Below are positions 1-64,000 of a DNA stretch of 64,000 nt, one piece after another. The notes under the pieces are model-generated. The model had not been told where the DNA came from, did no database searches, and saw nothing but the letters and a program-made list of their open reading frames with translations. The position numbers were made by a program, and so were the translations under genes. The stretch lies in assembly GCF_009914755.1 (NCBI RefSeq), contig NC_060931.1. The stretch is one strand, 5' to 3'. Numbering within the stretch: position 1 is the stretch's first letter; each line of letters starts with the position of its first letter. Origin of the DNA: the human T2T-CHM13v2.0 reference genome, Homo sapiens.

Positions 1-224
1 CATGAAAGGTTGTGGTGTGAGAGATCTAAATCTTCCTCTCCCAAGACACGAAGTGACTGGATAATTCCTAACCTTTATAAATCAAGAAATGAAGTATCAT
101 TGAGACTCTTTAGAAGAAGGAACCAGAAGTATAAAGGGAAGTCCTTTCAGGGAAGAAGAATTAGGGGATGAGTAAGGAAATATTTGAGTTTTTTAGTACT
201 ATGGGTCATGTCATGGAAGGACAC

Positions 225-930
225 TGTCATCCAAATTATTACGATAGCCTCCTAACTAGTCTCTCCTCTTCACTGCTCACCCTATGAAGAAGTGAAGTGA
301 AGAAACCAGAGCTCATTTAAAACATAGGTTGTAGCCCTCAGTTCCTCCTTTGATTCCCCAGCTCACTCATGTAACAGCCGATGTCCTGACAAGGCCCGAG
401 GAGGCTGTGCAGGATTGCCCCTCCTCCCTCCCACAGCACACCCTCTCCTGGGCTTGTGTCCTACATTATCCCCAACTCTCCTACTATTTCCCCTTAACTC
501 CAACCTACTGCACTACTTCCCATTTTTAAAACATGCCAGAAGCACTCCTTCCTGAGCGCCCTTTTAGAACATTTTCTCAGCACCTCCAAGAATGCACCTC
601 CAAGAATGCTCACTCTAGATACTCTCCTAGCTCATCTCTTACCTCCTTCATATATTTGTTGAAATGTCACATTTCTCAGTATTCCTTGACCATCCTATTT
701 AAAATTGCAACTATCATCCCCTGTTCCCATCCCCTAAAGTCCTTCTTTCTTCACTTTGCTTTTCTTTTAAGATCTGATAACCTGAGTATCTGAGCCCCAA
801 ATAAATATAAGCTCAATTAGAATATGAGTTTTTATGTTTTTGTTTTGTTTATCATTTAATTTCCCAGTATCTAGAAAAATGCCTGACTTATAATAGGAAC
901 TCAAATATTTATTTTAAAAATTAAATAAAT
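225..930 (+). mobile_element. L2 (LINE-2) 3' fragment
   Basis: Contains 'atagcctcctaactagtctc' and ends in a degenerate L2 terminus 'ccagtatctagaaaaatgcctgacttataataggaactcaaatatttatt'; boundaries approximate. Confidence 0.6.
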
Positions 931-3440
931 TTAACACTTTAATCAGCGTTCATAAGATGCATTACTTTGATTTTAATAATAATGTTTTAAAAAGCAGAAA
1001 AATTAAATGGTTAAAAAATGACATTGCTGTAGACAACATATAATTTGGGTGTTCTAGGGAAGCATTTTTGTTATTTTAAAATTGAAATGGAAATTCTTTC
1101 AATTTTTAGAATACAACCAATACTTCAGGAAGTTATTGGTGGAACAGGGAGACATTTTTAAAGTAGCCACATTTGATTGGGAATATCTGAACTCGCACTA
1201 TGAAACGTGATAAAGAATTATGCATGACTGTATATGTACCACCTACACACATTCACATAACAAAACTAGTGCAGCTCGTTTCTAGAAACTAGCATATGTT
1301 GTTACAGTGCATCTGTTGAATTCCTCATTCATTTAGAATTATTAAGATCTGAAACCAAAATGACTAAAGGACGATGTTTTCATTTTGTTTTCTCACTGAG
1401 GCATGCTCCATAGTGTTCATATAACATTTAATCTACAATAAGATAGCTCCAATAAGTTAAAACTTTCCAAAATTCACACAAGTATCAATTTATACCTACC
1501 ATTGTGTGAAAAGCATAATTAAATTATTAACTTTATCAGTTGTAGATTTGTCACTCTATCTCTGTTTTAAATATATTACCAATTAACTGATGCTATATTA
1601 TACTAAAAAACAATCATGACTCTTCAAAAAGGAAAAGGATATTTAGTACAGCCACCTGTTAGGAGAAGAATGTCTTTGTAGGCTACAGTTCTCATCAGTG
1701 AATGCCATCTTTGGACAACTTGCTTCTACTGTGAGCTGCAACAATGGGATGGGGAATATAGGCTTTCCTGGCTTGTGACATTAAGTGATTTCTTAGTCTG
1801 AAATCCTCTAAAGTTATTGCTTCTATAATGTTTCCTATGTCATATTGTGAAATGTAGCCCTCTGTGTTGTAGTTCAAAAATTTGCAATTAATCACCAGGT
1901 ATGGATTCCACAATTGTTGCTTCATCCCTTAGTTGGAAAAGAGTGAGGCAAGTTTTCCTTCCAGCTTCATATCCTTTTCATTAATGAAGGAACTTGAGTC
2001 TACTGCTCAGTAACATGATGGGTTTTGAGGTAAATTCCCTGACCTGAAGCTACCACAAGCATGAAATCTGCAAGGGGATTCTGAATTTATCTTTTAGAAG
2101 AACAGTAACTATTAGACTCTGGAGAAAATAAATAGCAGCTATAGAATGTATGGAGGACTCCAGGTTGGATTAGAGATGTCAGAAATAACTAAGGTGTTCA
2201 TTTAAGGGCGACTAAGGGAAAATAAAAGGATTTGAGTTGTTTGTCTTGGCTGAAAGCACTTTAAATGGAGAAAAGCAACTACGGCACTTATTTATAAGCT
2301 TAGGTAAGGAATTAAATTGAATTTCACTGAGTACTGTGATAGCTCTTTCCATGGACTTAAAGCCTATATTTTATTGTATTTCATTCTAAGACTGTCTTTT
2401 GACCAAATGAGCTTTTCCAGAATAAAGTATTTCAAAGTCGCATCAGCTCTACCTTGCTCTAAAAGATATCTATTACTGTTTACTACCATAATGAATAGAT
2501 ACATTTTTCATCTACTCAGTGGGAACAGGATCACACTGCTCAGTTTTATAATAATAATTTCACTTATTGCATGTCCATGTGCTATGCACTGTAGATACAT
2601 TATATCATTTGATATTCACAAACATTTTGAGACAGAGGCAATGTTTTCTATAGTTTATTAACGAGGTCATAAAGGTTATAGGACTTTCTTGTGGATAGAA
2701 AACTGGGAGGTGGCAAAGCTATTGCTTGAAGTCACAACTGTTTGATTGGGGGTGATTAGTACTTAGGAGTAAGACAACCAGGCATGTACATCAGAATCAC
2801 ATGAGAATTTTTCCAAAATACACAGCTCAGGCAACACCACAGATTTACTTAGGACCAGAATAGTTGTACTTTGCAGAGCTGCCTGTGTGGCTAAAAACCT
2901 CAGGTCTAAGGGAGGGATCCAAGTTTCATCTCTCCAATGCTGCCATTCACAAATGATGATGAAGGCAGCACTCCAGGCCATGCGTATTTACATAGGACAC
3001 ATGCGGGACCTTTGGTTAGGGTTCTACTTGTATTATCATTGTTCAGTGCCTAATGAGCGTTAATTAAGAAACTCATTTCCCTTACCACCGAGGAGTGGGC
3101 AGGACCAAAGGGTTGGGGCAAAGTTTTGTTTACTCTATCTAGGAAGGGAACAAACAGAGTGGAGCAAAAGAAAACACACAAAAGAATTTAGAAAAGTCAT
3201 TTTTTTTCCAAAAAAAAAAGATATTAGTTTTTTTCTTGGATAAAGTTCTGCGAGATCAGAAAATGCTAGCATAGGGCAGGCAAAACTGTATGTCTATTAC
3301 CTTAGGGTAGTTTTCTGGGCCTGAGAATTAAATTTATATAAGATAGATTAACAGGAGAACACCATACAAATTTATACAAGTTTTATGTGATGTGGGAGCC
3401 CTTGAAAGAAAATGAAGACCCAAAGATGTAGCAAAACCTA

Positions 3441-5847
<2,407 letters not shown>

Positions 5848-6369
5848 AACAGGGTCTGTTTGTAAACAATTTCCTCTGTCTCAACTTCTTGTCCTTGACT
5901 ATAAAAATGTTGCTTTCCTTTGGTATAGAAAGGACATCTTTCACATGAGAATTTCATATCCTGCTTTTAAGAAAAAAAAAAGGTCAGAATGTTTTTCTTA
6001 CAACTGCTGTTTTTCTAGTGCTTTTAGCTCAAAATAATCTGTATGGAAAGTGACATATTTGGGGGTGGCATATTCTGCTAACCTTGACTCGTCTGGTACT
6101 TCCTTCCTGAAACTATGGCTGTTAATTAAAGTGGCCCTGGATGGCTTGAATAACGTGGTCCTGGATAGCTGCCGATGCCTGAGCCATGGAGAGGGGACTA
6201 GCTAGAAGAAGGTCTTGAATCGTCACAGGGAAAGCCATGGAATTGAAATCTCTTGGGCTGGACTGCTGATAATGAAGGAATGGTATTAAAAAATAGCATA
6301 AGCGAAAGACACTGGGTAGTCTCTAGTAGTTTCTCCTGGAGAAAACAATTCCAGCCAGGGGCTGTTTAT

Positions 6370-6490
6370 GTATTTATTCATTAATTAAACAAACATTTAC
6401 TAAGTATTTTCTCTGTACTGGTACTAGGTCCTATGATGCAAAGTTAATTAATCAGCCTGGTTTTTAGGGAGGGGTAATCTAGTGAGTGAA
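6370..6490 (-). mobile_element. L2 3' end fragment
   Basis: 'tttattcattaattaaacaaacatttactaagtatt...gtactggtactagg' resembles the antisense L2 terminus. Confidence 0.5.
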
Positions 6491-7249
6491 AAAGGCCTTC
6501 AAACAAGTAAGTGTAGCCATCTTTTGCATTGCTGATGATTCATCTTGCATTTTGTTTTTTGTGACTTAGAGAGAAACTCTTCTGTCCATTTCTGGAAGTG
6601 AGAAATGTATTATGAAGTAACAAAATAGTACTCACTCCCATCCAGGATGGAAGGCAAATCTTTCTCCTTCTCAAAACTGGACAATTGTGTTTGTGTTCTG
6701 AGAGCTAAGGCCTCTTTATGATAATTGATCAAGCTTTTGTGGATGAATGATCAACCCCAAGTAAGCGAGGGGTAAAAATCAAATTATAGAAGAAAGATAC
6801 TGGGTCCCAGAGTTCAATGTTTGAGTTCAGTCCCTGTGAAAGCTCAGAGTCTGGCAGGAGTCCCAGGAAGAAATGAATTCAGTGGACTGGGATGGGGGGC
6901 ACTATTAGGGTCCTATGTGAGTGAATGCCCAGGAGCTAGAGGATGGACTGGGGATGGGTCATTGAGTAACATCAGCTTCACTCACGGGTCATCCAATCAC
7001 AAGAGCCAACATAATGTCCTGAACACAGCTCAGTCTCTCAACACCTGGTCAAAGCAGTTCTGGGCAAGGAGACTCACAAGACCTAGAGAACAGCGAGGAG
7101 TTTTTGAACCTATACTTTAGGGCTAAATTAGGTAGTAAAAGGACCAGTGAAGGGACATAAAGGAGTGGACACCTCTGGGATATATTATTATATATATAAC
7201 TCCAATATCAGCATTTTCTTTAAGATCACTTCCCTCTACTATAGAGTTC

Positions 7250-7572
7250 AAGAATAGGTGATTTAAACAACGGAAATTTATTTTCTCACAGTTCTAGAAG
7301 CTAGATCAAGGTGCCAGCCAATCTGGTTTCTGGCAAGGATTTTCTTGGCTTGTAAACATCACCTTCTCACTGAGTCCTCACGTAACAGAGAGAACAAGCA
7401 TTTCGGTATATTTTCTTATAAGGGCACTGATACCATCAAACCAGGGCCCCATTCTTATGACCTCATTTAACCTTTGCCAGCTCCTCACAGGCCCTCTCTC
7501 CAAATAGAGTCACATTAGAGGTTAGGGCTTTAACATATGAGTTTGGGGGGAACACCCATTCAGTCCATAACA
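7250..7572 (-). mobile_element. MLT1A/B-type MaLR solo LTR
   Basis: 'aaacaacggaaatttattttctcacagttctag...ttataagggcact...cattcagtccataaca'. Confidence 0.85.
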
Positions 7573-8429
7573 GTGAGTCTATGGACATTTAATTTAAGGT
7601 GTTAATAGAGCCTCAAGTTTCTGGGATCTAGGTTTACAATTGTTTGGGGGTTTTTCTGATTTTAATTCTTTGATTAGCTAAAACAAATACAATTTATAGA
7701 GATAAAACTGATTCAGAGTTATAATTTCCAATCAAATACATTTCCAAGGATAGAAATTTTTAATTTCATAAATAAGTGATTCCCAAATATAAGACTCGTG
7801 CTAGTAGTTCATGTGTTTTATGAGTTCATGATAATGTTTTCTGTTTCCTATTGCAAGAATCAGGTATCAACCTGGGTATCAACTTGCTGCTCCAGTTGAA
7901 AATAGCATATTTACTAAAGATGCTGTTAGCCTTAAGCCTGTTTGTGAGACATTCTTGTGATTACTTTATGCTCATAATGCTTAACTCTTGGAGTTCACAG
8001 TTTGGAAAAATCAGCTGTTCAGTCAGGGAGCTGCTTCAGAGAGTTTAATTTATAAATCTTCTAACTCTTTGGTTTTATAATAACTCAATTATTCTTCATG
8101 TTTTTCTAAGAACTCCCGTTGTATTCAATTTACCTGAAATAGGAACTCTTAATTCTCATCATGTCTGTTTATTATAGTAACTTTAAAAAAATATCTAATA
8201 TAGAAAATTCCAATACCTAATAATTCATTAGAAAGTCCTTAATGCCTTACAACACTATCCAATTTATAGCATGCACCAGTTGAAGATACAAGTAATAGGC
8301 AAAGTAAGGCATATAATGTAACAGAAAACATTTTGAGATTTTTTTATTTCATTGAAACTATACTAAATAGGTTGTATTTTATACTGTTAGAATTTTGAAA
8401 TCATCAAAAAGTAGTAAATTGTTTATAGT

Positions 8430-8528
8430 TTTGCTTTAAATATTAGCCCAGAAGATTTGAAAGGACAAATACATGCAAGGAGATGAATTAGAAGAGTATT
8501 GAGCTGGACTGTTCTAGATGTGGCAAGA
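8430..8528 (+). repeat. 99-bp apparent donor segment duplicated at 11388-11486
   Basis: Ungapped manual alignment, 92/99 identical. Confidence 0.95.
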
Positions 8529-10204
8529 GCTTGAACCAGGGCAGTAATATCAGGGGTGTATCATGTGTTAGTAGTATCAGACGGCAGTATCCTAGTTGAA
8601 TATCTGGGAAATACTCATTAAAAATCCAACAAAATGTTTTATTTCCCCATTATTGCCCAGTTCCATTCCAGGCAAACAATAGTTAGACTTGATGAGACAA
8701 TGAAAGATGGTAGGCTATGACTGGGACTTTTTGAGATCAAGATAATAAACCTATTGTTATCATTTAAGATATAAAATAATTATTATTTTTGATGTCCCAT
8801 CACATGTCAAGAAAAGCACTATGTGCTTCACGTGTTATTCTATGTAATTTATAAAATACTCATAATCACTTGGCAGTTGAATGTTAAATATTGGGATTTG
8901 GAAAGTAACTTGGTGCCAGTTTACTGTTTTATTCACCAGATCATGATTTTCCCAGATTTCTATCTAATCTAAAGTCTAAAGAATATATACCTTCAAAATA
9001 GAACCAGATCCCTGACACTAGGGATCTAGCAAAATATACATAGTTATTATGCATAATATTTTAAATTAAAGCACTGAACATGGACAAGGTACATTATTAT
9101 TAATAATAAAACTATTAATATTTTAAATATAATTTCTAGGAGAAAAATGTGCTATTCAAAAAAGTGTTCTTGCTTTAGTCATAATTATACATATCAAGCA
9201 TTCAAATCAATTAAAATTAAGTCAATAAAAAGGCAGATGTGTACTCAGATCTGGAAAGATACTAACATCGATCACACATAAAAAAAATGTTTGGGTAGAA
9301 CAAGAATCTGGACCATAGTTATTTAAACCACAGATTCAAAATTATCCAGGACATTTACTTGCCTCATTTTTTCTCTATCAGTCAACTTTCTTCCCTCAGA
9401 CTACATTTTTCAGCCAACTAAAAAACAAGCCTCTCTGGCAGCTTCCACTATCACATTTTCTCTATATCTTGACCAGTGTGGGAAAAAGTTCTTTTCGTCT
9501 AGCAAAGTTTAAATAAATAAACACACACATAAATAAACAGTAACAAACTTATATATGGTTTGCCAGGAGGATGAATTATTCTCCAAGACTAGACCAAGGT
9601 AAATCATATTTTAAGCTCTGTGTCTGGGGTGATAGAATACCATGATTATCAGTACAATCAGACCATGACTAGAACCAGGGAAAGACAAATGATTTCCCAA
9701 AAGAAAAGCTTGTAGGACAGGTGTGGGCACTGGAAAAAAGGTGGTATATGGGACAGTCAATCCAGTTGTGGTCTACTGAATCTCCTACTGAGTTATATTA
9801 AACTAGATTATCAATCCTTTCATAAAAATACAGAAAATATTTTATCTTTTATAAGAGCTTAATAAATATTAATATAATTGATGTAAACTGAAGTTAAATC
9901 ATTTGGATATACGCAATAAGTTCATTGTTAAACAATTAGAAAACTTGGATTTTAAAGGAAATTATTTTAAAAGAGCATATTAAGTAGATGGAGAGTCAAT
10001 AAATGATGTTAGAACAACTAGATGGGCTTCTGGCAAAAAGTAAAGGTAAAGTTTTTTCATAACTTTAGCAGAAGAAAATGGATTAAAGATATAAATGTTG
10101 AAATCATAAAAAAACTAAATAATCTATGGTGGTCTAAAACATTACATTGGGGAAGATTTTTTTAAAATGAAATAAAATTCTCAAGTCCAGAAAAAATATT
10201 TGAA

Positions 10205-10293
10205 TATATATATTTGATGCAGATATAAATATATATACATATACATATACATATATACATATATATATTTATATGCATATATATATTTATATG

Positions 10294-10343
<50 letters not shown>
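10205..10343. repeat. Compound (TA/TACA)n + (CA)~23 microsatellite
   Basis: Directly visible. Confidence 0.98.
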
Positions 10344-10345
<2 letters not shown>

Positions 10346-10522
10346 TTCCAAAAAGCAAAGCCAAAGGAAAGGAGTTTGTTTCTCCAGGAGATACAAAGCA
10401 TTGATATATCAATAAGAAAAATGTCTGTCAACCCAGCAGAAACAAACTTGGACAACTCATTGGAAGGAAGAAAGGAAGAAAGAAGAAGGAGGAAAATTCA
10501 TAGAATAAGAAATACAAATAAC

Positions 10523-10804
10523 TTTTTTTTTTTTGACAGAGTGTCACTCTGTTGCCAGGCTGGAATGCAGTGGCAGGATCTCCACTCACTGCAACCTCCA
10601 CCTCCCTGCCATTCTCCTGCTTCAGACTCCCGAGTAGCTGAGACTACAGGCGCCCGCCACCACTCCCAGCTAATTTTTGTATTTTTAGTAGAGACGGGAT
10701 TTCACCATGTTGGCCAGGATGGTCTCTATCTCCTGACCTCGTGATCTGCCGTCCTTGGCCTCCCAAAGTGCTGGGATTACAGGCGTGAGCCACCGCGCCC
10801 AGCC
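10523..10804 (-). mobile_element. AluSc-like SINE
   Basis: Antisense Alu with 'ctgttgccaggctgg'; TSD-like acaaataacttt / acagataacttt. Confidence 0.93.
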
Positions 10805-11154
10805 ACAGATAACTTTTAAAACATGTAAATAGAGATCTATTAAAAGTAGAATTCCTTTTATTTGCCATCAAGTAGATACAGATAATATGCAATATAATAC
10901 TTCGTAATCAAAGTCATGAAGAAACAGCACTTTCAGACACAGAATATAAACTGAAACAACCTCTATGAAGTCTAATTTGAAAATATCAATTAAAATGCAA
11001 AATGCACATTCCCATTGAATACTTAGTTCCATTTTTGAGATTTCACCTATGTTTAATATTATATGTTTTAAAGCTGCTATTTGCGCAAGGGTATTTATTG
11101 TACTCCTATTTAAAACAGCAGGAGAAAAGACTTCACTAGTCTTCAGTAAGCAGT

Positions 11155-11682
11155 TCCTTAGTCCATTCAGGCTGCTATAAGAGAATACCATAAACTGCGT
11201 GACTTATCAACAACAGGCATTTATTTTTTACTATTCTGGAGGCTAGGAAGTCCAGAATTAAAACCCTGGAAGATTCAATACCTGGTGAGGTCCTGCTTCC
11301 TGGTTCATAGATGATTGTCTTTTTGCTGCAATCTCACCCAGTGGAAGAGGTTGTGGCAAAAGATCTCTCCAGAATCAAGGATTCTCCTTTGATTTAAATA
11401 TCAGTCCAGAAGATTTGAAAAGACAAATATATGCAAGGAAATGAATTAGGAGAGTATTGAGCTGGACTGTTCTAGATGTGGCAAGAAAATACACTTTTTT
11501 CCTCCAAGAAAACAAAAACAAAAACACAAGAATCTCTCCAGAATCTTTTATAGGACACTAATCCCATTCATAAATGACTTCCCAAAGGCCCTGCCTCCAA
11601 ATTACCATCACATTGGGGATTAAGTTTCATCATAGTAATTTGCCAGGGGTGGGCCAGGGCAGCAAACATTCAGGCTATAGCA
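11155..11682 (-). mobile_element. MLT1A-type MaLR solo LTR, interrupted at 11377-11531
   Basis: 'cttagtccattcaggctgctataa...' through '...aaacattcaggctatagca'. Confidence 0.85.
11377..11531 (+). other. TSD-flanked, A-tailed insertion containing a copy of 8430-8528 (retrocopy-like)
   Basis: ATCTCTCCAGAATC at 11363-11376 and 11532-11545; tail aagaaaacaaaaacaaaaacacaag. Confidence 0.85.
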
Positions 11683-11815
11683 AATGTGACCATGGTTTAA
11701 TAATAAAATGAAATTTTACTGTACAAATGTATATCAATTTTACTGATATGGAATGACATAATTATACTGATATGGAATGACTTTATTTTTAAAAAATGAA
11801 AAAGAGCAAGGAGCA

Positions 11816-12283
11816 TGTATTAGTTAGTTTTCTAGTGTTCCTGCTCTAACAAATGAACACAAACTTAGAGGGTTAAAATAACACAAATTTATTATTTTAC
11901 AGTTCTGTAGGTTAGATGTTTGAGACATGTCCCATTGGGGCAACTCTTAAGTATTTTCAGGGTTGCATTTATTTCTGGAGACCAAGGAGAGAATCTGCTT
12001 CCTTGCCTTTTCCAGCTTCTAGAGTACACCCACATTCTTTGGCTCATGGCGCTTTTTCTTTATCTTGAAAGCCAGTGACATCACACCAGTCTCTTAGCCT
12101 TCTTCAGTCACTCCTTTCTCTAATCATCTCTAATCACCACTGTGTTCTCTGCCTTTAAGCATTTATGTGATCAGAACTTTATTCACATCTGTAAAGTCCC
12201 TCTTTCCATGTAGATCTACATATTCACAGGTTTTAGACATCAGGGCATGGATGTTTTCAGGGGCCATTATTCTGTCTACCACA
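11816..12283 (-). mobile_element. MLT1D/C-type MaLR solo LTR
   Basis: 'tgtattagt...acacaaatttattattttacagttctg...ggggccattattctgtctaccaca'. Confidence 0.85.
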
Positions 12284-13094
12284 ATACAGAACCATGTGAC
12301 TAGAATGGTAATCATGCTTTTAAAATGATTATATGTATATATATATAATTACATGTGATATTGTTAATGTTGGTTGTCCGAGTGAAAGAAGGGATGACCT
12401 AAAAGCGAGAGAGAGACTTTTTCTTGTTTTTTTTTTTCATTTTTTGTACCTTTTGAATTTTGAATCATTTAAATATTATCATACAAAACCCACATGCTTA
12501 AAGGATACAACCAAGTCTCCTTACAAAATATAAAATGAAGATCAGTGTAGATTGATTTTTTTTACCATCAGAGACTGTGAACCCTAATATTTGATGAAAA
12601 ATACATGTGGCTCAGGAACCTCCCAGGGGCCTGTGGAGGAGCGTCCAGTGGTGAGTGAGCTAAGGCAGAGTGCTAGAATGTGGTCACCCACACAGGGCAG
12701 GAGTAGCAAGGGTTGCCTCATTGATCTGTTCCTGCAGCTAAGGTCTCCCTGTATTTTTATGTTAGCAATTCTACAAGAGCCTGTAGTGAATCTTGCATTA
12801 CAACCAGCCACAAGAGAAAAATAAAGAGGAGTGCAAAAAATTCTCCTTGTTGTATTAATATTATCCCCTTCAGATTGTCAGCTGGTGGATGTTCCAATTA
12901 TGAAAGACAGAACACGGAGGCAAAATAAGAAACGTCTGTCCGTCTCTCAAGGTTTTATACTTGAAACTATGACTTGGGGACACAGATTGATATATAACAA
13001 TAAATACAACCAATAGAGAAGTAAAAGTTTTTCTTATGGAGATTCAGTTAGTTAAAATTAACTAAAGATATTTTTAAAGACTGCATTCCCATCC

Positions 13095-13900
13095 AAAAAT
13101 TCATTAAGAAAATGACAAATAATTGAAAAGACAGTTGAGCAAAGATGCCAACAGGAAACTCACAGATGTGAATACCTAAATAGCTTAAAAACACATAAAC
13201 CACTCAGCCATACTTGTACTAAAAATTAAACACAAATCAAAGTAAAAAGAAATATAATTTTATACTTAATAGATTGGCAAGTTTTAAAATTTAACAATGC
13301 AAAGTATTGATACACAGTTGTAGAATCTTTAACTTTGCAATGCAATTTGGCAAAAACTAGCAAAGGTGAACATACACTATGACACGAAAATTCTACCACC
13401 AGATATACACTAATGAAACTATCATCCGTCCACAAAAAGGCATATAAGATTGCTCATAGCAGCATTGATTTTTAATAGGAAAATAAGAGGAAAAACTCAA
13501 ATGACCATCAAAGAGAAAATAGATACTTGAATTACAATACTGTCTCTAATGGAGTACAGTATTACAGTGAAAAATGTATCATCATGAATTAATCTCACAA
13601 ACAATGGTAATTAGAGAGAAAGCAATCTGCAGAAGAATACATACAACAGGATACCTTATATATTAAATTTTAAAAACATAAAACAACATATGTCAACCTT
13701 TGTAGTGAAAGATGAACATGGGAATGGTGAACACCAAATGTAGAATAGTTATTTCCCTTGGAGACTGTGGTTATATTAGATGGAAGAGGAAAAGGAGATC
13801 AGCAAAGAGTATATCGAGAAATTCAAAAATATTTAAAATATTTTATTTTTAAAGTTTGGTGGTCTTGAGTATTTGTTATATTATTTAAAATATCTAAAAT
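13095..13900 (+). mobile_element. Old L1 (L1ME-type) ORF2 end/3'UTR fragment
   Basis: Degenerate 'tagattggcaa...tcatagcagcattg...aaatgaccatcaa...catgaattaatctcacaaac' motifs. Confidence 0.6.
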
Positions 13901-16179
13901 ATTTTAAAATGTATTAAAATATCAATGCCTTCTATTATTGTGTAAAACTTCAGCTCACATTCTGATTACAGTAAAAATCTATATAAACAAATACAGCTCT
14001 TTTGCTAAAAAAAGAAAGTGAAACAACTCTATTGAGATATACTGTATCTTTCAGTGAGAGAAAACCTACAAATGGTGACTTAACAAAGACCAAGATAGAA
14101 ATGTGTTATACATTATGTATTTTAAGTGTATTAACATTTGCATCATATTGAAGTGTTATAATCTTAAAAATTATATAGTTCTGGTGTTATAATCAATAAA
14201 CAAATCAGTACTAACCCAAAATATTTTTGTAATAATAATTTTTAAAAATGTATAAAATTAACGTCTACAACAGCAGTCAAATATCTGAAAAAATATGCAT
14301 GTCGCTACCTTGAATAGAAATTTGCCTAATTTTGTATTCAATTATTTGTCATTTTTCTTAACGACCAAACTATTTCCCAATGTCCCTTGCAATTAGGCAT
14401 CACAGTGTGGCAGTTCTGGCCAGTGGCTAACAAGCTGAAATAATATGCTCAAATTTATTTTGAGTGTATATAAAGGGAACCGCTATCTTGGTCTTTGTTA
14501 AGTCACCATTTGTAGGTTTTCCCTCACTGTAAGATACTATTTTTATATCAAATATTTATTATTCTTCTAGACAAAATTTACAATCAAACTACAAGTCCTT
14601 CCTCCCTACACCTCCCATCCACTGATCCCTATATAAATTGAAAAATCACATATAATATCTTTGAATTCAGTTTTTCCATCTTACATTTTAGATGATATAG
14701 CTCTGTCCCTATTACTATAATTATAATTCAGCAACATTTTATATTTTTATTAAAATGTTTGATATCTCCTTTTCAACTTTAGGAACACATTACAATTTCT
14801 ATATCTTTATTTATATTTGACATCTCTCAAAGGTGAAGAACATACTAATTATTCTCTTCCACAATTCTGTTTTGTAAATTTCCTATATTCATATTTGAGC
14901 TATACAATTTGATTTTTAGCACACAAAAATTCATTGAATGAATTATTTCTCTTTTCAATGTGAAATAAAATCCTTTGTTTTTTTTAATGCATTTTCCCTT
15001 GAATTCAATTTTTTCATAAATTATGGTCATTGCCTATGCATTTGATTTATAGGTTCCTAATTAGTTTTTGTGTATTCTTTAATTTCCAACCTCTAATTTT
15101 CCTAGATTGTGTTTCTTAAGAGCAGCCTATGGTTGAATTTTTAAAAATATGGGGCTATATTACTTTTATACAGATGTTTCCATAACCTATGTGTTTGGTT
15201 ATTCTCTCACCTATTTTTTTCTCTCTTTTACTACATGAACTATGTTTTGATTCTACATTTATTTGTAATTCATGCACTTGAAATATTCAAATGATTTCCT
15301 TTAAGTTTCTCAAAAACATGATTCATTATATACTTCTCAAGTTAATCAAAAATAAGTCATCTTTTGCTTATTCTCTATATAAGACTATAAAATTAGAATG
15401 CTTTATTTTTATCCCCTACTTTCTACCACCCCACTTTTCTCCCTCCCCCAACACAAACTTAGTGTTCTTACAATAGACTGGTCACTTGTACACAAATAAT
15501 TGCTATTAAATTACATCATATTATACACTTATTTTTAATGGTTCCATTATTATAACCATAATTAGACCAATTATTTTAACCTTATGTTTAATCAGTTTCA
15601 ATATTCTCTACCTGCTTTCTATCTCACGGTATTCTTATGCTTGTGCTTTTAATCTTGGTGTTGTTTTGTTGCCTGAAGTGAGTTTTTCCAAGGTCACTGA
15701 AGCCATATATTTCTAAAATACTTTATGGCCAGGATTGTCTTCTATTTCTATCTTACATAAAAGCAATTCAAAAGAATATATAATTCTTTGCTCATAATCT
15801 TTTCATCATGAATTTAGACTGATCTCTCTTTCTGAACTTTTTTGGTTTTAAACATCTTTAAGAATTCAGTAAAAGGGCCTCTACATAGAAAACAAGTATT
15901 CTATTCAAAATAGTAACAAAATTTTATATGGGCTTTTATAATACAAGAATTGCCTGAAGCTCACGCATTAATCTTCAAGTAAAGAACTTCTTAAAAAGAC
16001 AGTTCTAAGGTACATATGAAACCAATCTTCCAATCCTTATAGGTAAAATATTTTATTTACCTAAATATGTTATTTGTAAGATTTTCTCTTCATCACAATA
16101 ATTCAGATTTTTTTCCTTGCTTATGTTGGTTCAAAGTTGCCTTTTGATTTTTTTGATTTTTTTGTTGTTGTTTTTTCCT

Positions 16180-16480
16180 AGTGCCCTGGGCCCTGGTAAA
16201 CTAACTTGGCTTATATGAACCATAAACGGCTTTCTTGTCCTCTGGTTTCAAGCTGGATTCTACCTAAGGGAGGCACCAGTAGGAGACAGGAGGGCAGAAG
16301 AAAAATGACTCCAGTTTATTTCCCAGGTTTTCTGCCTCCATGCTGTGTTGCTGGAGGTTGACTGCATCCCTCAATGATGGCACATGGCTCTGGACAAGGG
16401 TCACTCACCAGACAGCTACCCTCTCTGGGTTCTGAGTGCCATTTCTCCCTTCCCTTCAGGCCTGAGGTGACTAATGTAAG
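16180..16480. mobile_element. LTR33-like ERVL solo LTR fragment
   Basis: 'cttgtcctctggttt...gggaggcaccagtaggaga...cagctaccctctctgggttctg...cccttcaggcctgagg'. Confidence 0.6.
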
Positions 16481-17597
16481 CAACCAGTTCCTCTGATTCT
16501 CCCTCCTTCTCATGACTTCCACTACTTAGTCTTCTGTTCGTACATGCTTTCTACTTACTATATTTTTCTTACCTGTCTTTTAGCTTCTGTCTGCTTCTTT
16601 CTTCTTTCTTCCTTCTGTCTGCTTCTTTCTCCATGTGTCTAATAAGGGAGGACAATAACCTTAATTCAATATTTAGCATGGAACAACCTTCTATCCCCCA
16701 TCATCCTACAAATGGCTGATATGGGAAACAGGCAGCAATCGCTGATACAATGTCATGAAGGACAGGTGAGTAGAGTCCAGATAGGGTAAAACATTTAGTA
16801 AGAAATCCCTCACCGGTGCCCTAAAAACATGGTAGAGATCCTGCAGATGAAGGGACTAGAATACATAATTGTCACATAACTCTCCAACTTTTCTAATATA
16901 TCTGCTTAAATTATTTTGTTTATCTCAACCAGTATTGATCTAGAAGCTCTCACACTGCAGTCTGCTGGTGGATGGTAATGTTACCTCTATTCTTCTAAGA
17001 TTCCGAACACTCCTCCAATCACTATCCATACTTCATGGATCCACACATGCATACACACAAGCACACATGTTAACCCCAAGCAGAAAGGCCTCCACTCTTC
17101 ACTTAATCCTGTTCCCTTAATTTTAAAACTTCTTATTTTCTTGTCTCAGGGAACATAACATTTGGGGGCATAACAGGGAGTGAAATGTATGGGATGTATG
17201 AGTTTTTCCATTGATTTTACATGGAAACCAGAGGAGAGTTTAAAAAAAATATTTGAGTGGTTTTGTTTGTTTGTTTTTTTCTTTTTGTGATTTGCATTAG
17301 GCTTTTACTAATTGTAACTTCATTGTTTTCATTCCGAACCTTTGGCTCTCTGCCTCAAGAAAATGTATTATTTTTAGTTGGGTTCCTATTCTCCTTCCTC
17401 CAAAACAAAACTTGTCCTCATTATTTTCTTTGTTCCATTTTTGATTTCTTTATAACATCAACTCTGTTGCTTGTAGCTGCCAATGAGGATTTCAATTTTT
17501 CATCATTTTTTTTTAGATATTTTTCACTTTTTTTCTCATCGTTCCCTTTTCTATCTCAGTTATGTCACCTTTGCATCTTATTTTGGTGATTTTTAAA

Positions 17598-18075
<478 letters not shown>

Positions 18076-19885
18076 TTGATTTTTAAAAAGATTCTCCCAT
18101 TGTATTTTATCTCAGTAATTCTTCTATGACTTTCTGCTCCAGTTTCATGGTTGCCTCATCTTCATTAACTTACAAGTCCAGCTTTTGAAGTTTATTCTAA
18201 TTACTTCCTAATAACTTTTAGAATTGTTGTACTGGGTAATTCCAAAATTTCACCCATTTTGTTGTTGTTTCTTGTTTACTTTTCTTCAAAGATAGGTGAT
18301 CTAACCTCAGAATTTGCCAGCTGAGAGGAAATACGGTTTGCATGTGGCCCCCACTCCTTGTCCACTTGGAACCTGATAAAATTGTGTTCTTAGATTTACA
18401 GCTGGAGCACAAGTATTATTCTCAATGGCTTGGCAAGTTCTAGTATCTAGCCAGCTGCATCTCCCACAGATCTACTGGACCTTAATGGAGACTTTCTGGG
18501 AGTTCCAATTTCCACAATGAGGCAGCAACTGGAGAAATCAGTTTGGCAATCTTGGGCATCAGAGTGTTGTGAGGGAAGGTAACGAAGGGTGACATGGAAC
18601 TATTCCCTCCAGGATAGAAGGATGACTACTCAGCTTTCTCACTGGTATTAATATGTTTCTCTGAATTACTGGGCAGAAAGTACGAGAAGACTAAATTGTT
18701 TTTTCTATATTACTTGTAGATGGACGGAGAATAGGCAGTCCACAAATTGTTTTTTCTTCAAAGACTTTCTATCACCTGTAGTTAGTACATTCCTCTGAAA
18801 CTGTAGGCATTTGGCTGGTTTCCAGAGTTAGTTAATATTTGATTTTTGTTTTCTTCATCTTTGGATTTCAAACAAAAAATTGAGGATTTTCAAACAAAGA
18901 TTGAGATCTGTTAATTACATATCATTTGAACAGGAATTGAACTAAAAAATCAAAAACAGTGTTGGACAAGCAAGGAAAAAATAAATATAATCTATAATTC
19001 TTTCTCCTTGCTACCAACCACTTTTACTTAAATTGTATTTGGCTCCTAAAATTGTAATTCTAGAAGAATAGACTTTGAATATGGCCTAGGGCATGGTATC
19101 ATGTCAGAATAGCTATTGGTTTTTAAAGTGCCACAGTGTAAGTATAGATATAGCCCACTAAAATTGTTGCTACGTGTGTGCCTTATATCTATAATGTATA
19201 TGTCTGAATGTGTATACATACGTCTTATATGTCTGAATGTGTATATATACATGTCTTATATGTAAAGATAATTTTAGCAATTATAAAAATTGCATGAGAT
19301 TTATATTGAATAATCTAAAGACACATATCTCCTTTTTTATCTTATCAGTAACTAGAAGAGTAAACTTGGATAGTTTAATCCGCAGATTTCTCAGTTCCTC
19401 TATCTGAAAAATAAAAATACTTTCAAAATTACTTTCCAAAATCATAATCACATAAAATATAGAGAAATCAAAAAGTAATTAACAATTGTAAACTTGAAGT
19501 ATTGACTTAACACTCATTTATTTGAGATTTTTTTCAGTGATATTATGTACCAATTTCTTATTTATTTGTTTAATGCTTATCCTTCCTGACCAGAACCTAA
19601 ACTCTTTCACTGTCTTGGTCTTTTTCATGTCCCAAGACCTAAGGACAGTTCTCAGCCCGTAATGAGTATTTGTTGAATGAATAAATAAATAAGCCAGCAG
19701 GGTGCTGGAAATATAAACATAGTTTACAGTCCTTGATCTGCTGGGTCTCACATTAGCCTTAACTCATGAACTTGAAGTTTAGAACATTTTGTGTACATGT
19801 GTTCAAGTGAAAGTTCATAAAGATAGAGTAAAATATGCTAGTTAAGAATGAATTCAAATTTTGAGAAATAATAGGTCCAAGGTAC

Positions 19886-20775
19886 TGTAAACCAAAAAGT
19901 ATCTGAGGCAGATCTTAATTAATTTAGAGATTCATTTTGTCAAGATTAAGGACCATGGCCTGGGATGCAGCCTCAGGAGGTACTGAGAACATGTGCCCAA
20001 GGTGGTTGGGTTTCAGCTTGATTTTATACATCTTAGGGACACATAAGTTACACACAAAGACATAAATCAATACATGTAAGGTATACATTGGTTCAGCCTG
20101 GAAAGGCAGGACACCTAGAAGTGGGTGGGGCATGCACAGGGCTTCCAGGTCATAGGTCGATTCAAAGATTTCTTGATTGGCAATTGGTTGAAAGAGTTAA
20201 ACTCTTCCTGAAGAGTTGAAGTCAGCTTGAGTCAAGATAAGGTGGAGGGGATTGTGGAAACCAAGGATCTTGTCATATAGATGAAGCCTCCAGGTAGCAG
20301 GCTTCAGAGAGAATAGATATGAATGTCTCTTACTGGACCTTAAAAGGTGTCAAAATCTCCCAAAAAGACCTAGTAAGGGAAGAAGATTCTCTACAGAATG
20401 TAAATTTCCATCACAAGAGACAGCTTTGCAGGGGCCGTTTCAAAATACGTCAAAGAAATATAATTTGGGGTAAAATACATCAACTTCCTTCAGGGTCTGC
20501 TATCTGTCATGTGATATTATACCAGAGTCAGATTGAAATTTATCATCTTATTGCTACAAAGAGTCTGTTTCTTAATCTTCAGATCTCTGTTTTAATGTTA
20601 ATGCTGACCAGTTGTGTCTAAACTCCAAAGGGAGGAGGGTGTAGTGAGATACGTCCAAGCCCCTCCCTTCCCTCCATGCCTGAACTAGTTTTTCAGGTTT
20701 TGAGGGGATCTGCTTGGCCAAGAGGGGGTCTATTCAGTTGGTTGGGGGGGCTTAGAATTTTATTTTTGGTTTACA
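19886..20775 (-). mobile_element. MER4-group (MER4D/B-like) ERV1 solo LTR
   Basis: TGTAAACCAAAAA...TTTTTGGTTTACA termini, 4-bp TSD GTAC on both sides, MER4 body 'cagcctcaggagg...aacatgtgcccaaggtgg'. Confidence 0.88.
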
Positions 20776-21314
20776 GTACTTAGGCCAACTTCTTTTTTTT
20801 CTTGGAATAATTTTACTTCAATATCAGTTTCTTACCTAAAAGTGCTTGGCTACTTTTTATTTAAAAGAAACATGTTTAACTGGTTCTTGCAAAATTCATG
20901 TAACATATCTAAGCTACTAATTTCTTAATGCATATAATTCTGTTATGCTATAGATCTAAGAAAGGATTGAATTTGAATACCAGACTTACTCATTTCACTT
21001 TGAGCCCATAGAGTATGTTTTTTATCTGCGTCCAATTCTCCTTAAATGTAAATAGCTTAGCGTCATTATTATGGCAGAGAATTTACAATTGTCCTTCGCC
21101 TGTCTCCAAATCTCCAGTTCTTTAAGAGATATTGGCTTGTTATGTATATAAGGGCCTAGCAGTTTGAGTTGAAAAATTTATCTCAAATTTTAACAAAAAT
21201 CTTTTCTAAATTGATTAAATAAAAATTATATTATTATCCAAATAAATATTGTAAACCAATGTCTTAGAGCCCAATTGCTGAGTTCCTCCAACTGACCCCC
21301 ACAGTTATTCATCT

Positions 21315-21645
21315 TCTCTAAACCTCAATTTCCTCATCTGCAATTGGAAATACTGTTAATACTCACTTTATAAGTGCTTTTAAGGCTCAAATGAGAAAAT
21401 GCAGGTAAAGAACTATAACTTATAGTAATTATATTTTCAAGTGCTTAGTTCCTGCCAGGCACTCTTCTAAGGGTATATATTCATTGAATCCTCACAACCC
21501 TGTTAAGCAGGTAGTAGTGTACTTTTAGAATCTTCAATTTACACATGACAAACTTAAAGCACAAGGGTTATAGAGTTTGTCCAAGATTAAATAGTAAAGA
21601 TTAGAATGTGGACATCTGTAGAGAGCCATTATTCTCTTTACCACA
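21315..21645. mobile_element. Two MIR fragments in opposite orientation
   Basis: 'cctcaatttcctcatctgcaattggaaa...aaatgagaaaatgc' and 'tgccaggcact...aatcctcacaaccctg'. Confidence 0.65.
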
Positions 21646-23239
21646 CTTACTGAGGATAAAATGCAAAGTAGTTGGTGACTGATTAGGGGAGAATGAAAGG
21701 AGAAAAAAGGAGTCAAGAATAAATCCTAGGTTTGTAGCTGGTAGAAATAGCTAAGAGGGCTATTACAAGTGTCTAGGTTGCTACACATAGAGCCATGAAG
21801 GAAAGGCTGTGGTATGTCAGAGTAAGACACCACTAACTGCCTGTGAAAACTGCAAAGGTTTTCAAAGGAAAAATGGAAATATCTCTTGGTCTTGTAGGGT
21901 CACTAGAAGTTTACCAGACAAAGATGTGGGGGAAGGTACATTAGAAACCACATGGGTAATGCTAAGAAATATAACCCAAAATTTCAATTCCCTATATAAT
22001 TCTAATTTTCCATTTAATCTGGTTATGTGTGAGCTATGTTAAAATGGGGTTTAGCTGGATCCTGAATTCAAACCCGAAGCAAATAGTGAGCTATTCCAGG
22101 AACTATGAGACCAACATTACACATTCCATATGCTCAATTTCACTACAAATGAGCAGCTTTATGACCTGACTCCCTTGAGAGTCTTCAAATAGAGATTTAA
22201 TTAGAAAGCATTAGAGAAACCCATCCTGAAATAACAAAGGCAGTGTTAGCCATAGGAAGGCATTATCCTGTTGAGAACTTGGAAGATTAACTGCAGGTAC
22301 TATTAAGTAAATGGATAAATGAGAAAGTTATGTCTGAGGGCAATAATCTTGCAATATGACAAGAGGTATTGGTATATGTAAACTTACCTTAGGATGATAA
22401 ATATTTTTATGATTAGTTTTATTAAAACAGTTTTTTTAGTTTTTCTATTATCACTGGAAATGCATCAGAAAGAAGATTGTAGAAGATATAGTAAAAACAG
22501 AAGAGAGCTCTCTGAAAATGATGATTAATTTTTCCCTAATTATGGGTACTTTGTTATAATTAAAAATTTGCATTATATAAATCACCAGTGTTTATGGTAA
22601 ATATTTATAAATCTGATCTAAGTTTTTTGATTGATAAATGACTGATATAGCTATTGATGATTTAATCCCTATTTTAATACTGTTCATATAATTTTCTAAG
22701 ATTATATGATGAATTCTGAGCCAAATATTCATTATGTCAACAATTCTAAAATACATATATGCATGAGGTTGTAATAACTATCTATTACAGAGTCATAGAT
22801 AAGGTCTATTTTGGGAGTAACTGATTTTTGGCTAACAGAGAAAGTGGGAGATAATTCATTGTTTACATCACTTATCATTATATATATGGTGAAACTTATG
22901 TGTGTGCTATACCATTGTTTAATCCTAGTCCGAAATACTTCTTATCAAGAGTTTTTAATTCCTAAGTATATTTACTTGAATGCTTAAGGTTGACATACCC
23001 CATGTTTGAAGTGATAGTGTTTCTTACCCACTGATCTATCAGTAAAAATTTGAATTTGGAAGGAAAGTAATAGAATACATGATAAGAATTAGGGTAAGGG
23101 GAAGTGATCCTTAAGATGGATGATAATACCGAAAAGTAAAGAAAAAGAAGAAAGAGGATGAGGGGGAGCAGTAATGTGCACACACACACACACACCACAC
23201 ACATATGGGACTTATTAATAATTAGAAGCTACAAATGAC

Positions 23240-24110
23240 ATTTCTTATTAAGCAAATACTAGAGCATCTGCTCTTTGCCAGGCACTGAAGATACAGCAGT
23301 AAGCATATGTCCCTGTCTTCACAGTGCTTATATTCTAGAGAAGGGAGACAGATGATAAAAGGAGTGTGATGGTTAATACACAGTGTCAACTTGATTGGAT
23401 TGAGGGTTACAAAGTATTAATGCTGGGTGTGTTTGTGTGGGTGTTGCCAAAAGAAATTAACATTTGAGTCAGTGGGCTGGGGAAGGCAGATCCACCCTTA
23501 ATCTGGTAGGCACAATCTAATCAGCTTCCAGAGAATATAAAGCAGGCAGAAAAACATTAAAAGGAGAGACAGGCCTAGCCTCCCAGGCTACATCTTTCTC
23601 CTGTGCTAGATGCTTCCTGCCCTCGAACATTGGACTTCAAGTTCATCAGTTTTGGTACTCGAACTGGCAATCCAGGCTCCTCAGCTTGCAGACAGCCTAT
23701 TGTGGGACCTTGTGATCATGTAAGTTAATAGGATATATATACATATATAGTTCTGTCCCTCTACAAGAACCCTGACTAATACAAGGAGGAAATTAGTATT
23801 ATGAGAAAAATAAAGCAGGCTAAGGGTCGTAGAGATGGAAGCTGTCTCTGATAAAGGGACATATAAGCAAAGACAGGAAGTTGTAATTGTAACCCATGAG
23901 GATATTTGAGGAAAGGGCATTGTAGGCAGAGAAAATAGCTAAAACAAACATACAAAATAGCTAATACAAACATCCTTTCTTCCAGAGACAGTACCAAATC
24001 GAGAGTGCTGGAGTGCAGTAAATGATCAGGAGAATGGAAAGAAATGAGGCCACAGTTTATAGGAGGCCAGATGATATAGGGTCTTGTTGATCATTATAAT
24101 AAGGACTTTA
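23240..24110 (-). mobile_element. L2 fragment hosting the MLT2A1 LTR
   Basis: 'agcaaatactagagcatctgctctttgccaggcactgaagatacagcagt...' resumes after the LTR. Confidence 0.65.
23365..23783 (+). mobile_element. MLT2A1 (HERVL) solo LTR
   Basis: TGTGATGGTTAATAC...GAACCCTGACTAATACA with a perfect 5-bp TSD AGGAG. Confidence 0.92.
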
Positions 24111-24111
24111 G

Positions 24112-24475
24112 ATCTGTGCTGTACAATACTGTGGCCCTCGGCCAAATAGAGCTTGAATGTGGCTAGTGTGATTGAAATGTTAATTGTATTTGAAATAAAG
24201 TAATCTCAATTTTAATTTAAAAATTGGCACTTGATTCAGTTATTGGCAAACTGTTAAGTATGTTTTAAACAACTTGGGTATATGATACATTTTTCTATTG
24301 TAAATTTAATAAAATCTGAATATGAACTCAGGGTTTTCAATTAAAATACAGTGCCTAAATTGAGATGGGGAAATATAAAGTACAAACATATCAAAGATTT
24401 AGTATAAGAGAGAGTTACATATCTCAATTTTTATATTGATTACATGTTAAAATGACAATATATGTATTTTGGTTT
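24112..24475. mobile_element. hAT-Charlie DNA transposon fragment (Charlie1/MER33-related)
   Basis: 'ctgtgctgtacaata...ttgaatgtggctagtgtgattg...ttttatattgattacatgttaaaatgacaat'. Confidence 0.6.
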
Positions 24476-26561
24476 TAAGCCATCCTAATAGGGAAATAAG
24501 TATTATTAAATGTGTGAGGAATGAATACTGATACATATCTATTGAGAATATACATTAGAAGAGTTTTCTGGAAGATTTTTTGGGAATGCAAAGCAAAAAT
24601 CTAAAACACGAGTACTTATTTATCAAGCAATTTTGCATGTAGCTTTATGTTATAGAGATATACATATCACAAAAAAGAACATGTTTATTACAATTTATTT
24701 AAAATAGCAGCAAACTAAATCTCTCCAAATAGAAGAGATATTAAATTAATCATAGTATAATCATACAATGAAATGTTAGGAAGTCATTAAAATTACAAAT
24801 GTATGTGTGTTAATATGTGAAGGGAGTCATGAATTTTAAGTTAGAGAAGTTAATAATCAAATGGTATATACCTGTAACATCATATTATTAAAAAATTTAT
24901 AAAATATAAATAATGTATGTTTAAATAAGTTCATAGAAACATTTCCCTAGGTTAATTTATATCTATCTTTCTGAAGCGAGTCATAGACCAAAATTTTAAC
25001 AATGTTTCCTTTTGGATTGTAATAAAACAGGTAATTTTTATTTTCTACATTTCCTTATACTCTAAAATTATGTACATTTTTGCAATATAAGGTTTTTAAG
25101 ACCACAATGATAATCAGTAATGTAAAAAAACTTTTATTATTTTATTACTGTTTTTGCAGAGTGACTTTGAAAAATATATATATATATATATGTTTCGACA
25201 TCACAGACCATAGGTGAAGTTTAATGGCCTCCTTTTAGTCTTGGAGATGAAATGTTAATAATTGCTGTCACTGGTAATGATCCAATTTTTTATAGTCGAA
25301 TCAGTTTTAAAACACATTCTGTTAAATAACTTTTGGATCTATGTCAATGAAGTACCAAGGAAACACTTCTAAAATAATAATACATAAGCAATTATGTAAA
25401 AATGTAATAGAGGTTACATTTTAAAAATCAACAAGTTACAGGAAAAAAACTCACAGGTTTTGGTCCAGTAGAATTCCATGGTGTTGAGTTTGACCTTCAG
25501 TGAATGAAAGTTCTTCTAGGCTTGAATAGATCCCATTTTATTTATAACCCATTTTGTTAGCTAGTGCTTGTCCTGCTGTCTCAAATTTTAAAATGAGTAA
25601 AATATCATTATGACTTGCTTAGTGAAAAATAGAAGGGAAAAAGTCATTCAAGATCTGGAGGGTTTTACTGAAGATAAGAAGTGGCAGAAATGAGCAGAGA
25701 GAGAGCTGGGAAAAGACGTTAATGAGCCCTGCCCAGCAATTTAGATTGATTGGAAAAGTGTGTGCAGGTAAAAATGGAAACAGCTGATGGAGATTCACAA
25801 AGGAACCTGAATGTGATAAAGCTGTTAAAACCATTATAAAAACCTGCAAAGGCACCAGGCCAGGGAAGAGTGTTGAGAGTCTCTTTGATAGTCTTTTGGA
25901 GCTTGAAGTGAACACTACTAAAGTCACTGAAATTAATAAGGTCTAAAGATCTCTTTTAGACCTAGGAGTCTATACTTCTTTATGTATCAACATATGTGCA
26001 CATGCTCATCCTCTATCCAACTTAAAAACCTCAATGATTTTACAATACAAAATGCTATTTTTTATTTGCAATAAAGCTCTTCTATTGTGCTGGTGATATA
26101 GGTCAAGGATCATAAACGCAATGATAGGCTACCCATAAAAGAAATACATGTTTTATATACACAAAGCTTATGCAGTGACCTACAGCTTAACCCAAATAAT
26201 GGGACAGTGAGAATGTTTATATTGGAATGTATCTTTTTATTTTCCTTAGGTAAACTCTAATGTCCATCTTCTAGGGAAAATCCTTTGAGATTTTACTTCA
26301 ACCCTCTTGATCTCTTTTACTTTAGTGATCTTGTAAGACAAATCACTCCCTATGAAACACTTCCAGTGAGTTATACAAACCACATTTACAGTGTAGGACC
26401 GTATACAGAATATGTGAATCACACTAAAAACACATCTTAACCTATCATATTATTAAATTATTTTTAAGATAAATAAATGTGATCATGTAGATTTCAGTCA
26501 AACAAGCAAGAAAATTTGATCTAAAAGAGAACATAGTTCAACTGTTGGTCTTGTCTCATGA

Positions 26562-26879
<318 letters not shown>

Positions 26880-27842
26880 TTTTATATTTTTATATGAAGA
26901 AGAGAAGGGGGACAGAAGAAGAAAGAAAAAAAAACCCTCAATCTTGACTATGTGTATCATTTGTATGTAAAGTGCAAAATACACTTGGAGTTTAAAAGTA
27001 AAGGAAGTACTTGCTACAGTTTTTGTTATGATGAGATACTGAATGAGCCATAGCACAATCCTCACACACACACACACACACACACAAATACCGAAGAGCA
27101 CTGCAAGACAAGTCAGAATTTTCAGAAAGCCTAAAGACATGCTTCTGTTTTAAGTTTCTGATATTAAAAATTATCCCTGTCCTTGCAAGCTCTATAAAGC
27201 TGTGAATTCAATTCTATTGCAGAATAACCTTGTTAACTGCTTGAGAGAGTTGGGTCAGAATCCTCACCCATTCCACTATTAACTTTCGCCCTCACCATGA
27301 CAACTTAGTGCTGGTTAAAAGGGCTCAAAAGACTTGTTACCAGAAAATTAAGCTAATGAATTCTTCATTTTCCAGGTTGAAGTAGTTCCTAATCAGTCCT
27401 CTCAACTATGTCCACTCAATCATAATATTGTTTTAAATAGATTGTCTGTCTCAGGAGCAAACGGGAGTTCAAATGAACTATATTCCTGTTCAGATCATTA
27501 ATAACAATAAATCCACTGCAATATCAGCAACTTGATATAGATTCTTTTAGTGGAGAAGCATCTCACTTTTGACGAAACACATATCAGCAAAAGATTTGTT
27601 CAGAGGTAGCCAAAAAGCCAATATCATCAACATTGCATTGCTCAATGTGTTTATTTTATATATACACCCTCTCTATCTTACCTATCTCATTTAGTGCCTT
27701 AATTTTAAGCATGGCAAATATATTCTTAGCATCAAATTTACTCAACTTTTCCTCACATTACATTTTACATTTTATTAAATATTATTAACCCATGTAGATT
27801 ATTTTATTTTTCAACCTCCTCTTCCAAGAATTTCTGAAATAG

Positions 27843-28158
<316 letters not shown>

Positions 28159-28166
28159 TGCCTCTT

Positions 28167-28632
28167 TTTAAATTCCAAATTTTATTTTAGATACAGGGAG
28201 TACATGTGTAGATTTGTTATATGGGGAAATTGCATGATGCTGAGTTTTAGAGTACAGATCCCATCATCCAGTTAGTAAGTACAGTACATAATAGGTAGTT
28301 TTTTACCACCTGCCCCCCAAGCAGTCCAAGTGTCTATTGTTCCCACATTTATGTCCACGTGTGTTCAATGTTTAGCTCCCACTTATAAGTGAAGACATGT
28401 GATATTTGGTTTTCTGTTCTTATATTAATTTGCTTAGGATTAAGGCCTCCAGCTCCATCCATGTTGCTGCAAAGGACATGACTTCATTCTTTGTTATGGC
28501 TGTGTAGTATTTCATGATGCTACAGGTATCACATTTTTTAAATCCAATCTACTATTGATGGGCACCTGGGTTTATTCCATGTCTTTGCTATTGTGAATAG
28601 CGCAGTGATGAGTATATGAGTGTGTGTGTCTT
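28167..28632 (-). mobile_element. L1PA15/16-like 3' end (non-inverted part of a twin-primed L1)
   Basis: 'ttttattttagatacagggagtacatgtg...tttagctcccacttataagtga...ctttgctattgtgaatag'. Confidence 0.88.
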
Positions 28633-30171
28633 AACAAAGAAAAAGAGAAGATTCAAATAAGCGCACTCAGAAATGACAAAGGTAATATTACAACTGACCC
28701 CACAAAAATATAAAAGATCCTCAGAGACTACTATAAACAACTCTATGCACACAAATGAGAAAATCTAGAGGAACTGAGTAAATTCCTGAAAGGACACATC
28801 CCTGGATTGAATTAAGAAGAGATTGAAACCCTGAATAGACCAATATTAGCTTTTGAAATTGAATCAGTAATAAGTAACCTACCAACCAAAAAAAGTCCTG
28901 GACCAGATGGATTCACAGGTGAATTCTCCAGATATACAAAGAAGAAATGATACCACTCCTACTGAAACTATTCCAAAAAATTGAGGAGGAGAGGCTCCTT
29001 CCTAACTCATTCTATGAAGCCAGCATCAGCCTGATACCAAAATCTGGCAGAGACACAACAAAATAATAAAACTTCGGATGCATGTCTTTAATGAACATAG
29101 ATGCAAAACCCTCGACAAAATACTAGCAAATTGAATCTAGCAGCACATCAAAACTTAATGCATCACAATCAAGTAGGCTTTATTTCCAGAATGCAAGGCT
29201 GGTTCAACATACACAAATCAATAAATGCGATTCACCATATAAACAGAATTAGAAGCAAAAACCATTCGATCATCTCAATAGATTTAGGAAAACATTCAAT
29301 AAAATTTCACATCCCTTCATGATTAAAAACCCCCAACAGAGTAGGCATCACAGGAGCATACTTCAAAATAATAAAAGCCATATGACAAGCCCACAGCCAA
29401 CACTATACTAAATGAGCTCAAACCATTCTGCTTAAAAACTGCAACAAGACAACTTGCCCACTCATACTATGCCTATTCAACATAGTACTGGAAGTCCCAG
29501 TCAGGGTAATCAGAAAGAAAAGGTATTTAAATAGGAAAAAAAAGAAGTTAAACTATCTTTGCTAACAATATGATTCTACATCTAGAAAATCCTAAAGACT
29601 CTGCCAAAAGGCTGCTACAATTGTTCAACAACTTTAGTAAAGTTTCAGGATACAAAATCAAGTACAAAAATCAGTAGCATGTCTGTACACCACCAAAGTC
29701 CAGGCTGAAAGTGAAACCAAGAACACAATCTTGCTTAAAATAGCCACAAAGAAAATGAGATACCTAGGAATACAGCTAACCAAAGTGAAAGATCTTTACA
29801 AGAAGAACTACAAAACATGGCTGAAAGAAGTCTGAGGTTACACAAATAAATAGAAAAACATTTCATGCTCATGGATTAGATGAATCAATAACATAAAAAT
29901 GGCCATACTGCCCAAAACAATTTACAGATTCAATGCTATTTTTACCAAACTACCAATGTCATTTTTCACAGAATTTGAAGAACTATTAGAAAATTCATAT
30001 AGAACCAAAAAAGAGCCAAATAGCCACAGCAATCCTAAGCAAAAAGAACAAAGTCAGAGGTATCACATTACTTGACGTCAAACTATACCATAAAGCCACA
30101 GTAATCAAAACAGCTTGATATTGAGACACAGACACATAGGCCAAGGGAATAGAATAGAAAACTCATAAATA

Positions 30172-30437
30172 GGCCAGTTGCAATGGCTCATGTCTGTAAT
30201 CTCACCACTTTGGGAGGCCAAGGCAGGCAGATCACTTGAAGCCAGGAGTTCGAGATCAGCTTGGTCAACGTGGTGAAACCAAGTCTTTACCAAAAACACA
30301 AAAATTAGCCTGGCACTGCCTGTAGTCCTAGTTAGTTGGGAGCCTGAGGAATGAGAAAATCGCTTGAACCAGGGAGGCAGAGGTTGCAGTAAGCTGTGAT
30401 TGAGGTATTGCACTCCAGCCTGGGCAACAGAGTGAGA
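30172..30437 (+). mobile_element. Older Alu (AluJ/Sz-like) nested in the L1
   Basis: Diverged sense Alu. Confidence 0.92.
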
Positions 30438-30522
30438 AAAAGAAAGAAAGAAAGAGAGAAAGAGAGAGAGAGAGAGATAGGAAGAGAGGAAGGAAGGGAG
30501 GAAGGGAAAGAGAGAAAGAGAG

Positions 30523-30581
<59 letters not shown>

Positions 30582-30652
30582 AGGAAGGAAGGAAGGAAGG
30601 AAGGAAGGAAGGAAGGAAGGAAGGAAGGAAAGAAGGAAAGAAAGAAAGAAAG

Positions 30653-30691
<39 letters not shown>

Positions 30692-30840
30692 AAAGAAAAG
30701 AAAAGAAAAGAAAAAGAAAGGAGGGAAGGAGGGAAGGAGAGAAGGAAGGAAGAAAGAAAGAAGAAAGAGAAAGAAAGAAAATGAAAGAAAGAAAGAGAAA
30801 GAAAGAAAGAAAGAAGGAGAAAAGAAAAAAAGAAGAAAGG
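30438..30840. repeat. ~400-bp (GAAA)n/(GGAA)n/(GA)n polypurine tract derived from the Alu tail
   Basis: Directly visible; 12 consecutive GGAA units at 30583-30630. Confidence 0.98.
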
Positions 30841-32369
30841 GCTCACAAAGCTGCACACTTACAACTATCTGATATTCAAAAAGGCCAACAAAAAAAAGCA
30901 ATTGGGAAATGACTCCCTATTCAATAAATAATGCTGGGATAACTGGCTAGTCATATGCAGAAGATTGAAGGTGGATCGCTACCTTTCATCATATACAAAA
31001 ATTGACTAAAATAGATTAAAGATTTAAATGCAAGACCTCAAACTATTAAAATCCTGGAAGACAACCTAGAGGAATTGGATAAGTTCCTGGAATCACACAA
31101 TCTCTGAAAATTGAATCAATAAGTGATTGAAACCCTGAAATTTCAGCTTCTGAAATTGAATCAGTAATAAAGAACCTACCAACCAAAATGTCCTGGACCA
31201 GATGGATTCACAGCTGAATTCTACCAGATGTACAAAGAAGAAATGATACTAATCCCACTGAAACTATTCTAAAAAATTGAGGAGGAATTGCTCCTTCCTA
31301 CCTCGTTCTATGAAGCTGGCATCAGCCTGATACCAAAATCTGGCAGAGACACAAAAAAATAGAAAACTTCAGACTAATCTCTGTGATAAACAGATACAAA
31401 AACCCTCAAGGCTAATATCTTCTCAATATTGGCCTTGGAAAATAATTTTTGGCTAGGTCTCAAAAGTAATTGCAATAAAAACAACGATTGACAAGTGGGA
31501 CCTAATTAGACTGAAGAGCTTCTGCACAACAAAAGAAATTACCAACAGAGCAGATAAGCTACAGTATGGGAAAAAAATGTGAACAAACTATACATCTGAC
31601 AAAGGTCTAACATCCAGAATCAATAGAGAATTCACCAAGCAAATAACAAGCAAAAAAACTCCAAAAACCCCATTAAAAATGGGCAAAGGACATTAACAGA
31701 CACTTCTCAAAAGAATACATGCAAGTAGCCAACAAATATACAAAAAATGCTGACCATCACTGATGATTAGAGAAACGTAAAATCAAAACCACAATAAGAT
31801 GATACCCTCCTCACACCAGTCAGAATAGCTATTATTAAAAAGTCAAAAAACAACAGATGCTGGTGAGGCTGCAGAGAAAGGAGAACGCTTATACATTATT
31901 GGTGGAAATGTAAATTAGCACAGCCACTGTGGAAAAGAGTCTGAAGATTTCTCAAATAGTTTAGAACAGACTACCATTAGACCCAGCAATATCACTACTG
32001 ACTATATACCCAGAAGGAAATAAATTATTCTACCAGGACTGTGCCTCTTAAATAAGAATCACTCTTCTGTCTCTTCTGCCTTTATTCTTCCAAATCAATT
32101 GCTTTAAGATGACCACAGTCCTCAAATCCCCTTAAACTAATTTTTACTCTAATCTCTAACACTCCCACAGTAGATTCCCCTCCCACTAGATTTAGTAATG
32201 TTCCCCATTTACTGCACAAAAGTTTTAATTCTGAGCATAATTTTTTTCCTATATTTAGTAGCCACTAATGGGTTGTATTCTTCAATTACTTGACATCTGC
32301 TTACACCCTCCTTGAAAGCTGATTTGTGCCCTCTGCAGTTCAATTGTGGGGTTGGACCAGCAAATAAAC

Positions 32370-32371
<2 letters not shown>

Positions 32372-32428
<57 letters not shown>

Positions 32429-32625
32429 ATTTATTTATTTATATATACATAACACTTTAATATATATAACCAATTTATATATATATAACCAATTTATATA
32501 TATAACCAATTTTTATATATATATAACCAATTTATATATATATATATAACCAATTTATATATATATATATAACAAATTTATATATATATATATATATAAC
32601 ACATTTATATATATATATATATATA
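32372..32625. repeat. (TA)n plus a TATAACCAATTTA-type minisatellite
   Basis: Directly visible. Confidence 0.97.
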
Positions 32626-32722
32626 ACACTTTAAGTTCTAGGGTACATGTACACAACGTGCAAGTTTGTTACATATGTATACATGTGCCATGTTGGTGTG
32701 CTGCACCCATTAACTCGTCATT
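32626..32722 (-). mobile_element. ~95-bp L1PA4/5-like extreme 3' end
   Basis: 'actttaagttctagggtacatgtacacaacgtgc...cccattaactcgtcatt'. Confidence 0.93.
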
Positions 32723-33155
32723 AAATTTCTAGTCTTTTCCTAGTCTTTTCAGCAGTTTGATGTTTGATGTCTTCTGACTTTCAGTCAGGTAATAGTTTTT
32801 CTGAACAGAGTTTTAGGAACTTATTTTCAAGAAATAGTAATATAAAAGATCCAAACTGTTTCACTAATTTACAGGTAATTGACAGTTTAATGTATCCTCC
32901 AAATTTTAGGGAAACTCCCTGTTCATTTCGAAATATCAACTTCCAAATACTTTCTTCTATCTTTATGTCTAAATATTATTCTAGAAATGTATACATAAGT
33001 ATAAAATTCCTTTCATATCTATGTATTCTTTGACATATACTGGGAGTATATAGGACTAAAAACATCAAATATATTTAAAAGCAAGTAGTCCACTAAACCA
33101 ACAACATTTCATTTAAGGCAGACAATATGTTTGCTTTATTAAGAACTACATACAG

Positions 33156-33507
<352 letters not shown>

Positions 33508-33756
33508 TCAGGCATCTTTTTGAGTATCTAATTAGATATTAAAACCACTTTCTCGAGCATTTCTCTAGAAATCTTACTCATTTCATAATTTCTAAGTACA
33601 TAGAATTTATTAAAAGCCTAAACTTCCTACAGATATGTGTGCTGCAAGAATATGTGTTGAAGAAGCAGGGCAAGTCTCCAAAATACATATTTCTTTCTTA
33701 CAGAAAAGAATAGTTTGAGCTGAAGGCAATTGAGAAAAAAAAAGAATAGAAACTAT

Positions 33757-34195
33757 TGTCAACTTAAATAACGAGAGGAAGACTCTCTAAGAGAAAATAT
33801 TTATTCAGTAATAGTCCTTGCAGTGGGAATACATGTGCCATAATAAATTATGTGTCTATTCAGAGAAGTAAAGGGAGACAAAGATTTAAAGGAATAATTA
33901 GGAGGATTACACAATTGTTTTGAGATAATTATCCTTGGCTGCAAGGATCAATAACAAGGGTGGTACCAGTTTGAGGTTGGGCAGGGAGTTCTGGGCAGAT
34001 GTGATTACACAGAAGTATTTTTTATGTAAGGTTGTGATGACCTTTATACAAGGTTATGATTTTTGCAGAGTCTTCTGTGACGTTTTGGTTTTCAAGCATT
34101 TGTGCATGAAGACCCTCTCTTCATGGCCTTCCCTGGCTCTGTTTGTCAGGGTTTGTAACACAAGTAACTCCATTTTGATGCTGATAACTTTCACA
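33757..34195 (-). mobile_element. ERV1-class solo LTR (family not assigned)
   Basis: TG...CA termini; minus strand starts 'tgtgaaagttatcagcatcaaaatggagttacttgtg'; preceded by a short MER34-like piece. Confidence 0.65.
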
Positions 34196-34778
34196 ATATA
34201 AAGCTAACTTTTTATTTTGTTTGGTACATAGTTCGAGATTCATGTTACATAGTTTGTCTACTGAATGAAATTCAGTTATAGCTGATATGCTACTTAAAGA
34301 TGTTTATCGGCTCAGGACAGGATTGTCCATAGTTATAATTCATCCCCTAGATAAAATTTTAGAAGAGTTGAAGATTCCAACCAACCATTATCTTCACATT
34401 TCCTCCCTTACTCTGTCCTTCCACAAATGGTTTCAATGCATATAAGACCTATTAATTTATACATTTTTTACATTCAGAAACAATATTTTGGAAAGTTTAA
34501 ATGCTCTTTGATGTACTGATAACAGTCAACATATTACTTTATAAAATAGGTATGGAATTTTAAAAATGACTAAAGACTTTAGGTAGAACAAGGAAGCTCT
34601 ATGAGAGAAGTCTTAGGTTTAGTAAAGGGATCTGGGGCTAGGGTAGGAAATAAAGGAGTTTCCCTACATTCTTGAAACTCCGCTTGCATAAGAAACTCCA
34701 CTACATTTGTGCCAAGCCAATCTCAATCCTACAACCTTGGACATAAAGACTTCTTTATAATAATACTTGAGGGAAAGT

Positions 34779-35148
34779 TGATATGATTTGGCTACGTTCC
34801 CACCCGAATTTCATTTTAAATTGTAGTTCCCATAATCCCCATGTGTTGTGGGTGGGACCCGGTGGGAGATAATTGAGTCATGGGGGAGGTTACTCCCATG
34901 CTGTTGTCATGATAGTGAGTTCTCACAAGATCTGATGGTTTTATAGGGGACCTTTCCCCCTTTGCTCAGCACTTCTCCTTGCTGCCTACATGTGAAGAAG
35001 GACATGTTGGCTTCTCTTTCCACCATGATTGTAAGTTTCCTGAGGTCTTCCCAGCCATGCAGAACTGTGAGTCAATTAAACCTCTTTCCTTTATAAGTTA
35101 CCCAGTCGTAGGTATTTCTTCATAGCAGCTTGATAATGGACAAATACA
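34779..35148 (+). mobile_element. THE1C/D MaLR solo LTR
   Basis: 'tgatatgatttggct...gtgagtcaattaaacctctttcctttata...aataca'; TSD aaagt/aaact. Confidence 0.92.
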
Positions 35149-36140
35149 AAACTGTTTCACTCCAAGTACATCTTTCATATGTCATGGAAAGATACAGATC
35201 ACTAAACCATGTCATGAATTTTAAACTTGTCAATTTCACCTAATATCAATGTTTTCTTTTGTGAAATAAGGGTAAATATACAGGCATAGAGTATACATTC
35301 TGGTATTATGAACATTTCATTAATGACTCTAAAGTGCCATGTTACATAAATGTTAGCAAAGCTTTGTTCACATGAATTGAGCATCCTATTAGCCTAGTGT
35401 GTATTTGCTTAATTAAGACAGTATTTGTCTTTTTAGAAGTTTTCTTCCTTTTTCTTACTATAAACTTGATCTCATAAACTAGCAGCATGTTCTCAGTAAA
35501 ATGAAAGCAAAATTCTCACAATGAAAAATGGGAAATAATGGAATAAAAGATAATTACTTTATGCTTCTTTAATGATACAATACATTACTTGTTTTACATG
35601 TGTCTGTGCTAACTCATTTCACATTGCTTTCATGAGAGTGTGGAGGAAAAAGTCCAGAGTGAATTCTAGAGTAACTGAAAAGGACCAAGTATGAAAACTT
35701 AGAATAAATAACATTAAAGATCAGGTGTTGGAGGAAACCTTCCTGAGAAATAAATTTGCTACAGACAGAAAAATTTGAAAGCATTGTCTGTGTAATCACT
35801 GTGGTAAAGACAGAGTTTTAAGATGGAAGAAAGGATAAATCTTCTCAAATTCAGCAAAGTAAAGGTAAACATTTAAAAATCAAATGCTCTTTAAGATTTG
35901 TTATTAGGCAGTCATTAGCTTGTTTGTTAAAGATAATTTCAATGGATGGATAGAAAACATGGTTCCAGAATGATTGGGCTTTGAGGTAATGACTTCACAA
36001 ACTATCTACTTTTTCCTATTTTTCAAATGAAATAAGATGGAAAGAGGATTTTTCAGTTGAAGAAGAGACTTTTTTTCTACCCCAGCCAAAGGCAGGGAGG
36101 AGTTGTGAAATGAGGATTATGCCATATTCCCAGAAGGGAC

Positions 36141-36422
36141 TGTGTTGGCTTCATGTGACTGCTACAACAAATTATCACAAACCTAGTGGTGTAACACAAC
36201 AGAAATTTACTCTCTCATAGTTCTGAAGGGCAGAAGTCTGAAATGAGTATTACTCGGCTGATATACAGGTATCAACAGGCCCGTATATCCTTTGGAGGTC
36301 CTAGGGGAGATTTTGTTTCTTACCTCTTCTAACTTCTGGTGGCTTTGGGTATTCATTGGCTTGTGGCCTGAGTATTCACATTCTGCCCAGATACACTGTC
36401 TCTGTCTCTCTCAATCTGTCTC

Positions 36423-36453
<31 letters not shown>

Positions 36454-36648
36454 ATCTTCCTCTGCCTTTTACAAGGATACAGGTGATTGTATTTAGGGCT
36501 GATCTGCATAAAACAGAATAATCTCCCCATCTCAAAATTCTTCATCATGTGTGTGAAGATCCTTTTTTGACAGGTAAAGTTTTAGGGATTACGATGTGAA
36601 TTTTTTTGCCTTTTTGGGAGGAGAGGGTACATTTTTCAGCTCACCACA
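36141..36648 (-). mobile_element. MLT1C/D-type MaLR solo LTR with an internal (TG)n
   Basis: 'acaaattatcacaaacctagtgg...acaacagaaatttactctctcatagttctg...ataatctccccatctcaa'. Confidence 0.82.
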
Positions 36649-36840
36649 GAGATACATATTGAGATTATTCCAATTCCACAAGGAACCATAAATCCTAGGT
36701 TTCTGTAATAGAATCTTAGTTGTTTATTTCTCCCATTTTACCCATCTCTCCTCAGCAGCCATTCCTATTTCCCCTAGTATGAAGAAGAAAGAGAGAAAGA
36801 TCCTATCTCTGTCTTTTTTTTCTCATTGGGAGAAAATAAA

Positions 36841-37085
36841 TGTGGTAGACACAGAGTTATATCCCTATTATACAGCTGCCCCCACTCTTTGCTGAAAGAA
36901 TACCAGTTTGGTTCTGGAGCTCATGCACCTGGGCCCAGACATTGAACCATGATTGGTCTGAGCCAACCACAGTGCTGCTCTCTTCCCCCTTTCCCAGATT
37001 TCATGCAGCCACGTTTGACCAGCGACATGAGCAAGCCTGTGATGGTCCCTCCGGAAAAGGATTGTGCTTTCCTAGTGACAACTTC
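36841..37085 (+). mobile_element. Old MLT1 (MLT1K-like) fragment
   Basis: 'tgtggtagac...gaaccatgattggtctgagccaacca'. Confidence 0.5.
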
Positions 37086-38728
37086 AGGCTCTGAATGGGC
37101 ATGTGCAGGAAGGGGACAAAAGAGGTAGGCAAAGAAGAAAGGGCCTGACATTGAATCATTTTCACTTGATTTGCTGCTTTTCACTGATTAACGGTTTTGA
37201 AGTTTATGGCTTAAGGGCATATGATCCCATTACTAGCAATGAATTTATTTTGCTTCTTTTTCTAATTGGTATTAGTTTTATTAGGTGTTTCAATTAAGAG
37301 ACTATAATCTTAGCTTAACACATCTGCATTTAGCCATGATATTCTGCTTTGACTTTAAATAAATGTGTCTGCCATTCTTTATACAGAAGGCAAAAAAAAA
37401 AAAAAATACGTATACGTGTGGCTTTGTATCTCACCCAGCTTTGGAAATCTGCCTATATGAACACATATAATTATGATCTATGATAAAAAAAGATAAAACA
37501 ATTTGAATTTTGTACCCAAAGGGCTTTTAAAATGTTAGCTCTTGTAAATCTCATTAAAAATCTTAAAAATGGTGCTAAAATTGAATACTGTGCAAACAGA
37601 AAGCTGAATTTCTAAATAATAATATGTTTGAATATTCACAAAGAAATGTGGTCTTAATTATCATTTTCAGAAATAAAAGCAAACAATAGTAAACTAAAAG
37701 CTTAAATCAAAATTAAATGCTATCATGGAGCAGCATTGGAGAAACCTAAAGGGTATGCAAACATAACTGTCTTCTGGTGTTGCCCTCCCCAAATAGGATC
37801 AAAAATTCCAATTATTGTATATTATCTGTCACAGGACAGCAAAGTCCTATTAGTTATGTAGACTGTAGTTGTTGAAATATAAGTGCTCTAGTTTGTATAT
37901 CTCTGAAGAACCATGTCTAATTGAACATGCCTGTTTTAGTCTCTGTTGCCTTTAAAACAATAAAAATCGCTGTCCCTAATGGCAAAAAATCAAGTAGTGC
38001 TGAAAAAGCAAAACTGAAAGGACTGGCAAAGTCCAGAAATTGCAAGTGAAATTCAAAAGGATTTGCATTTGCTGTGTGAGTTGGCTGATGTAGCAAATCA
38101 CATTTAATGCTGACAGCTGTTAAAAATAATGATAAATGGACACCAAAATAAGCAGGTAAATGAAGCAAGCAAACCAGAGTCACTGAGTTCCTAATAGATG
38201 ACAAAAAGCTCTGACATGGGTTAAAATCCTTTGAATGGTAAGAAATGGGGCAGAGAAGGGGGAAATGCAGGAAACGAATTTACAAATCTTCTGAGTTTGA
38301 ATCCTGAGTGTAAATACTGTTTTAACATTAATATTTTATCTCCCTACTTCTGCCCAAAATTGTGGCTAAAATGAAATTAAAATACAAATCATATGCATTT
38401 TTAGATGAAGATGTGTGGATTTATAAACTTCTAGAAAAAAACAAGTCTGAAAGAGAAATTATTCAGCCACATTTTTTAAAACAAGTACTATAGCAAAGGT
38501 TTCAAAATAATAAGCAATAGTTGATGTTGTTTTTCACTCTACCCTGAAAATGCTTAATGTTGACCAAAGGTTGTAGAAAGCTCATCTTATAGGTCTTAAT
38601 ATTAAAAGACTATTTCAAGCCTGATTCATATTGAACCACCTGGTCTCAACATTGTTTCTCGTATATATGGCAAAAAGAAAGATATTTGGGGCAGATGGGC
38701 ATGGATATGAATGGTTTTATGAGCCAAG

Positions 38729-38807
38729 TCAGTATTATAATAGGAATAAGCTATAAGCTTTTCCATCAGTATTACAACAGGAATAAGCTATAAGATTTTA
38801 CATCAGT
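38729..38807. repeat. 37-bp tandem duplication
   Basis: tcagtattataataggaataagctataagcttttcca / tcagtattacaacaggaataagctataagattttaca / tcagt. Confidence 0.95.
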
Positions 38808-41800
38808 TCTAAGTAGGTTGTGTTGCCAGGAGAGTGTATCAAATGATGGTTATACATATGCAGAATCATTATTTTAACCAGGTCTATTTAAAAATAGATT
38901 CATTGCGGATGATTGCATATTTCTATTTGCTAGGATAGACATCTACAAATAGTCTATGAAAGCACTTTGTAAGCTTCAAGGTAGTTTATCAATATGAAAG
39001 AGCATATGCCGCAAATGGTTTATTTGTGGCTGCTTCCCACTGGCCAAAAGCAGGCTTTTAGTTTCTAAACAAATATGATTGTCTTTCTATATAGGTCATG
39101 ATGTGCAAGTCAGGGAACAATGGCTAGCCTAGCATAGAATAGCAAGATAGGTCAGTTTTTGTCAACAGATAATGGGTAGCCAGTCCAAGATTTGTCTGAG
39201 AGTGCAAGGATGGTCACTGTTACTAATAGGCATAAATATAATTTATTTTGTATGTTGATCTTGTATCCAACCACCTTGTCGAACATGTTCATTATAATAA
39301 TGTTCTATATCTGATATTGTCTTCTATAAAAATAATTTAATCACATGTGATAACAGTTTTGACAGCCCTGTGATTTCCTTAACTAATCATGACATCTTTT
39401 TTCTTTGTTTATGTTATTATTGTTTGCTGACACGTCCAGTAAAATATGAAGTAGATGCGGCAACAGTGGGTATCTTTGATTGTCCCTGACTGAATGAGAA
39501 AGATTTCAGTAGTGAACAGTTTTTTTGCTGGAGAATATTAGTAAATAATTTAACAAATTAAGGAAATTTTTTTTCTTCCTAAAAGAAAGCGTTCACCTGA
39601 AAATAACATACATCATATCCACTCACATTTTATTGACCAAAGGAAGTCACACAGAATCATGTCTAACTTCAGACAGGGTAAGAAAATACAATTTCGCCAT
39701 GGCCCAGGAAGCAGCTAGGTCAAAAGATTCAGTGAACAAAAATACTGATTCACGTATTTATTAAGAAATAGTGATTATATGGACTGAGAATGTGGAAGTG
39801 ATGGATATAAGTGAATTTTAACATATTTGCATATACAAGCAACAATCTGTCAAGTGATTAAAAAATGAAATACGTGACTCTTCCAATATGACCAGTAGGT
39901 GATGCAGTCAATTACAGTTATGTGGATGAGTGGGAAAAAACAGGTTTTATTTTTATTGGGGTGGGAGGAAAATCAACTTCATCTGTAAATACAGAAAAGA
40001 AAATTAAAATAATGTGGTATATAACCTTATATCTATTTTGTAATTCTTTATTCTCATTGAGGCAAAGAGAGAATCAGATTCATCAAAATTACAGAACGTA
40101 AAGCTGAAATAATGGATTATATAGTTCTATATATGTTTTCAGTTCACTGCATCTGCTTTTAGTAGTTTAGATACCCAAAGCTCTCTTATGAACTACAAAT
40201 AAGAGAGAAAACTCTATTTCCTTAAGTAGACACACGAGAACAAAAGATGTATAGAAAAGGAAAACTCCCCCTATTTTGCCAAGGCCAAACAGGTGTCTGT
40301 TGGTTGTACCCTTACTTCAAAGTCCACTTTTTCAATGATTCTTTTACAAGGCTCTTGTCAGTTTAAACTTCCTAGCTGTTAGGTACAATGGTGATGTGCT
40401 TCATTTAGCTGTGTCAAGCACATCACTTTATTTCAGTTCCCAATAAAATGATTTCAGATGGAAAGGCATGCTGTGGGGAAGACTTCAAACCAATTAAAAA
40501 GTGACTTACCTTTTAAAAAGATTCAAATTAAGTTTGACAGAAAGTATGGCATCCTGGACCATTCAGATTGCAATTAACTTTGACAATGTTCAATTAATTA
40601 CACCTTTCACTGTGATTATACAGAGACGATATTGCATATTAAAATTTTCTGGACGTTAGCAATTCAAAATTTAGGTCTCCTTTATCTCCAGCTGCAGAGG
40701 TGTATAATTTGACATTTGTCATAAAAAATATTTGTTCCTCCTATAAAAATCATAGATGGCTCCACATGCTTAAAGGATAAAGACCAAAACTTTGAGTACA
40801 TTCAAAACTATTTCATTGTTTAGCTCAAATATTGCTTCCTAGTGTCCTAACCCTATTTTCTACCATATCACCACATAGACAGACACATACCCATATACAG
40901 TACCTCTTAATTTTAACTATACTAAACGTAAACAAATACTTTCAGAGTATTCTTAGGGCTTCAGTTCTGTTTCTTTGTCATTTTTTTTTACCTTCCTATA
41001 GGGTATTCAAATCAAGCTATACCCACTCATATTAGCACTGTAACCTACCATCCACAAGGGTAATATCTCCAATAGCATCTACAAAAAATAAAGGTTTTAT
41101 AAACCAATATCCAGAAAATATCTTGTTTATTTACCCCAACTAAACCACATGCTTATATCTGAACTATTTGCTGTGTTGGAATGTGGATTTTGAGTCTATT
41201 CAAATAAATTCACTGTCAGGAACAGAAAATGGCTGTAGTTAAAGTCAGGTCCCCACCCTAATATCATGGCTGAGCATGAGGACGAGAGTTTCACCAAAAG
41301 TGATAAAATTACAGAAACTGAATATTATCATTTTTATGTCTCATTATCTAGTATTTATATATGTTCAACATACATTTGAAGGGTGAAGGAACTGTGGTCC
41401 TTTATCTTTTATACTGTACTAATAGTTGAAGTTATGCAAATAAAGAAAAATGGATAAAAGTCATAACACTGAGATTATAAAGAAAACCGAAAATTTGTTT
41501 TCCATCATACTTTTCTCTGTATCTGAATGCACCTTTTCCCCATTCTCTTGTCCAGTGCTTTCTTCTTAGTTTCCCTATTCCCATTAACTCTTTCTTCCAG
41601 GTAGAAGGTAACTGCTTATAAAATAAATCCAATGAATGCAAAACATTCCCATTTTAACCAGGGTAATCCAGCCCCACTCTAAACACTTTCTAGCATACAT
41701 AACCCAGTAACCATGTGCCACATTTCAGCTCCACTGAGCCCTCTTCCAGGACCCTTGTGCAATGAACATTTTATACTCCTATCATGTTTAGGAAAAGTAA

Positions 41801-41969
41801 CTGCCTTTCAACTTCTTAGGATCTTATTCCCGCCACAATATTTGCATTTCAAAAGAGAAGAAAATGTCAGCTCAATACCCATTTTATATACACTTTATAT
41901 ACTTTTCCATCTGTATGAGGTATACATATATATCTTCAGTTTGTTTAACCAAACTTTTCCATCTCACAC

Positions 41970-43335
41970 AGATGGAAATGAAAGAAATAAAATGTCTTTG
42001 TTCACCGACAATAACATCGCATAGATAAAAAATCCTAATGATTCTACTAATAAACTACTATAAATTATAAGTGATTTAACAAGTTTGCAGAACATAAAGC
42101 CAATATGCAAAAGTCAATTGTGTATTTCTAAACAACTGTATTGGGGTAAATGTCCTCCACATATTTAATGCATACAATTGGATGAGTTTGGACCTGTGAT
42201 ATACCCATGAAACCATCACCACAATCAAGGTGATAGACATATCAATTACATCCGAAGTTTTCTTTTATCCATCAGGTTTTGTTGTGTTTGATTTTGTGGT
42301 AAGAACACCTAACATAAGATCTACCGTGCACTTAAAAATTTTAAGTGCACAATAGGCACTATGCTGTATATCATATATGTAGAACTAGTTCATCTTCTGT
42401 AGGTGAAACTTTATACTAATTGCACAACATTCCCATGTCCCTCTTCCTCCAGCCTTTGGTAACCACCCAACCGTTCTATTCTCTGCTTTTATGAACAATT
42501 GTTTCTTTATAAACTAGCTATAAATAATTGGAGAATGAAAGTATAAATATGCCATTTGTAATACCATCAAAAATAAAACTATTATGAAGAAACTTAATGA
42601 CAGATATGCAAAGTACCCTATGAAGAAACTTAAAGACTCACATGCAAAGTCTCTACCCTGAAAATCACAAAATATTGGTGAAAGAAATATTAAAAACAAA
42701 AGCAAAAACCTACATAAATGGTAAGCCAACTGGTTCATAGATGGGTAGACTCAATATTGTTAAGACGTTCATTCGTCTAAAATGATTTTTTTGCAATCCC
42801 AACAGCCCATTTTTGGCCGGGTACAATTGAAAACTTGACTCTAAAAGTTTTATGAAAATTCAAAGGGCCTAGAATAGCCAAAAAAATCTTGAAGTTGAAG
42901 AACTTGTACCAGCTCATTTCAGAACCTACTCTATTGGGTCAAGATAGTGTGGTACTGGTGTAAATAAAAATAAATAATAAGTTAGAAAGTTCAGAAACAG
43001 ACCCACACTTCCACTATCAACTGATTTTAATCAAAGAAGCACAGTTAATTAAATGGAAAAGTGAATGGTGCCATAACAGATTAACCATATTTTAAAAAGT
43101 GACCATTGGTCTCTATTTCTAACTGTCCTCAAAATTAAATTCTATATGGATAGATTTAATCATCAATGATATATTATAAGTCTCTAGAATAATTTAAAGA
43201 ATATATCAGAGAATGTTTTCACAACATTGGAGTAGCACTAGTTTTCTTAGAAAGTAAAAAAAGCAATAACAATAAAAAGAAAAAATTTAAACATTGAACT
43301 TTTAAAGTTTAAAATACTTGATCATCAAAAGACAG
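41970..43335 (+). mobile_element. Old L1M ORF2 fragment with a nested antisense L1M 3' end (~42135-42490)
   Basis: 'aaaatgtctttgttcaccgac...aaaatcctaatg', 'tcaatattgttaagac', 'gggcctagaatagccaaaa'. Confidence 0.7.
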
Positions 43336-43864
43336 ACTGGTTATCCTGCCTTTTTAAGGATGGTATTATTTTATTGCTGAACTGGGCAGCTCTACGCTTA
43401 CATGTGTGTTGCCTAAAAGTCTGGTACTGACTTTTGGTCACTATAAGGATGCGATATACTAGCAAATGATTATGATATGTTATTAAAAGTTTGAAGCACA
43501 TCTGGAGACACCTACTACTCCCTTGTCTATGTAGTTTATAAATGTATACACTGGAGGTGTTGTGTTGGTTTAATTAGTTACATCACCTGGCTTTAGCTAC
43601 TTGACAATGGAGTATAAAAGACTCTGCAGCAATTATGCTTTGCCTCTCGTGAAGCTGAGCTATCTCATGCATATCTTGGTAGTTCAAAATCCAAAGAAGA
43701 AAAGAACCTGGAGGACTACAGCTCTAAATTTTCAGGTCTATGGTTGTCTGTGCTTTCCCCTGTTGCGCTTTATTGGATGGTAGGAAATGGTAACCACAGT
43801 TATCTTTTTCCCCATATGATTAACCAGTTGTTATATCATCTTTTGTTGAAAATACTTTGCTTTC

Positions 43865-44027
43865 TCAACAAAAGGTGATGTAACAACTGGTTAATCATAT
43901 GGGGAAAAAATACTTTTGTTGAAAATACTTTGCTTTCTCAACAAATGGTGATGTAACAACTGGTTACATCACTGGCTCAGCTTCACGAGAGGCAAAGCAT
44001 AATTGCTGCAGAGTCTTTTATACTCCA
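43865..44027. other. Complex templated insertion at the L1 5' junction
   Basis: Inverted copy of 43805-43849, direct copy of 43840-43893 and a perfect inverted copy of 43608-43660. Confidence 0.93.
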
Positions 44028-44732
44028 CCTCATACCAGTTAGAATGGCGATCATTAAAAAGTCAGGAAACAACAGGTGCTGGAGAGGATGTGGAGAAACA
44101 GGAACATTTTTACACTGTTGGTGGGACTGTAAACTAGTTCAACCATTGTGGAAGTCAGTGTGGCAATTCCTCAGGGATCTAGAACTAGAAATATCATTTG
44201 ACCCAGCAATCCCATTACTGCATATATACCCAAAGGATTATAAATCATGCTGCTATAAAGACACATGCACATGTATGTTTATTGCGGCACTATTCACAAT
44301 AGCAAAGACTTGGAACCAAAGCAAATGTCCAACAATGATAGGCTGCATTAAGAAAATGTGGCACATATACACCATGGAATACTATGCAGTCATAAAAACT
44401 GATGAGTTCATGTCCTTTGTAGGGACATGGATGAAGCTGGAAACCATCATTCTCAGTAAACTATCGCAAGGACAAAAAACCAAACACCACATGTTCTCAC
44501 TCATAGGTGGGAATTGAACAATGAGAACACATGGACACAGGAAGGGGAACATCACACTCTGGGGCCTGTTGTGGGGTGGGGCGAGGGGGGAGGGATAGCA
44601 TTTGGAAATATAACTAATGTTAAATGACGAGTTACTGGGTTCAGCACACCAACATGGCACATGTATACATATGTAACAAACCTGCACGTTGTGCACATGT
44701 ACCCTAAAACTTAAAGTATAATAATAAAAAAA
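44025..44732 (+). mobile_element. 5'-truncated L1PA4-like element
   Basis: ORF2 C-terminus ([16 protein letters not shown]...SLIGGN), 3'UTR, A-tail; TSD GAAAATA(C/T)TTTGCTTTC at 43848-43864 and 44733-44749. Confidence 0.97.
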
Positions 44733-44914
44733 GAAAATATTTTGCTTTCCTATCCTTTAGTTTTACTAAAACCTTGCATGTGGTTACCCTATAGAATCTC
44801 ACGAGTCTTCTTATTTACCCGATCCTGAGTTATACATGCTCTTTCCCTCCTAAACTACTGAATTTCTTGTTTTAAATCTATAATATTCCACGTACTAGAT
44901 ATGAATGTAGTGGC

Positions 44915-45050
44915 TAGTTGTTTAAATTTCTTAAGCTTTGGTTTTCTCATCAATATAATGAGAGTAATTATAGTACCAACCTCATGGGGCTGTTGTGAGG
45001 ATTAAATGAGTGATTATAAGTGAGGTGTTTAGAACTGTGCTAAATGGCTA
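44915..45050 (+). mobile_element. MIR fragment
   Basis: 'ggttttctcatc...atagtaccaacctcatggggctgttgtgaggattaaatgag'. Confidence 0.75.
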
Positions 45051-45654
45051 CTATTATTATTTATTACAACCATCATCACTGACACTACTGCTCCTGCTAC
45101 TATTACTTCTATTACTAGTATAACTACTATTACTACTACCACCATGATCATTATCTTAACATAGATTTGGAAAATGTTCATAGCAGTGTTTGTTGAAGTT
45201 GATGCATATGCTTACTGACGTCTTCACTCTGACACCAATTTGTATTTATGCATTAATTTGCCATAAATTTTTAAAATTCAAATAAAATTACATTTTGAAC
45301 AGAAATTATTATTCAAACTTAATTACTCTAGCAAAGAAAAAATATGTCTCAGCCTTGTCTCATTGGCTGTGGACATAAAATACAAAAAAGTCCCTGTCTA
45401 ATATACAAGCAAGTCATTCTAGACTTTCATACCTCTATTTCCAGCATGGTTTATAACCCAACACTATTTTCAGAAGGACAAACTCTGCACGGTTTAAAAT
45501 GGGAAAAATTGGACCAGAACACTGGACCAATTTGAAGGGATAAAAGAAAAATTTCAATATCATATCCCAAAAAAAGGTTAAGAATGTGTCAAAAACAAAT
45601 GTGGTCTAATTCAAAATAACGTTCTAACATTTTTTCAGAAATAGATAATTTAAA

Positions 45655-48600
45655 ATTTAATTAAAAAATCAAAGGATAGAAAAATATATTCTGTGTAAAC
45701 AGTAACCAAAAGAGAGAGAGAGTTTTTATACTGATATTAGACAATATAGACTTTATTAATAGAACACGAAATGTTACAAAGGACATTATATAATGAAAAA
45801 GGGTCAATTTATCAAGAATATACAAGCATAAATATACATTTCCCAAAAAGCACAGTCTCAATATATATGAAGCCCACAAAGACAAAAGACAGAGTTGAAG
45901 GGAGAAATAGATAGTCAACAATAATATTTGGGGACTTCAATACTCAACTTTCAATAACAGATAGAACAACTAGACAGAATATCAGAAAAGAAACAGATGA
46001 TTCAAACAACACTATAAAGCAACTAAACCCAACAAACATTTATAAAACAGTTTCCATGACAGCAGCAGAATCCACAATCTTCTCAAGTGTACATAAAATC
46101 TTGTCCAAAACAGATCATATATTAGGCCACATATTTCAATAAATTAGAAAAGATTCCTTATTTATTTTATTTTATTTATTATTTATTTACCTGACAGCCA
46201 TGAAATAAAATTAGAAGCCAATACACAATCTAAAGGACATTTGGGAAATTTACAACTATGTGCAAATTAACAACACACTCCTAAACCAGTAAGTTAAAGA
46301 AGACATCACAATGGAAATTAAAACATACTTTGAGAGGAATAAAAGAAAAAATAGAACATAACAAAACTTAAGAGGTGCAGCAAAAGCAGTACCTAGAAAG
46401 AAATTCCTAATAATCAACTATATTAAAAAGGACATTTTAAATTAATAACTTAACTTTACACCTTTAGAAACCAAGCAAAGAAGGGCAGGCATAGCAAGAA
46501 GAAAGATGAAAATAATAAAGACTACAGCAGAGACAAATAGGATGAAGAATAGAAAAACGATACAGAAAATCAACAAAACCAAAAGTTGGTCTTTGAAAAG
46601 ATTTTTAAAAGGCAATCCTTTAGCTAAACCTCTCAAGAGAAAAGAAATGAGTAAAATTACTAGTCAGGAATGAAAGTGGAGACATTACCATCAACTATAA
46701 TGAAATTAAAGAATAGTTAAAGAGTACTATAAATATTAAATGCTGGCAAATTTGATAACTTAGATAAAATAGATGAATATCTGAAACACACAGACTATTG
46801 ACACTGACTCAAACAGAAGTAGAAAACCTGAAAAGACCTATAATAAATAGTCATTGATTTTGTGATCGAAAAGCTTTCCAGAAAGAAACATATAGGTCTA
46901 GATGACTTTGCTGAATAATTTACCAAAAATTTAAAGATGAATTAACACCAATTTTTCTCTTCCAAAAATAGAAGGGTGAGCAAACACTTCTAAGAAAATA
47001 CTGACAAACTGTATTCAGCAGAAAAGTAAAAGCCTTATGCACACTGATCAAGTAGGATTTATCCCAGGAATGCGACAGTGGTTCAACATACAACAATCAA
47101 CCGATGTAATAAACTTTATTAATGATTTACAGGAAAAAACAAACACAATCATCTCAATGGACACCGAAAAAAATAGCAAAATGATAAAAACACTAAACAA
47201 GCTAGGAATACAAAGGAACTTTCTCAAAGTGATGAGGGCATATGTGAAAATTCCACAGCTAACATCAGACTTAATGGTGAAACACTAAGTGTTTCCCCTG
47301 AGATGAGAAATAACAATGATGTCCAGGATCACCACTTCTATTCAATATTGTACTGGAATTCTAGCCAGGATAATTAGATAAAAAATAAATAAAGGTATTC
47401 AGACTGAAAATTGATAGATTACATGATCTTATAGGAAAAAAATTTTATTCACAAAAATAAATTTATAGTTAATGAACAAATTATCAAAATGCAGAATACA
47501 AGGTCAATATAGAAAATCAGTTGTATTTTCATATACAAGGAGTGCACAACCCAAAAGTGAAATTAAGAAAATAATTATTTTCATAATAAAATACCAAATG
47601 ATAAAATATTTAGGAGTAATTTAGTCAAAGAAGTGCAAGACTTATAGACTGAAAACTATATAACATTTTTGGAAAGTAGTGAAAAGCCCAAATAAATGGA
47701 AAGACATTTCATGTTCATGGGTTAGAAAGCTTAATATTAGTAAGATGACAGATTGATCTACAGGTTTAATGCAATTTCTATCAAAATATCATCCTGTCTT
47801 TTTTTGTTTTGAAGAAAGGGACAAAGGACAAACCTCTAAAATTCATACAGAAATACAAAGGATCCAAATTAGCTAAAATGATCTTGAAATAGTGGAGCAA
47901 AATTGAGGGACCCATATTTCTTGATTTCAAAATTAATACAAGGCCACGGTAGTCATAAAGTGAAATATTGACATAAGCACAGATATATAGATCAATGTAA
48001 TTAAATTGAGATATCAGAAATAAACCCATGTATCTGTGTTCAAGTTGATTTAGACAAAGGAACATACCTATTCAATGAGGAAAGAATAATTTCTATAACA
48101 AATAGTACTGGGAAAACTGGATATCCACATACAGAATAATGAATCTGGATCCCTATCTTACACCATACGTAAAAAATAACTCACAATGAATTAAAGACTG
48201 AAACAGAAGAGTTAAATCTATAAAACACTTAGAAAAAAAGTAGATCTTCATGAATTTAGATTAGTCAATCATTTTTTAAATATGGCAGCAGAATGTTAAA
48301 TGGATTAACAATATGTGGGTGGTCTGTACAGCTGGATATTGTTCATCAATAAAAAGAAATAAAGGAAATACTGATACATGCTATATGATATGGATAAACT
48401 TTCAAAAGATTATGTGCAGTAAACAAACTAGACACAAAAGACCACATATTATATGATTCCATTTATGTGAAATATCCAGAATAGACATATCCATGGACAT
48501 GGAAAGTAAATTAGTCATTACCAAGAAATAGGGTGAGGGATTGATTGGGAGGTTTAGGATTTTCTTTGAGCAAAGTTGAAAAGGTTCTGGAATTAGTGGT

Positions 48601-48660
48601 GGTGATTGAACAACATTGTGAATATACTAAAATCCACTGACTTGTACACTTTCAAATTGT
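45655..48660 (+). mobile_element. L1MB-type element (degenerate ORF2 to 3'UTR)
   Basis: DQVGFIPGMRQWFNIQ peptide; 3'UTR 'atatgattccatttatgtgaaatatccagaatag...gtgaatatactaaaatccactgacttgtacacttt'. Confidence 0.82.
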
Positions 48661-50296
48661 TTTTAAAAAGTCCTATTTCCCCTATTAGAATCACAAATCC
48701 CCTGAATTGAAATATTCACGGTCTCTTTAGAAGATATACCTCTCTAGAAGTACACTGTTACAATGAAAGATGCTCCTGTGTATGCTGGTCCATTAAGTCC
48801 CATTATTGCAAACACAATCAACTGCCTGGAGTAAGACAACGCTATGACAGCTGCTGTGAGGATAGAGAAATGAAGATGTGGTTAGCCCCAGACACATAAT
48901 CAGTTAACTTCTGCACAAGGAAAAACTAAAGTAAGTGCAGGAATTAAGACAAAATCAAAGTGCTGCAGAAAGCAGCCTCTATAATGGAAGGAGTATTTTA
49001 AAGGACCTTGAAATTTGAGTGAAATAAGGAGAGAAGGACATTGAACGTGGAGGCAACAACATAAACAAACATGGGCAAATGACACAGACTGAAGGGTAGG
49101 GTACAGAGGATAGATACTGAGATCAAGCAGCGCAGGTGCAACCTCTCAGAATGGACTATGGATTAAATGGGACAAGAATGAGCCAAACAATTAATTTAGA
49201 TTAAGTGTATTATTATTATAACTCTCATTACCTTAATTAAAGAATACAGAATACCTTAACAATAGTTCTATTTCTCTTTTATAACATCAGTCTTATCTCT
49301 GGGGCGTGGTGGGGAATGACACTCAGCTGCTAGTGACTGTTAAAGAAAACTAGGATTTTTTTGGATTAAAGAAGCTTACTTTTATGCTGTATTCAAGTAC
49401 TTTGATAATTAGGATTCTCATCAGTTTTCAGGAGAAATGCATTCAATTATACTTTCAATAGAAAAAATTACAAGCAGCTGGGCTTTCTTACCTCATACTC
49501 ATCTTAATATTGACAAGACCATATTATAATCTAGGGAAAAAAACAAATTCCGTGCCTAGTATCATTTGTTTCCTTTCTCCACTCCCCAGCTGTCCAATGT
49601 TTCAGAAAATTATTTACCTTCAAAATCAGAAGGAAACCAAATGCCTAAACATCTTGAAAGTTACCCTAAGGAGTTATTTTCCTTACATAATGATATTCAA
49701 CAAGATTGAAGAAAGTTAAAAATGATATGATGCTACATGTAGATGACAAGAATAACTTAACAATGTGAAATGCTAAATTATAAGACAATACAGGACAAAG
49801 AAATCCATTGCATGGTCAGTTTGAGCACTGATAATAAATGGAGGGGATGAGTTAAGGCACTGGCAGTATACATGGAAATCAGAAAGTGAAAGTAGGAGAT
49901 GCCACACAGGTAGTTTAGTAAATGATGGATGTGGGAACAGCAAAGTCAATGCAGTCAAGTTTACAAACCACTGTGTTGGGAAAACGGTAAAACTGTTATG
50001 TGAAAGAAGATCACAGGAGCAAAGCAGATTTCAGGAAGACAATTTTGATTCTAAACATGCTCAATTTGAGGTATCAATGGGAAATCCATTTATGGATATG
50101 CAGCAAGCAGTTGTTAACTGAGGTCTATTGTTCAGGAAATGAATTTGAAGTATTGTTTTAAATTTGAGACACATTAGTACACAGCAACATTTCAGTCTAC
50201 GATAGTGGAATTGTAGGAATTTTAGGGAAATAATTCAGTAAAAACAATGTCCTTCCTGATTATTTTAAACCACCTTTATATGTGTATGTATCATAA

Positions 50297-50606
<310 letters not shown>

Positions 50607-50948
50607 ATAAACTTCTTAAACAATAACATCAAGTCCTAGAACTGCTGAAACTATTTCAAGCAAAAATCCTAAACACTATTCTAACTGATCTTTCTTACTT
50701 TCATTCCCATTCTGTTTTCCCATGGATCCAAGCTAGTGGATCCACATGTCATTTACAAAGTTTTAGTGTAGGCTTGCTTTTCTATATTTGCCAGATGGAA
50801 GATATGACATAGAATGCCTCTCTGATTTTCTTCAAAAATTTAACTCTTCCTTCTTCAATGTAATATTTACTACCACATATCTCTCTCTCTCTTTCTCCCT
50901 CCCTCTTTGAAAAAAGCATTTAAAATGTCATTCATTTTATATGACTGA

Positions 50949-51273
<325 letters not shown>

Positions 51274-51299
51274 TGATCATTCTCTCTTAACCCACACCA

Positions 51300-53030
<1,731 letters not shown>

Positions 53031-53907
53031 AAAGGGGAGTTATCAATAGTGTGAACTAATAGAAAAGATGAAATGAGGGTACTCCATTTGACTGACAAGA
53101 GGCCTTTGATGACTTCAGAGAGGGCAGTGGTGAAATAGAGGAAGAAATTAAGAAAGTTTGAAGGTATTCTTGTGAACATGTTCCCAGAGTACTTGGAAGA
53201 GGAGTTTATAATTTTGAACATGCTAACTAGGCTATTTTAGATAAGATAAAATATAACTTGAGAAAAATGAATTCAGTGATTATTTAAATTTATGATTAGT
53301 ATTTTTATTGTCATGATAGAATATTACATCTGTAACAACACATTAAAACTTGAAATAAACTTTATCTTGAGGATTTCACATGCTAGAAAATCCATTTTTA
53401 AAATTATTACAAGCCTCTCTTCAGTGTAAGTTTGGACACTAATCCAAGATATAAAGCTAAAAATGTTAGGTCCTTAGCAACATTTTACATAGGCATCCTT
53501 GTCCTTAGATACTACACAGATATTTAACCTACTGTTTTTCTTTAATGAAAGTTAGAGAGTAGTCACCAGCGAGAATTGAGTGGCTCTATGAAAATATCTG
53601 CCACCTCAGAAGAGCAGAGCCAACAGTAGAAATTAGTAAATTAGTTGCAAAGGAAGTTAAGTATACATAAGAAGGGTACAGATTAGTAGGAACACATAAA
53701 CTGTACTCATGTGGATAAGTAAGTGTATTCTGACTTATACTGAAGCCTTTTGCATTGTTTTCTGGCCAGTGCATTTCGACATTACAATGAGTCATGAACC
53801 TTTCTTTCTATCATGCAAAATGAGCTTTTTCTATAATCTGCAGTTCCATCCACTGTGAATAAATCCCAGGCCCTTGTTGCCGCTACAGGGAGTGGTAATT
53901 GTGTTCA

Positions 53908-54417
<510 letters not shown>

Positions 54418-56079
54418 GGGGAGGCAAAACTGACAGTATGAGGGAAAGAGTATGAGGAAAAGGGATATTTATTTGTTACGACACTGTGACTCCTCATCTA
54501 TTTCATCGATATATTGTTACACACACACACACACAACTACTAATGTTAGCAAGAACAATCCTAAGTGTTATAATTGCATTAAGCTAAACAAATACTGACT
54601 TTTAAAATAAGTGTATTGATGCATGTTTCAAATGAAGTCCAAAGTATGTGACAACTTACCTTTGTTTTGCTCCTTAAAAACAATCATCATGATTTAGTAC
54701 TGTTTCTTTGGGCCTTTGATTCTCACCACCATCAATTGCTTGGATCTGGAACACTTGAAATAGAGGTATATCTCAAGCAACTTGGTCAGATGAAAGGCAT
54801 TTTAAGACTATTTCCAATACAAGAGTATTGCTGCACTATTTTTATATCTGCTCGTCAAATAATATTTTGTTTGATCAGGTACTTCAGATCACATTATAAA
54901 GAGTATAAAAACTTGTCATTTTGGAATAAAGGAGGCAAATAATATTGTAATTCAATGCAGGCTTACAGGTTTTAGATCAAAGACTGGTTCCCAGCAATTT
55001 TTGTAATTAGAAAATATCTGTAAACATGAGGCATGCAATTCTTAATTTGAATTCAGCATGGACCACTTTCTCCTGGTGAGTATAGAAATGTGTCACTTAC
55101 TTGTAAATGAATAAACATGACTTTGGTAATTTAGTTCTTGCATTAAAGAAAACATGCTGATTATTCTCTTAGAAATTGCTTATATTTCAGTAAGTTCATT
55201 TGGTAAGTTCATGGCAATCATGAGAGTCAGGCACCTAGTATGAATTCACTTCTTTTTCCTTTATTGTTACAGACAATGTGCCTAATCCTGGCTTCTTATT
55301 ATGCATAATTACCACTGATCCCAAGAAGGATCAGAAAAAAACTTTACATCCTTTTTGTGAAGTGGCAAACTCACCACTATAAAAGGGAAAAAGAGCGAAG
55401 ATCACTACAAAAAACCAATTCGTGTCCCTAAACCTGATAAAGTTATTCTATTCCCCTGTCATGTTTTACACATTTGGTTTTCCTGTTGTATTAGAATGAG
55501 ACTTTAAGACAACATTGTGAAATGTTTCATTGGGAGAGGATTTTTTTTTCTTCCTTATGTGTTCTTTAATCATAATGCATACTTTAGAATTAGGTTAGAG
55601 AAAGCAATGCCCTACTTTCTATTTTCTCCATCTGGTAAATATAGTGTCAACAATTTCCTGAGATGCTGCTATCCAGACCAAGTTTTATCTCCTTTTGTAA
55701 CATGTATGCAAGGTTGCCAAAAGGACATGAACAGTGACAATAATCATCCAAAGTAACTCTTATTGGACATTTAGTATTTAATGTTTTAGGCTAGTGGGAG
55801 GAAATAATCTGTAATTAATTCACCTGTAAACAATATACTCATCCTTATTTAAAAAAAAAAAACTTAGACAATAGAATATGACCTCAAAAGGATAGTTCGT
55901 GATGCCGGGCTAAAGAATTAACTTTTGAGAAGGAAAATATCAGTTGTAGATGACTTTGAGCTTAGGATAGGGGAGGGAATGAAGAAGTTGGGAAAATCAA
56001 AAGATTAGGAACGTAAGGGTATCTGGAGAGCACGGCAGCCATGCTGCATATTTTATGAATCTCCCCAAAACTCTTTGTA

Positions 56080-57270
56080 AAACAGTCAAGTAATCACATA
56101 GCAAAACCCCAAAACCAATGTACAAAATTTACAATGAACTAAATGACAAGATATATTCCATGAACTCCAAAATACAAGTGGGAAAGGGAAAAATAAAAAA
56201 AAAAAAAGCACTAACAACCACATGTGCGTTGTGTTAGCACCTGTGTGGGACAGAGCAGAAGAAAGCAAAAGTGTGTGAAGAATCTAAGAACCGAAGAATC
56301 TCCTAACAGCCAACAACCTGCATTGGAAAGCACATCAGACCAAAAAGAACAGCAGGTTAAACAAGGAGGGGTTTAGACAAGCCTAATAGCTGGTATGCAA
56401 AGGGCTCCGTATAGAAGATGAAACCTGAACTAGTCCAGATGCTATGAACTCTCAAAACTGACCAGCCTGGGCTCCCTTCCTACTCAGGCCTGCACACTGG
56501 AGTAGGCCTCTGAAAATACTGTTAAAGTGAAGCAAAGTAGGGATAATAGAGACGAAGGAAGAGAAGGCTCAGATAAAAATAGAGAAGATAAAAATCTGAG
56601 AGGCAGGAAATCTTAGAAAGTTATTCTGAACGACATCTTTCTGTAAAAGTTCAGGAAAACTACTTTTTCACAAAACAAATGAGCAACAAAAATGAGCAAC
56701 TTAAAGTCGAATTTATACAAAGTTATTATAAGAACAAAGAAAATAAGGTACATGCAATACAAATGTGAAAAATAATCTAATTTTCAAAATGAGCTAAAAG
56801 ACATTAAAAAGATACAAATATGAAAGCAATATAACTCAAAATTAGAAAACAAAAGTAAAGTAACATAAATTCAAAGAATTACAAATAAAGAAAAAAATAC
56901 AGAAATTAAGAAGAAATTACAAAGAATGTAAGAGCAAATGAGCCCAACAGATCACTCCAGAGAAATAAAACTGTGAAAAGCAACAAAATCTTAAAAATTA
57001 TAATGAAATAAAAATATTAAAATGATTCAAGAAAAAGCAACATGTATTGAAGGTAGACTTAAAAAAAGACTTAACCTATGGATAATACGAGTACCAGAAG
57101 AAATATCAAAACAAGAGAGAAGAAAATACTAAAAATTATAATTCAAGAAAACTTTCATGAAATTTAAAAAAAGATTAAGAGAAGATTTCAAAATACATAT
57201 TCTGTACATACCAGACAATGTTGGCCCAGATACATAATCTAGTAAAATGACTAGATTTTAGGGAAAAGAC
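56080..57270 (+). mobile_element. Ancient L1/HAL1-like 5'/ORF1 remnant
   Basis: A-rich, with 'taacctatggataatacgagtaccagaag...ataattcaagaaaactttcatgaaat'. Confidence 0.5.
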
Positions 57271-57284
57271 AAAAAATGCTTTAG

Positions 57285-57450
57285 ACATGGCAATAATAGA
57301 TATTGTGGACTATTAGATGGGGGAGTAAAGAAGGAGGTTGTGAGTTGAAAAACTATCTATTGGGTACTATGCTTATTACCTGGGTTCAATATACTTCTGA
57401 AACAATCCTACATATGTACCCCCATATCTAAAATAAAAGCTGAAATTTTT
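57285..57450 (+). mobile_element. Short 5'-truncated L1PA15/16- or L1PB-like 3' end
   Basis: 'gttgaaaaactatctattgggtactatgcttattacctggg...tctaaaataaaag'; 14-bp TSD AAAAAATGCTTTAG at 57271-57284 and 57451-57464. Confidence 0.88.
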
Positions 57451-57511
57451 AAAAAATGCTTTAGGAATCTAGGCAAAAAGAGTAAGGTATTAGTGATAGA
57501 AAATTAGATCA

Positions 57512-57825
57512 TATGGTAGATCACAAAAATGGCCCAGTAAGTCTTGTCTCCATATCCCAATGTGAAGTATTTTCTCCCACACTGAGCCTGTGCTTGGCTA
57601 TGCAACTTCCTTTGGCTAACATTGATATAAGCAAATGTGATTCAGGCAGAAACTTAACAAATACCTGCACAATGAGGTTTGCCATTGCTTACTGCTTTTT
57701 GGAACCCTGCAACCACTGTGATGAAGTCTGGATTAGCCTAATGGATGATGAAAGACACATGACTCAGTCACTTTTATCACCCCAGCTGCCAGCTAGCACC
57801 AACAGCTAGACACAGGAGTGAGTCT
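57512..57825 (+). mobile_element. MLT1H/G-like MaLR LTR fragment
   Basis: 'tggtagatcacaaaaatggccc...tagcctaatggatgatgaaagacacatg'. Confidence 0.65.
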
Positions 57826-58875
57826 TCCACTGGCCAAATATGGGACAGTTTTAATTCCAATAAGGATAATAATAGTAATGGATTGAAAAAATGGATTGAA
57901 AAATGAAAAAATGGGTTGAAACTCATCAAACGTGTTTAAATCTATGAGTTCATAATGCTGCAAGAAAGAAAAAAGAACCGATTAGCTACTTTCAGAAGGT
58001 GATGGGTGACAAATTTACTATTGTAAGAAGTAGGAAATACAAGGAAATAATAGAACATTTATCCTCCCTTACCAATATTATTGAATACCAAGTAATAGTT
58101 GGGGAAGGGCCTCTACTTATAGATTTATTTCAATGAATAAATGAAAAATAAGTGACAGTAGAATGTGACCATTTTACAACTCCTATCAAATTAATGGATT
58201 TGGTCAAAGCATCCACAGCTGCTTATATCACACGAAAGACAACCAAACAGCATGTACCTTCTAATAAAAGAACATGACACAGCTTGTAGTGTTGCCAGAG
58301 GGACGAAGCCTGAGTCTAATCAAACCTCTACTCCAGCTGCCAAGTTGTGGGCAATACAGGGGATAGAAGAATATTAAAATACAGGCTAAATGGACCTAAT
58401 TTTTCAATGAATAAATTGCAGTGAAAAGTAAGGGATGGAGGGAGAAACTACAGAGTAATAGTGACTTAAGAGACACACCCAAAATTCATCAAAACATAAA
58501 ACAATTATAAAACTAGACAGGAGCAAGACTAAACAGTGTCTAACAATGCAGACTTGAGAATGCAACATCAATGACTTAACTTGTTAAACTTAGTGTGTGC
58601 TATTTGCAGGGCTCTGTTCTAGTTACTAGAATAGTAAGGTAATAAAACTCTAAGGAAATGCAAAAAAAGCGACTAAAAGGAAAGAAAGTGGTTACTTTTT
58701 TGGTGAGGGATGTTATTCTGATGGTATGAAGCAATAGAGAGCCTTTGAGGGTTCTGGGCATAAATCTATTCCTTTATGCAAATGGTATAATGAGAATTCA
58801 TTAAGTTGTATGTTTGTTTTGTATATTTTTCTGTATCTCTGTTTATTTACATTTTTAAAAAATCTTAAAAAAGAA
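57826..58875 (+). mobile_element. L1MC-type 3'UTR fragment
   Basis: 'ccactggccaaatatgggaca...aaatctatgagttcataatg...gcctgagtctaatcaaacctcta'. Confidence 0.55.
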
Positions 58876-58973
58876 ACCCAATAGATTAGAAAAAGTTACT
58901 CTATGGCCAGATCTAGAAATAAATCTGGGAACTTCCTCTTTTGTTTCCTTGACCTTTCTGTCCTGGGTGACAT

Positions 58974-59063
58974 GCATGGTCTTCATGTAGGAATCCAGAA
59001 CTGAGCTCTCATTTCCATGGCATGGTCTTCATGTAGGAATCTAGAACTGAGCTCTCATTTCCA
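58974..59063. repeat. 46-bp-period tandem duplication
   Basis: gcatggtcttcatgtaggaatc(c/t)agaactgagctctcatttcca twice, 1 mismatch. Confidence 0.97.
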
Positions 59064-62000
59064 GATGTATTCCTGCTTTTGTTTTCTTGCTATATCTCTA
59101 ATGACCAAAACAGAAACTAATCCATAGTAGGTACTCAATAAATATTTGTTGAATGAATTTTAAAAATCCTGGTTCAAAGTTTTTACACCTCTTATAATTT
59201 TAAATCTATAAAGGCATGCTCTTTTAATACCAGTTGAGGAAAAAACTTCTTAGCAAGATTTAAGAAGACCTGGTCCTATACTTTGAAGTCTTCATAAAAT
59301 ACATATTAAGATGCTTTCATGAATGTGTAGTTCTATTTCTCTGAGGTTTCCAGATCATCTGTATTATATTATCTTTTGTTTACTTAGGTTAAAATGACTA
59401 AATCATTGCTTTTGTTAAATTTAGGTACATAAATGGAATTACAGCTTGAAATGTTCCTGATTCAAAGCTAACTAAATTACAGCTGAAATCCTGGTGAATA
59501 GACACAACATAAGGTCACTAAACATCATTAAACCAATGACTGATGTTATGTAATTACCTAATTTTAAAAAGTGAAAATGTCTAATTTATTTTAATTTCTA
59601 TCATGGGAAGATTCAGAGTCAAAGCAATATTTTTGTTATCAGTTTACAGTATCACTTCATATTGAAAACTTATACATGGATATGAGTTTTCTTACCCAGG
59701 TGGCATTAGAATTATAGCCACTATTTCTAGGCTATTAAAAGTTAATTTTAAAAACAGCAAAAATTAAGACCTTGATTAAACATTAACTTTCCTTTATATT
59801 CTCACACTAAAAAATAGACACAAGACAAAATGTAAGAGGTTTCAACTGAAGTGCATACACTCTTTAAAGCCTTGATTATATCCAAAGTTTCCATTTCTCA
59901 TCTCCTACAAATAATGGAACAAGGGCATAAATGAAAATTAAATGAGAAAAATCAAAGCAAATGTCAGAAAGCGTCTCTTCATGAAAGATCAGAAACACTT
60001 AAAAAAAAAAAGAAAAACAAAACTAACAGGCAAGGTTGTTAAAATCACTAGAGCTATTCGAAAAACAATTATAGGAAATGGCATCCTGAGGGGTTAAGGA
60101 GATCTAAACACTAACAGAGGATAAACCCCTACAGGTTGAGCCATCCTCACGTATCAAGCTTTTCCTTATTCTTCCAAAAGTTCATTTGGATTGTGTCAGT
60201 CCACAGATCAGGTAAATAAATTTTGCTCTCTACAGTGAAAAGCACACAGCATAAGAAAATACTTGAAGCATACCTAAAAAACCTTAAAATGGCTTTAATT
60301 ACTTAAAGGTGCTAAAAGGCAAAGACGGGCTAAATATAAGACTCTGACCTCTTTCAGTTGTTGCTAGCTTTTGAATTTTTTTTTGTTTGTTTGTTTTTAG
60401 ATTTTAAGTGAACTTTCTCTTGCAATTGATCTCCACCATAAGTGTCCTAAAAAAGACTAGGATCACAGAATGACAGAACTGGGAAGAATCATTCAAGTCC
60501 CCACTGGGTGACTGATCCCTTTAGTAAGTTTCAGCTGTCTGCACAAGGGTATGCGACTTACGAGGTAGAATTTTGCATTCGATCTAGGCATCTCCCTAGT
60601 GATTTCTTTCTGGGTTATTTGTTTTTGTAGAAAAAAATGTGATCAGAATTCTATTTTGAAAATTATTAATATGCTTTCTTTACCACAGTTTTCTTTAACC
60701 TTCACCTAACGCATCCATCTTTCTGGGGCTTCATTAGGTTTCCCTAAGAATATTTAGTGTTAGAAGTAAAGTAATATTTTGCTGTGGGCATTCAAAATAG
60801 GATTTTGCAGTATGAGACAATGGCCCTTTTTTTCTTAATGGCCTTGTTTTCTTCCTATCCCTTTTATTGTATTAACACAGAATTTTCCAGTAATGAAATG
60901 GTCGGCTGGGACCAAAAGTCACAAGGCCAGTTGATCAAAGAGAAGAGGAAGCTAAGGTGTATGTGAAAGGCAGGGGGAAAATGATAAAACAGCCTATCAT
61001 TTTCCTAGCCCTCAAGCAGAGTACACTGTGATTAAAAGTCAGATATGAGAGTTTAGGTTTATTTATCACACACACTGGGCTTTGGCTTAAACACGGGGAT
61101 GTAACAATTAAATAACTGAGGGAAAAGGAAGACCCTTGATTCTACTCTCCATGTAGAACCTGGAGATGATGCCATCTCCCTCAACCTAGCACCAGAGGTT
61201 TAGGTGTAGGTTTAAGATACAATAAATTATATCTCCCTTTTCTTCATCCTTCTCTAGCTAAGCCTCAGGTCAGGGAAAGACCCTGCAGCTAATAATACTC
61301 TTATCTAACAGCTTGAGGCAAGTATTTTTAAGATCTCTGAGCATCAGTTTCTAGACTGGCCAAATAAAGAGATTGTGCAATATCCTTTTTAATATGTCCT
61401 GCAACTTTAAAATCTGATGATGAGTTTAATTCTGTAGCCTTAGTCTACCATTCAAAAAAATTGTTTCTGCTAAACCTATATATTAATTTTCTTTTGTTTT
61501 CTTCTATTACTTGTACTTTCCTGTTAACAAACAATAGGAGTTAGCTGGATATATTGAACTATAGTTTCATTTTGTCAGAAAGAAAAGATTTATAAAGTAA
61601 TAAAATTACGATTTATAGTAGTAAAGCAAACAACGTTTCTTCAAGGATCTTATAAAGTAGAGATGGGTCAACAAATCATATAGGTTGCAGAGAAAAATAA
61701 AATAGGATCTCAGCAAAAATTATATAGATTAAGAGAAATGTTATAAATGTTGATGTCTGAACATATTTATGCCTTACCATCAGAAATGTTTTTTCCTCTG
61801 TAAGTTACATATTCTTTCCATTTTGGGGAAATATATCTCACAGGAGCTTTTTGGCCATAGTAAAAAAAAAAACAAAAACAAAAAATGCAGATTGGATTTC
61901 TACATTTTCTTAATATTACTTTCCATTCCCATGGAAAAGCAGAGAAATAGGAAAATCAAATACTACTAGATATTGTGTTATTTTTCCCCAGTCTAATACA

Positions 62001-64000
62001 TTGTCTCAAACAGAGCAGCAGCTTTTTTGTTTCTTAAATTCCTACCCGATTGAATTGTCAGGTCTACCTTCTAATCTACTCAAAATAAGTGATATATTTC
62101 ACCAAAATTCAGAGAGTTTTTTCTGTAAATATCTGATTTGCATTTAATGAGCTACAAGTGCTTGACATTATCATCACAGCAATAAATGACTTTCTTGATG
62201 ACTACTCAAATGAACTCGCAGGACAGCTGTAAACCTTGGCTCTAATACAAAGGTATAACTCTCATTCTAATAACCTCACTTGTCCTTCTCTTGGTCCTTG
62301 GGCTTTCAAGGAGGAGAAAAAGACATAGCTTTCCTGGGGCTGTAGTTATTTGACTCATACTTACTTAACATAGCACTGTTATCCACCGCTTGTCCTGGTC
62401 ATAGCAAACATTGATAGAGATATACTTAATTGAAAGAACTAAAGGCTAATTAAGATAAATGTACAGACAAAGTAAATGAAAATTTTATGGAGGAGATAAA
62501 GTAAGATTTAAACAGGAAAATCAAGGTCACAATATGAGTGGCTATCACTGAATTTATACTAATAAAATGAAGAAAGGGGAAAAATCAGATAATTGAAATG
62601 ATACATGTTTTATGGGGAAAATCACATCACAAGGACAACTTTTGGATGATCACCAACAAAGGTAGGGCATATGATAGAAAACCTTCAAAAATGAAATATT
62701 TAACTCACAGAAAACAAACTATGTCAAGAAAAGTCACTCATGCAAGCAGACTAAAAAAGCTAATTCAATTGTTTGAATGATTAAGAACAATTACAGACAA
62801 AAATACTTGCTGTTGAAGAAAACAAGAATATTTCCCTCATGTTATCCAGGTTGACTGCCTGCATTAATCTAGTTTATTAGATTGATTAATCACTTAGCTT
62901 TGTTTTTATCAGCACAGCCTTAGTGTCTTAAAGCCTTAAGCCCTGTGGGGTATTCTTTAGTCTCATCATCTTCAAACTGAATCTTTGAATCAATTAATCT
63001 TAGAATGCATACTGATTGTGCTCCATGTACCTGTGTCTCAAAAATAATACCATTTGTGATTAAACATATTTTTTTATGTAAATCAGTATACCAAAACTCA
63101 ACATGATTATTTTTCAAAAAATGTAGCTGAATAAATAATGATGTTTATTAAGCATCAACTAACTACACGCTCACTCTTTCCTTATTTAATGGCCTTTACC
63201 AGAAACTGTTCAGCTCAATTTGTTATTTGTCTGTTTAACCAGATATTTCTCTATAACTCATCCGCAACTTCTCCAGGCTTAAAGGATTATTCTTATAATA
63301 CCTAAATTGCCTAGCATGTTTGGTCAGAGGAAGCCAAGCCTTTGCCACTTCCGATTTTAGAAAAACTCCACCAAATGCATTTGTGTTTTATGCAGCCTAA
63401 TGGTCACTTAGTCCCTTCTTCCTTCTTCTCTGGTTGTCCTCTGTTCTACGGTCAAGTTAGTTTAAATACTCCTGGTCTCCTACACTATTTCATCCTAAAG
63501 GAGAACACAAACTCTTCTCTCAGTTGTCCAAAGAAATTCTCAGACCTGGCTATCAATTTTAACAAAAATTCATCAAAATCTTGGGGACAATAGAAAGGTT
63601 AAAAAAAAAAGTTAACTAAACTGAGAAAAAAAATGTATACTCCCAGTCATACCTCCAGATTCTTCTACTGAATGAAGGTGCTCCCAACCCCCAGGCTACT
63701 GTCATTTCAAGAGGCCAGTTCACCCACCACATAGGAGTGACCAACCGCCTCAGACTCCCCTGACAGAAGTCAAGACTCTCACCCTCATGAGGTTCCTAGA
63801 GAAGAAACAAAAGCTTTCTTCTGTTGCTTTATGCAACTTTGTTGTCTTTATTTCTCTAAAAGTAAACCATCTCAAAATTCAAATTCATCTGAAAGAAAAT
63901 AAACTTTTCATTATTATTCACCAGTATTTTTCTTCTCATGCCTCTAATTATTCCCTTTCAGACTGGGGATATTGGCCTTTACATTAGAAAAATTTTAAAA

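What the first reader, a model, noticed from the sequence alone, without database searches (positions are those of the whole stretch)
11363..11545. Local sequence re-inserted 3 kb away with retrotransposition hallmarks (TSD plus A-rich tail)
Seen: an MLT1A LTR is split by a 155-bp insert flanked by a 14-bp direct repeat (ATCTCTCCAGAATC). The insert is 11 unassigned bp, a 99-bp copy of 8430-8528 (92/99, same strand, no gaps), about 19 unassigned bp, then an A-rich tail (aagaaaacaaaaacaaaaacacaag). The donor starts just after 'tttatag', a possible acceptor AG. Inference: either L1-mediated cis retrocopying of a local, possibly spliced, non-coding transcript back into its own locus, or a poly(A)-only insertion that captured nearby DNA as template. 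The first would be fossil evidence of germline plus-strand transcription here. About 7% divergence implies an old primate event.
Basis: partly seen in the sequence, partly recalled or inferred. Interest (0 to 1): 0.75.

Follow-up and report, generated by a model that had tools for sequence, protein, structure and literature searches.

The report
Short L1-type insertion copying nearby DNA
A 155-base insertion with the hallmarks of LINE-1 machinery split an old LTR and carries a 99-base copy of unique sequence lying only 2.9 kb upstream, a real but small fossil of a known kind of event whose only odd feature is that its source is so close.

Summary
A perfect 14-bp direct repeat (11363-11376 and 11532-11545) flanks a 155-bp insert. 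Within it, 11388-11486 matches 8430-8528 at 92/99, ungapped and on the same strand. In the whole T2T genome the 99-mer, the full insert and the donor with 300 bp on each side each match only these two places. The same search recovers thousands of LTR copies at 74-81% identity. Paralogous LTR copies carry one copy of the 14-mer site and no insert. This is therefore a discrete insertion with a target-site duplication and a 26-nt A-rich tail, most likely made by L1 ORF2p. Splicing is not supported. The donor has no GT at the 3' boundary, and no upstream exon end was found in 68.9 kb searched. The 11-nt and 19-nt ends have no identifiable source. The best reading is a composite target-primed reverse transcription event that switched template onto a locally available plus-sense template. 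RNA is somewhat favoured over DNA, but the sequence cannot decide between them. Estimated age is about 17-38 Myr. It fits "class 1 templated sequence insertions", except that the donor is local. Interest is low to moderate.

The parts
8430..8528 (+). Donor: unique 99-bp sequence, template of the copied segment
   Evidence: It matches 11388-11486 at 92/99, ungapped. The donor plus or minus 300 bp matches only itself and the copy in the whole genome. No Rfam family matches, there is no RNA structure signal (z +1.09), and all three forward frames contain stops (read by eye).
11157..11376 (+). Left arm of the interrupted high-copy LTR (MaLR-like; the 'MLT1A' name is not testable here), ending in TSD copy 1
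   Evidence: 38 paralog matches to the left arm at 74-81% identity, from 3655 candidates of which 40 were scored; alignment.
11358..11362 (+). AAAAG run directly 5' of the TSD; on the bottom strand it reads CTTTT/GCC, a possible L1 endonuclease nick site if the TSD originally extended into it
   Evidence: Read directly from the sequence. The strict 14-bp boundary gives GAGAT/CTTTT instead, so this is compatible with an L1 site but not shown.
11363..11376 (+). Target-site duplication, copy 1 (ATCTCTCCAGAATC)
   Evidence: 14/14 identical to 11532-11545. It is homologous to a single-copy site in paralog LTRs (7 of 7 printed).
11377..11387 (+). 11 nt of unassigned 'extra' sequence at the 5' junction (AAGGATTCTCC)
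   Evidence: No plus-strand upstream source was found in 48.4 kb + 20.5 kb. Its resemblance to the target site is not significant (460 of 5000 random window 11-mers score as well).
11388..11486 (+). 99-nt copy of 8430-8528, in the same orientation as the A-rich tail
   Evidence: 92/99 identity with 6 transitions, 1 transversion and none at CpG; K2P 0.075.
11487..11505 (+). 19 nt unassigned (AAATACACTTTTTTCCTCC); it contains AATACA at 11488-11493, 12 nt before the tail (a minor poly(A)-signal variant by recall)
   Evidence: No match with <=3 mismatches from -40 kb to +52.6 kb around the site. The 22-mer with <=2 mismatches gives 10 non-self hits, none on chromosome 7. The 19-mer with <=1 mismatch gives 16 non-self hits, none on chromosome 7.
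11506..11531 (+). A-rich tail (26 nt, 20 A), read as a decayed poly(A)
   Evidence: Composition. It sits immediately 5' of TSD copy 2.
11532..11545 (+). Target-site duplication, copy 2
11546..11682 (+). Right arm of the interrupted LTR
   Evidence: Right-arm pieces match paralogs (4 rows; 14 of 28 loci). It is contiguous with the left arm in paralogs.

Best explanation
A single insertion made by the LINE-1 machinery (ORF2p endonuclease plus target-primed reverse transcription) hit a pre-existing MaLR-type LTR roughly 17-38 million years ago. The product is composite.

1. Reverse transcription was primed at a nick next to an A-run in the target. It began on a poly(A) tract, which is now the 26-nt A-rich tail, together with 19 nt of unknown origin.
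2. The polymerase then switched template onto a plus-sense copy of unique sequence lying 2.86 kb upstream on the same chromosome, and copied 99 nt (8528 back to 8430).
3. The 5' end was joined to the upstream target end with 11 extra nucleotides.
4. Staggered second-strand cleavage produced the 14-bp duplication.

The second template was most likely an unspliced local RNA, either nascent or chromatin-retained. I favour RNA over local single-stranded DNA by only about 60:40.

Shown: the insertion, its duplication and tail, the uniqueness and polarity of the donor, and the absence of splicing evidence. Inferred: ORF2p as the enzyme, the template switch, and RNA as the template. No function is implied; it is a neutral fossil.

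The confidence of 0.5 is for this full statement including the RNA template. The broader statement, an L1-type target-primed insertion with a locally derived template that may be RNA or DNA, I put at about 0.75-0.8.
For: - **Duplication and insert:** perfect 14-bp TSD around a 155-bp insert ending in a 26-nt tail with 20 A.
- **Insertion into an existing LTR, aligned paralogs:** 10 of 10 aligned paralog LTRs lack the insert.
- **Flank offsets in paralogs:** 0 of 28 paralog loci show the +155 offset expected if the insert were ancestral. Of the 8 loci whose right-arm alignment reaches the junction, 7 give offsets of -16 to -20, against -14 expected for a single copy of the site plus a 4-bp indel in the left arm.
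- **Printed junctions:** 7 of 7 printed junctions have one copy of the site.
- **Unique donor:** the donor and copy are the only two genomic matches. The same tool finds 74-81% LTR paralogs.
- **Orientation:** the copy has the same orientation as the tail. Passages of Law & Burns 2025 say this orientation is produced by template switching or RNA processing, while twin priming gives opposite orientations.
- **Target site:** an A-run (AAAAG) abuts the TSD, giving TTTT/G on the bottom strand if the TSD is extended by 5 nt.
- **Known class:** TSD, A tract and non-annotated intergenic donors are the stated features of class 1 templated sequence insertions ascribed to L1 ORF2p (PMC5110952, text parts 1-2 read).
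- **Proximity:** by my arithmetic, a random trans retrocopy would land within 2.9 kb of its source with probability of about 2e-6. This points to a proximity-dependent choice of template.
Against: - **Nick site:** at the strict 14-bp TSD boundary the bottom-strand nick reads GAGAT/CTTTT, which is not the TTTT/A consensus. The L1-like reading needs a 19-bp TSD with two mismatches next to the tail.
- **Poly(A) signal:** there is no canonical AATAAA upstream of the tail, only AATACA.
- **First template:** the 19-nt segment that would represent it has no identifiable genomic source, so a template switch is inferred from one assigned segment only.
- **Transcription:** no gene or transcript is annotated in the window (hub annotation), and no expression data could be consulted.
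- **RNA versus DNA:** nothing in the sequence shows that the 99 nt passed through RNA. It is colinear with the genome, with no intron removed.
- **Orthologs:** no orthologous empty site was examined.
Confidence: 0.5

Rival explanations
1. The L1-type nick and tail are the same, but the 99 nt were copied from local DNA rather than RNA. While the insertion intermediate was being resolved, the growing minus-strand cDNA, or a repair polymerase, used nearby plus-sense single-stranded DNA as template. That DNA could have been exposed at a replication fork or R-loop, or could have been an Okazaki fragment made on the minus-strand template.
For: - The donor lies only 2.86 kb away on the same chromosome and is strictly colinear with genomic DNA over 99 bp.
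- There is no splicing signature, no annotated transcript, and no PAS at the donor's 3' boundary (hub annotation).
- Short unassigned 'filler' at both junctions (11 and 19 nt) is typical of repair-type joints. PMC5110952 lists microhomology and non-templated additions for repair-type insertions.
- That ORF2p can copy DNA, and that L1 integration is linked to replication, is recalled knowledge and was not checked here.
Against: - No junction microhomology of more than about 1-4 nt can be demonstrated.
- It requires plus-strand single-stranded DNA at a specific place and time.
- Class 1 insertions with a TSD and A tract are attributed to RNA templates in the literature read.
- No paper describing local DNA capture at L1 insertions turned up in three searches (listings only).
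Confidence: 0.25
2. This is an ordinary retrocopy of one contiguous polyadenylated, possibly spliced, local non-coding transcript. On this view the 11-mer, the 99-mer and the 19-mer are three exons or exon parts, or the donor locus was rearranged after the copy was made.
For: - An AG lies at 8427-8428 after a T-rich stretch, one base before homology begins.
- AATACA lies 12 nt before the tail; its status as a PAS variant is recalled.
- The plus-strand lncRNA LOC105375488 lies 87-107 kb upstream (hub annotation).
Against: - The donor has no GT or GC-type donor site at the 3' boundary (GGCAAGA|GCTTGA).
- A terminal exon of about 19 nt is implausible.
- No plus-strand site ends in the 11-mer (<=1 mismatch), or its 8-11-nt suffix followed by GT, in 48.4 kb directly upstream or in the 20.5 kb of the lncRNA span (0 hits).
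- The 19-mer has no source with <=3 mismatches from -40 kb to +52.6 kb and no <=1-mismatch hit on chromosome 7.
- An AG within 1-2 nt of a boundary is expected by chance about one time in eight (my arithmetic).
Confidence: 0.1
3. The event was L1-independent. A staggered double-strand break with 14-nt overhangs was filled in and patched with captured local DNA plus an A-rich filler.
For: - The strict TSD boundary does not match the L1 endonuclease consensus.
- The donor is local.
- Unassigned filler sits at both junctions.
Against: - A 26-nt A-rich tract lies exactly at the 3' end, abutting the TSD, in the orientation expected for target-primed reverse transcription, next to an A-run in the target.
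- Repair-type (class 2) insertions are described as lacking both a TSD and a poly(A) tract.
Confidence: 0.05
4. The match is not a specific copy event: the 99-mer belongs to a dispersed repeat family, or the match and the TSD are chance.
For: None was found. The genome tool warns that its counts are lower bounds and that very common words are skipped.
Against: - Three searches each found 2 of 2 candidates, even at E<=10.
- The same tool finds 3655 candidates for the flanking LTR.
- The match has E 5.7e-38 within the window.
- The 14/14 duplication sits exactly where it restores LTR continuity.
Confidence: 0.01

Closest known systems
Class 1 templated sequence insertions / polymorphisms (TSI/TSIP; Onozawa & Aplan, PMC5110952, text parts 1-2 read)
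   Same: - A non-L1, single-copy genomic sequence is inserted with a TSD of at least 5 bp and an added A tract.
- The donor site is intact.
- Donors include non-annotated intergenic sequence.
- The events are attributed to L1 ORF2p acting on non-L1 RNA.
   Different: - TSIPs are defined as templated from a distant region, whereas this donor is 2.86 kb upstream on the same strand.
- There is no canonical AATAAA.
- The nick site matches TTTT/A only loosely.
- Only 99 of the 129 non-tail bases can be assigned to a donor.
- This one is old and present in the reference assembly, not shown to be polymorphic.
Chimeric retrocopies formed by ORF2p template switching or RNA ligation (U6/L1 and related; Law & Burns 2025 preprint, abstract and passages seen; PMC2104539 tripartite chimera, listing abstract only)
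   Same: - Several segments lie in the same orientation within one TSD.
- A poly(A) sits at the 3' end.
- The 5' partner is a nuclear RNA located near the reaction.
   Different: - The 3' partner here is not L1, Alu or a recognisable mRNA end; it is 19 nt with no source.
- The 5' partner is not an abundant small RNA but a unique intergenic sequence next to the target.
- No Rfam family matches.
Extra nucleotides and microhomology at 5' junctions of L1/Alu insertions (recalled literature, not read here)
   Same: 11 unassigned nucleotides lie between the upstream TSD and the copied segment.
   Different: Nothing distinguishes this case. It is mentioned only because it makes the 11-mer unremarkable.
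Orphan L1 3' transduction
   Same: A short piece of unique DNA with a tail and a TSD, and no L1 sequence.
   Different: - The nearest upstream plus-strand L1 (3530-5848) is 5'-truncated and 5'-inverted with its own TSD, and ends 2.6 kb before the donor.
- The donor's 3' boundary has no poly(A) signal.
- The donor's 3' boundary is not contiguous with the 19-mer or the tail.

Membership tests
L1 ORF2p-mediated insertion of non-L1 sequence (class 1 TSI) | Target-site duplication of at least 5 bp flanking the insert | tested here: met
   14/14 at 11363-11376 and 11532-11545. The site is single-copy in paralog LTRs.
L1 ORF2p-mediated insertion of non-L1 sequence (class 1 TSI) | Non-templated A tract (10-40 A) at the 3' end, abutting the TSD | tested here: met
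   The 26-nt tract at 11506-11531 has 20 A and is interrupted by C/G, as expected after decay. It is absent from the donor's 3' flank.
L1 ORF2p-mediated insertion of non-L1 sequence (class 1 TSI) | Polyadenylation signal 10-30 nt upstream of the A tract | tested here: inconclusive
   There is no AATAAA or ATTAAA. AATACA lies at 11488-11493, 12 nt before the tail; its status as a minor variant is recalled, not tested.
L1 ORF2p-mediated insertion of non-L1 sequence (class 1 TSI) | Insertion at a 5'-TTTT/A-3' type endonuclease site | tested here: inconclusive
   The strict boundary reads GAGAT/CTTTT. If the TSD extends 5 nt into the AAAAG run, the site reads CTTTT/GCC, which costs two mismatches against the tail end.
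L1 ORF2p-mediated insertion of non-L1 sequence (class 1 TSI) | Insert templated from a unique, intact genomic donor elsewhere ('distant') | tested here: inconclusive
   The donor is unique and intact for 99 of 155 bp, but it is 2.86 kb away rather than distant. The 11-nt and 19-nt ends are unassigned.
Processed (spliced) retrocopy | Intron loss or exon-exon junctions relative to the source locus | tested here: not met
   The 99 bp are colinear with the genome. The donor has no GT at the 3' boundary. There are 0 upstream candidate exon ends in 48.4 + 20.5 kb.
Chimeric retrocopy by template switching | Two or more segments traceable to different transcripts, same orientation, one TSD, 3' poly(A) | tested here: inconclusive
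   One TSD, a tail, and a segment in the same orientation as the tail are all present. Only one segment can be traced, and the 19-mer has no source.
Orphan L1 3' transduction | Copied DNA lies directly downstream of a competent source L1 and ends at a poly(A) site | tested here: not met
   The upstream L1 at 3530-5848 is truncated and inverted: RVT_1 matches on the minus strand at 3441-4151, and its own TSD is visible. The donor end has no PAS and is not contiguous with the tail.
Dispersed repeat family | Many genomic copies | tested here: not met
   2 of 2 candidates in each of three whole-genome searches. As a positive control, the flanking LTR gives 3655 candidates.
Small-RNA retrogene (snoRNA, Y, 7SL, U RNAs) | Match to a known RNA family, or a stable fold | tested here: not met
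   No Rfam match up to E 10 overlaps 8430-8528. Only one weak match overlaps the insert: TeloSII_ncR33 at 11451-11706, 15.6 bits against a gathering score of 105, E 5. Fold z-scores are +1.09, +1.06 and -0.94.
MLT1A LTR (identity of the host repeat) | Best match to the MLT1A consensus in a repeat library | not testable with these tools
   No Dfam or RepeatMasker is available. What is shown is a high-copy LTR-like repeat of about 525 bp with paralogs at 74-81% identity. The MaLR resemblance is recalled.

The most novel reading that the evidence does not exclude
The closeness of donor and target is causal. An ORF2p complex engaged at its nick took as second template whatever plus-sense nucleic acid was physically tethered there. 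That could have been a nascent unspliced transcript running from 8.4 kb through the insertion site, or a plus-sense Okazaki fragment or single-stranded DNA at a passing fork. If RNA, the insert is a roughly 17-38-Myr-old record of germline plus-strand transcription in what is now an unannotated gene desert next to GRM8. More generally, it would define a searchable class of 'cis' templated insertions that screens designed around distant donors miss.
Probability: 0.4. Interest if true: 0.45.

Novelty: new member of a known kind. Interest (0 to 1): 0.3.

Why it matters
On its own it matters little. It is a neutral, fixed, 155-bp fossil in a gene-poor region with no sign of function.

Its value is as a clean, fully resolved example. 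The donor is unique, the duplication is perfect, and the empty site is supported by paralogs. It shows L1-type machinery inserting sequence from 2.9 kb away, where chance proximity is very unlikely (about 2e-6 per random event, my arithmetic).

If such local events are recurrent, they would say something about how ORF2p chooses secondary templates, namely by proximity to nascent RNA or to fork DNA. They could also serve as strand-specific fossils of ancient germline transcription or replication polarity. That needs a genome-wide survey, not this single case.

Tried and rejected
1. **Multi-copy repeat.** Rejected: 2 of 2 candidates.
2. **Known RNA family.** Nothing meaningful on the donor or insert at E<=10.
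3. **Structured RNA.** No signal.
4. **Source of the 19-mer.**
   - No local match with <=3 mismatches in 104 kb, that is 40 kb upstream plus the window, nor in the 20.5-kb lncRNA span.
   - Genome-wide, the 22-mer with <=2 mismatches gives 10 non-self hits, none on chromosome 7.
   - The 19-mer with <=2 mismatches gives 297 hits against 172 for the reversed-pattern control. Only the first 100 rows are listed, so 2-mismatch hits on chromosome 7 outside my local range were not seen. The 16 hits with <=1 mismatch are all on other chromosomes.
5. **Source of the 11-mer.** Only three 1-mismatch hits turned up in 104 kb: one on the plus strand downstream at 18087, and two on the minus strand. None fits an upstream plus-strand exon. 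Suffix+GT searches gave 0 hits.
6. **The 11-mer as a partial third copy of the target site, or the 19-mer as derived from donor flanks.** Not significant: 460/5000 and 1229/5000 random window k-mers score as well.
7. **Minus-strand RNA with twin priming.** This would need the reverse complement of the 19-mer near the donor. None was found on either strand.
8. **Lariat branch-junction read-through.** Neither internal junction is followed by GT (read by eye).
9. **Orphan 3' transduction from the L1 at 3530-5848.** Rejected.
11. **Fetching 200 kb upstream.** 40 kb and 20.5 kb were obtained instead, so -87 to -40 kb and everything beyond -107 kb remain unsearched.
12. **Literature on local or 'cis' donors for L1-type insertions.** Three full-text searches, judged from listings only, gave nothing on point. 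This is not proof that none exists.
13. **First literature query.** It failed on term syntax and was re-sent.

Full report
**What is there**

- ATCTCTCCAGAATC occurs at 11363-11376 and again at 11532-11545 (14/14).
- The 155 bp between them (11377-11531) consist of four parts:
  - 11 nt (AAGGATTCTCC);
  - 99 nt (11388-11486) that match 8430-8528 at 92/99 with no gaps and on the same strand (blastn E 5.7e-38 within the window);
  - 19 nt (AAATACACTTTTTTCCTCC);
  - a 26-nt tail with 20 A.
- Homology stops sharply on both sides. The 40 bases upstream agree at 11/40 and the 42 bases downstream at 9/42, which is chance level.

**Is the 99-mer a repeat?**

- The 155-bp insert, the donor with 300 bp on either side (701 bp) and the 99-mer alone at E<=10 each gave 2 first-look candidates and 2 matches, the donor and the copy.
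- The tool warns that its counts are lower bounds, so I used the flanks as a positive control. A query covering 11160-11690 gave 3655 first-look candidates. Of these, 40 were scored, yielding 38 left-arm matches at 74-81% identity, 4 right-arm pieces, plus self and the donor.
- The search therefore sees old repeats at that divergence, and the donor region is effectively unique.

**Is it an insertion into a pre-existing element?**

No other primate genome is held, so I used paralogous copies of the LTR as a family-level empty site.

- Of 28 paralog loci (L006-L033), 14 also had a right-arm hit.
- Ten of these had colinear arms close together and were aligned. I dropped L012 (right-arm hit in the opposite orientation) and L019, L028 and L029 (right arm more than 300 bp away).
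- 10 of 10 lack the insert. One of them, L009, has an unrelated extra stretch of about 22 bp.
- Across all 28 loci I projected the offset between the end of the left arm and the start of the right arm. It is never near +155. It lies between -37 and +29 in 25 loci; the three outliers (+300, -375, -260) have weak or displaced right-arm alignments.
- In the 8 loci whose right-arm alignment reaches within 14 nt of the junction, 7 give -16 to -20. The expectation is -14 for a single copy of the site, minus 4 for a small indel in the window's left arm visible.
- Seven printed junctions all read left flank, one 14-mer homolog (consensus-like CTCTCTGGGGTCTC), then TTTTATAAGG....
- So the LTR was intact, and the 14-mer was duplicated by the insertion.
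- I cannot confirm the subfamily name MLT1A. Its resemblance to MaLR LTRs is from memory.

**What kind of insertion?**

- A perfect TSD with an A-rich tract directly abutting the downstream copy is the signature of target-primed reverse transcription by L1 ORF2p.
- It matches the published definition of class 1 templated sequence insertions: a TSD of at least 5 bp, an added A tract, a TTTT/A site, a PAS upstream of the tail, and donors that include non-annotated intergenic sequence (PMC5110952, text parts 1-2).
- Two of these features are only loosely met.
  - With the strict 14-bp TSD the bottom-strand nick is GAGAT/CTTTT. The target has AAAAG just 5' of the TSD, so a nick at CTTTT/GCC with an originally 19-bp TSD is possible, but that costs two mismatches against the end of the tail.
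  - There is no AATAAA. AATACA sits 12 nt before the tail, and its standing as a minor signal is recalled.

**What the copied piece is not**

- **Not a known RNA family.** No Rfam match up to E 10 falls on the donor. The only overlap with the insert is a 15.6-bit hit against a gathering score of 105.
- **Not a structured RNA.** Fold z-scores are +1.09, +1.06 and -0.94.
- **Not coding.** It has stops in all three forward frames (by eye).
- **No evidence that it is an exon.** The AG at 8427-8428 is one base off the start of homology (T at 8429 against C at 11387). The donor reads GGCAAGA|GCTTGA at the other end, with no GT.
- **No upstream exon end found.** If the 11-mer were the end of an upstream exon, it should lie upstream on the plus strand followed by GT.
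  - In 48.4 kb directly upstream (40 kb fetched plus window 1-8429) and in the 20.5 kb spanning lncRNA LOC105375488, there are 0 such sites. This holds for the 11-mer with <=1 mismatch and for exact suffixes of 8-11 nt plus GT.
- **Not an orphan 3' transduction.**
  - The only upstream plus-strand L1 (3530-5848) is 5'-truncated with an inverted 5' part. RVT_1 matches on the minus strand at 3441-4151 (E 6e-30), and the 3' end and tail are on the plus strand.
  - It has its own 10-bp TSD and ends 2.6 kb before the donor.

**The unassigned ends**

- The 19-mer has no match with <=3 mismatches anywhere from -40 kb to +52.6 kb.
- Genome-wide, the 22-mer with <=2 mismatches has 10 non-self hits, none on chromosome 7.
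- The 19-mer has 16 non-self hits with <=1 mismatch, none on chromosome 7. With <=2 mismatches there are 297 hits against 172 for the reversed control, which is close to background, and the list is truncated.
- The 11-mer looks a little like the start of the target site (10 matches in a 12-column gapped alignment), but 460 of 5000 random window 11-mers do as well. The best local resemblance of the 19-mer is matched by 1229 of 5000.
- Both ends are best treated as filler, or as remnants of templates that cannot be traced.

**Mechanism**

- The insert is composite: a tail plus 19 nt of one origin, 99 nt of local origin in the same orientation, and 11 extra nt at the 5' joint.
- Same-orientation concatenation within one TSD is what template switching by ORF2p, or prior RNA ligation, produces. 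Twin priming would invert one part (passages of Law & Burns 2025).
- A random trans template would come from within 2.9 kb of the target about 2 times in a million (my arithmetic: 2 x 2.9 kb / 3.1 Gb). Proximity therefore almost certainly mattered. Two local templates fit.
  - A plus-sense RNA still tethered near its gene, such as a nascent transcript running from the donor towards the insertion site.
  - Plus-sense single-stranded DNA nearby.
- I favour RNA modestly, because every other hallmark is that of an RNA-templated L1 event. Nothing in the sequence proves RNA passage, since the 99 nt are colinear with the genome.
- I put the target-primed, locally templated reading as a whole at about 0.75-0.8. 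Within it, RNA stands at about 0.5 of total probability and DNA at about 0.25.

**Age**

- Seven differences in 99 positions (6 transitions, 1 transversion, none at CpG) give K2P 0.075.
- With assumed neutral rates of 1.0-2.2e-9 per site per year, which are my assumption and not a tool result, this is 17-38 Myr.
- The binomial 95% interval on 7/99 (2.9-14%) makes the range much wider.
- All seven differences lie in the first 63 positions. By my arithmetic (63/99)^7 is about 0.04, so this is suggestive of nothing in particular.

**Comparison with known kinds**

- It works like a class 1 templated sequence insertion or a chimeric retrocopy, and I file it as a new member of that kind.
- It departs from the definition in one respect that was tested: the donor is local, not distant.
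- It is inconclusive on two others, the endonuclease site and the PAS.
- Three full-text searches for local or 'cis' donors in L1-type insertions (listings only) found nothing on point. I do not claim that it has never been described.

**Verdict**

The retrotransposition-type interpretation is supported. The splicing idea is not supported. The inference of ancient germline transcription is possible but unproven. It is a tidy curiosity of low to moderate interest unless a genome-wide survey shows that it is one of many.

Noticed in passing
window 3520-5858: A young-looking L1 3' portion with a 5' inversion, the twin-priming pattern. RVT_1 is encoded on the minus strand at 3441-4151. The rest of the ORF2 C-terminus, the 3' UTR and an A-rich tail are on the plus strand up to about 5848. 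It is flanked by a 10-bp direct repeat, ACAGGGTCTG, at 3520-3529 and 5849-5858. The family name (L1PA-like) is recalled, not tested.
   Followed up: partly
window 10149-10350 and 10557-10805: A TA/TG-type simple repeat gives spurious miRNA-family hits. It is followed by an Alu on the minus strand (Metazoa_SRP partial matches at 44.6 and 25 bits, below gathering), lying between donor and insertion site. If the Alu is younger than the insertion, the donor-target distance at the time was about 0.3-0.4 kb shorter.
   Followed up: no
window 11546-11600 versus paralogs L006-L033: The window's LTR lacks about 20 bp that paralogs carry just after CCCATTCAT (they continue ...GAGGGCTCCACCCTCATGACC...). 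It also has about 4 extra bp in the left arm near 11347-11351. These are ordinary indels of an old LTR, but they shift junction offsets and had to be allowed for.
   Followed up: partly
window 8434-8492 / 11392-11450: All 7 donor-copy differences fall in the first 63 of the 99 positions, and the last 36 are identical. This is marginal (about 0.04 by my arithmetic) and unexplained. It could be chance.
   Followed up: no
L044, about window -31081 (minus strand): A 1-mismatch copy of the 11-mer followed by GT lies on the minus strand 31 kb upstream. Its strand and position are wrong for the plus-sense insert, so I took it as chance.
   Followed up: partly

What the first reader, a model, noticed from the sequence alone, without database searches (positions are those of the whole stretch)
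43577..44749. L1PA4-like insertion with a ~160-bp multi-template-switch patchwork of its own flank at the 5' junction
Seen: between the left TSD (GAAAATACTTTGCTTTC, 43848-43864; right copy 44733-44749, 1 mismatch) and the L1 5' end lie four pieces. (a) 43865-43909 is an inverted copy of 43805-43849 (43/45), making a hairpin looped by the TSD. (b) 43913-43966 is a direct copy of 43840-43893 (53/54); it includes a third TSD copy and the junction made by (a), so it was copied after (a). (c) GTTACATCACTGGCT folds back on the preceding GTGATGTAAC and nearly matches 43577-43592. (d) 43975-44027 is a perfect 53/53 inverted copy of 43608-43660, joined to L1 through a CCA overlap. Established: templated insertions with microhomology are typical of Pol theta-mediated end joining or MMBIR, and L1 5' ends are resolved by host repair. 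Inference: this is a fossil of at least four ordered snap-back or template-switch events during one L1 integration. It also leaves a cruciform-capable 45-bp inverted repeat.
Basis: partly seen in the sequence, partly recalled or inferred. Interest (0 to 1): 0.85.

Follow-up and report, generated by a model that had tools for sequence, protein, structure and literature searches.

The report
L1 insertion with flank-copied filler DNA
A truncated L1 retrotransposon carries at its 5' junction 163 bases stitched together from inverted and direct copies of the neighbouring DNA, an unusually elaborate example of a rare but already described by-product of how L1 insertions are completed.

Summary
A 5'-truncated L1 lies at 44028-44732. 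It encodes ORF2p residues 1114-1275, followed by 3'UTR and a poly(A) run. It is bracketed by a 17-bp target-site duplication (TSD) that matches 16/17.

Between the left TSD and the L1 lie 163 bp. Of these, 152 are copies of the upstream flank: two inverted (43/45 and 53/53) and one direct (53/54, holding a third TSD copy). The remaining 11 bases are partly explained by further short templates.

The few copy-versus-source differences (4/169) look like later drift, which argues against an assembly artefact. The placement strictly inside the TSD ties the patchwork to the L1 integration.

The class is already in print. Short foldback inverted duplications of the 5' upstream target, 52-220 bp, were seen in about 0.3% of somatic L1 insertions (Nam 2023). 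Inverted duplication by self-annealing of the resected reciprocal end has been described (Mendez-Dorantes preprint), and so have flank-templated insertions in tumours.

This is therefore a germline fossil of a known kind, but more complex than those examples, with at least five junctions. The order of events, the polymerase, and whether everything happened in one episode remain inferred. No orthologous empty site could be examined.

The parts
43577..43592 (+). Candidate source of piece (c). Its first 12 nt are the exact reverse complement of 43873-43884.
   Evidence: (D3, I7)
43608..43660 (+). Source of inverted piece (d). It lies 188-240 bp upstream of the target site.
   Evidence: 53/53. Unique in the genome apart from its own copy.
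43805..43849 (+). Source of inverted piece (a) and left arm of the hairpin. It lies within a ~60-bp fragment of an old, highly repeated family.
43848..43864 (+). Left target-site duplication. This is the 3' overhang of the 'reciprocal' end after the second-strand nick.
   Evidence: 16/17 to 44733-44749
43865..43909 (+). Piece (a): inverted copy of 43805-43849.
   Evidence: 43/45. At both differences the copy keeps the family-majority base.
43910..43912 (+). Linker ATA. With its neighbours it completes a 10-nt match (43907-43916) to the TSD interior 43849-43858.
   Evidence: rank 3 of 64 trinucleotides, so only suggestive
43913..43966 (+). Piece (b): direct copy of 43840-43893. It holds a third TSD copy (43921-43937) and the TSD/(a) junction.
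   Evidence: 53/54
43963..43977 (+). Piece (c): about a direct copy of 43577-43592 with one base skipped. It overlaps (b) by GTTA and (d) by GCT, and is also a 10-bp fold-back on 43948-43957.
43975..44027 (+). Piece (d): inverted copy of 43608-43660. Its last 3 nt (CCA, 44025-44027) are shared with L1.
   Evidence: 53/53. Junction aligned to another L1 copy.
44028..44732 (+). 5'-truncated L1: ORF2 C-terminus 44029-44514, stop 44515-44517, 3'UTR, and a poly(A) run at 44726-44732.
44733..44749 (+). Right target-site duplication.

Best explanation
An L1 integrated by endonuclease-dependent target-primed reverse transcription at a T-rich/AA site. The bottom strand reads 5'-...TATTTTC/AAC, and the stagger was 17 nt.

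Before the 5' end was joined, the 'reciprocal' end was resected on its 5' strand. This is the left flank, whose top strand ends in the 17-nt TSD overhang. Its 3' tail then served as a wandering primer, in these steps:

1. It folded back on itself, with 2 bp of pairing one base from the tip and an 8-9-nt loop. It copied 45 nt of its own strand, giving (a).
2. It dissociated and made a direct copy that again ends with the TSD plus the same fold-back junction, giving (b). Two routes are possible. It may have copied a complement of the new junction. Or it may have copied the single-stranded TSD complement on the L1-primed end up to the duplex boundary and then folded back again in the same register.
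3. It made a short further switch, giving (c).
4. It folded back a last time 190-240 nt upstream, giving (d).
5. It finally annealed through CCA to the L1 cDNA and primed second-strand synthesis. This fixed the 5' truncation at ORF2 codon ~1113.

Shown: the sequence relationships, the junction overlaps, and the position inside the TSD. Inferred: the wandering strand, the order, the single episode, and the polymerase. For the polymerase I would split roughly equally between Pol theta-type end joining, a replicative or repair polymerase such as Pol delta, and ORF2p itself.
For: - Pieces and identities. Pieces (a), (b) and (d) cover 152 of the 163 filler bases.
- TPRT hallmarks: TSD 16/17, poly(A) abutting the TSD, T-rich/AA target, and L1 ORF2p homology at E 3e-99.
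- Nothing of the filler lies outside the TSD pair.
- Junction overlaps: AAAA and CTTT around the linker, GTTA, GCT, CCA.
- The extra TC at the TSD/(a) junction is templated by 43848-43849. Those bases are physically present only on the reciprocal end's own top strand. This favours that strand as the primer.
- Age coherence: there are 4 differences in 169 compared bases, 2.4% pairwise (95% CI 0.6-6.1%). No piece deviates from the pooled rate. The L1 3'UTR's nearest copies are 95-97% identical.
- Polarity: at both (a)-versus-flank differences the copies carry C, the majority state in 19 of 30 and 24 of 30 paralogues. The flank carries T. The source therefore drifted after faithful copying.
- Published counterparts:
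  - Nam 2023, section 11 read in full: short foldback inversion of the 5' upstream target in 3 somatic insertions (0.3%) plus 1 combined, attributed to additional DNA synthesis of ~52-220 bp.
  - Mendez-Dorantes preprint, 2026 version, passages: resection and self-annealing of the reciprocal end primes synthesis, giving an inverted duplication with the TSD preserved and 2-bp homology.
  - Kent 2016, abstract start in the search listing only: Pol theta oscillates between non-templated, cis and trans templated extension.
  - Baldwin 2023, passages: ORF2p extends hairpins and short primers, copies DNA templates, tolerates terminal mismatches, and jumps templates.
Against: - No empty orthologous site or intermediate allele was available, so the single-episode timing is untested.
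- Piece (b) needs a template complementary to a junction that exists only on the nascent strand, or else a repeated identical fold-back. Neither is demonstrated.
- Piece (c) as a direct copy of 43577-43592 needs a bottom-strand template in a region that this model supposes was resected.
- Individual pieces of 45-54 nt are longer than the short insertions I recall as typical for Pol theta joining. That comparison is recalled, not tested.
- The single (b)-specific difference (43946) happens to equal the family-majority state, held by 29 of 30 paralogues. This would fit (b) being older than (a), although chance is about 1 in 3.
Confidence: 0.6

Rival explanations
1. The timing is the same (during L1 integration), but the wandering 3' end is the L1 cDNA on the primed end. 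It leaves the RNA, invades the neighbouring duplex in an SDSA-like manner or jumps templates under ORF2p, copies flank segments, and finally fills in opposite the TSD overhang.
For: The tumour long-read preprint reports 22 'templated insertions' in a set of 3,598 somatic L1 insertions. The templates were typically under 250 bp and within 15 bp of the site. It cites exactly this cDNA-invasion model (passages). ORF2p performs template jumping and non-templated addition. Microhomologies are symmetrical, so they fit either strand.
Against: Read on the bottom strand, the copy runs to 43849. That is two bases beyond the first-strand nick implied by the TSD (43847/43848), where no bottom-strand template exists on the broken left end. 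The same two bases would have to arise twice. It also requires invasion of the duplex rather than use of resected single strand.
Confidence: 0.15
2. There were two stages. Integration left only TSD + a 29-nt fold-back + (c) + (d) + L1. Later, a replication template switch at that quasi-palindrome lengthened the inverted arm to 45 nt and inserted the 73-bp unit 43840-43912.
For: Copies 1 and 2 form a 73-bp-period partial tandem (D1). Quasi-palindromes are classical sites of template-switch mutation (recalled). At 43946 copy (b) keeps the base held by 29 of 30 paralogues, while the flank and (a) share the other base. This fits (a) being copied from a later state of the flank.
Against: The argument rests on one site, with about a 1 in 3 chance of coincidence. 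The divergences of (a), (b), (d) and the TSD are statistically indistinguishable. The insertion is not a simple tandem duplication: the second unit matches for only 54 of 73 nt, so it needs as many switches as the one-episode model.
Confidence: 0.15
3. The patchwork is the scar of an unrelated later double-strand break repaired at the L1 5' junction. Alternatively, the L1 was captured endonuclease-independently into a pre-existing break.
For: Templated inverted insertions arise at ordinary breaks (Yu 2024, abstract). Small inverted duplications are a common human variant class: 277 events with a median of 284 bp (passages).
Against: The filler begins exactly at the last base of a 17-bp TSD and ends in L1 with microhomology. 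The insertion has poly(A), a TSD and an endonuclease-type target, so it is not an endonuclease-independent insertion. A later break would have to remove L1 sequence back to precisely the TSD edge.
Confidence: 0.05
4. It is an assembly or sequencing artefact, such as a fold-back chimera.
For: Palindromic structures can be created by library artefacts (recalled).
Against: The copies differ from their sources at 4 of 169 positions. Two of these differences are shared by (a) and (b), and the copies retain family-majority bases. That pattern indicates old drift, not a chimera of present-day reads. The surrounding sequence is single-copy.
Confidence: 0.02

Closest known systems
'Process C' of somatic L1 insertion: short foldback inversion (inverted duplication) of the 5' upstream target site (Nam et al. 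2023, PMC10191854)
   Same: An inverted copy of the sequence just upstream of the target lies between the TSD and the L1 5' end. The extra synthesis there was ~52-220 bp; here it is 163 bp. TSD and poly(A) are retained.
   Different: That report covers somatic events in colon clones: 3 cases plus 1 combined. Here it is a fixed germline fossil with two separate inverted pieces, a direct piece and a third TSD copy. I read section 11 only, not the figures or supplements.
Remodelling of the ORF2p-generated reciprocal end: resection, self-annealing, primed synthesis, inverted duplication (Mendez-Dorantes et al., bioRxiv 10.1101/2024.12.14.628481, Fig. 4 text)
   Same: The TSD is preserved, the hairpin is small with ~2-bp homology, and the inverted duplication is on the reciprocal side of a 5'-truncated L1.
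   Different: Their examples (one clone, one cancer) are described as single inverted duplications. Here there are several rounds, including one fold-back ~190-240 nt from the end.
Flank-templated insertions at tumour L1 insertions (bioRxiv 10.1101/2024.08.27.596794)
   Same: Non-L1 templates under 250 bp near the insertion site are copied into the insertion.
   Different: That report explains them by cDNA invasion (SDSA-like). The orientation and multiplicity of the pieces are not given in the passages I read.
Pol theta-mediated end joining with templated insertions (Kent et al. 2016, PMC4912351)
   Same: Alternation of cis (snap-back) and trans templated extension with short microhomologies and occasional untemplated bases.
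   Different: Dependence on POLQ cannot be tested from sequence. The pieces here are 45-54 nt each.
Twin priming (5'-inverted L1)
   Same: The reciprocal 3' end is used as a primer before the 5' junction is sealed, and the TSD is preserved.
   Different: The template here is the flank DNA itself, not L1 RNA. No L1 segment is inverted.
5' extranucleotides at L1 junctions (Kojima 2010, PMC2912911)
   Same: Extra bases lie between the TSD and a 5'-truncated L1. This was seen in 160 insertions, 14.6% of 5'-truncated L1.
   Different: In the passages I read their origin is not traced to the flank. Here 152 of 163 bases are traced.

Membership tests
Endonuclease-dependent L1 (TPRT) insertion | L1 sequence ending in poly(A) | tested here: met
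   ORF2p 1114-1275 at E 3e-99. A7 run at 44726-44732 after AATAAT.
Endonuclease-dependent L1 (TPRT) insertion | Target-site duplication of about 12-18 bp directly flanking the insertion | tested here: met
   17 bp, 16/17. The left copy is separated from L1 by the filler.
Endonuclease-dependent L1 (TPRT) insertion | T-rich/purine cleavage site on the bottom strand | tested here: met
   The bottom strand reads TATTTTC/AAC. This is a near-consensus variant. The consensus TTTT/AA is as quoted.
L1 insertion with foldback inverted duplication of the upstream target (Nam process C / reciprocal-end remodelling) | Inverted copy of sequence immediately upstream of the target, placed between the TSD and the L1 5' end | tested here: met
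   (a) 43/45 starts 2 nt inside the TSD. (d) 53/53.
L1 insertion with foldback inverted duplication of the upstream target (Nam process C / reciprocal-end remodelling) | TSD retained and short homology at the inversion junction | tested here: met
   TSD intact. 2 bp (TT:AA) plus a terminal mismatch with an 8-9-nt loop.
L1 insertion with foldback inverted duplication of the upstream target (Nam process C / reciprocal-end remodelling) | Arises in the same event as the L1 insertion | not testable with these tools
   No primate orthologues or human haplotypes are held. The position inside the TSD and the similar divergence of the pieces are indirect support.
Pol theta-mediated end joining (TMEJ) | Templated insertions from nearby flank with 1-6-nt microhomology at the switches | tested here: met
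   Overlaps of 3-4 nt at four junctions.
Pol theta-mediated end joining (TMEJ) | Dependence on POLQ | not testable with these tools
   Sequence alone cannot tell Pol theta from Pol delta or ORF2p.
Twin priming | Inverted 5' L1 segment joined to a non-inverted 3' segment | tested here: not met
   152 of 163 filler bases are flank copies, and the other 11 are too short to be an inverted L1 segment. L1 homology starts at 44025-44028 in the forward orientation only.
Endonuclease-independent L1 insertion at a pre-existing break | No TSD, atypical target, often a 3'-truncated or tailless L1 | tested here: not met
   TSD, poly(A) and endonuclease-type target are all present.
MMBIR / FoSTeS | Replicative template switches from a collapsed fork, often over kb-Mb distances | tested here: inconclusive
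   All templates lie within 290 bp of the break, on the same side. Nothing requires a replication fork, and nothing excludes one.

The most novel reading that the evidence does not exclude
The third TSD copy may be a footprint of an aborted synapsis. After the first fold-back, the reciprocal 3' tail paired with the single-stranded TSD complement still attached to the L1 cDNA on the primed end. It copied that complement exactly up to the duplex boundary left by the second-strand nick and failed to be ligated. It thereby regenerated the original ...GCTTTC-3' tip, so it folded back again in the identical register.

If so, this fossil records several features of the intermediate:
- Both ends stayed together.
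- The second nick preceded 5' joining.
- The TSD complement was accessible.
- The same enzyme, possibly ORF2p itself acting on DNA as a DNA-templated twin priming, cycled between cis and trans templates.
Probability: 0.2. Interest if true: 0.6.

Novelty: new member of a known kind. Interest (0 to 1): 0.35.

Why it matters
How the 5' end of an L1 insertion is joined is still unsettled. It is unclear which strand primes, which polymerase acts, and in what order nicking, resection and ligation occur (Baldwin 2023 and Mendez-Dorantes passages).

Base-resolved multi-step junctions like this one give an ordered record of the choices made by a single 3' end. If many are collected from complete genomes, they could discriminate between the models. 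One such test is whether extra TSD copies always end at the TSD's 3' edge.

On its own this locus has no annotated gene or functional element nearby. It is a neutral scar.

Tried and rejected
1. Paralogue-based proxy for the empty site. The 43805-43864 flank belongs to a large old repeat family: 373 + 358 pattern matches in the genome against 0 + 0 for the reversed control. I asked whether the right flank (44750-44850) continues that family's alignment. It does not. Only 1 of 30 paralogues scored more than 2 sd above shuffles, the same as for today's filler. The paralogues say nothing about the empty site. The three closest paralogues show no inverted arm, so the hairpin is not a family feature.
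2. Pfam found nothing for the L1 ORF2 C-terminus (0 families). The PDB sequence search did.
3. Rfam found no RNA family in 43300-45000.
4. The subfamily could not be assigned. Only nearest-copy identity was obtained.
5. The bottom-strand (cDNA) reading of the whole patchwork was worked through and ranked lower because of the two bases beyond the nick.
6. The linker ATA as a templated step is only suggestive: rank 3 of 64 trinucleotides.
8. No supplements were read, and bioRxiv supplements are closed. Supplementary Fig. 4d of the tumour preprint and the figures of Nam 2023 and Mendez-Dorantes may already show multi-piece cases.
9. Literature searches. In the passages I read I saw no description of a multi-piece patchwork with a triplicated TSD. 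That is not proof that none is in print.

Full report
**What is there**

The sequence was read directly and analysed with the repeat finder and with scripts.

- A 17-bp direct repeat flanks the whole structure: 43848-43864 and 44733-44749, 16/17.
- To its right end abuts a short poly(A) run (44726-44732), preceded by L1 sequence.
- 44029-44517 translates without a stop into 162 residues. These align end to end with residues 1114-1275 of human LINE-1 ORF2p at E 3e-99 (8sxt_A). By my count from that alignment, 144 of 162 are identical. The natural stop follows at 44515-44517.
- Pfam has no model for this part (0 families), and Rfam finds nothing in 43300-45000.
- The bottom strand of the target reads ...TATTTTC/AAC at the inferred first nick. 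This is a near-consensus L1 endonuclease site.

This is therefore an ordinary endonuclease-dependent, 5'-truncated L1 of about 705 bp, except for what lies between the left TSD and the L1.

**The filler**

Positions 43865-44027 (163 bp) consist of the following pieces.

- (a) 43865-43909 is the reverse complement of 43805-43849, 43/45.
- A linker ATA follows.
- (b) 43913-43966 is a direct copy of 43840-43893, 53/54. It contains a third exact TSD copy (43921-43937) and the TSD/(a) junction.
- Eight bases, CATCACTG, follow.
- (d) 43975-44027 is the reverse complement of 43608-43660, 53/53.

Pieces (a), (b) and (d) cover 152 of the 163 bases.

The eight bases, with their neighbours, form piece (c). 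It matches 43577-43592 at 15 of 16 with one base skipped. Only 14 of 3000 random 8-mers in that position reach the same alignment score to the flank. The same bases also make a 10-bp fold-back on 43948-43957, so the origin of (c) is the least certain.

The linker completes a 10-nt match (43907-43916) to the TSD interior 43849-43858. That is only the third best of the 64 possible trinucleotides.

Aligned with another L1 copy in the window (5111-5191), L1 homology begins at the CCA of 44025-44027. Those three bases are also the end of (d).

The junction overlaps are therefore AAAA and CTTT around the linker, GTTA, GCT and CCA. At the first junction two T:A pairs lie one base back from a mismatched tip.

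**Not chance, not a repeat family, not an artefact**

- The 53-mer occurs only at its two places in the window, with 0 of 100 shuffles giving two matches.
- A whole-genome search with 43560-44030 returns only self matches for that part.
- Among inverted repeats within 600 bp in the 64-kb window, the only other non-simple-sequence pair of this quality is at 14044/14483.
- The left arm region 43805-43864 does belong to an old, very abundant family. There are 373 forward and 358 reverse pattern matches genome-wide against 0 and 0 for the reversed control. I recall this family as an ancient L1 ORF2 segment. The three closest paralogues have no inverted arm.
- The family is useful for polarity. At the two positions where (a) differs from its source, both (a) and (b) carry C, the majority state of 19 of 30 and 24 of 30 stored paralogues. 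The flank carries T. The source therefore changed after faithful copying.
- Likewise the left and third TSD copies agree against the right copy.
- In total 4 of 169 compared bases differ: 2.4% pairwise, 95% CI 0.6-6.1%. No piece departs from the pooled rate.
- The L1's 3'UTR is 95-97% identical to its nearest relatives among the 40 scored of 1865 candidates.

These figures fit one old event of the age of a middle-aged L1PA. They speak against an assembly chimera. The label L1PA4 itself was not tested.

**Link to the L1**

The filler starts at the base after the left TSD and ends in microhomology with the L1. The only TSD pair brackets filler plus L1. The sequence immediately left of the L1 does not resemble the right TSD. 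The filler therefore did not pre-exist as the L1's target. A later unrelated break would have had to trim back exactly to the TSD edge.

**Mechanism**

I consider the top strand of the left ('reciprocal') end to be the strand that grew. After the second-strand nick it ends in ...GCTTTC-3'. The next bases, TC AACAAAAG..., are templated by 43849 downwards on that same strand. The first two of these (43848-43849) exist only on that strand of the broken left end.

Read on the other strand, as extension of the L1 cDNA, the copy would run two bases past the first nick and would have to do so twice.

On this reading the sequence of events is:

1. After 5' resection the tail snapped back, with an 8-9-nt loop, and copied 45 nt.
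2. It let go and produced (b).
3. It made the short (c) step.
4. It snapped back again 190-240 nt upstream to make (d).
5. It then paired by CCA with the cDNA.

Both inverted pieces may have stopped where they met the resected 5' end. That point is conjecture.

Piece (b) is the hard part, because its template must be complementary to a junction that exists only on the nascent strand. Two solutions are open.

- The other 3' end had meanwhile copied the nascent tail, and that copy served as template. This is reciprocal extension, as in microhomology-mediated joining.
- (b) was rebuilt rather than copied. CTTTTGTTGA was templated by (a). The rest of the TSD was templated by the single-stranded TSD complement on the L1-primed end, up to the duplex boundary. 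The tip thus regenerated then folded back in the same register.

I cannot decide between these two.

A two-stage history also remains possible: a simple fold-back at integration, followed by a later replication template switch at the quasi-palindrome. Its one piece of support is that the (b)-specific base at 43946 equals the state of 29 of 30 paralogues. Chance would give this about one time in three.

**What is known**

- Nam et al. [quoted passage not shown] They saw it in 3 cases (0.3%) plus 1 combined with L1 inversion. They explain it by additional DNA synthesis of about 52-220 bp during resolution.
- Mendez-Dorantes et al. (preprint; passages of both versions) describe inverted duplication on the reciprocal end in one experimental clone and one cancer. 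The TSD was preserved and there was 2-bp homology. They propose resection, self-annealing and primed synthesis.
- A long-read tumour preprint (passages) lists 22 'templated insertions' in a set of 3,598 somatic L1 insertions. The templates were mostly under 250 bp and within 15 bp of the site. It cites a cDNA-invasion model.
- Kojima 2010 (passages) found 5' extranucleotides in 160 (14.6%) of 5'-truncated L1.
- Candidate enzymes:
  - Pol theta alternates untemplated, cis and trans extension (Kent 2016, abstract start in the listing only).
  - Yeast foldback insertions of 5-34 bp need Pol delta plus end joining (Yu 2024, abstract).
  - ORF2p extends hairpins and short primers, copies DNA, tolerates terminal mismatches and jumps templates (Baldwin 2023, passages).

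Sequence cannot choose among these enzymes.

**Verdict**

The structure is a member of a class already described in somatic and experimental insertions.

What is new is a fixed germline example with more steps than the cases I read about: at least five junctions, two separate fold-backs, and a triplicated TSD. In the passages I read, found through the searches, I saw no such multi-piece case. I did not see figures or supplements.

The 45-48-bp inverted repeat folds very stably as single-stranded DNA: -65.8 kcal/mol for 43795-44035, z -14.7, with 0 of 200 shuffles as good. Whether it extrudes as a cruciform in duplex DNA was not tested.

The decisive orthologue comparison could not be made, because only this genome and prokaryotic, viral and plasmid collections are held.

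Noticed in passing
window 14044-14098 and 14483-14537: A second local inverted repeat: 55 nt, 96% complementary, arms 384 nt apart, in unmasked sequence. A genome search with 14030-14550 finds only self matches, so it is not a transposon's terminal repeats. It may be another templated inverted duplication, with no retroelement next to it.
   Followed up: partly
window 43805-43864: The L1 landed in a ~60-bp fragment of a very abundant old repeat family: 731 genome matches to a 32-nt pattern against 0 for the reversed control. I recall this as an ancient L1 ORF2 segment. Homology to paralogues ends close to the 3' edge of the TSD.
   Followed up: partly
window 43577-43588 and 43829-43840: The inverted copies (a) and (b) imply that the flank once read GTTACATCACCT at 43829-43840. 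That is identical to 43577-43588. A 12-nt direct repeat therefore existed in the flank at the time of the event and may have guided the switch that made piece (c).
   Followed up: partly
window 43946: The only base at which copy (b) differs from copy 1 equals the state of 29 of 30 family paralogues, whereas the flank and (a) share the other base. This is either coincidence (about 1 in 3) or a hint that (b) is older than (a).
   Followed up: partly
window 32399-32625 and 54203-54413: AT-rich quasi-palindromic simple-sequence tracts (TA-rich, 70-86% self-complementary) dominate the list of local inverted repeats in the window.
   Followed up: no
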